Below are positions 1-42,525 of a stretch of DNA of 42,525 nt, piece by piece. The position numbers and the translations under genes were made by a program. The number at the start of each line of letters is the position of its first letter. The stretch's first letter is position 1. The notes under the pieces are model-generated. The model was not told where the DNA came from, searched no databases, and was given only the letters and a program-made list of their open reading frames with translations. Source of the stretch: Hyphochytrium catenoides (Eukaryota; Protista; Hyphochytriomycota); NCBI GenBank assembly GCA_900088475.1, contig FLMG01002017.1, positions 1 to 42,525 on the forward strand. The letters run 5' to 3'.

Positions 1-509
1 CTCCACCTCTTCCCTGGCAATCATCATCTCTTCTATCTGGAAGCAAGCTCCTGATCCTGGGCAGGATATGCCTCAATCGCTATCACTGATCATACGCATA
101 CAATGGAAGGCCGTTTATGGCTGGCAATTGACACCTTGTTCAACCTTGGTGGAGAGCAGATGCGTGCAGGGAACAGACAAGTAGCAGGATTCTCTCGATT
201 ATTTCGTAAGGGGCGACCAACAGCTACGGGACTAGGAAGTTCTGTGCACAAAGGTTGTAGGGTTAAACACTTATATAGAGTTAGAACTAGTCCAGAGTGA
301 CAGACGCCACTTCATTCGTGATGACCAGAAACCCCCTAGAGCAGGAGAAACGACAGGTAAGCAGTCGCCTGACAGGCATTCCCCAACAGCGACCAACCGC
401 TACTCTCAGCGCGCCGTTCGGACCACTGAAGTGTGAGTAGTAGTAGACTATTGTAGGGAGACCAACGTAAGGAGAAAATTATAATTGAAGAAGAGACCAA
501 GGCTTTCTA

Positions 510-1100
510 GCTCTTGTTGTCTTCTCTTCTTCCACTTCTTCTTCTTCTTCTCCTGTTATTCTCCTTCTTCCCCTTCTTTTTTCCTCCTTCTTCTTCTTTT
601 CTTCCTTCTTCTCTTTTCCTTCTTCTCCTTCTTTTTTCTTCCTTCTTCTCCTTCTTTCTCCTCTTTCCTCCTTCTTCTTCTCCTTCCTCCTTCTTTTACA
701 CTTTTCCCCCTTCTTCTTCTCCTGGTTCTTCTTCTGCTGTCTCTTCTTCTCCCTCTTCTTCTTCTACCTCTTTTCTTCTTCTCTGCTTCTTCTTCTCATT
801 GTTCTCTTTCTTCTTATACTCCTTTCCTCCTTCTTTTCTCTTCCTTCTTCTCCTTCTTTTTTCCTCCTCCTCCTTCTTTCTCCTTTTTCTTCCTTCTTTC
901 TCTTTTTTACTCCTTCTTCTTTTACACTTTTTCCCTTCTTCTTCTCCTGGTTCTTCTTCTGCTGTCTCTTCTTCTTCTTCTTCCTTCTCCCTCTTCTTTT
1001 TCTACCTCTTCTGCTTCTTCTCTGCTTCTTCTTCTCCTTGTTTCTCTTTCTTCTTCTTCTCGTTTCCTTTTGCTTGTTCTTCTCCCCCTTCTTCTTCTAT
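510..1100. repeat. Polypyrimidine (CTT/CCT-rich) low-complexity tract with an internal direct duplication
   Basis: Almost pure C/T on the + strand. The block ttttacacttttccc..cttcttcttctcctggttcttcttctgctgtctcttcttct occurs at ~694 and again at ~920. Confidence 0.9.
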
Positions 1101-1929
1101 GTAGCTTTAGTAGCTAGTGCATAAGGTAACATCAGAGACTGTGGCGTATTATTGAGAGAGAGAGAGTGAGAAGGTGCTCTGACTGCACTTTTGCTGGCCA
1201 AGCCGCCTCAGTCCAGACAAGCACCAGACAGAGATTCGTCGGGAACATAGGCAAGTAACAAGGTGTCTTCTCCTTCACAAACAAGTTAATTAAGTACAAT
1301 ACAGAGGTGAGCGAGAAAGAGTCTCCCTCACGAGAGAGAGTAAGTCTACCTGACATTGCAAGGATAGAGTAGTAACATGCAAGAGAGGCTGGGTCAGCAG
1401 ACTACTCCTAAGAACATGCAAAGAGGAAGAGGGCAGAAAGGGAAAAGAAAGAGAGAATCCGTTGTCCGACCCGCTCGTTGGATCTTCGAGTGAGGACTAC
1501 CCGTCCTGAGAATAATGTCAAAGAGGAGAGGCCGCATCCCATACACCGGCCGATCCTCATCCAGCGACTCAGGTGGTTGGTCAGAAGTTGACGAAAGTGC
1601 ACATATAAGCTCTCTAATAGATTCGCACAAGAAGAAAGTATGTACCACGCATGTAAGGAGGGAGAGAATTGAGAAAGAAAATTAGCTTGAGAAGGATTCG
1701 CCTTATTATTGAGCGATTATTCAAAAGTGAGGAGGGCAATAGTAGACTCTTGTCTGAAGACAGGACTTGCTTGCCTGATCGAATGTATGATGGTCTCGGC
1801 CCTACACCCTCTTCTTCTCCTCCTCCGTCTCCTGTCGTTATTGCCGACAGGGTCAACTATAATTCTTCCTTTTCCGATGATAATGATGGAAAAGGAGGAG
1901 ACCGTGTTGAAGAAGGGTCCAGGACTTTG

Positions 1930-2059
1930 TAGCTCTTCTTGTCTCTTCTTCCTATTCATCTTCCTCTTCTTCCTCTCATCTTCTTCCCCTTCTTCTTCCT
2001 CTTCTTCTTCTTCCTCTTCTTCTTCTTCTTTCCCTTCTTCTTCCTCTTCTTCTTCCTCT

Positions 2060-2091
<32 letters not shown>

Positions 2092-2152
2092 TTCCCCTTA
2101 GTCTTCTTCTTCTTTCCCTTCTTTTCCTCTTCTTCTTTCCCGTCTTCTTCCC

Positions 2153-2186
<34 letters not shown>

Positions 2187-2375
2187 TTCCTCTTCTTCTT
2201 CTTCCTCTTCTTCTTTCCTTTCTTCTTCCCCTTCTTCTCCTTCTTTCCCTTCTTCTTCCCCTTCTTCTTCTTCTTTCCCTTCTTCTTCCCCTTCTTCTTC
2301 CTCTTCCTCTTCTTCTTCTTCCTCTTCTTCTTCTTCCTCTTCTTCTTCTTCCTCTTCTTCTTCTTCTTTTTTCTT
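1930..2375. repeat. Degenerate (CTT)n/(GAA)n trinucleotide tract
   Basis: About 440 bp of tct/tcc/ttc units, which generate the poly-S, poly-F and poly-E/K shadow ORFs. Confidence 0.92.
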
Positions 2376-2903
2376 ATTTAGTAGTAGCAGCATTGACCTC
2401 ATAAAACAACGCACAAAAAGAATTAGGAAAAGACAGGCCAGTAGAGGAAGCAAAGAAGGAAATGTACGACGAATATTGTCAAGCAACTGAGTGAATAGAA
2501 GAGGAAAGGGGGAAGACTGGCCGGCCGTAACCCATAGAAACTACAGTACTGTCCTCGCACAACGCATCGCTCAAACCAGATAAGGGAATCAGTCAGAATA
2601 GTTACTAAACAAGAAACGGCCCAACTATAAACCCTTGTGGATGCGCTCTCCAGATCTTCCTTTTCATACTAGGAACTACAGTACAAGCCTTCTAAATAAC
2701 AGTAGATCAGATGATCTTCGCAGACTTGGAGTCAGCAAAGCAGATGAGCTCCGGCTACTTTTCATTGGCAAGAGAGAGACGGTCTAACACGGGTGCTTTG
2801 CTGACGAGGAGGACCAGCAGCTGGTTAGAGCTGATGCTGCCTTCATTGTTCGAGTTGTAGAACGTTGAGGGGTTGACGCCGGGCGTCACCTTAATCGAAT
2901 GAA

Positions 2904-5518
2904 ATGGGAGACAGGAGCAGAAGTAGAGAGCGCCGCCGGAGGTCGAGTCGCAGCAGAAGTAGGGACAGACGGGAGGAGAGGGGGAAGGTCAACAGAGATC
3001 CTGACTCTGGCGATGACAGGGTAGGGCGGAAGGTCGACCACAAGGGTAAGCGGAGCGAGAGCAGAGCCCGAAGCCCAAGGCATCGGAGAGATAGTAGAGA
3101 ATGGAGGGAGAGGAAAACCGAAGACAGAAGAGAAGTTGGGGAGGACTCGAGACGGCATCGACGAAGTAGGAGTAGATCACCGAAAAGGACTAAAAGCCCC
3201 AGGCAACGGGTGGATAGCCATGAGGACAAGAAGGGACACCACGAAGTGCGAAAGGAAGACAAGAAGAGAGTCTCACCGCGCGGAGATAAGAAGGTGGACA
3301 AAGACACACTAGAGCGAGAACAGAATAGGCTGGAGACGCTGAATCGCTCGAGAATGTGGACCACCGTGTCCTCTTCCTCGTCATCGGAAGACGAAGGAAC
3401 GGAGAAAGAGCTGAAAAGGGCAAAGGAGAGAGGGAGAGAAAGGTCACCGTCGGAGACCAACAAGCGAAGAAAGCGTAGGAAGGAGAGTGAAGTTTCGGAG
3501 AGCAGCTCTTCAGAGTCCTCAGATGAGGACTCCTCAAGCTCCAGCAGCGAGGATGACAAGCATCGTCACAAGCACCGTTCCCACAAGAGGAAGGAGAAGG
3601 ATCAGAGTAAGCATAACAAGAAACAAAAGAAGAGAAAAGACAAGAAGCATAGAAAGAAGAAAGAAAAGCGAAGTAAAAAGGAGAAGAAGAGCAAGAAAGA
3701 GAAGAAGGATGAGCCCTCCAAGACAAGCGCCGTTGATCAGAACATGTATGGAAAGTACGGCATCATCCGAGAGGCTGACTTTCATCGTAAAGCTCCATCC
3801 TTTGAGGCTTGGATGAGAGAAGTGAAGAAGGTACAAACTCATTTGCCCATTCTTTCCGCAAACGTAGTTCTCCTCCGCTCATCTTCACCTATGAGAGATC
3901 TCGTCCTTGTCTCTTTCTTCCTCATCCTGCAGCCTAAGCAGCGGCTACTCTGTCGTTCTGTGTCCTGGCACATATCTCCTGCGGGAGGCTCTAAGCGTCT
4001 GATTGTGCCCTGTCCTCTCTCAGATTTCAGATCTGCGTGGCCCAAAGTACGAGACTATGGAGCATTTTAGGACTTACATGGAGGTCAGGCCGACCCACAG
4101 ACCACATCTGTGATTCCTCTCGCTCTGGAGTCTATAACTCGCTCTCTTCAGTCTGCCACTCTCTTTCAATCTCTCGCTCTCTTATTAGAAGTAATTCTGT
4201 CTATCACTTCGGGGCACGCACACTCTTCTACCACTACGATGGTGCCATTACGATGTTGCCTAAATCTCGCTGGCACGAGACTTCGGTGCAATAGCGCATA
4301 CCTGCTTACCTCTCGCACTCGTTTGACCTCTATATTTAGGATTTTCTGGACATGCCTTGCCATACTCGGTCTGTTAACCTTCCTCTTCTGTCACCCCTCG
4401 CTCCCATCTTTGGGAAAATAGGACTATAACACGGCCACGTTGCCTCATGAGAAATACTATGATATTGAAGCTTGGGAGATGCAGAACTATAAGAAGCAGC
4501 AGCTGAAAGGTCTGAAGGAAGCACTAAGCAGTAGCCGCCCCGCCGCCGTCCCTGCCAACGATGAGGAGGCAGTCCGTCAGGTTGGGCTCTTCTCTTCTCA
4601 CCAGGACTCCTTGACTCTCTTTGAATACTCCTTCCGCGCTATCTTCTTCTCCAGACTCCACCGCTCCCAGGCTTGTTGTTGCTTCTCTTCTGCCTCCAAG
4701 ACACGGTTCTGTGTCTTCTGCGTTTTCTAAGCTACTGTGAATTTGGATGCTTCTTTAGCTCTAGCCTTCTGTTTGATTGTTAGCCTTTCTGCGGTGTGCC
4801 TTTCTGTCCTGGGCTTTTCATCTCGACTTACTTCGCGTTTTTTGCTCAGCCTTTTGATGTGCTCACCTTGCGTAGCCTCTTCTAGCCAGCCTCTGCAATT
4901 GTCTCCTAGACCACTTGCCTCTTGGATCTTCATAAGCCCTCTTTGTCTTCCTAGATGGCCTTCGTCTCAATTGCTGCGTTGGCTATGCTCTTTACATTTA
5001 GTTTGTGGGTCTACAATTCCACCAGTCCCTTCCACAGACACTCCGTTTGCAAACCTCCATAGCAGGGCGCCTTTCCTTATAATTGGCTCTACTACTATGG
5101 CAATCTCTATTGCTACGAGCCTCCCTTAGCTTTGAGCATGACTTTGTCTTCTTCTACTAGCCTTAGCCGATGTGCTGTCGGCTTAACTCTTGCTCCCTCA
5201 CTACATGGGCTAACCAAGTATCTCTTCTCCATAGGAGAAGCTTCGGAAGCGTGAAGAAAAAGAGCACGAAGAATTCCGGAAGGTTCTCGCGACGATGGAC
5301 AGATCCAAGATTGATGACATGCGCCGCCAGGTGAGCCTTTTTAGCTTGGAGAGGGTGCATCCGTCCAGAAGAAGAATCTGATCTCATCTCTCTACCCTCC
5401 CATTGCCAATATGCTAATGTAGGAGCAACTTCGAGCACAAATGCAGCTGCACTATAAAAGCGGAAACCTTGCAGAGGCTCGTAAGCTGGAAGCTCTGCTC
5501 AATGCAAAGGACGAATAA
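2904..5518 (+). CDS. RS/Lys-rich conserved (probably nuclear) protein with a conserved C-terminal domain, ~445 aa, 5 exons
   Basis: Exons 2904-3830, 4024-4083, 4422-4580, 5235-5330 and 5423-5518 are all GT-AG and phase 0. The spliced product reads YGKYGIIREADFHRKAPSFEAWMREVKK-ISDLRGPKYETMEHFRTYME-DYNTATLPHEKYYDIEAWE...EQLRAQMQLHYKSGNLAEARKLEALL. This matches from memory a conserved uncharacterised plant/fungal/protist family (YGKYGII...EF.AWL.EVK...FMEDYNTATLP..KYY). The N-terminus is RS-, S/D/E- and K-rich. Confidence 0.85.
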
Positions 5519-6358
5519 ATGACGGGCCTAGTCTTCTGATGCTCAGTCTTTCTCGCGAGAGACGTGCCCACCCATCTGATCGTTTGGTGCTATGGACTAA
5601 TCGCGAGGGACAAAGTCAAGGTCACACAGCTAATAAGTTAAAAAGCCACCAGCAGGTCCTTGTCGTACTCGAGCCCTATCATGTGAGGTGTCATGGAGAG
5701 GGAGGTATAAGACTTATCATCCAGAGCATGGGCGGGGCCAGCCTTTCGCTCGCAAGAGGGTTAGCCGGAGTTGATGTCAGACTTCCGCTCTTCTTTTCCC
5801 GTTGCCTGCCATCGCAAGAACAGCTGCAAGAACCGTAAGTAAACGGTCGCGCGTCTCGGTTGCTCCTTTTCCTTTCTCGCATCATCATCTACCGCTGCTG
5901 CGTGGGGGCTGGGGTTCAACAGCACGGGCCAGGCCGCGAGGTCTAGTTCTCATAGGAATGATATTGGTCTATGAGTCTCCAGACCGATGAAGTTGAAGTC
6001 ACCCTTGCCCGGTAGGAAACACGAAAACCATCGTGCAATCAAACACCGTATATCTACGATAGTTTGCTGATAAGAACCTCTATACTTGTATAATGAAGTA
6101 TTAATTCCTAATAACTACACCGGTGATTCTGACGTGCGGGGCGGCGATGAAGATGAAGCGACACAGCAGCGCGGCACATCATTCGACCGCCAGCACCTTT
6201 TGAAGCTCCAGAAGGCAGCTCATTGAAGCTCAAGTCTCGATCTCCGGCCCATCAGGCAGCTTCAGGAAGCTTTCTTTTTACCTTTCGGCCCCGGTACACC
6301 TTGATAGAGGGCGCCGCAGACCGCAGCAGGAGAAGAAGCTGTCTTTGTTATAGGCGGA

Positions 6359-9300
6359 ATGACTCTCCTCCAGTCGGCTCAAGCGTATTATGAGGAGGCC
6401 TTTTATGGCGAGGTGACGGATGCCAGTCTCATGGTTACTTAGAGGCACATCAAACCCAACGCCGCCATGCGTCGCCAAGAAGCTTTGCTGTGGGGCGTAG
6501 ACTCAGACAGTGAAGTGGGAGACAGAGAGGGTCATTGAGTCCATTATTGCTCTCCGAGCCCTTGCCTCCTGCAAACTGAACTCCATAACAATGGAGATTG
6601 AGAAGCGTGAGTCCGCTGTCCTCCCGGAGCCTGATGAAGGAGAGCCAGAGGTAGCGCACTCCTTCCATTCCGCTTCCATAACTTCGCAGCAGACACTCAC
6701 GAATCTCTATCCCCAGGGCTCGTTCCTGCCACCGGAGCTCCGACTGCACTTCAGAAAAGAACTGGAGGATCCTGACATTTCTCAAGCAGTTGTCGCCGCG
6801 AGGAAGCTGCGCTCAGCGCATCTCGTAGATCAGCACACAGCTTATCACCTCTATCTCTCCAAGCCTGGCGCAAATCCTCATCGCTCTCTATACAATGCCG
6901 CGGTGGAAGACGACATCACAAGGACAGTCACCCACAACCGTGTCCTGCAGGCCCTACAGCACCACTTCTCGCTTATTGCAAAGGGCGAGCTCCAGCGCAC
7001 AGCTGTCCAAGTGCAGAAGAAAGTAGTGGCAGAGCTAAGCATGGTCTTCCCAGACCATGATGTCTACATCGGCCTACTAGTTCCAGGATCCGGTGAGCAT
7101 GCCAACGTCGTCTCTCTTGGTCCTTTCGCTTGACTAACGTACCGTCTGGTTCGCATTTGCCCTGCGTTTCTCGCTCGATGCTCTTCTGTCGCTCTCACAT
7201 GCGTTTCCCTTCTTGCTCTTAGGGCGGACACGTCTTCGATTCCCCTACTGTTCGAAGCTCAGCCAAATGGAAGGGAAGGAGCTCGTTCGAGCGCACGCCA
7301 GCGCGTCGGATGTGAGTGAAGGAATCAGCTGGGAGGTCATTGATCGAGTGCGCTCGTTTGCGCTCAAAGATGTCTCAAGCGCCGTTCGAGGCAGCTATCC
7401 TCAGGGAGGTGGGCGTAAGGTTTGTCTGTTTGAGCTGAAGCACGGTCTCGTGGAGCCCGGTGAGGTCATGGGAGCCATGGCACTCGTTCCCATTGTGCAT
7501 CGAGGAATGGCGCTCGGGGTGATTGGGATCGATCAGTGCCGGAAGACCCGACAGCAGCAACCGGAGAAACAGAGTGAAGAGACCGTGCAGCACATGATCA
7601 GAAGCTATTTAGAGGCTCACAAGTGGGAGGCGACGACAGTTCAAAGGGTGATTGATCGACTCAAAGCTTTAGGTGAGAATATGGGCTCTTGGGCACGTAG
7701 ACCGACGACGCCTTTCTCGTACGTTCTCTCTTTCTCTCAGACCCGTTCTCGTTCCCTGCTTTCCTCCCACGCTGTCTGACGCCCGGTCCCTACACTTTTG
7801 CCCGCCTTGCAGAAGTGGATGGGAAGAAACTTCTTAGTCTGTCAGACCGTGACCTTAGCCTTCACCTGGAGCTCCCTTTTGACCGGCGTAAGCTGCTGAC
7901 TGATCTCATCAACAAGCTCAGAGGAGGAGACTGCAGAATGGTTCCCAGCTATAGTCCGCCGTTTATTGAGCAGGACTTCCTCTGCGGGCCCCCGCTCCTT
8001 GCGGAGTCCGCTGACAAGAACCATTCAAACATCAGGTTCTGTTTGGCTACTAGCTCATCCTTGCAATCCTTCAGTATGATGGGTGTCCAGGCATTGTTCC
8101 TCGAAGCCATACACTACCTCGTTCCTCGCATCTTTCTCCTTCCCTATCGTTCTTGCCACTTCTTCGCAATAGGGAAGTACACTATGCTGACCCTTTCCTC
8201 AGGTTCTTAGAAGCTGTTGGCCGTTTGTTAGGCTCCGTGTGCGACCACCTCCAGAAGCTTGATGCTCTAAAGCTGCTCAGTGCTAAAACCAAGGACCCCA
8301 CCTGCACAGCTTTCGACTTGTACGACAGCTTGTTCGCCACTCTCACGACGAATGTCAGCTACATCTCTAGGATCTCTATCCTTCAGGTAGGTCTTCTGTC
8401 TTTACAAAGCCTTCAAAATCTCTAGTTTTTCATGGTGCTCACCCCGAGCCTCGGCCCACACTATCCAGCTAAATATGTACGGAGCCGCGCATCAGACGTA
8501 TTGCTCGGAGTCAATCCTTCAGAACAAGAAACCAGGCGTGGAGACCCTGATGAAGCTGATAAAGGAAAAAGAGTTGACGAAGGAGATGACTGTGCATGGC
8601 ATCACCTCCTTCATGAAAGGCAGGATCTACACCTATCGGCAAGCCCTCCAGCAGAAGACTGCCACCTCCCCAAAGAGAGAACAGGAGGGACGTGGCAGCG
8701 CTGTCCCGCCCGAACAATGCGAATTCTTAGCAGAATGGAGTTCTGGCCTGAAAGAATGGATCAGCTACCGAGATCTTATCCGCCTTCTAATGACGCAGAA
8801 GCTTCCTCTGGAAGGGACAGCCGTGCTCCAGCTAATTCATGACATCCCAGCTGGCCAGGCTGCCGTCTATCACATCGACATCTCTAAGCGTGTTGCAGCC
8901 ACCTCCGAAGAACTGACAGAGCTCATTGTCCGTGGTACTGAGAGCCACTATGCTGCCCTGTCGTCCACACTGCGCTCTCCAGCTCTATGTGCTGGGTTTA
9001 AAGACCCTGCACGCCCGGATTTTGTGATGCAGTATGTTTGGATTCCTCTGCCCGACGCAGCGCATCTTCAGGCTGCCCCCACAGTGTTGGCGAAGGTGGA
9101 CGACGATGTCTCCTTTCTCGTTGAGGTACGTTGTTTGCAACTAAGCTGCTCACTGCTTACTTTCTTCTAGCTGACGAGGGCTGCAAGCGCTAGTTTTCTC
9201 CTCCTTCGATGGGTCTACCAGTGGTTGGTGCTCTGTGCCTTTAGACCAGAGGCACTGCTTATGTCCTGCGGACACTTCTTGCTCCTCCTTGTCACCTTTT

Positions 9301-12300
9301 TAAGTGAAGAGTCCTTCCCTTAGGTCCATGTCTGAAGTTCTGTTGGCGCTTTATCCCCTCTCTTATGTCTGGTAACGCTAGGCCATGCAAGAGTTCAGCA
9401 AAGCCTTAGAATGTGTCAGAGGACGAGAGACCCGTTGTAACATACGTGAACAAGCTCTGGCATCCATTAAAGATGACATATTGGGACATCTGAAGGATCT
9501 GTGTCCTGCGGAGGACCGCCTGCCTCTCACGGCCGAGGAGGAAGAAAGCTACGTTTTAAGCTGTCTGAAAGAAACCGCCTCCAAGATTCAGTCCCTTTTT
9601 CCCAAGTCTGCCGTCCTACTGGGCGTTCTGAACAGCAACGGGCAGGCACTTCGCGCTATAGCGCAAAGTGAGCACAGCATGGTGAGGGAGGAAGAAGACC
9701 GGGGTATGACTGTCGTGGAGGTTGATCGGGACAAGTGTGTGCCGTTGTTCAAGACAGTTATAGATCAGAAGAGGAATATCATTTCCTACCACTCGCAGTG
9801 CGCTCCTGGAGAGTTCATAGCAGCGGATTATCACGCGGCCGCAGTGCGGACGATGGAGGAGACGGAGTGGTCGCAGGAGACGAGAATCATGCAGAATACG
9901 ACGGTCCAGACCACAGAAGTCCCTCTCATGCCTCGTCCAGGTAAGGAGAGAAAGGGACAAAGCGGATCGTACTCATCTGAACAAACTTCGTTGATCATCT
10001 GCGGGTGCATCTCCTCTCGCTTGCGTCTAATGCATTTCCAATAATAGCCACAAGCTGAGGTAGCTCTTGCCCACCCTTCTCTTTTCCTCTCTGCAGGGAC
10101 AGGCTGGCCATACATCGCACTTCCTCTGACCGCGGAGGATGACGTTGTTGGCGTCCTTGTCATTGACTCGCTTGAAGCCACACCGAGAGGACGGCCAAGG
10201 GAGCAGCAGCCAGAGTTTGGAGTCATGTTCTTCCTTGCAGAGGTTGCCAAGGCGACGGGCCTGGCTGTTGACAGCTTTCGGAAGCTGGTGGCGCTTCAAT
10301 CCATTCGCTACAGCACCGCCTACCCGCTGCTCTCAGAGTATCTTTTATTCCACAATGCTTGTAGGGCTGTCAGCAGAACTCTGAGGCATGTGAAGCGTGC
10401 TGTTGTTGCCTTTGTGGCAGATCCCTCTGGCAAGGGCAGTGCTGCCTACCCTTCCTCACGGTCTCATCGCCTCCGTTCTCAAGGGAGTGACGTCCATGAC
10501 GAGGAGGGCGAGAAGAGGAAGAGACAGCGATACTCTGGCGTCCGGCTAAGAAAACGACAGGTCCCGCCTCATCCTGAGGGACAAACAGTCGGAGCTCCAC
10601 CTGGCACTCCTGGTCCAGTGCTCCGAACGATCTCTCGGGGCATGAGCTCAGTGCAGGGTTCAGGCACTGCCACACAGAGACCTCAGGGAGACGGTCGGTC
10701 CGTTAATTCTCGCGGCTCCGGTCTTTCTCTGACTAGGAGGCTTCAGCTTGAGACTGGATGGATGGTGATGGCAGACCAAGAACTAAACGAATTCGTCCCT
10801 TCTTCTTCTACGTCCCTTCTCGACCGTGTTCTCCTCTCTCTTCGTACGACATACGCAGGAGAGAAGAGAGCCACGACCGCACATTACAAAGTTCCGCCCA
10901 GCGAACCAGGGAACAGAGCTGAGAGGATACCTCTGGCGCTTGGCCGCACTCCAGCCGTGGATTGCGAGGACTTACCTGACAATGAGCTTTTAGACATTCT
11001 CCTCCCTCGGTGCGGAGAACTAAGTCTCTCCTCCATGGCGTCACTTCTACACCTCCAGGAGGGCCGTGCCATGCGTCTCGCTGCGGCAGTGGGCTCTCAG
11101 GTGCGCCACTTGTTAGAGGCACAACTCAGCACAGAACAGTCTTCTCGACGCCGCTACACGCTCTGGGAAGGTGATATGGCCAAGCTGAACTTTGGCCTGT
11201 GGCAACCTCTATACCGCGAGGACTTACACAGCTTCGGGGCTGTCCTGATGCAGATGGAGAACGAACTAGAGCTTGGAAGTGCCCACCTTGTCCTTGGAAA
11301 GACGTCCCCGCAAGAAAGTGATGTGCTCTTTAGTCTGCTGGTGCGTAGAGACGAAGAAACGAAGACCGTTGATGGAAGACGGAGCGCCGCCAGTGGAGAG
11401 TCAAGGAAGAGTCTGACGACAACGCTAGGGACAGCGGACAAATCCCGCGGAAAGGAGGAGGACAGACTGTTTAAAGGAGGGGAAAGTGGCGGCTCTTCTC
11501 GGCCTCCGAGTCAGTCAAAGCGTTCTGTCCGTCCTGATATAGCCCAGGAGAGGGTGCTCTTTCTCTCCGTGGAGAAGGAAAGAGGTCATGGATATGAAAG
11601 GGACAAGAGGTTCATTGCTGATGTCTCAAACGCTCTAAGAAGCGAGGTTAGTGGAGCCAGAGCACTCACTGCTACTTCCGTGAAAGTTTCTCCGTGAAAT
11701 GGTCACCTCAGTTGACTCGTTTGCTCCCTCTCTCTATCTGTCTTTCTCTCTATCCCACACTTCGGGCCCTGTCATGGCCTACTCTTCCATCAGCAGTCCA
11801 GCTTTTGGTTGCCAGGATCGACTTGTAGTCCATTCTCTCGCTCGACGCCAACGGCTAACCCGTCTACTCCGTCCATTTCACTAGCTGTCACTTCTGGAAG
11901 GACGAAGGCTGCGTAGCCTGTCTCGCGTGGCGTCTCTTGCCTTCCTAGATAACAAGGCTGAGGAGGTGCTCGGTGTCGGATATCCGCCTCTCTCCACCGC
12001 GCTGGAGGAGATCTACTGGGAGACACTGCTTAAGCTGCAGCGGGAGCTCGTAGCTCAGGTGCGCTGTTGTCTGGGGTCATGCTCCCTCTCACTCGTCGTC
12101 TATGCCTTCTACATTCTCTCGTTTTTCCTCTGTACCTTCTCTTCTGTCGCTCTGTCTGGGCCCTTTTGACCGCTCCTACCGCAGATCGCGTCCAACCTTC
12201 CTGGATGCAATGTTTACCTCGCGATGGCAGAGATGCGGCGCTCCTTTCTGCACATCTCTTCTGGCGCTTGCAATGCAGTGCACCAAGCTTGCGATCCAAG

Positions 12301-15300
12301 TTTTCTTTCTTCTACTTCACGTGAGACTTCAGCCCAGGACCGGCAGCAAGGCAGGGGGGAGAAGAATGGGGCAGAGAGGCTAGTGAACAAACGTCTCAAA
12401 GCGTCCACAACCTCGCTTCTCTTTCAATGCCTGGAAGGGCAGCAGATGAAGCTCCTTCATTGCTCTGATGCTCTATCCTTCGCATCGGCGAAAGTCTCAA
12501 TTGAACAAGCTCGTGTCTCTCTCCCGCACTACTCTTCAGCAGATATAGCTCTAGGACATGAGCTCCTGCCTCTCCTGGCTCTCCCCTTAGCAAATGGCAC
12601 GGGAGTTTTGGTTGTTGACTCCTTGAGCCGTCGCCTGCCGCTAGAGCAGCTCGGGATTCAGTGGCAGGGGAGAGAGGGAGAGAAAGGGAGCGTGGGGACA
12701 AGACCAGGGTCTTTCTTCAGAGTTGGTGACGAAGTGGTGGCAGAGGAAGGCATGCTTGACTTTCTTCTTAAGGCAGCTGATACTTTCTCTCGTTGCCTGT
12801 TAGAGGTGAGGAAACGAGGATTGGTCCGCAGGAGAGTCCAAAGGGAGAATACGCTGAAAGAGGTAATGAGGGAGACAGAGAGCTTCTTGCAGAAGGTTTC
12901 AGCGGACAGGCCTCTCTCTACTGGAAAGGCTCAAGGACGTGAGAGGATGCTATCTCCATCTTTCTTCCAGCGATTCTCACCTCCTGAGCTCCTGGGCGGC
13001 TATATAGACACTCTCCTTCGACTCGTTATAGAAACTCTTCCAGGATGTGATGCCTATGTCGGCTGGATGGCCTCTGACGGTGGACTGGTAGACTTCTTCT
13101 CTGCCTCTGGAAACAGCAGGATGGCAGGGAAGAGTGTGCTCAGAGGTGAGGCAGCTTTGATGCATATTCCCATGTGGATTCCCCGCGGTTTTCTCTCATT
13201 CGTAGTTGTTAACATTTTTCTCACATTCAGGAGTATCACCGTTGACCGTCCCTCAGTCATCAGCACATGTCTTGCCCTCACTGATGTCTTTCTAGCTCTT
13301 TGTGGCTTGCCATCCTTGTTTCGCTCTTCCATCTTGCTTGTCTCCCTTGTGGCCACGTACCTGTTTGAACCGGTCATTCTGGGGCAGGTCAAGGGTTGAG
13401 CTTTGAGGTGATTGATAGGAGACAGACGCTGTGTACGGAGAGCGTCCAATCATACGTCTCGCCCGAGTCAAACCTGAAGGCCAAGCTGTTCCACCCGCGA
13501 CAGTCCGGTCCTCTCATCATGGTTCCCCTGGGACCTGGACTTGGAGTGCTAGCTATCGATGGGTTTCCCGGCTGCGCAGGTGGGAGCAAGATTAGAGTCT
13601 AGGCTGTCCTCTCTCTTCATAACTCTTCCTTAAAGGTCCGCAGCTTCGAATTTTATAAGGAGATCTTCCTCCTCTAGGAGCACAATTTCTATCCGCTTTG
13701 TCCCCTGGCGGGCCTAAAGGTTCCTCTGTGCTGTTCTCTCCGTCTTCCCCAGCCTACACGATCTCAACCACGTTGCTTGGGGTTGCCTCTCATGCTCTAT
13801 GTCGTCGAATAACTCTCTTTGGCTTTGTTCCTTCCCACACTCTCTCCTTGGTCCGAAATTTGGCACATGGAAGGTGGTCGCTTTGACCCAACCTCGAGCC
13901 CAGAACCTGGCGTTTCTCAGTGGACAGAAGAGGTCCGTTTGATTGTTCCTTACGCTGCTTGAACTTGGCCGAATGGTCTATTCTCTTACCATCCTCGTTT
14001 TAAGATCTTTCTAGCTCTCTGTACTTCAGCTGTGTCCTCGCTCTGTTCAAGGGTTTCCTTTTGGATCGTTCTGACGGTAAAGTCACGCTTCCTCTTCTGC
14101 TCTCTCCCATTCACGAGCAGGTTGGGCGCATTCTGGGTTGCTCGGCTTACGAAGCTTCCAGGACGCAGCTATTGGCACGGCTACGGGAGCACCGTGTGAG
14201 CTATTATGTGAAGAGAGGAGAGATCCTGAATTCGGCGGCCAATGAGCTCTTCTCTCTCATCCCTCAGACAGAAGAGATCTCCTTATTTTCTCTTTCCACC
14301 GCGTGCTTGGGCGACGAGCGAAGCCGGTTTCCAATGAGGTTTAGACAGGCCAACCCTCTCATGGTCACCAAGGGCAAGCAAGTCCAACAGACCTCTCCAG
14401 ACGAGAGCGCGCTTGTAGCTCTTCAAGCAGGAGGCACAGGGGACGGGGACGGAATTGAGGGAGAGACGGCGAGAGAGAGCGTGAATTTTGTGGTAGATGG
14501 AGGAGAGAACAGTGATCCGGGCGTGACATATCTATCTCTCAGAGATTATGTCCTGAGTCCTGAGGATCTGGCCATAAGCTCCACCTGGGATGGAGCAAGA
14601 AGGATTAAAGAGCATAGCAGCCGCTCAGCACTGAGAATTCGGAAGGTGAACTGTCCCATCTGGCAGGAGGACAAAGAGCTGCTGATGCTGGTAAGANNNN
14701 NNNNNNNNNNNNNNNNNNCCTCGCCGGCCACCGTCGTCTACCTTGCTAACGACTCGTCGTTCCTTAGTTCCATTTGGCCAGGATTGGAGTTCGTGGTTGT
14801 TCTTGTGACTCATCCCTCTTCGCTTTTTTCACCCTCTCTCTAACATCGACTCCCTGCTCTTCAGTCTCATCCCTTGTAGAGTGGTACTACCCTGGGCATC
14901 TCCCCTAACTTTGATCTTAACTTCCCTAACCAGCTATGGTGGCTTAGCGTCGTTTTTTCCCTCGTGCTTCAGGTTAAGCATGAGATAAGCGCCTCTCTTC
15001 AGCTTATCGCAGAGAGAGGGATGAGAGTAGCCCTCCGACGCAACCTTCTGGCTGAGGCTGAAGAGACCATCTTGAGGGGTCTCGAGGAAGATTTTGCTGC
15101 TGCGGAGAAAGATGTCCTGATGGACAACATTTCCGCCCTTCATCGCCTCCTGGATGCGCAGACATCAAGAGCGGTCTCTCTCTGCTTGAGAGCTCTGCCG
15201 GGCTGTGTCTTCCTTTCTGCGGCACTGCAGCCCGGAGGACAGCTTGTTCGGCTGCAGGTGGTAGAGGACAGCAGAGAGAAGGGCATTGGACCGCCATGCC

Positions 15301-18300
15301 CTCCCAAGGCCTCGGTTATGACTCTGTCACGGCGCGGTGAGGCCACTGGGCTACCTGGCTCGGCAGGTGAGGCGACAGAAGCGGCTAGCCTTTAGACCTC
15401 CTTCTTCTGTCAATCTGCTTCCCTGCGATGCTAAGTCTTAGCAAGAGGATTACCGTTCGAAGAATGTCCTCACTCTCATTCTTGTCCCCCAAATATATAC
15501 AGAGCAGAAGATGAGATTTGACGGATTGTTCCACTCTTCAAAGAGAGAGAAGTTCTTCTCCTACTTTGACGATGGAGAGAAAGGCGAGCGGTCAGACTAC
15601 GGAGCCATCTCACTCACTCCAGCTGAGGGCGAAGAGCGAGATAGGTTTGCGGTGCTCCTGCCACTGCTGCCGAATAGCTTCCTCACAGTTACGGCCTTTG
15701 AGCACTGCGCCGGGACAGATCCTCAGACGGGAGTCCCAGGTAGGGGAGTACTCTCTCCACCCTCTGACCGAACCTTTCCTGCCAATCCACCCAGCTCTCT
15801 TTCTCCTCCAGATCTTTATCCCACCCCATCGTTGGCCTAGCCTGCTGTCTATGGTCTGTTCTCTTTCGCCCCTTGATTTCTCTCTGTCTTGCACGCTTAC
15901 TCCTAGAATTGTTCACAAAAATAGGCTCGGGCGCTCACCTCTCACGGGTCCTTAGAGCCCGGAACCATCCTCTTTCTGCAGGGTGTGGCCAAAGTGCTCA
16001 GACAGCTGACATGGCAGCTTCAAGTACAATGGGCTCGGCGGTCTCTCTTCTCTCTGTGTCGAAGAGAGAAAGCACGCCGCCTCGACGTGTTTGCTGTATG
16101 CTTTGAGGTGGCCTCTGTCCTCCTCGTCCAAGTGGAGAGCCAGCAGGTCGTAGAACTTGAGATTGGGCTAAACTTGCCCGACGCCGCCAAGAAGAGCAAG
16201 GTATTTTCCGCTCTCTTGGCTTTCCCTCCGCTTCGTTGCGTCTCTTGGTCCTTCCCATTTTCTCTTCTCGTCTTCGCTGGTCTCTTCCTCGTTTCATCGA
16301 AATTTCGGTGATCAATCCACGGCTTTGATTCTCCAAACCCCACGCTAGCTAGTAATCGCCTTTCTCACCGTCCACTTCTTGATGGGAGGCACATTCTCCC
16401 ACTGTCAAGGTCAAAATATCTTTATGAAGTCTGCCTTGGCGAGCTCTCTGTCTTTCTTTTGCGCTTTGAATGCCTCTACGTGGCATGTCAGTCACTCATT
16501 CTTTAATCTGCCCCTTCTCTGCTCTCAGGTGAAGTTGCCCTCCAACAGCGACTCTGGTGATGCAGAAGCAGAAGCTCCTTCAGAAATCTTCGTCCATCCG
16601 GCCAGTGGGCTCTCCGTCACATCTTTGCATCTGGTTGCCTGGTGCAGGGAGAGAGCGGTGGTGCCCCCGCGTGGAGTGCACTCCTGCTTGCGCAGCGGGT
16701 GCATCTTAGCGAAGAGGAGACAAGGGGTGCACTTCGATAGCACCTTCCTGTTCCCTGCAGCTAGGACGCCACCTTACCAGTGCTTTCGGATGCTCTTCGA
16801 TTCGACTACTTCTCCTTCTTTCCCAACTTCCACTCCCGCCATAGCCACTCCTGCAGGGGAAGAAAGAGGAAAGCAATCCCTTCTCCGGCTGACTGACTCT
16901 CGAGACTTGAGAGAAAGCCTCGTTCTGACCTTAACAGCCTCCCGCATTCGACCAAAGATTCTCTGGGTCATCAACTCCTTCCCGCCCAGTGGAGAGAGTG
17001 GCGGGAGGCTAAGAAAGTTCAACGAGGAAGCAGTGCAAGGGCTAAGAGAACTCGGGGAGACAGTAGAGGAAGTGCTGGCCCTTGTCTATGCGAAGGAGGC
17101 CACGCGTCTTATCCTTTCAGAGTGTCTTTCGCTTTTTTCGAGATACTTTCACACCCGGGACTACTTCTTGGCTGCTATGCAACGCTCCAGACATGGAGAG
17201 AGCGCTGTAGAAGGGGACAGCGAGCACCCTGGACTAAAGGTGGCCGTGGTACAAGGGAGTTCTAAGGTGAAATATCCTCCCGGGGCGTTGGTCCGTAAGT
17301 CAGCATTGGAACAGGAGCTCCCACCGCAAGAAGCAAAAGAGCTCCGAGAGAAGATGGAGGCACATCTTGCTCTCCTCTCAAAGACTTCCGACCTATCTGA
17401 GGCTTCTGATGCTGTCAACCCCACTGGGGCGCAGTCAGAACCCTTCCACCAGCAGTCTATGGTTCTCAACAAGGTGATAGCCTGACTCTCTTGTTGCCTG
17501 AGTCTGCCGGCTTCGAATCCCGTCCTACCTAGTCACTCCTGACCTTGCGGTGGTCTTCTCGTCGTGTAGGAACTCTATCTCTCAAGCTTAATCATCGTTC
17601 CAAGAACTTGATACTGCCTTACTCTAACGGTCTTCTTCCATCTTCACTTGCTCTTCTGGACCCGACAGAAAACGTTCTCTCTGATGATGGACCGAAGTCT
17701 TCTTCGAAGGCAGTCGACGACGATGGGAGAGGAAGTTCTCGATTTCTATCGGAGACTTAAGCACAGGAACCAGCCTGCGAAGGAGACTGGTGCGCCTTTC
17801 TAACATCTTTCTCTTCTCTGCTTAAAGGCTTCTCCTGCCGAAGTGCCTCTCCGTAGCCCCGCGACCTCCAACAACTTATCTTTTCTTTTTTTATCTTGGC
17901 CTACAATTTTCCCTTCTCGAGCATCTAGCCCTTGGAGTTACCTCGCTTTGACCCACATGGTCCTGAAGGAGTCTGGCCCTTACTTATCTGCGCATGTTTG
18001 GCTCTCTCTTACTCTCTTTATCTCGCTCTTTCTGTGCCTGTCTCTGTCTCTGTCTCTTCTATAGACCCAACCGCGGATGTGGGAGCTATCCTCTTTCTCT
18101 TTCTCAGTCTGAAGACCAGCCGCGGTGGCTCCAGAGACTGGAGTCCTGAAACTGGCTGCTTGGGCTGGAGCTCGTTTCTCTTAGGATTGGACACGTTTGG
18201 ATCCCCATCCAGCCTACGCTACTTCAGAGCTGGTGGGCCGCTGGTGGGCAGGCTGTTGGAGCTAGCCAAGGAGGTCCGAACGGAACATCTCTCGCGCTTC

Positions 18301-19841
18301 CTCTCGCCTCAGAAGGCGCGGCATGTCTTCCTCAGGAAGGTCTTGCAAGATTGGAAAGCAGAAGGGAAGCTTCAGGTTGATACGACGTTCTCTTTCTTCA
18401 GTATTCTTCCTCACGGAACGAAGGACGGCATCCTCACCTCTACTGTCCATCTATGTGGTTTCTCCCTTCTCGCGCTGCGGCAGACTTCTCTTTTCCCCCT
18501 AACTGTGTGTTTTCTCTTCCTTTCTCTCTCCCTTTCTGCTGCTATGTAAACTCTACTTTTTCTGCTACGTACACTAGGACTCAGCCGCCCTTCCTCCCTC
18601 TCATTTCCCGACGTAACTGTTGCTAATATATTCTTCTTTCCGGCCTGGGCTCCAAAGGTCCCTAAAGCCGTGCAGGACATCAGACGCCTGGCCAACTCGC
18701 CGCAGCTCGAGGCTGTGGATTCTCCGTTTCCCAGCTCCACTGTTCAGCTCCTCTGTGCAGCTCTTCTCCTCGCCACAGGTGCTAGACGGCCAGAGGGCGC
18801 TGTCCAGACAGGAGGGAGAGCGGGAAGAGGAGAAAGAGAAGGCATGGAAAGCGGAGAGAGAAAGGTGGCTGGAGGGTGGGAGTGGGGAGATTTGAAGCTC
18901 AGATTGACAAGGGAAGGCCAACTTGCACGCCTGATAGACTCTGTGGATCCATTCGAGCGATCGTCCTGGCCTTCTCTCTTCAGAGCTCGGGCGGTTCTCA
19001 GCTCCACCGCTATGCCCGGGCTCTCCCTTGCACAGAACCTTCAATGTACGACAATCTGCTCTCGCTTAGCTTCTGCGTCTCCCCTTGGCTCTTGGTGCTG
19101 TTACCTCTGTTTCATCGGATTAACTCGTGTGTCTCTACGGCTTTCCTAATTGATTGTTGCAGCTGGAGACTCTACAGCTGTGACTCCAAGTGTGTTAAGT
19201 CTCCTGGAGCTGGTGGAGCTTATGATTGGCGTTGTCATGCTGCTGAGGAGAGAGGAGGAGGAAGAACGAGCGCAGCTCCGCTCGGAGAAGGAGTATGCAT
19301 CGATAATTCAGAGAAATTATAGGCGGTCGGTCCATCGTTGGAGGAGAAAGGCAGCCATTCAGATTCAGAGGATGGTCAGAGGCCATCTTGCCAAGAAGAA
19401 AGTGAAAAGGTGCGCCGTCCAGCGCCGTACAAGCTTAAATATTGCTGAGCAAAAAGACCATCTCACCTTCCGGAGCCTTCTTTCTCCTCCCAGAGTGCCA
19501 ATGTTGCGATCTCTTATCTGTCTCTCTTTTCCTTATCTATCATTGCCCCTTAGGAGCCGGATTGTTTTCGATCCACTACCCTCTCTTCTTACCCTTTGCT
19601 CCGCTGGTGGCTCTCTCGTAGGTTAAGAGAGCTGCGAGACAGGATCGTGAACAAGCGATTCCAAGCCATCAAACCGCCAGACTCTCTGCCGCCACGGTCA
19701 CTGGTTGCACCAGAGAGGCCAAAGCCAAAGGAAAGACCGAAGGAGGAAGGGCGCCAGGAGAGGGATAAGAGAGAGAGCAAATCGCCAAAGAGAGATAAAG
19801 GAGGAGTAGGACGGAGGAAACCTCCCCCTGCAGAGACGTAA
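6359..19841 (+). CDS. Giant multi-GAF-like repeat protein with a SAM domain and two C-terminal IQ motifs (EFCAB5-like GAF repeats), ~3,000 aa, ~20 exons
   Basis: A chain of + strand ORFs is joined by GT-AG introns with matching phase where checked (6359-6412 MTLLQSAQAYYEEAFYGE to 6501 TQTVKW; 8035/8204; 11646/11885; 13145/13388; 13578/13874/14121). Repeated GAF-type motifs: AMALVPIVHRGMALGVIGID, PYIALPLTAEDDVVGVLVIDSL, LLALPLANGTGVLVVDSL, LIMVPLGPGLGVLAIDGF. SAM-like segment: EVDGKKLLSLSDRDLSLHLELPFDRRKLLTDLINKL. IQ motifs: ASIIQRNYRR and AAIQIQRMVRGHLAKK. The start codon and some 3' exon boundaries are uncertain. Confidence 0.7.
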
Positions 19842-20147
19842 TGAAGCTGTCTCTCTCTCAAGTTGGCTTATATTAAGGCGGCACTGCTGCCTTTAACGTA
19901 TAAATAGACTAAACCTAACACTCCTGGGGACCATACCGTTCGTCACTGTGGAGCTAGCGGCAGAGTAGAGGCAGCCAGAGAGACAAGCATAACTGCTATT
20001 TAGCTCTTCCTTGGCTCATGCCGCTAAATAAAGGAGAAAGACCCTAGAGAAAAGTGCAATATCACTGACCTGTGGCACGTTGGGTCCTGCTAAGATTAAC
20101 AACGACCCTCAGCTTCGGGGACAAGAGAAGCACAAGGCTGTCCTGCT

Positions 20148-23100
20148 CTAGCTATCTCTAGCGTAATGCTCTCTAATGATGTCTCGGCCATGGTTCAGAT
20201 TGCTCTGAACGTCAAAAGCGACCGCTGGAGTAGTGCCTCCTCCTGGCTCTTTCTCCTTGTGAGAGATCTTTGTCTCCATCTCTTCCACCAGTGCATTCGC
20301 ATTCTCTCGAAATTGTCTCTCTCTCGCCTCACAAACTTCTACTGTCAGAGGCTGATTGGGCTGCACTAGACGGCACCAGAAGAGAAAGATATTGGGGGTC
20401 CCAGGTTGATTGAGCTCACGCCGCCACCGCGCTAAATCACGAGACAGAGTGCCTTCCCATTCCAGCAAAGCGCCAAACTCTGTAACAGACAAGAGATGGC
20501 CGGAACTAAGCAAAGACTCTGGGAGGGCAAGGGCGTCCACCAGAAGGAAGAGTGTCGCCTGCCAGCGCTTGGAGTGCCATGCCATCATCCTGCGCCAGGC
20601 GACAGAGCAAACGGAAACGCAGGTGCTTAGAACTTGGATTTAAGACCCGGCGTCAGGTCCACTAGCTCCCGAACTCTTACCGCTGCAAGGCCTCAGTGGG
20701 CTTCGAGGAAGGGTCAGAGCGCCATTCTGACCCGGCCCCGTCGCCTGAGCGCATCTTCTCCGTGCAGCGGCGGCTAAGACCTACTAGAATGTTCCTTTGC
20801 TCTCCTAAGAGCCATTCTGCCAGGATTGCTGACTCCACCTATATCAAGACAAAGGTCAGAAAGGAAGGTAAAGGACACCACTGCCCAGGAAGAAGAGAGT
20901 CAAAGCCACAAGAGGGCTAAGAAGCAGGCCGTAAATATTGACTGTGAGGAGTGGCCTTACCTCTTGATCTATAAGATACTCGAAGATTTGAAGGAGAGAG
21001 AGAAGAAGGGGAAAGCCAAGGGTTAGCGGTGAGTCCCTGGGCAGCTCGTCAAACATTGTGGTTCGGCTCGCATGAGGGAGACCGATGAGGCTCGGGAACT
21101 GCAGGATCCGCTCAATGAAGCGAAGAGAGAGGGAAGGACAGCTCTCAATCAGCCGACACAGAACTACATTGGCCAAGATGCTGGTCAGCTTGATCTTGTA
21201 CTGCAGGGCAGTGACAGAGGGAGAGAAAGCAGGATGCGCTTTTTAGTCGGTAGCTGAAAGGACTCGGAAAGTACGTGTCATGTGCAAAGTCTCAAGATGG
21301 ACGAGGACTGTACGGACAGGAAAGAGAAAGGCTGTCCACATAGAAAGGAACGAGACAAAGAGAAAGAGAGAGAGACAAAAAAGTAAAACCAGCGCGAACA
21401 AAGACAGCGCAAAGAAGCGATGACTTCTTTCTCTACGTAGGTATTTACCTGAAGCATGACGTTTCTTCGCTGTAGAGCTTGGCGCTTATCCTGTCCTTCC
21501 CAGTGAATTCGGAGCTTATCGAGAACTTCAAACATCGTGCACAGCTTGACAAAGCCTTTGTCTCCTAGCAGCTGAGCCTATACACGTAGCTATTGTGAGC
21601 CATGAGAGCTACTAGGTGGAAAATAGTGAAAGATAGAGATAAGAAGACATTATGAGGTGTTGAAGCCGGCTGGAATATGAGACGTAGACGCTTCGGAAAG
21701 TAGAATGTGCCTCTGAAAAATAGGACAAACAAGGTGGCAGACGGAGTGCATAAGAGAAAGTGTGTCCTGATGAAAACGACGGGAGAAAGAGACGAAGGTT
21801 AAGTTCAATTAAGCCAAATAACTATGAGTTGCACCTGTAGCTCTGGCGTCTTTCCCTTGTCCTGTCTGGGCATGATGGCAAGGTGAACGGGCTGCTGGTT
21901 TAAAGTCTCGAAGGCAATGTTGAAGCTTATCGGTTGGTCCAGGTGAGGAAGAGGCAGAGCGATGTATAACGTTGAAGGCTGGACTGTACTCTTCTCCTAA
22001 TCGGTACGAAGATATCAGACGATGCCGAAAAGATGAAAGCAAGACAGAGATAGCCATCTGCACAAGAAGTAGAAGCCGCCAGGTAGAAGAGCATGGACAA
22101 AACGAACGGGGAAATATCGTGGCAAACAAGCTAAGTGAGGGAGGACAGGAAGCAAAGAGCAGCAGGTATCGCTGCTACAGAACAGATATAAAGCCGACAT
22201 AGAAGGTAAATGGCCCTTTCTAAGCGGGAGGGAGAAGCGAGGCCCTGGGGAAGAGGTTCGGTAACTCTAACTCAGTCCATGATATTACCGGGCTGTCCTG
22301 AGGCGAGTGATCTCCTGCTTTGTCCTTGAGCTCCGCAAAGAGAGAGTGCGCTTTAAGATACTCGTTGGCTGTCTCTTGGTTGATGGTCCCTCGGCTCAGC
22401 ATGTAAGCGCACACTTCTGGCACCAGACTAGATGGAGACCCAGAAGCAACGGCAATGTTGCGAGCATGGAGAGTCATATGACCTGAGGCAAAGTCAGAGG
22501 AGAGTCTTTAGCTTGCGAGTGATCTAAGAGGAGAGGCTATTAGACAGATTGTGCTAGGGTGTGGGTTAGGCTATAGGAAGACAAGGCAAGGGATGGGCAA
22601 CTCATTTTCAATTAAGGAAGCAGCCTTAAGAGTAATGCAACGAGTAACGTATGCAAAGTCGAAACAATGATGAGGAAATGGCGACAAGCGACTGAGGAAA
22701 AAGCTAAGGATATTAGGTGGAAGACAGAGAATGAGGAAAAGAGGAGGAGCAGAGGATGTAGGGACTAAAAGAAGGGACAAATACCGACAAGTAAAGGAGA
22801 TCATGAGACAAAGAGAGGGGGAGAGAGGGAGAGAGAGAGAGAGAGGAGACTAGTGAGAGTGGGAAAAGAGACAACAGGGAAAGAGGAATCAGAGGCGCAC
22901 ACACAGACCGCTCTGGATGCCCGTGATGGCCAAAGCCCGGACGGCAGCAAAGTTCTGTGCAAGTCCGACGCACACGATGGTTCGTGCCAGCTCCTCAGCC
23001 GACGGTCGACGTAAGATCTCATGCGAGACGCGGTACCCGGGATGTGTTTGAACAGCACCTGCAGGAAAGGAGTAAGGGCATTTGATTAGACGGGAAAGTG

Positions 23101-23731
23101 ATTAGACAGAGAAGCAGATAACCGAAGGAATTCTAGAGAGAGTCAGAGATGTAAGCGGCGTTCAGGACAGACTGCAGCACCAAAAGGAGCTTTGCTTGCA
23201 TCGCCGATAGCAGAAAGAGAGGGAGTGGAAGAGCCCGGGAACAAGGGAGCCACCGCCAATATCAAGCACAGAAGAGTGAGGAGTAATACAAGGAAAGATC
23301 TGAAAGAGCAAGAGAGCACAAAAGAAAAATTATCAAGGCTCGAGACCTCCTTTACTTCCCACAGCGACAGGCAGCTCCAGCTCGCCGATCAGACATTTGG
23401 AGCCGTTGACTTCGGCGACACGGTAGGAGGAGAGGGAAGAGTAGCGCCCGGAGCGGCAGGCAAACGCGTGCGCCGCTGCCTCCAGAGCCCGGAAGTCTTG
23501 GCCGGTGGCCAGACAGACCGCATCAATGCCATTCATTATGCCCTGATCAAGACAGGAAGCAGATAATGAGCTAGATATCCTGAAGAGCGGAGGAAGCCCG
23601 TCTTTTTCTGCAGAGAGATCTAAAATTCGGCCCTGACTCTCCGCGTCACACCCGCCATTTTCAGTTCCGCATTTTTGAGTCGATGTTGAGCGATTATACC
23701 TCTTTCTATCCCTCCCTCTCCCTCTCCCTCT

Positions 23732-23769
<38 letters not shown>

Positions 23770-25734
23770 TTCTCTCTGTCTCTCTTTTTCTCTCTGTCTC
23801 TCTCTTTTGTTGACGTTCATTGGGTCTATCACTGTGTGGCTAGGCCATTCATAGACTCTCCCATCCACTCTCCTCAGCTCCCAAACGATCAGTCCCTAGC
23901 AGTATCATTTAAGCCTTTTCTACCTTATTATGCGTGCAGGCTCTGTACGGGTCGACTCTGGCAAATGTGACGGCTTCCAAGATTCTTTCTGCCACCTCTT
24001 CTCCCTTGACACCCTTGTAAGACAGTTGGTGCAAGGGGACACAGAAGCAGGCTGAGGCCCGCCTCTCAGGCGACAGATTGGTCAATATTCTCAGTCCACA
24101 GCGGCCGCCCGTAAGCTCAGCAAGCAGGGGACTGATCCCTAAGGAAGGCAAATGAGCCTTCTTGCCAAGCAGAGCCGGAAGGGAGGAGAGGCCCACTCTA
24201 GACTTGAAACCCAGATCAACAAGAAGAAGAAGAAGAAGAAAAGATAGAGACCAAAACTTGGAGGGCGCAGTGAACAAGGTGTAAGAAGTGCTTCGGAAAG
24301 GAAGACAAAGACCAGGACCAGGGAGGAAGAGAGAGTAGAGACAGGGAGAGAACAGCAATCTCTGACCCTCCGCCACTGTGTTAACCACGTTGGCTCCCAT
24401 GGCCTCACACACGTCCACGTCCAAATGCACCACAAGGAGCCCTTCTAACGCTTGCCCTTGGCAGAGTCCGTCTTCTTGTCTAGTTCGAGGATGCAGGCAA
24501 GGGTCACAAGGCTCAGCTTTCTGACCCTCGAGCCCTCAATGACTGTTATCTTTCAAGTAAAGAGGCTGCTCCGTGCTGTCTGGGTTTTCCCTTTTCCAAT
24601 CCTCTCCTTGTCCACTTTCTTTCACTCTCCGCGACGTAAACCGTCCCATGGCGCAATCCTAAATCCCTGCTGCCTACCTACTGGCTCTCGTCTACATGGC
24701 CATCTCAACCACTCGCCGGGACTCTCTTCGTTTTGATTCATGTCTAACTGCCACTCTTAGTTTCTGTTAGGTTCAACCACGTGGCTCACCTTGGAGGGTA
24801 CCAGGTCGGGTCCGTCTCTGAGACCACGCGTGCGTAACAGTCACGTACCCCTCCTCCTCTTCTCTTCATACTTAGGCAGAAGGTGTCCGCCGTCTCAATG
24901 ATCTCTGTCTTGCTCTTCTTCAGTGAAAGAAGCGCCTCTGACAGTGATGGAACATCTAGAATGTGCACCTGAGCCGTCATTATATTCCCGCTGTAGCTGG
25001 TACGGAACCCTCCGCTGCCAGCAATGAGCTTGGCTCCACCAGAGGCCGCGGCAATGACGGAAGGCTCCTCAATGGCCATAGGCACCACCTTATGCACTCC
25101 GTCAATCACGAAGTTCAGTCCTAGGCTGAAGGGAACAAAGGCCGATAGCGCGAGATAAAATGGGCACAGGAGAGGGAAAACGTATGAGCGGGAAGGGGGA
25201 GACGCAGGCGATTGTCAGAAGTGTACGCAGTCCGACGCTCTATCTTCTTCAAAACAGAGGTGGAAGGGCAAAATGCCACAGACAGAGGACCAGCTCACCC
25301 TAAGCTTGGTCCGGCTTAGCTTAGGATAGAGATGCAACGCTCCAGGCAATAAGGGCAGAGAATGTGATAAAACCACTGTTCGTAAAAAAAGAGGACATAC
25401 TCTAGGAGAGGAGTACGGAGAGAGACAGCAAGCGCTCTCGATAAGGGACTATGTAGTTGAGAGAGAAGACAGAGCACCAACCCGACAGGCACTCCTAGCA
25501 CTCCGATGCAGTTCTCCACCATCAGGTTCGCCAGTTTGACTGGAAGGCTGAAGAGATTCTCCTGGCCATCCGTCGAGCCCAGGGGCCGACTCAGGGGGCT
25601 CGAAGGGGGTGACCCCACTGCAAAGGGGACCAAGGGTTACTGAGAGCCGGAGCAATGGCAGATTGAGAGAAGAAGAAGAAGGTGAGAGAAAGAGGCCGTC
25701 GCTATGCGAGGACTAGCTTGGTCAGGGGAGCGAA

Positions 25735-25765
<31 letters not shown>

Positions 25766-26294
25766 AGAAGAAGAAGAAGAAGAAGCAATATGTGCATTTT
25801 ACGGAGAAAGAAGTAGAGACAAGTTTCCCAAGAGCCAAATGACCTGTGGGGCTTTGCTTCGTCTCTGGTCGGGCCGCTGCCTTGAAAATATTAGGTCGGA
25901 CGAATGAGAGCAAATCCAGTCGCTCGTGGTAGGTTTTATTATAAAAGCCGGACCACAGCCGCCGCTCCTCCTGCAGATCGGACGAGGCAGGACCGGACGT
26001 GGACTGCCGAGGCTCTCTGTCATGCTCTATGTGAGGGTTGGGCTGAGAAGTGTCATTGGAAGGCTTTCGGGAGTGAAACGAGTGAGCTACGGCCTGGCAT
26101 TTGGACAAGTTGGAGGTCAGCTCGGTCAGGACACGCCGGAGCTCCTCCTGTGGCCCTGAAGGGAGCAGGCTGATGTCCTGCCTGCCCTTAGCAGCGGTCA
26201 GGAAGCGACCGGTGCAGCGAAGCAGGTCTTGAGAGGCCAGAAGGAGCTCAAAGCCGTCATACAACGGCTCTGACTCTGCACAATAGCTCATCAT
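20148..26294 (-). CDS. HMGR: Class II (bacterial MvaA-type) HMG-CoA reductase with a ~110-aa N-terminal extension and a ~376-aa C-terminal extra domain, 13 exons, ~973 aa
   Basis: Exons 26294-25844, 25617-25482, 25125-24790, 24479-24367, 24138-23924, 23542-23347, 23058-22909, 22482-22289, 21996-21835, 21577-21449, 21200-20961, 20838-20681 and 20589-20148 are all GT-AG, phase-consistent and sum to 2,922 nt. Class II motifs: SGFYNK..HERL, MVENCIG, PMAIEEPSVIAAAS (catalytic Glu), RRGGG, EAMGANVVNT, RACTHNKGIMNGIDAV..ATGQDFRA (Lys, Asp), GLAQNFAAVRALAITGIQSGHMTLHARN (His). Confidence 0.9.
23712..23806. repeat. (CT)n microsatellite in an HMGR intron
   Basis: Direct reading. Similar (GA)n/(CT)n runs occur at ~22810-22850, ~25730-25785 and ~30720-30820. 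Confidence 0.9.
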
Positions 26295-26784
26295 CGTGCG
26301 CCAGGGCCCAGACCCTGCCTCATAGGGGGACGGAGGAGATCTGCCGTCGGTCTCCTCCCAGCTCCTTTGTCGTTCGTGCTGCGGCTTCCAGCTGGACGGA
26401 GAGTTCTAGCACCTAACAATCCTCCGAGGGAACAACTTTTGGTCCACTTGGTCCGTCTTCTGGTCCTGCTGCTGCCTCTTCCTCTCGATCAACAGCTGAT
26501 GCTCCCTAGTAGCTCCTCGTTGAGAGTGTAACAAAGGCTGAGGCGTCTCGCTCCAACTCTGTTTCGTCTTGGCCTCCAGCCCAATGACCTAGCCTTTCGT
26601 CTCCAGATCTCGACTCCTATCTCCACGTCCCCTAGTCTCCCAGTCTCTGGGCTCCACTCTCTGCTCTGCGATCTCCTGCCTCCAGTCTTCAGTCTCCAGT
26701 CTCCAGAGCTCGGCCATCGAACGAGACTCGCGGACCTTCAATCAGAAGCTCTGACATCGCCACTCTCACTCGCAGTAACGGCCA

Positions 26785-26816
26785 GGTACCGGCTCTTTAG
26801 GAGCCGGTACCGGCTC
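26785..26816. promoter_or_regulatory. Overlapping inverted repeat and palindrome in the divergent HMGR/PPCDC promoter region
   Basis: GGTACCGGCTC-tttag-GAGCCGGTACC has 11-bp perfect arms (26785-26811). It overlaps the perfect 16-bp palindrome GAGCCGGTACCGGCTC (26801-26816). A regulatory role is inferred only from position. Confidence 0.4.
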
Positions 26817-26999
26817 TATTGCCGCGCTCTTCTGTTCTCTGTTGGGAATAAAATCTCTTGATAAATCTTCATCTGCAGACAGGACAGGACAGGCAATGAA
26901 AGCTTGTCAGTCATCTTTAGAGAAGCACGGACGAGAAGCTTTCAGGAAGGCTAGGGCTCAAAAGGGACAACGTTTAATCTTTGCTCAGCTTCCTTCAAT

Positions 27000-27879
27000 A
27001 TGGACGGTCAAAGTGGTAGTCATGGCCACGGCGAAAGCCGGAAGTTCCACGTTCTTCTGGCAGCTTCAGGCAGCGTCGCGACTGTGAAAGTCCCTGAGCT
27101 GGCGACCAGACTGTCTCAAGAGCTTCATGTGGACGTAAAGATCATTCTTACTACTGCTGCAGAGCACTTTTTCAAGCTTGCCGAGCGCTATAACCCTGCG
27201 GTGCAAGAAGAATTTGTCAACCTTGAGCCTGCTCCCGCTGTGATCACGGACAAAGACGAGTGGGACGCGTGGAGCAGCGTTGGAGATCCTGTGGTACACA
27301 TCCAGGTAGGAAGGCAGAGGCTACTGAAAGCGTCACACGGCTGTCCCCTCCTCGTGACAGAGAGCTCTGTTATAGCTTAGGGATTGGGCTGATCTGCTTC
27401 TCATCGCTCCTCTCTCGGCCAACACGCTTGCGAAGATGGCGAACGGACTTTGTGACAACCTTCTGGTGAGCAAGCTTAAGGGCTATGTCATGGCCACCTC
27501 TCTCTATTATCATCACCCGGCGCGGATCATCTGACTTCTGCCTCCTTCCTCTCTCCCATTCCTTTCCCTCCCCACAGACTTGCGTGGTACGCGCTTGGGA
27601 CGTAAGGAAGCCGCTGGTGCTGGCTCCGGCGATGAACACTGCGATGTGGGACCACCCGCTGACGGCGCGGCACCTGCAATCTCTCACTGAGCTCTGCCCG
27701 CGCCTCCACATTGTTGACCCTATCGCCAAGAAGCTGGCCTGCGGAGATGTTGGTAAGCCCAGTAGCTGCGCTGAGGATATCAGAGGACAGAAATGTGACC
27801 CTGACTTCCACTGCCAGGAAAAGGAGGCTTGGCTGAGGTCTCAACAATCGTAGAAACTGTTAGAAGCGCGCTGAGCTGA
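27000..27879 (+). CDS. PPCDC: Phosphopantothenoylcysteine decarboxylase (HFCD flavoprotein, Hal3/CoaC family), 4 exons
   Basis: Exons 27000-27305, 27376-27465, 27578-27752 and 27818-27879. Motifs: VLLAASGSVATVK, DEW..W...GDPVVHIQLRDWAD (catalytic His), APLSANTLAKMANGLCDNLLTCVVRAWD, APAMNTAMWDHP, KKLACGDVGKGGLAE (catalytic Cys). Confidence 0.95.
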
Positions 27880-27925
27880 GGGAAAGCCTTCTTCTCTCTC
27901 TTCCGCCCCCAGAAGTGCCACGACT

Positions 27926-30014
27926 TCACTTCTGATCTTCATAACCCTCAGGATGGAGGAGAGGCGGAGGAAGAGGATCAACGACGAAGGTTTTCGAGGC
28001 TGAAGGGAAGGCTTTGGAGCGCACAGAGTAGGAGAAGGTCCAGCCATAGCCTGCCGCTCCATAGTTCCCTCTGTTGTCCGCACATACAAGCCCGCCTTTG
28101 AAGGAAGGGACAAGTTTGGCGATACGCAACAGCGCACTCCTGCAAGCTTCTTCCGGCTGCAGTCCAGAGTTATCCTTAGCTGGTCAGGCGAGAGGGAAAC
28201 AGGAAGTATAGAAGAGAGAGAGAAGCAGAGGCGCACCTAACGGTTGAACCGCCATAGAAAGGAGGAGGAGAGATGGAAGTGGGAGAGAGAAAAAGAGAGA
28301 GAGAGGGAGACACGTCATCAAGAACAATAAGGTAGGCGGCGTACCGTCATTCCTTGCCTCATATTCTCCACTGCCTGCTCGGACATATTAGGATAAGCAT
28401 CGTTAATAGAGCGCTGTCCCAGGTGGTGTTTGGCCCCACCTCTCTCTACCTCTCTCTCTCTTTCTTTCTCACCTGATACGACGGCAAGAAGCGCATCATC
28501 ACATCTCCGTCGCCTGTGGCGGCAGCTCCTCCGACTTCATTGTCCACATAGCAACCAGAGCCCGGAATGGGAGAGTCTCCGACCCGCCTTTGTTGAAAGA
28601 CAGAGTAACAGTGTTGAACAGCCTGCTCAGAAGAGGAGAGAGAGACACACAAAGGAGAACGAGAAAAAGTGGACGGCCGTACCCCGCAATCTTATGGTTG
28701 GCGCCATTGCTGCTTGTTCCTCCTGTCTCAGTCAGCGGCTCAGAGAGGTCTGTCACCCAGCCCTGGCAGAGATGTTAGCCGCTTACCTGCGACGTTGCCC
28801 TCTGCGTCCACAATTACCTGCAAGGGCAGAGAGCGGAAGAGCTTTAGAGCTACGAAGAAGGCAGTGTCAATCATCAGCAGGGAAGAGCGTGAGGATCAAA
28901 GGCGATCCTTCCTGTCCACGGGACACGAGGTCTCTTACCATTCCAACCGTATCATGGTTCATCTCGCTCGTCTCCTGCCCTAGTCCTTGAGCAACTTCTC
29001 GCGGCTGGTCTGTCCTTGTCACGGTGTACGGCGGGCAGCTGCTGCTCTGGTTAATGAAATCTCTATAATAGTTCGGCTGACAGTGCCGTGCCCGCCACTG
29101 CTCAAAGTCTCCTATAGACTTCGACGTGGACAGAGACTCTTCAGGAAAGCCTAACATGCGTGCGAAGGACGTGGCGCCCTCTCCGACCAGCAAACTGTGG
29201 GCAGAGTGGTCCATCACTGCCCGCGCCACCTGCCCCGGCAGGGGATGGACAAGAGAAAAAGACAGAAAGAGCATAGTAATAAGACAGGGACCGAGGGAGA
29301 AAGAGAGAAGCAAAGGAAGAAAGAGACCTTGATGGCATCCTTAATCCTCCTCAAATAGGCTACGGCGCCGACGGCGTGTGTGCGTCCGTCCATAATCATC
29401 GCGTCCAGCGTCGTCTCTCCTAACGTGTCTGGACTGCCGCCGAACCCTACTGTCCCGTCGCACTGGTCTCGCTAGGAGAGAAACGGAATCGAGAGTAAGC
29501 GCGCGAGAGAGAGAGACAGGGAGAGAGGAGAAGCTAGTGAATGACAGGAGGAGCTAATGAGGAGGTAGTGACAGAAGTAGAGGAGAGACAAAGGAAAGAT
29601 AGGGCTCATACCTCACACTGACTGCAGCCTGATCCCCGAAGCGAGGCGGAGAGACAAAGAGTTAGAAGAACAAGAGCGGCAGACAGAGAGAGAGAGAAAA
29701 GAAGAATGGGAAGACAAGGTCAGTGGGGCAGCACGGTTAGGAAACACCCTAAGAGACAAGAGGACTGTGCCAGCAAAAGCGGTGGCAAATACAGTCAGAG
29801 AAGAAGAGAGAGAAGGAGGTGGGAAAAGGGAAGAGAGTGAAAGTCGAGACAGAGGGAAAGAGAAGAGAGAGAGAGAGANNNNNNNNNNNNNNNNNNNNNN
29901 NNNNNNNNNNNNNNNNNNNNNNNNNNNNNNNGTCCCGCTGCTCTCCCACAAGCTGCAGAAGAAAAGGGAGTTAGAAAGAGGCTGTCAGCGGCTATCTGCA
30001 TAAAAATTGAAGGA

Positions 30015-30051
<37 letters not shown>

Positions 30052-30365
30052 GAGACAGACAGACAGAGAGAGAGAGAGGAGAAGGAGGGAGGAAGGGAGA
30101 GAAGGTGTGGAAGGAGATACAGAACCGTTCTCCACGCCGCATCTGTCGCATCTGTGAACTTCCACGTGTTGATCACCAGCGGGAGGACGGCGCTGTTTTT
30201 TGTTTCTCTCTTCTCTTGCAAGTCACTGGCAGGGATGTAGACCAAAGCAGGGCTAGTTCTCTCTCTCTCCCCTCCGGGCGCAGAAGGAGCGGCGCTGCAC
30301 TGACTGAGAATAGAGAGCAAGGAAAGGAAGAGGAAGAGGATGGCGGTCAGCGCTCTAGGTGCCAT
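27926..30365 (-). CDS. AGA: N(4)-(beta-N-acetylglucosaminyl)-L-asparaginase (glycosylasparaginase, Ntn hydrolase), multi-exon, with signal peptide
   Basis: Hydrophobic N-terminus [25 protein letters not shown]. Motifs: [18 protein letters not shown]; [33 protein letters not shown]; [14 protein letters not shown]; [11 protein letters not shown]; CQPNYY; autocleavage site HDTVGM; [23 protein letters not shown]...[24 protein letters not shown]. Part of exon 2 lies in the N gap 29879-29931. Confidence 0.93.
30016..30080. repeat. Compound (GA)n/(GACA)n microsatellite
   Basis: gagagagagagacagacagacagacagacagacagagagacagacagacagagagagagagag in an AGA intron. Confidence 0.9.
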
Positions 30366-30875
30366 GACGCCTTCTTCCTCCTTCCTCCTAAGGGTTGGGC
30401 ACGTCCTCCTCCGCGAGAGCCTAAGGATCAAAGGAGGCTAGGTGAGGGACAGACAGACAGCGCGGAGCAAGGGAGACGGACACCAGAAGAGGAGAGACAC
30501 CAAGAAGAGAGGAAGAAGAGAGAGAGACAGAGAGAAAGAGAGAAAGAAAAGGACTGAAAGCAAAGGAGGGTCGAGAGAGAAAGAGAGGCACTGGAAGCGA
30601 GATGCACGGTGAGGGGGTAGCGAGAGTTCGTGCAGTAGGAGAGTCGGGAGGGTTGAGGACTGAGGACAGGACCTTCTTGACAACTTGGGGGAGAGATACC
30701 AGTGCCGACAGACAGACAGAGAATTCAGCGCAGGAGAATGTAGAGAAACAGAGAGAGAGAAAGAGAGAGAGAGAAACAGAGAGAGAGAAGCTGAGAGAGG
30801 AAGAGAGACTGAGAGAGAGAGGGCTGGGTGGTAGATTCGGGGCGAGGATTCGACCAGGTTGAAGTTTCATAATAG

Positions 30876-30929
30876 CCGCTAACGGTATTATAGCTAAGAG
30901 CCATATTCTATGGCTCTAGCCGCTAACGG
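30876..30929. promoter_or_regulatory. Two CCGCTAACGG motifs flanking a 9-bp-arm hairpin upstream of AGA
   Basis: CCGCTAACGG at 30876-30885 and 30920-30929. Between them lies AGAGCCATA-ttc-TATGGCTCT (30897-30917). Confidence 0.45.
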
Positions 30930-31259
30930 CAGTCCCAGGCCGCTGCTGCCACTAATAAAGGACTAAAGGACAACAATAATGAGGACGATAAATATAGAAC
31001 TAATAGGGACGCTCCTTCGCGGCTGAGGAAAACGCTGAACTCCAAAACCCGCTTCTCCCTCTTCAGCGGCGAGGCAGGACATGGAGATGGCGGCTGAGAG
31101 AGGACTAGGGCCCGCCTAATAATGTCTGCCAGCCTTGCCGATAGGGCGCTTGACACGGATGACAGAACGGTAGCAGAACACTATATAGAGGGAAAACCGA
31201 GGAAGCGAAGGGATAAAGAGTCCCAATTAGATAGGGAGGGAACAAACCAATATCCACCA

Positions 31260-33342
31260 TCACCCTGTTTCCCCGTTCAGTAGACTCTCCTTCAGCTCCG
31301 CTACTACTTCCTCCTCTCCAGCTCTCAATATGTCCAGGTTACTACCAATGACATGCAGTTCCTTCCCTCGGCCAAGCTTCTCCAGCTGCTTCTCCCTTGA
31401 CGCGATACGCCACAGGAGCCCGTAACGACTTGGATCGGCCAAGGAGGCCTCTTCTTCTGCTCCAGCCTTGTCCTTGTGTCTGAAAAGGAACAGGATCCCA
31501 AGGATAACGAGAAGGAGTGAGAAAGGATAGAGGACCCAGTCCGAGGCAGAGAACTCTCTCGATGCCTCGTAAAACACGATCCCGCCTATGACGCTGAAGC
31601 TGATCCAAAAGGCTTGGAAGACAGGGTAGACCGTCATCCCGTCGCCCAGCGCCATCGCTTGATTAAGAAGATGCGTTTGTGTGAGGACGGTGCCAATCAT
31701 GGCCAGGAGGAAGGCGTAAGATAGAGGATGGTTGAACTGGTTCTCCCCTTCCAAGGTCTTTGCCACCAGCATCGCGCTGATCTTGGCCAGCAAGACGGAA
31801 GTTGCACCGACGACGCCTGCAAGGGACAAAGTAGACACTCAGTGTATTGCTAAAGAGCGAGACTTTTAGTGTGAGAAGGAGTAATCGGTAACAATCAATA
31901 GAGAAGAGAAGAGTTGTTTAAGCTCCAGTGGAGGGAGGGAAGGGACCATCACAGATTTAAAGAGACCTTAAAAGGCCCAAAGAAGAGTCTCGTCATACCT
32001 GCGACGGCTGCATAAAGGTAGGGAACGTGATCTTGAGACTTCTTCATTGCCTCAAAGGCAAGCTCTCTCGCCTCCAAGAGCTCCATCCGGATCAGCCAGT
32101 CCAGGTCCTCATCCTCCTCTCCTCCCTCCTCATTCAGAGGTGTAGGGCGCTTGGATGTCTCTCGCTCCAGAAGGAGAAGACGCGCTTCTAAGAGGCGAAG
32201 ACGGGTCTCCAGGCGCTGTTAAAAAGAGAGGAAAGGGGTTAGCCGCGGAACCCAACGATAGATAGTGATTGTTAGTCAAGAGAGTCTGATGAGGTACGAG
32301 AGCAGCGTAGCAGTCGATGGGAAAGAGAGTGTGGGAGGGAAGGCGCAGATAGAGGCAGACTGGCAAGAATTCAAGAGGTTCGAAGAGAGAGAAAGCGAAG
32401 AGATAACACCACCTTGATGTGCTTCCTGTGACTAAACGTTGTCTCCAAGAGATACTTCTTCATCCGATTGGCTGCCGAGCCGCTGATCGTCGTCAGGAGA
32501 GCGATTGTGGAGAGTAATAGGATGGCGATATAGTAGACAAACCCTGAAGAGACGGGAGGACAAAGAAAAAAGAGAGAGAGAGAGAAAGAGAGAGAGAGGG
32601 AGAAGGGCAAGAGAGGAAAGCCTGTCAGCTCACTACATAGCACAGCAGCTTGTCTGGGCCTTCCCATCTCCTCTCCATCAACTCTGTCATTTCGTTTACT
32701 CTTTCTCCTCTGCCGTTTCTTCCCTCTCTCCCTCTCACCTGGACGAGTGAACCTCTTCTCGAGCTCTGATAGCGCTAACGGCTCATCAGGCTTTGAGATG
32801 AGCGCGACCAGCACCACTCCGCCCGTCACAAAGGCCACACCTACAAGGTCGGTCTGCCAAGGGGACAGAACAAGCAAAAGCGAGATAAGCGACGGACAAT
32901 GGTGAATTGGTCACACGTGACGAGCTTTTTATGTAGGAGAAAGGCGTGGCAGCGTTCGTTAAAGGGCAGAGAGAAAATGCAGGGACAGGGGCAAGAAGAC
33001 GTCTAGCGAGAGACAGCAAAGTCCTACCACGAAGATCCTCTCTCCGTTGAAGAAGTGGGCAAGGAAGACATTGGCCACCAGCGTGGAGCCGCCGCCCAGA
33101 GCGGCCACAAGTGCCTGGGGCGCAAATCCCAATGCAGCAAAGTCGCCCAGACTGCCGGCGATGATCAGGAAAAGTCCGAACCACCAGAGTGGGCGCCAAA
33201 CGTAGGCAGTGCGCTGCGAAGGGTGCCGCGCCTCGTCCTCGTTGTGAGAATATTTCTGCACGTTGACACCCAGGTTGGAGATGATCGAGGAGGCGACGGC
33301 CAAGGCCGCGCCGATGGCCTGTCCTGTGGAAGACGGCGCCAT
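31260..33342 (-). CDS. NIPA-family (DMT superfamily) magnesium transporter, 5 exons
   Basis: Motifs: GAALAVASSIISNLGVNVQKYSH; YVWRPLWWFGLFLIIAGSLGDFAALGFAPQALVAALGG..LVANVFLAHFFNGE; GATSVLLAK; QTHLLNQAMALGDGMTVYPVFQAFWISFSVIGGIVFY. About 9 hydrophobic segments. The start is taken at MAPSST (33342), although the frame is open further upstream. Confidence 0.9.
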
Positions 33343-34305
33343 CGGGGCAGTTGACTCTCCGTCTAGGGCTCCTCCTAGAGCATAGTTCCTCGGCGTGAGT
33401 CGTTGCTGGCAGCGAGAGGAATCTTCGTTGTTAAGAGAGGCCACAGGGCCGCCGTCTCCGCTGGGGTGTCGAGCATAGACCTGGCTGCCCGGTGTGGCAG
33501 AGAAGCACCTTGGCTGGGAATCCTCGCTTCCTTTTCTTGCCTGGCTCTTTCTCGTGTTGCAAGATAAGCCGTTTGCTCAGTGAGGACACTGCTCTCAAGA
33601 GCCAGCCGCCGCAGCTGGAAGGATTCCGTCACAGACGCTGCCGCTCTATAAGCACGGGGCAGGCAGGCAGACAGGTGCGAAGTGCTACAAGGGGAGCCGC
33701 GCCGAGAACAGGCACTGATAGATCTCTAGAAAGACGCCAGAGAAAAGGAAGAGAAAGCGCGGCGCCAAAGGACCGCTAACGGTAGCTGTGGGACTTCAAG
33801 GAGACAGGAGAGAATGGAGCTTCGCATTGTCTCTGACAAAGTACTTGTAGTGCTTCCTACGTGACGCCAGGCGCCAGGGATGCCCAGGACGAGGACGGAC
33901 AGCGCCGGAGCTGAACGCCGCTACCACTGGTGAAGAGGAGGAGCTCAGCAGCAGCTGTGATAGCAGCAGAGCCTCATTCTTCCTCGCTCCGGGTATGGTA
34001 GGGGCCGCAGGATGCCGGAAGAGGTTATAACTCTTAGTGGTCCTATAAGAGCGCTGTGGTCCTTAGCATGACCTGGCTATCTCCGCAGCATTGAACATAG
34101 ATTATAGCGCACCTTTATCTTTATCTATGAACAAACCTAACCTTAAGCTCTTCAAGCCCGGCTTGCCCAACTGGCGTACACATCTCTTTCAGCTCGACAT
34201 AGTACTGATTGAATCTTAGGCATCTAAGAGAGAGAGATGCAAGCGCAGCTGTCCTCCTAACGCGCAGTGGCGGGCCGTACGCCATCCGTCCAGCTACTCC
34301 TGAGG

Positions 34306-36090
34306 TCATGGGAGAGCAATGTAAGGGGCTCCGCTGGGTTCTCCAGCCTCTGCCGCGTCAGCCGCTGCTCCCCCTTCCCCAGTCTCTGTGATGCTGAGAC
34401 GGCCGTACGGATGTCTGACTTGTTCTTGGTACCTGCGCACCATAATCACCGACCACACTCCCAAGACCACCGCCGCCAGTGCGCCAACGACGATGCCAGC
34501 GATGGCTCCCGCAGACAGCGAAGATGGGGGCTTAGCATCGCCGCTAGCCGTCATCTTGTTCCTCTCATTCCCCGCGGTAGGCTGTGCAGAAGGCTGAGAT
34601 GGCAATGTTTGATGAGTGGCCTCCGTCGGGGCAGGAGGAGCGCGCGGAGAAGAGGGAGAAGGTGCTACGCTCACAGGTTCGGAAGGAGCAGAGGGGGAGG
34701 ACGAGTTTTTGTCCCTGTCATTGGGCGTTGTCGGTGTCCTCGACTTGTCATAGCGATAATGGAAAGAAGCCGTAGCCGGCGGAACCGGCCGTGCCGGAGG
34801 TCCATAGAGCTCTTGATGCTGCGCGATGTACTCAGCGGTGGGATAGTCCGGCGGGTTGCAGCCGATGTTGACTTGGGCTGGATCCTGGTACCATCGAATG
34901 TAGTCCACCAGGAAGAAGGCTGGGAGAGCGCTAAGACCGCCCACACCGCCGGCCCAGCTTGGTGCCAGGGCCATAGTAAAAATAAAGGCCATCGGCTCCT
35001 CTGGGATCAGTCGATCTCCGACGCAGTTCCCTGACGGATCACAGCGGCCCTTCAGCGCTGCCGCAGGGATGGAGAGAAGAAGCTCAGAGTTGAACAGAAA
35101 GTTGATGAAACCCTGAGGGCCTACTTCCCACTCTACTATGTAGTCATTGAAGCCAAACCGCTCCGTGGCAGAGAGAGTCTTCTTGCTGGCGATGGCGTTA
35201 GACCAGTAGCCCTTCTCGTCATGTCCGTACCACGCGTTGATCTCCGTTCCATAGTCCACAGCGTACCAGGACCGAGGCTGAGGACCTCCATATGGCGTGG
35301 TGGGGAGTCCGCCATCCCCTGGCTTATAATATATCGGCAAGGAAGGGGCAAGTTGCAGAGAAGAAGGGAAGAAGAAGCTGCTGGCGGTAGCCCAAGCTTC
35401 TAGAATGTCGATCTCCGGCGCACCTCGGCCCTGGTTCGGGTGCAGACCGCTGCCTGGATTGCTATTGCAGGCTGATATTTTCTGTGACGTCCTCATGCTA
35501 CTGTCGCATACATTATAACTGAAGGGCCACACTCCTTTGTTCGATTCCTCGTACTGAGGACGGCCCAAGTTGCCCATCATCCAAGCTCCGGGCCAGGTTC
35601 CCGATGCCGAGGGCCACTGGTTGTTCACAATGACCGTGCCCCCGGTGAAGCAAAATTTGTTCCAAGACTGAATGCTCGCCCCCACGTACGACCGTCCTCC
35701 CATTTGTTGCTGTGTGAGCTTCATCTCCAAGTTGCCATCTCTAGTCGTGACGTGTGTTGGACTGTTATATTCCAAAGCGTTATTCGTCACATCGGGAGCA
35801 TCAATGGCTGTCCACATCTTGTCAGTGCCAGAGGCGAAGGTGCGCCCGTCTTCGTTGAATTCATCGCTGGCAACGAGAACCATGCGCTGGCCGTAGGAGG
35901 TGAGATATGACGTCTTGTCTTCAGGGGTGTCAGGATCGATCCAAAAGGAGGTCGCGACGTGATACGCAGACACTGACCGCAGCCGTGTCCATAGCCATCC
36001 AGTGGTCCCCGCCAGAGCCATCAAGCGTGCCACAGATGGCAGTCTGGCAGGAGCGCCACCACCCAAGGGCTGACCTCTGCATCTCCCCAT
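34306..36090 (-). CDS. SKN1/KRE6-family GH16 beta-glucan synthesis-associated protein (putative 1,6-beta-transglycosylase), intronless, with C-terminal TM anchor
   Basis: 594-aa ORF with WIDPDTP, LVASDEFNEDGRTF, QSWNKFCFTGG, WPGAWMMGNLGRP, GVWPFSYNVCD, GRGAPEIDILE (GH16 ExDxxE), IPEEPM, VDYIRWYQ and GCNPPDYPTAEYI. A P/S/T-rich stalk precedes the TM AIAGIVVGALAAVVLGVWSVIMV-RR. Confidence 0.93.
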   Translation of the reverse strand: MGRCRGQPLGGGAPARLPSVARLMALAGTTGWLWTRLRSVSAYHVATSFWIDPDTPEDKTSYLTSYGQRMVLVASDEFNEDGRTFASGTDKMWTAIDAPDVTNNALEYNSPTHVTTRDGNLEMKLTQQQMGGRSYVGASIQSWNKFCFTGGTVIVNNQWPSASGTWPGAWMMGNLGRPQYEESNKGVWPFSYNVCDSSMRTSQKISACNSNPGSGLHPNQGRGAPEIDILEAWATASSFFFPSSLQLAPSLPIYYKPGDGGLPTTPYGGPQPRSWYAVDYGTEINAWYGHDEKGYWSNAIASKKTLSATERFGFNDYIVEWEVGPQGFINFLFNSELLLSIPAAALKGRCDPSGNCVGDRLIPEEPMAFIFTMALAPSWAGGVGGLSALPAFFLVDYIRWYQDPAQVNIGCNPPDYPTAEYIAQHQELYGPPARPVPPATASFHYRYDKSRTPTTPNDRDKNSSSPSAPSEPVSVAPSPSSPRAPPAPTEATHQTLPSQPSAQPTAGNERNKMTASGDAKPPSSLSAGAIAGIVVGALAAVVLGVWSVIMVRRYQEQVRHPYGRLSITETGEGGAAADAAEAGEPSGAPYIALP

Positions 36091-36616
36091 GGTAGTATAC
36101 CACCGGTGGTGACACGCTTTACGGTGCAGATGAAGAAGAGAAAAGCTCTTAGCTACCTCAAGGCACAGCTCGCTCGGCGACTGGGTGGGGCTAATTATAC
36201 TACCCCGTCCGGTAGCAAGGGCTTATTCCCTTCCCTCCAGCAGCTCTTTGCTGCTGACTCGTCCTTTTCGTTTTCTGTTGGTGCCAACACCCGCCTGGGC
36301 CGTCTGTGCCGTGCCCCTGCCTGCTGCCGCTGCTGCTGCTGCTGGTGTCCTCCGCGCTCGAAATCAGGCAGCGAGGAGTCTATCCTTTGGCGTCCCTTTC
36401 CATCCTCTGTTTCCTCTGCCTCCTGGCTGCGTTCTGTGTGGCGGTCACTTCTTTCTTATCGTCTCCCTCCCACCTCCTCTTTCGTCCGGAACGCACAGTG
36501 GATCTGCACTCTCTCTCCTCACCCACTGCCTCACGGCCTGACATTACCTCGGGAAGGAAGGAGGGAAAGGACACCACCGAACATGAAAACAGAAAGAGAA
36601 GAAGAGACAGAGACCG

Positions 36617-36617
<1 letters not shown>

Positions 36618-36658
<41 letters not shown>

Positions 36659-36740
36659 GAGAGAGAGAGAGAGAGAGAGGACGAGATAGAGAGCGAGAGA
36701 GAGCGAGAGAGGGAGCGAGAGAGGAAGAGAGAGAGAGAGC
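36618..36740. repeat. Compound (GA)n/(GACA)n microsatellite upstream of the SKN1/KRE6 gene
   Basis: Direct reading. Confidence 0.9.
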
Positions 36741-37263
36741 ACCCAGAAGATAGCAAGAGACAGAAAGAGAGAAAGACGAGAAGAGACAGAACGCGAGGAA
36801 AGGTGTATCTCCAAGCTGGTTGAAGATCAAAGATCAATACCGACAAAGGGGACGCCCTACTAGTTATCACTCTAAGGTTATCTTACCCGCTCAGACATGG
36901 CACCTGCAAAGGTCAGGAAGAAGAACGGCGGGAGGACTGATGGGAATCTGCCTCACACATCAGTGATAATAATGAAAGACTGGATAGTTCTGTAGAGTAG
37001 CAGTAACGGTAGGAGCTTCTGATTCTCGTCGTCTCGTCCGCTTTCCAATTCCGCGTTCCAGAGGGGAAATGATTGCGAAGAAGACCGCGCGAAATTCCGT
37101 CGTTGCCGCTACTGCGAGCTCCGTCCGCCCGCCATTCCCAGTCGCATACTTGCCAGATTAGGCGCAACACGTCTCTGAAGTGGGGGAACACTGCTTCTCG
37201 GAGTCACGTTTTCGCTGCTTGATTGCAAAGCTGCAAGGACAGAAGGAAGCCATCCTACCAATT

Positions 37264-38254
37264 ATGAGCAGTAAATCAATGACGCCTTCTCAAGCCCCGA
37301 GATTGAAGTTTACGCCCTTCATGGTGTTTGCTGCCGAGAATAGAGACCGCCTATTAGCGGAGAACCTGACCCAAACTGCAGAGCAACGAGGTGGTGATAG
37401 TATTACTTACTACGCAGTCCGACGCGAACGCTCCAACCACCTAATCCTGCGCTGCGTGGCACATCCGAAACAGGTCTGAGTCTTGTCAATGAATGGAACC
37501 ATCTCACGTCGAAAGAAAACAGGTCTACATCTAGCTTCTCCCTTCGGAGGGAATGACTAATAAGCTCAGACTAAACGTCGTTGCGCCACATCATCACCAG
37601 AAGTACTCTGACTTGTGCGAGAACTATGAAAGATTCTCAGCCTGTTTCTCACAAGTAAACGGACATCGTGTGTGCCATCTTATATAAAATATGGAATTAG
37701 TAACGCGGCGCGCTTGAATACTTGCGTAGACCTTCCAACCAAACTCCCAGCATACCGTACCTGCCGCAGACGACAAAGGCGAAAACAAAAAGAGGAAAAG
37801 AGACTCTCAGACCCCAAAGCCTCCCCCTTCAGCATATTTACTCTTCGCTAAGAGGTTTCGACCAACTCTAAGGTCATAGAAGAAGCTGTCATTGTGCACC
37901 AGCGACCTATCTAATGATGATGTCGCAGAGACCGCCATCCGGACGCTACCTGCCGAATTGGGAAAGCTTGTAAGCTCACAAGGGTTCCCTTTGTCTGACA
38001 TATAATCGCTAGACCTAACCCTCTGCAAACTGTATAGCTGGGTCAAGAATGGAAACAGCTCTCATCAGCTGATAAAGAGGTAAGCGAGTGGGTTACTGTC
38101 CCTGCTCTCCACCTCATGTTGCCCGACCGACCGTCAGATGTATCAGCTTGAAGCAGCAGATGCACGGAAGAGATACAACAAGGAACTTGCCTCCTATGTG
38201 TCTCCTCAAAGCTCTATGAACGGCAGCAGCGGCTTGCCTAAGCCTACGTCGTAG
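37264..38254 (+). pseudogene. Two-HMG-box (HMGB-like) gene with two apparent frameshifts (pseudogene or sequencing errors)
   Basis: Exons 37264-37390, 37474-37522, 37601-37654, 37730-37872, 37929-37969, 38038-38079 and 38138-38254. Box 1: PRLKFTPFMVFAAENRDRLLAEN...LVNEWNHLTSKE / KYSDLCENY. Box 2: KKRKRDSQTPKPPPSAYLLFAKRFRPTL..RHPDAT / AELGKL-LGQEWKQLSSADKE-MYQLEAADARKRYNKELASY. Exon 2 is 1 nt short and exon 5 is 2 nt short of the HMG frame. Confidence 0.7.
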
Positions 38255-38333
38255 AGTTTTTACCACCCCGCAAATCCCATCAAGCGTCCCCAATGTTATC
38301 ATGCCGTATAGAGAAGAGAGGCGCGTAGTGATT

Positions 38334-39767
38334 TTAGCGTAGGATAAGTGGTTCGGCAATCAGATCTGTCCGCTGCACGCTGCCTATATCAGAGAGCGTG
38401 CTGGCAAGTGCTATTGCATGGCCCTCCCTGGAGACAACGGACTGCTGGTGCTCGCTCCAAGGATGGTTGCAGTTGCACACCCAGGGACTGGAGGAGCAGG
38501 AAACAATAACGTCAAATAAAGAGATGGATGCACCAAGGACAGAGCTGAACGGCTGGTAGCAAGTGGATGTCTGCTGACCTGTCAAACGCCGCGCAGTCGC
38601 AATTCTTCTTGTTGCACACGTACGGCTCGGTAGGGTTATGTTCAATGTGCTTGTGTTTACAGCGGCATCGCAGGATCCAGGCACCTGGTGAGACTGGTCA
38701 TTGGGTACATCAACTCAGCAAGCTCAGGTCAATTGCCCCTACCTTCAGCCACAACAAAGAAGAACTTCTTGCAGGGGCATCGGGAGCAAGCAAACGGAGA
38801 AGTAAACTTCACTTTAGATGGTCTGGTGGCGTCTTGAAAGGCGGGATGTTCCTTGAGGCGATGACCACTGCGAAGATAAACATGACAAGCAGAGGTCAGT
38901 TTGCTAGGCCGAAGCAAGAGGATAGGAGTCTCACCAGATGCACCGCGATTCTTCACGGACCGGAATGCACTCTTTGAGGCACGTCTGGCATCTCCACTCC
39001 ACCACTTTCTTCTGCTTAGTCATGAGAAGCTTGATCAGTGCTCTCTCCTGCTCACCAACCTCTCTGCTTTCTATGGTTGCAGTCGGTGCTTGAGTCCGAC
39101 GGCCTTCGCTCCCTGGATCACCTTGCGGTCCACTCAACTTCTCTGGCGCCGCCCCCGAGGTCAATCCAGCATTCCCAACCACTAGGCACAGGAAAGTCAC
39201 TGAGTCAGTCGAAGGAAATTTAGCATGAAATCATAGGAGAGTGAGGCTGATGGTGCTTCAGGGCCTTACTCTACCTTGCTCCACCTCAGAAACTTCACTC
39301 CAGACTCCCATACAGCCGGAGGAGTCTACGATGGATGCAAGCAAGGCAAGCAGAAGTTAGAGATAGTCCCTCGTAGGCCTAAGGTATACCCTCCGCGTAC
39401 TTTCAGTCATATTAGCACTAGGGTCAGGTCTATCTTGTTCGACCGACCCGCAGTCCACAGCCCTCGCCGGCTCAGAATCTAGGGCCTGCCTATCCTGACC
39501 CCATAAGGAAACAGAGGTCACATGAGTGCTGATACGTTCGGTGGGGCAGCAGCCAGAAGATTGCAAGGTAACTCCCACATCCCAATGCTGGCCGGTAATC
39601 ACTGTGCTGCCAGTTACGGAGGATGTCGGAGTTGTGGAAGTCGCTATATGGTTCTCGCCGTCAACTTGCAGCTCACGCTTAGGAGCGGCGCTCTTGGGCT
39701 TGAGGTTGTGTTTCTTCTTCAAGAGCGAGAGGGCACCCTCAGGCACTGCCTTCGCTTGACTCATCAT
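38334..39767 (-). CDS. FAM221-like (DUF4475) Cys/His-rich protein, multi-exon, 5' end uncertain (may extend to ~40120)
   Basis: The spliced C-terminal part reads EWRCQTCLKECIPVREESRCI-CGHRLKEH...CSRCPCKKFFFVVAEG-AWILRCRCKHKHIEH...CNKKNCDCAAFD-SPWVCNCNHPWSEH. This is the CxCGHxxxxH / CRCKH / CxCxHxWxxH pattern recalled for FAM221. Confidence 0.7.
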
Positions 39768-40609
39768 CCTTTTCACCTTTATTATGACCTGGTCTGTGGC
39801 GTAACAATCAATCTCCAATGACAGGCCATCGCCGACCAACCTGGTGCTGCTCAAGAGGCATGCAAAGCCTTAGTTCCAATTAAAGAGAAGGAGAATAAGA
39901 GGTCCATAGCTCGAGCTCAGCAGGCTGTTGAGAGCTTGTCAGACCAGCATGAGCTCCTTCCAGGTCGTGGCCCTCGCAGAGCGAGCTGACGATGTCTGCC
40001 TGCTGCCGGTTGCCTGTCCAATCGCCTGCCTCTTCTCCTTCTTTTGTCTTTTGTCATCACCGGGAGCGGATCACTGAATGCAACGAGGAGGTGCAAGAAG
40101 AAGAGAGGAGCTCTTCTCATCATTTGATGAGTGCATCTGCTTCAGCCCCAGACTGCCGCTAACGGCCCTCACATGCAGTCCGAAAACATTGTTGGTACAT
40201 CGTACATCGCCCTGTTAAGACATAGCGTCACCTGCATCCCCTTAACAACACTGCCCTCCTGAAGGCTGAAGAGAATTTCGAGTCTTCCCACAAAAACCCT
40301 TCTCTTGCTTGTCTAGTGGTTCATTTCAACTCCTCTTCCGCCCTCTTCTCCGCTTAAGGTTATCATTACTGAGATGTGTGACAGTGTTGGCAATGAACGT
40401 TTATACCCCAAAATGTTTTTTTAACGTTTTTACTTTGTTTTCGTTTTTACTTTGTTTTCATTAAAAAACACCGTTTTTACGTTCAATGAAAGTGAGAGGC
40501 GTTTAAACTATTGAAGGTTTCATGAAAGCTACCAAAGGTTCCCTTAATTTCTGATATATTTCATCTAGCTTTCGTGAATTTACCGTTTGGCTTGACCATC
40601 AAAGCTGTA

Positions 40610-42417
40610 CAGTACCCCCCCCCTAATATTTTCGCCCACCACATTTTCACCCCCTAATATTTTCGCCTCTTTGGAGCGAAAACCACTTAATCCATATTTA
40701 ATACTAGCAGGTGTATTATCTATGGTCTATCACTAATCCATAGTTAGTATTAGCAGGGGTATTATCTATGGTTTATCACTAGGCCATAGTTAATACTAGC
40801 TAGGGCATAATCTATGGATTATTGATAATCCATAGTTAATAGTAGAAGGGGTATAGACCTGTTGCCGTCATAATCCAGAGTGACGGCACTAGCTGCTCGC
40901 TGTTGTTCATCATTCTTGGTATCGCTTCTCCTTCTACTGATAGGATTTGTTCTTGGAGTAGGGGGGGCTCATTATTATTTTTAAGAATTTGGACCTAACT
41001 TGTTGGACGTTAATACCTCGCCGCTTGCCATAATACCCATCAGATTGACTTCCTCCCTCTAGTTTGGGAGTCCTTTGGTGGTGGGGGCTCCGCCTCTGTT
41101 GCTGCAGCTTTCTTTCTCAATTCGATTTGGGCTGCTCAGGCTGATCGAACGGTTGCAGTTGAACGCGATGTCCACTTCTTCGTTTCCGCCGCCTCATCAG
41201 ACAGATTTCGTTGGCCCTTCACGAGGAAGAAGCGGCTCAAATGATTTTTTTATCCCGGTTGGCCCCCTCTGCTCCGTTTCTCGCAGCTTTTCACTCTTCT
41301 ACTCCCCTCTCTTCTTCTGCACTCTCTTCTGCTTCTTCTTCCTCTCTTGCTCCTGCCGCTGCTTCTGCTCCTGACAATGCCCTCTCGGTGGCCGGCCGTG
41401 AGCAGGATCAAGACTTTTTTCTCTCTCGCATTATTACTGGAGAGGAGGACGATCTTTCCGCCGCCTCCTTAGTGGTGCTTCCTTCGGTCAATGATGCCCG
41501 GCCCGTGGTAGGGGCCGGGTGAGGTCCTAGCTTCTCTTTCTGCTGCTCTTCTTTTCTTTTTGGCCTATTTTAGCTCTTTCTCCATTCTCGTTTGTTGCTT
41601 CGTAGTACATATTTGCATCTCTCCTGCTTCTTCAAACAGTAGTCAATTATAAACGTCCTACTAATTTCTGGATAATAAAGATCTGTTTCTCGTTGGATGC
41701 TAATGGTGCACGATAATAATAAATAAATAGCTATGGTTAATAATACCCCCTCTTCTTATGCTATTCATGGTATCATAAGCCATAGTTAATATCCCGCCAG
41801 GGCTAAGCCAAAGCTACGATTGAGCCATAGTTAGTAGCCCGCCTGTTGCTGTTAATCTTACTTCTTCTTAGGTTCGTTATCATCATCGTTGCTAGCTGCT
41901 CCTTCTTCTTCTACTCCCTACTGACTGATACAAGGTAATAATAAGTAGGGTCTTGTTCTTGTTGGACTTTTATTAGTGATGAAGAGGGGCTCATTATCAT
42001 TATTATCATTAGGACCTAACATGTCTAGTGCGCTGCAATAAGCTATAGTTCACCCTCTTATATGTTTTTTTTGGTTTATGGCTGTATGGGTGGTGGGGCC
42101 TCCAGTGAGGTTACATTGACACCGCCCCCTTGGGGAGCCCTGCCCCTGGTGCCTTGCCTGCCACTATCCCTCCTTAAAGCGAGGCAGTGGTGTGGTGTGT
42201 GGTGCTGCTCTTATGTTAAGTAGAGTATCATAAAGCCAAGTTAATACCCTGCCAGGGCTAAGCCATAGTTAATACTCCTCTGTTATTACCTATGATTGTA
42301 TAAGCCATAGCTAATACCCCGTCTAAATTAACTATGGCCTCCTCGGACATTCGCCCCCCAATATTTTCGCCTCTCCTAGGTGGAAACCATAGCGAAAATA
42401 TTAGGAGGGGGGTACTG
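40610..42417. mobile_element. Non-autonomous Tc1/mariner-superfamily (pogo-like) DNA transposon, 1,808 bp
   Basis: Left TIR CAGTACCCCCCCCCTAATATTTTCGC (40610-40635). Right TIR GCGAAAATATTAGGAGGGGGGTACTG (42392-42417) matches at 25/26 positions. TA lies on both flanks (40608-40609, 42418-42419). Extra subterminal copies of CCC(T)AATATTTTCGCC occur at ~40651 and ~42356. No transposase ORF is present. Confidence 0.9.
40688..40880. repeat. Tandem array of ~4 x 46-bp palindromic units inside the transposon
   Basis: Units start at 40688, 40734, 40780 and 40826, with a partial unit at 40871. The consensus is TAATCCATAGTTAATACTAGCAGGGGTATTATCTATGGtttatcac. Confidence 0.85.
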
Positions 42418-42525
42418 TATTGAGTGACGGAAGCTTGATGTCAAGTGGTCAGGCAGAGATCCTAATCACCGTTTAATGGGCCTGTGCGGCTTGATCAGTT
42501 TGAGGCCCCTCACTTTCTGCCTACA

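What the first reader, a model, noticed from the sequence alone, without database searches (positions are those of the whole stretch)
20148..22482. Class II HMG-CoA reductase fused to a C-terminal domain resembling a catalytically degenerate isoprenoid (terpene/prenyl) synthase fold: candidate built-in end-product sensor
Seen: the exon carrying the catalytic GHMTLHARN has a phase-0 donor (CCG|gtaata at 22289). Five more exons follow in matching phase down to the stop at 20148 and add ~376 aa. The ORF track shows these only as disconnected fragments. The tail looks mostly helical and includes FGALLEWEGTLS-RDLARWRRE-LNQPGTPNIFLFW, SKRWQATLFLLVDAL and CTMFEVLDKL. Established: class I terpene synthases carry DDxxD and an NSE motif (N/D)DxxSxxxE, often followed by G..N-hydrophobic (e.g. 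NDLYSYxKE..GE.HNLV). Typical bacterial class II HMGRs are soluble, end shortly after the His motif and lack the eukaryotic sterol-sensing domain. Inference: the tail may be a pseudo-enzyme of the isoprenoid-synthase fold with eroded metal ligands. It could bind FPP/GGPP and feedback-regulate the reductase in place of the missing membrane domain. The fold call rests on weak motif resemblance only.
Basis: partly seen in the sequence, partly recalled or inferred. Interest (0 to 1): 0.8.

Follow-up and report, generated by a model that had tools for sequence, protein, structure and literature searches.

The report
HMG-CoA reductase with terpene-synthase-fold tail
This protist gene joins the key enzyme of the mevalonate (isoprenoid) pathway to a previously undescribed C-terminal domain with the shape of a terpene synthase but without its metal-binding motifs; many eukaryotes share the fusion, and the domain may be a built-in sensor of pathway products, though that is untested.

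Summary
On the minus strand, the exon carrying the catalytic His (22482-22289) is followed by five GT-AG exons in matching phase, ending at the stop at 20148. A family profile built without the window hits these five exons in collinear order.

The fusion is not peculiar to this genome. Every long relative found (747-1149 aa) has a class II HMG-CoA reductase followed by the same ~330-450-aa tail. These include oomycetes, Capsaspora, Batrachochytrium salamandrivorans, a Nolandella transcript and several uninterrupted reading frames. No stand-alone tail was seen.

The tail has no Pfam or PDB sequence match. The AlphaFold2 model of the homologue's tail is confident (pLDDT 89, pTM 0.90). All 50 best Foldseek hits and all 50 best VIA-align hits (Z 14-18.6) are class I terpene synthases or prenyl synthases.

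Neither canonical metal motif is present in 55 tails. Instead, invariant Asn, Arg, His/Asp/Arg and Arg/Tyr residues sit at the expected spacings.

The sensor function remains an inference. I found no description of the domain in the literature searched. No RNA run was listed, and the joined window protein was never built.

The parts
25854..26294 (-). First coding exon (approximate 3' end): N-terminal extension plus the start of the reductase ('WSGFYNKT...').
   Evidence: ORF starting with ATG at 26294. Family profile positions 31-114 map to 26123-25854, E 8e-9. No Pfam hit.
25466..25567 (-). Reductase exon (approximate bounds), '...LANLMVENCIGVLGVPVGL'.
   Evidence: Profile positions 124-157, E 1.5e-10.
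24810..25136 (-). Reductase exon (approximate bounds) with the catalytic Glu region 'PMAIEEPSVIAAAS'.
   Evidence: Pfam HMG-CoA_red 4e-18. TIGR00532 1e-17. Best solved match is P. mevalonii 1qax, 5.8e-15. Profile positions 149-259.
24365..24445 (-). Reductase exon (approximate bounds), 'LLVVHLDVDVCEAMGANVVNTVAEG'.
   Evidence: Profile positions 288-314, E 2.7e-12.
23924..24139 (-). Reductase exon (approximate bounds) ending in '...DPYRACTHNK' (catalytic Lys region).
   Evidence: Profile positions 314-385, E 1.2e-30. TIGR00532.
23345..23551 (-). Reductase exon (approximate bounds), 'GIMNGIDAVCLATGQDFRALEAAAHA...' (catalytic Asp region).
   Evidence: Pfam HMG-CoA_red 1e-13. TIGR00532 2.5e-20. 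Profile positions 383-452.
22907..23059 (-). Reductase exon (approximate bounds), '...VGLAQNFAAVRALAITGIQSG'.
   Evidence: Profile positions 452-502, E 2.5e-24. TIGR00532 5.6e-12.
22289..22482 (-). His exon: catalytic GHMTLHARN, the flap helices and a linker. Phase-0 donor CCG|gtaata at 22289/22288. If this intron were retained, the frame would stop at 22222-22220.
   Evidence: Solved class II enzymes end 3-5 residues after query residue 43.
21835..21996 (-). Tail exon 1: small three-stranded beta unit ('PSTLYIALPLPHL...ISFNIAFETL...HLAI').
   Evidence: Tail profile positions 13-70, E 7.5e-16. Aligns with the homologues' 'PSMFYVEIPVPHL..LSLNIAFESI'. Strands 18-51 in the homologue model.
21449..21577 (-). 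Tail exon 2: first helices ('QLLGDKGF...MFEVLDKL').
   Evidence: Tail profile positions 67-108, E 6.8e-7.
20961..21200 (-). Tail exon 3: long helix 'KLTSILANVVLCRL' plus 'GFPLLLSLLQIFEYLIDQE'. The invariant Asn (codon 21170-21168) sits at the place expected for the Asp-rich motif.
   Evidence: Tail profile positions 101-197, E 5.6e-17. Asn invariant in 55/55 tails. The spacing argument is an inference.
20681..20838 (-). Tail exon 4: helix with the conserved 'EQ', then a variable loop. Phase-2 donor.
   Evidence: Collinear profile positions 196-229, but weak on its own (E 0.77). GT-AG sites and phase checked.
20148..20589 (-). Tail exon 5 with the stop codon. It carries 'SKRWQATLFLLVD' (Arg codon 20567-20565), 'EWEGTLSRDLARWRRE' (RDLARWRRE = 20441-20415), 'TPNIFLFW' and 'IREHY' (20174-20163).
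   Evidence: Tail profile positions 242-378, E 2e-32. The big HMMER search gave 30 relatives. Motif census.

Best explanation
Window 26294-20148 (minus strand) holds one 13-exon gene. It encodes a catalytically complete class II (Pseudomonas-mevalonii-type) HMG-CoA reductase. A ~20-residue linker after the flap helices leads into a ~375-aa domain: a small three-stranded beta unit followed by the alpha-helical class I terpene/isoprenoid-synthase fold. I put this structural part at about 0.9.

The domain belongs to an unnamed family. In this work it was seen only fused to class II reductases. It occurs in stramenopiles (oomycetes and this genome), Holozoa (Capsaspora), Fungi (a chytrid) and Amoebozoa, and on one prokaryote-like contig.

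The family lacks both Mg2+-binding motifs of terpene synthases. It keeps conserved polar residues at the corresponding places around the mouth of the fold:
- an invariant Asn where the Asp-rich motif would be;
- 'KRWQxT', with its Arg at the place of the pyrophosphate-sensor Arg on helix G1;
- 'EWEG(T/S)xAHDxARYxR(D/A)' at the NSE place on helix H (the window reads RDLARWRRE);
- 'IRxxY' at the C-terminal RY place.

Inferred mechanism (about 0.4-0.45): the domain is not a cyclase. It is a ligand-binding module that holds an anionic ligand directly through these basic residues, without the trinuclear metal cluster. The ligand is most likely diphosphate-bearing and isoprenoid, such as FPP, GGPP or a related pathway phosphate.

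The domain hangs on the C-terminus of the mobile flap that carries the catalytic His. Ligand-induced closure of the terpene-synthase fold could therefore restrain or release flap closure and tune reductase activity. That would replace the membrane and sterol-sensing domain these soluble enzymes lack.
For: - Exon model and phases.
- Collinear profile hits on the window.
- All seven long relatives found with the last exon carry Pfam HMG-CoA_red N-terminally and the tail match at the C-end.
- 48 further full-length fusions, 747-1149 aa.
- Taxa and names of the relatives, including a Trinity transcript of Nolandella.
- Uninterrupted ORFs of 1002, 747 and 861 aa.
- Short hits are exon fragments lying downstream of HMG-CoA_red ORFs.
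- The reductase part matches TIGR00532; homologues score above the curated cut-off. The best solved match is 1qax.
- Tail model: pLDDT 89.2, pTM 0.90.
- Foldseek top 50 are all terpene synthases or DabA/KabA, E 7.7e-5 to 8.5e-3, probability 0.99-1.00.
- VIA-align against 48,161 chains: the top 50 are all terpene or prenyl synthases, Z 14.1-18.6, 246-288 residues aligned.
- Motif census: 0/55 canonical NSE/DTE and no conserved DDxxD. N127, G285, E289, D297 and W316 are invariant. R254, H296 and Y377 are 54/55; R300 and R303 are 52/55.
- Spacing from Asn to His is 142 residues in the most compact member. The Asp-rich to NSE spacing in cattleyene synthase is 143 (PMC9543850). The sensor Arg lies on helix G1 (PMC9018054).
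- The tail co-diverges with the core, at 24-58% against 48-83% identity.
- Precedent for prenyl-diphosphate sensing that controls this enzyme: UBIAD1 senses GGPP (PMC9579336).
Against: - There is no RNA evidence from this organism.
- The window's own joined protein was never folded. The fold was shown for a homologue whose tail is 23-40% identical per exon.
- The mapping of conserved residues onto terpene-synthase motif positions rests on spacing and secondary structure. No residue-level superposition was available, because model coordinates cannot be read.
- Several conserved residues are acidic or polar (E210, Q211, D264, E289, E291). If they line the pocket, the ligand may not be a hydrophobic prenyl chain.
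- In many non-oomycete members the helix-H motif reads HDxx(R/S/T)xxxD, so some metal binding and catalysis are not excluded.
- The monomer model of a full-length member gives pTM 0.56, so no fixed interface between the two domains was predicted.
- No ligand binding or regulation has been measured anywhere.
Confidence: 0.45

Rival explanations
1. The tail is an active but non-canonical enzyme of the terpene-synthase fold, such as a prenyltransferase, a phosphatase-like enzyme or an unusual cyclase. It would act on a product of the pathway that the reductase feeds, so the fusion couples two catalytic steps.
For: - DabA and KabA, the best Foldseek hits, are active although their Asp-rich motif is degraded to NDxxA (bioRxiv 10.1101/2020.03.31.014811). 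This family also keeps an Asn at that place.
- Class IB large-terpene synthases (5yo8, Z 16.2) lack both canonical motifs yet are active.
- Helix H is very strongly conserved. In 31/55 tails it reads HDxx(R/S/T/N)xxx(D/E), and His, Ser/Thr and Asp can bind metal.
- The one prokaryote-like member lies in a cluster rich in oxygenases and a halogenase.
Against: - DabA keeps an intact NSE triad, which this family does not (0/55).
- No substitute Asp-rich motif is conserved.
- The window itself has Arg at the His position, and 22/55 tails have Ala at the last ligand position.
- Phytophthora sojae is reported to have a complete mevalonate pathway with no missing step (PMC9635365).
Confidence: 0.2
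2. The tail binds no small molecule. It is a structural module for oligomerisation, for scaffolding other mevalonate-pathway enzymes, or for localisation and stability, and merely descends from a terpene synthase.
For: - Loss of both catalytic motifs.
- Faster evolution than the reductase core.
- Long variable loops inserted in several lineages.
- No confident intramolecular docking (pTM 0.56).
Against: - The invariant and near-invariant residues are mostly polar or charged.
- By spacing they fall at the very places that hold the diphosphate in terpene synthases: Asn, KRWQ, HDxxRxxR and RxxY.
- A pure scaffold would be expected to conserve its hydrophobic core and an interface, not this set.
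Confidence: 0.25
3. In this genome the downstream exons form a separate gene, or the intron after the His exon is retained. The reductase would then end at the stop at 22222-22220 and the 'fusion' would be a gene-model artefact.
For: - There are no RNA data for this organism.
- An in-frame stop lies 23 codons into the intron.
- The second tail exon on its own could supply a Met.
Against: - The first tail exon has no start codon before its conserved beta-strand block, and an in-frame stop codon lies immediately upstream of its acceptor site.
- The 292-nt gap resembles the other introns in size and composition and has GT-AG ends in matching phase.
- Homologues join exactly these blocks in uninterrupted ORFs and in a transcript.
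- No stand-alone tail was found.
Confidence: 0.04

Closest known systems
Bacterial class II HMG-CoA reductase (Pseudomonas mevalonii type; PDB 1qax; NCBIfam TIGR00532)
   Same: The catalytic core matches. Every reductase exon of the window hits TIGR00532 and PF00368. The EEPS, NKG, GQD and GHMxLHARN regions are present. It is soluble with no membrane domain.
   Different: The solved bacterial enzymes are 423-458 aa and end a few residues after the flap helices. This protein continues for about 375 aa into a second domain. It also has an N-terminal extension of roughly 180 aa.
Class I terpene synthases (alpha domain), e.g. drimenol synthase 7cjy, pimaradiene synthase 7e4o, selinadiene synthase 4okm, cattleyene synthase 7y50
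   Same: Same helical fold over 246-288 residues, Z 15.9-18.6. The helix count is similar, there is a break in the G helix of the model, and conserved Arg/Tyr residues sit at sensor-like and RY-like spacings.
   Different: There is no DDxxD and no (N/D)Dxx(S/T)xxxE motif (0/55). No Pfam terpene-synthase model matches and sequence identity is 6-13%. An extra N-terminal three-stranded beta unit is present. The domain is always fused to a reductase.
DabA / KabA algal N-prenyltransferases (PDB 6vkz, 9m1w)
   Same: They are the best Foldseek E-values (7.7e-5 to 5e-4) and reach VIA Z 16.1. They are eukaryotic terpene-synthase-fold proteins whose Asp-rich motif is degraded to start with Asn (NDxxA), and they carry a beta-hairpin appendage (bioRxiv 10.1101/2020.03.31.014811).
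   Different: DabA keeps the NSE triad and Mg2+ and is catalytic and stand-alone. The superpositions are loose (rmsd 13.8-18.5 A over the Foldseek alignment). This family has HDxxRxxR instead of NSE.
UBIAD1-HMGCR system of animals (a GGPP sensor acting on class I reductase)
   Same: The logic is the same: a protein of prenyl-diphosphate-using ancestry binds GGPP and thereby sets the fate of HMG-CoA reductase (PMC9579336, PMC9314443).
   Different: UBIAD1 is a separate membrane protein of the UbiA fold, is catalytically active, and acts through ER-associated degradation of a membrane-bound class I enzyme. Here the candidate sensor is soluble, has the terpene-synthase fold and is covalently fused. 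Its regulation is hypothetical.
Catalytically inactive small subunits of heteromeric geranyl diphosphate synthase (from my own knowledge, not checked here)
   Same: They are a precedent for an isoprenoid-synthase-fold protein that has lost its Asp-rich motifs and serves as a regulatory partner.
   Different: They have the trans-prenyltransferase subtype of the fold, are separate polypeptides and partner with a prenyl synthase, not a reductase.

Membership tests
Class II HMG-CoA reductase (TIGR00532 / PF00368) | Match to the family profile over the whole catalytic core | tested here: met
   Window exons hit TIGR00532 at 1e-17, 1.2e-4, 2.5e-20 and 5.6e-12, and only weaker or no class I models. 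Collinear coverage of family-profile positions 124-584. Full-length homologues score 281-327 bits against a cut-off of 260. The window exons were not joined, so no single summed score exists.
Class II HMG-CoA reductase (TIGR00532 / PF00368) | Catalytic Glu, Lys, Asp and His (E83, K267, D283, H381 in P. mevalonii; numbering from memory) | tested here: met
   'AIEEPSV' aligns with 1qax 'VVEEPSI'. '...THNK|GIMNG', 'ATGQDFRA' and 'GHMTLHARN' are read directly from the translation.
Class I terpene synthase (isoprenoid synthase type I alpha fold) | All-alpha terpene-synthase fold | tested here: met
   Model of the homologue tail (P0002:613-1002): pLDDT 89.2, pTM 0.90. The 50 best Foldseek matches and 50 best VIA-align matches are all in this superfamily, Z up to 18.6. 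The window exons cover the whole domain profile. The window's own joined tail was not folded.
Class I terpene synthase (isoprenoid synthase type I alpha fold) | [quoted passage not shown] | tested here: not met
   No conserved DDxx[DE]: 6/55 tails have a chance match in variable loops. At the place expected from spacing there is an invariant Asn followed by hydrophobic residues.
Class I terpene synthase (isoprenoid synthase type I alpha fold) | NSE/DTE motif (N/D)Dxx(S/T/G)xxx(E/D) | tested here: not met
   0/55 tails. The family motif is HDxARYxR(D/A) and the window reads RDLARWRRE.
Class I terpene synthase (isoprenoid synthase type I alpha fold) | Sequence-profile membership (Pfam terpene-synthase families) | tested here: not met
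   No Pfam family at E<=1 for any window exon and none shared among 37 members at E<=10. The PDB profile search was blank at E<=10.
Class I terpene synthase (isoprenoid synthase type I alpha fold) | Mg2+-dependent ionisation of a prenyl diphosphate | not testable with these tools
   Needs an enzyme assay.
trans-Isoprenyl diphosphate synthase | Two Asp-rich motifs (FARM, SARM) and profile similarity | tested here: not met
   Fold matches are somewhat weaker than to cyclases (Z <=15.8). hhalign of the family against E. coli IspA gave probability 0.11 over 12 columns. No Asp-rich motifs.
DabA/KabA N-prenyltransferases | Retained NSE triad with Mg2+, and NDxxA in place of DDxxD | tested here: not met
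   An Asn at the first place is shared, but the NSE triad is absent. Motifs of DabA are taken from bioRxiv 10.1101/2020.03.31.014811.

The most novel reading that the evidence does not exclude
The tail is a metal-independent receptor for a prenyl diphosphate (FPP or GGPP), built from a decayed terpene synthase. It gates the catalytic flap of a soluble class II HMG-CoA reductase. This would be a covalently built-in end-product feedback sensor, inherited as a unit across several eukaryotic supergroups, including the oomycete plant pathogens and the amphibian chytrid. It would therefore also be a lineage-specific allosteric site absent from plants and animals.
Probability: 0.3. Interest if true: 0.85.

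Novelty: new variant of a known kind. Interest (0 to 1): 0.68.

Why it matters
HMG-CoA reductase is the control point of the mevalonate pathway. In animals, yeast and plants that control resides in an N-terminal membrane domain. How eukaryotes that use a soluble, bacterial-type (class II) enzyme control flux is not known.

This work shows that such eukaryotes carry a conserved extra domain of terpene-synthase shape on the reductase. The domain was never seen alone, and its conserved basic residues sit where terpene synthases hold the diphosphate.

That turns 'how is class II reductase regulated in eukaryotes?' into a direct experiment: measure binding and kinetics with and without prenyl diphosphates, and with and without the tail.

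It would also add a clear case of a terpene-synthase-fold pseudoenzyme. In addition, it marks a domain in oomycete pathogens and Batrachochytrium that their plant and animal hosts are not known to have.

The orthologous proteins are already in public databases, annotated simply as HMG-CoA reductase. What is new is the recognition and interpretation of the domain, not the sequences.

Tried and rejected
- **RNA evidence.** The look-up of sequencing runs listed no run.
- **Word-index search and protein atlas with the last exon.** Both were blank. Only the exhaustive HMMER search found relatives.
- **Pfam on exons and on 37 family members, and a PDB sequence-profile search.** No family was found for the tail.
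- **ESM Atlas shape search.** Nothing useful; the best hit was DUF5685 at TM 0.41.
- **Two scans of GTDB genome contigs for prokaryotic carriers.** The first used the P0011 tail and the second a five-sequence alignment with a KRWQAT pattern. No relative was confirmed.
- **hhalign of the family against E. coli IspA, to place the motifs.** It was insignificant (probability 0.11). Its 'GLPL'/'GLPT' match conflicts with the spacing, so I rejected it.
- **Full-length monomer model, to look for a fixed interdomain pose.** pTM was 0.56, which is uninformative because the enzyme is an obligate oligomer.
Rejected on spacing.
- **Separate-gene reading.** Rejected on comparative grounds (see rivals).
- **Literature.** Eight searches found no description of the domain (two searches served for motif comparison). 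The Phytophthora sojae pathway paper does not mention it. Absence from the held library does not prove that it is undescribed.
- **Not done, by the operators' rule.** The window's exons were never joined. The joined protein was therefore neither searched nor folded, and a homologue stood in for it.
Full report
**What is in the window**

The region lies in an intron-rich eukaryotic gene on the minus strand. Translating the three minus-strand frames and reading the sequence shows the exon that carries the catalytic His motif. It runs 22482-22289, reads ...G|HMTLHARNIAV... and ends at CCG|gtaata in phase 0.

Five further open segments follow. They are bounded by AG acceptors and GT donors, and their phases fit one another: 21996-21835, 21577-21449, 21200-20961, 20838-20681 (phase 2) and 20589-20148, ending in TAG (bounds corrected by hand). 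The introns are 91-292 nt long and C/T-rich on the sense strand, like those inside the reductase part.

**Is it more than chance, and is it one gene?**

No RNA run could be listed for this DNA, so the test had to be comparative. The word-index search with the last exon was blank. The exhaustive HMMER search found 30 relatives.

Seven of these are long proteins of 747-1050 aa. In every one, Pfam finds HMG-CoA_red in the N-terminal part, and the match to the window's last exon lies at the C-terminal end. A region-restricted search from the closest of them found 48 more full-length fusions of 747-1149 aa.

Named members come from several groups:
- Oomycetes: Phytophthora, Pythium, Lagenidium, Peronospora, Plasmopara, Hyaloperonospora, Saprolegnia, Aphanomyces, Achlya and Thraustotheca.
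- Batrachochytrium salamandrivorans.
- Capsaspora owczarzaki.
- A Trinity transcript of the amoebozoan Nolandella.
- A protein filed under Schistocerca gregaria.

In three cases I checked the DNA. The fusion is a single uninterrupted reading frame of 1002, 747 and 861 codons.

The short hits are not stand-alone tails. On their contigs they lie downstream of HMG-CoA_red reading frames on the same strand, or they begin within the flap helices. So I saw no free-standing copy of the domain.

A profile built from 55 tails, without the window, hits the window's five tail exons and nothing else. The hits are in collinear order and cover profile positions 13-378 of 388. A full-length profile maps onto 12 collinear segments from 26123 to 20154.

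The first tail exon aligns with the block that directly follows the flap in all homologues ('PSxFYVE...LNIAFE'). It has no start codon ahead of that block. I therefore treat the separate-gene reading as very unlikely (about 0.04) for this genome, pending RNA data.

**The reductase part**

Each reductase exon matches NCBIfam TIGR00532 (class II, 'degradative' type) and Pfam PF00368. The best solved relative is the P. mevalonii enzyme 1qax. The Glu, Lys, Asp and His regions are intact.

Solved class II enzymes stop 3-5 residues after the point that aligns with '...NEYLK' in the His exon. So the extension is real relative to the bacterial enzymes.

**The tail**

No window exon and none of 37 family members has a meaningful Pfam hit. 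A profile search of all PDB sequences was blank.

I folded the tail of the closest contiguous homologue (P0002:613-1002) with a 37-row alignment that included the window's exons as separate rows. The model is confident: mean pLDDT 89.2 and pTM 0.90. It has three short strands followed by about 14 helices.

Foldseek against the PDB returns only class I terpene synthases and the algal N-prenyltransferases DabA/KabA among its 50 best, with E from 7.7e-5 and probability 0.99-1.00. An independent all-against-all alignment to 48,161 representative chains gives the same answer. The 50 best are all terpene synthases or trans-prenyl synthases, at Z 14.1-18.6 with 246-288 residues aligned at 3.4-4.6 A.

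The tool's own caution is that helical proteins can reach Z of about 14 by chance. Here the top hits exceed that, cover nearly the whole helical domain and belong to one superfamily without exception.

**Motifs**

In 55 full tails there is no (N/D)Dxx(S/T/G)xxx(E/D) motif and no conserved DDxx(D/E). The following is conserved instead (P0002-tail numbering):
- S123 and N127 are invariant, within 'LLSILxN'.
- R254 (54/55), Q256, T258 and D264 lie in 'KRWQATxxLLxD'.
- G285, E289 and D297 are invariant. H296 is 54/55, and R300 and R303 are 52/55, within 'GxYxEWEG(T/S)xAHDxARYxR(D/A)'.
- N311 and W316 are conserved.
- R374 (39/55) and Y377 (54/55) lie in 'IRxxY'.

The window has all of these except His, which is Arg (RDLARWRRE).

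In the most compact member the Asn lies 142 residues before the His. In cattleyene synthase the Asp-rich motif lies 143 residues before the NSE motif (PMC9543850). The conserved Arg of KRWQ lies 42 residues before the His, on a helix that breaks just after it in the model. This matches the pyrophosphate-sensor Arg at the end of helix G1 in bacterial and fungal synthases (PMC9018054). The Arg/Tyr near the C-terminus recalls their RY pair.

This mapping is an inference from spacing and secondary structure. I could not read the model's coordinates, and a profile comparison with E. coli IspA was not significant.

**How it probably works**

What is shown: the fusion, its conservation, the fold, the loss of both metal motifs, and a strongly conserved polar and basic set of residues.

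What is inferred: those residues ring the mouth of the old active site and hold an anionic group directly, without the three-magnesium cluster. Ionisation chemistry would then be lost while binding is kept.

The domain follows the last flap helix after about 12-20 residues. From established knowledge of the P. mevalonii enzyme, the flap carries the catalytic His and must close over the active site. A ligand-driven open-to-closed change in the tail could therefore set flap mobility.

The idea that a prenyl diphosphate controls this enzyme has a precedent in animals, where UBIAD1 senses GGPP and governs degradation of the class I reductase (PMC9579336). I put the ligand-sensing reading at about 0.4-0.45, and a prenyl diphosphate as the ligand at about 0.3.

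The rivals are:
- A non-canonical active enzyme (about 0.2). DabA works with NDxxA in place of DDxxD but keeps NSE. Many members of this family read HDxx(R/S/T)xxxD.
- A ligand-free structural module (about 0.25).

The monomer model of a full-length member gave pTM 0.56, so it says nothing about docking.

**Evolutionary notes**

The tail diverges faster than the core (24-58% against 48-83% identity) but in step with it. This fits inheritance as one unit.

One member (P0011, 747 aa, no N-terminal extension) sits on a contig with tightly packed, overlapping genes. These encode an FtsX/ADOP-type permease, two Rieske oxygenases, and PhyH, Cupin_8, WelO5-like and TauD-like enzymes. This is prokaryote-like. 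However, two scans of GTDB species genomes confirmed no relative.

Earlier notes of this scan call the genome an oomycete-like stramenopile. That agrees with the nearest relatives here but was not tested further.

**Novelty and verdict**

The orthologues are public and are annotated simply as HMG-CoA reductase. In the held literature I found no mention of the tail or of its fold. I cannot exclude that structure-based databases already flag it.

I rate this a real feature and a new variant of known kinds: a terpene-synthase-fold domain without the defining motifs, obligately fused to a class II reductase. Interest is moderately high, because it offers a concrete, testable answer to how these eukaryotes control the pathway.

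Noticed in passing
L005:2591-4834 and neighbours (Logan SRR20005815 contig, 18.6 kb): The most compact fusion protein (P0011, 747 aa, no N-terminal extension) lies among tightly packed, overlapping genes. These encode an FtsX/ADOP-type permease, a FemAB-like protein, two Rieske/KshA-like oxygenases (one weakly like the sterol demethylase SdmA), and PhyH, Cupin_8, WelO5-like and TauD-like enzymes. The layout is prokaryote-like and resembles a biosynthetic cluster. No GTDB genome carried a relative.
   Followed up: partly
P0008 (XP_049849846.1, 'Schistocerca gregaria LOC126320410', 426-kb contig): A full fusion protein is filed under a locust. Its nearest relative here is the Nolandella (Amoebozoa) transcript (58% core, 40% tail identity). 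The contig may therefore belong to a protist associate or contaminant rather than the insect.
   Followed up: no
L006:4126-5391: In a compact eukaryotic metagenome contig, a mevalonate diphosphate decarboxylase gene lies about 4.6 kb upstream of the reductase fusion gene (10001-12586). This may be loose clustering of pathway genes.
   Followed up: no
window 26294-25854 (minus strand): The gene starts with an N-terminal extension of roughly 180 aa before 'WSGFYNKT'. It has no Pfam match but aligns with the extension of oomycete orthologues (profile positions 31-114, E 8e-9). Capsaspora, Nolandella and the prokaryote-like member lack or shorten it. Its function is unknown.
   Followed up: partly
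window 23700-23850 and 22800-22880 (minus-strand introns): There are long (GA)n/(CT)n and GAGAGG-type microsatellites inside introns of the reductase gene. Sense-strand introns are strongly pyrimidine-rich throughout the gene.
   Followed up: no
window 14697-14718 and 29879-29931: Runs of N (22 and 53 bases) mark assembly gaps in the window, outside this gene.
   Followed up: no
window 24810/24445 exon pair: I could not place a GT-AG intron with a consistent phase between the exon ending '...DPTWYPP' and the exon starting '...LLVVHLDV' by eye. The true donor or acceptor may be non-obvious or a GC donor. This does not affect the tail.
   Followed up: no
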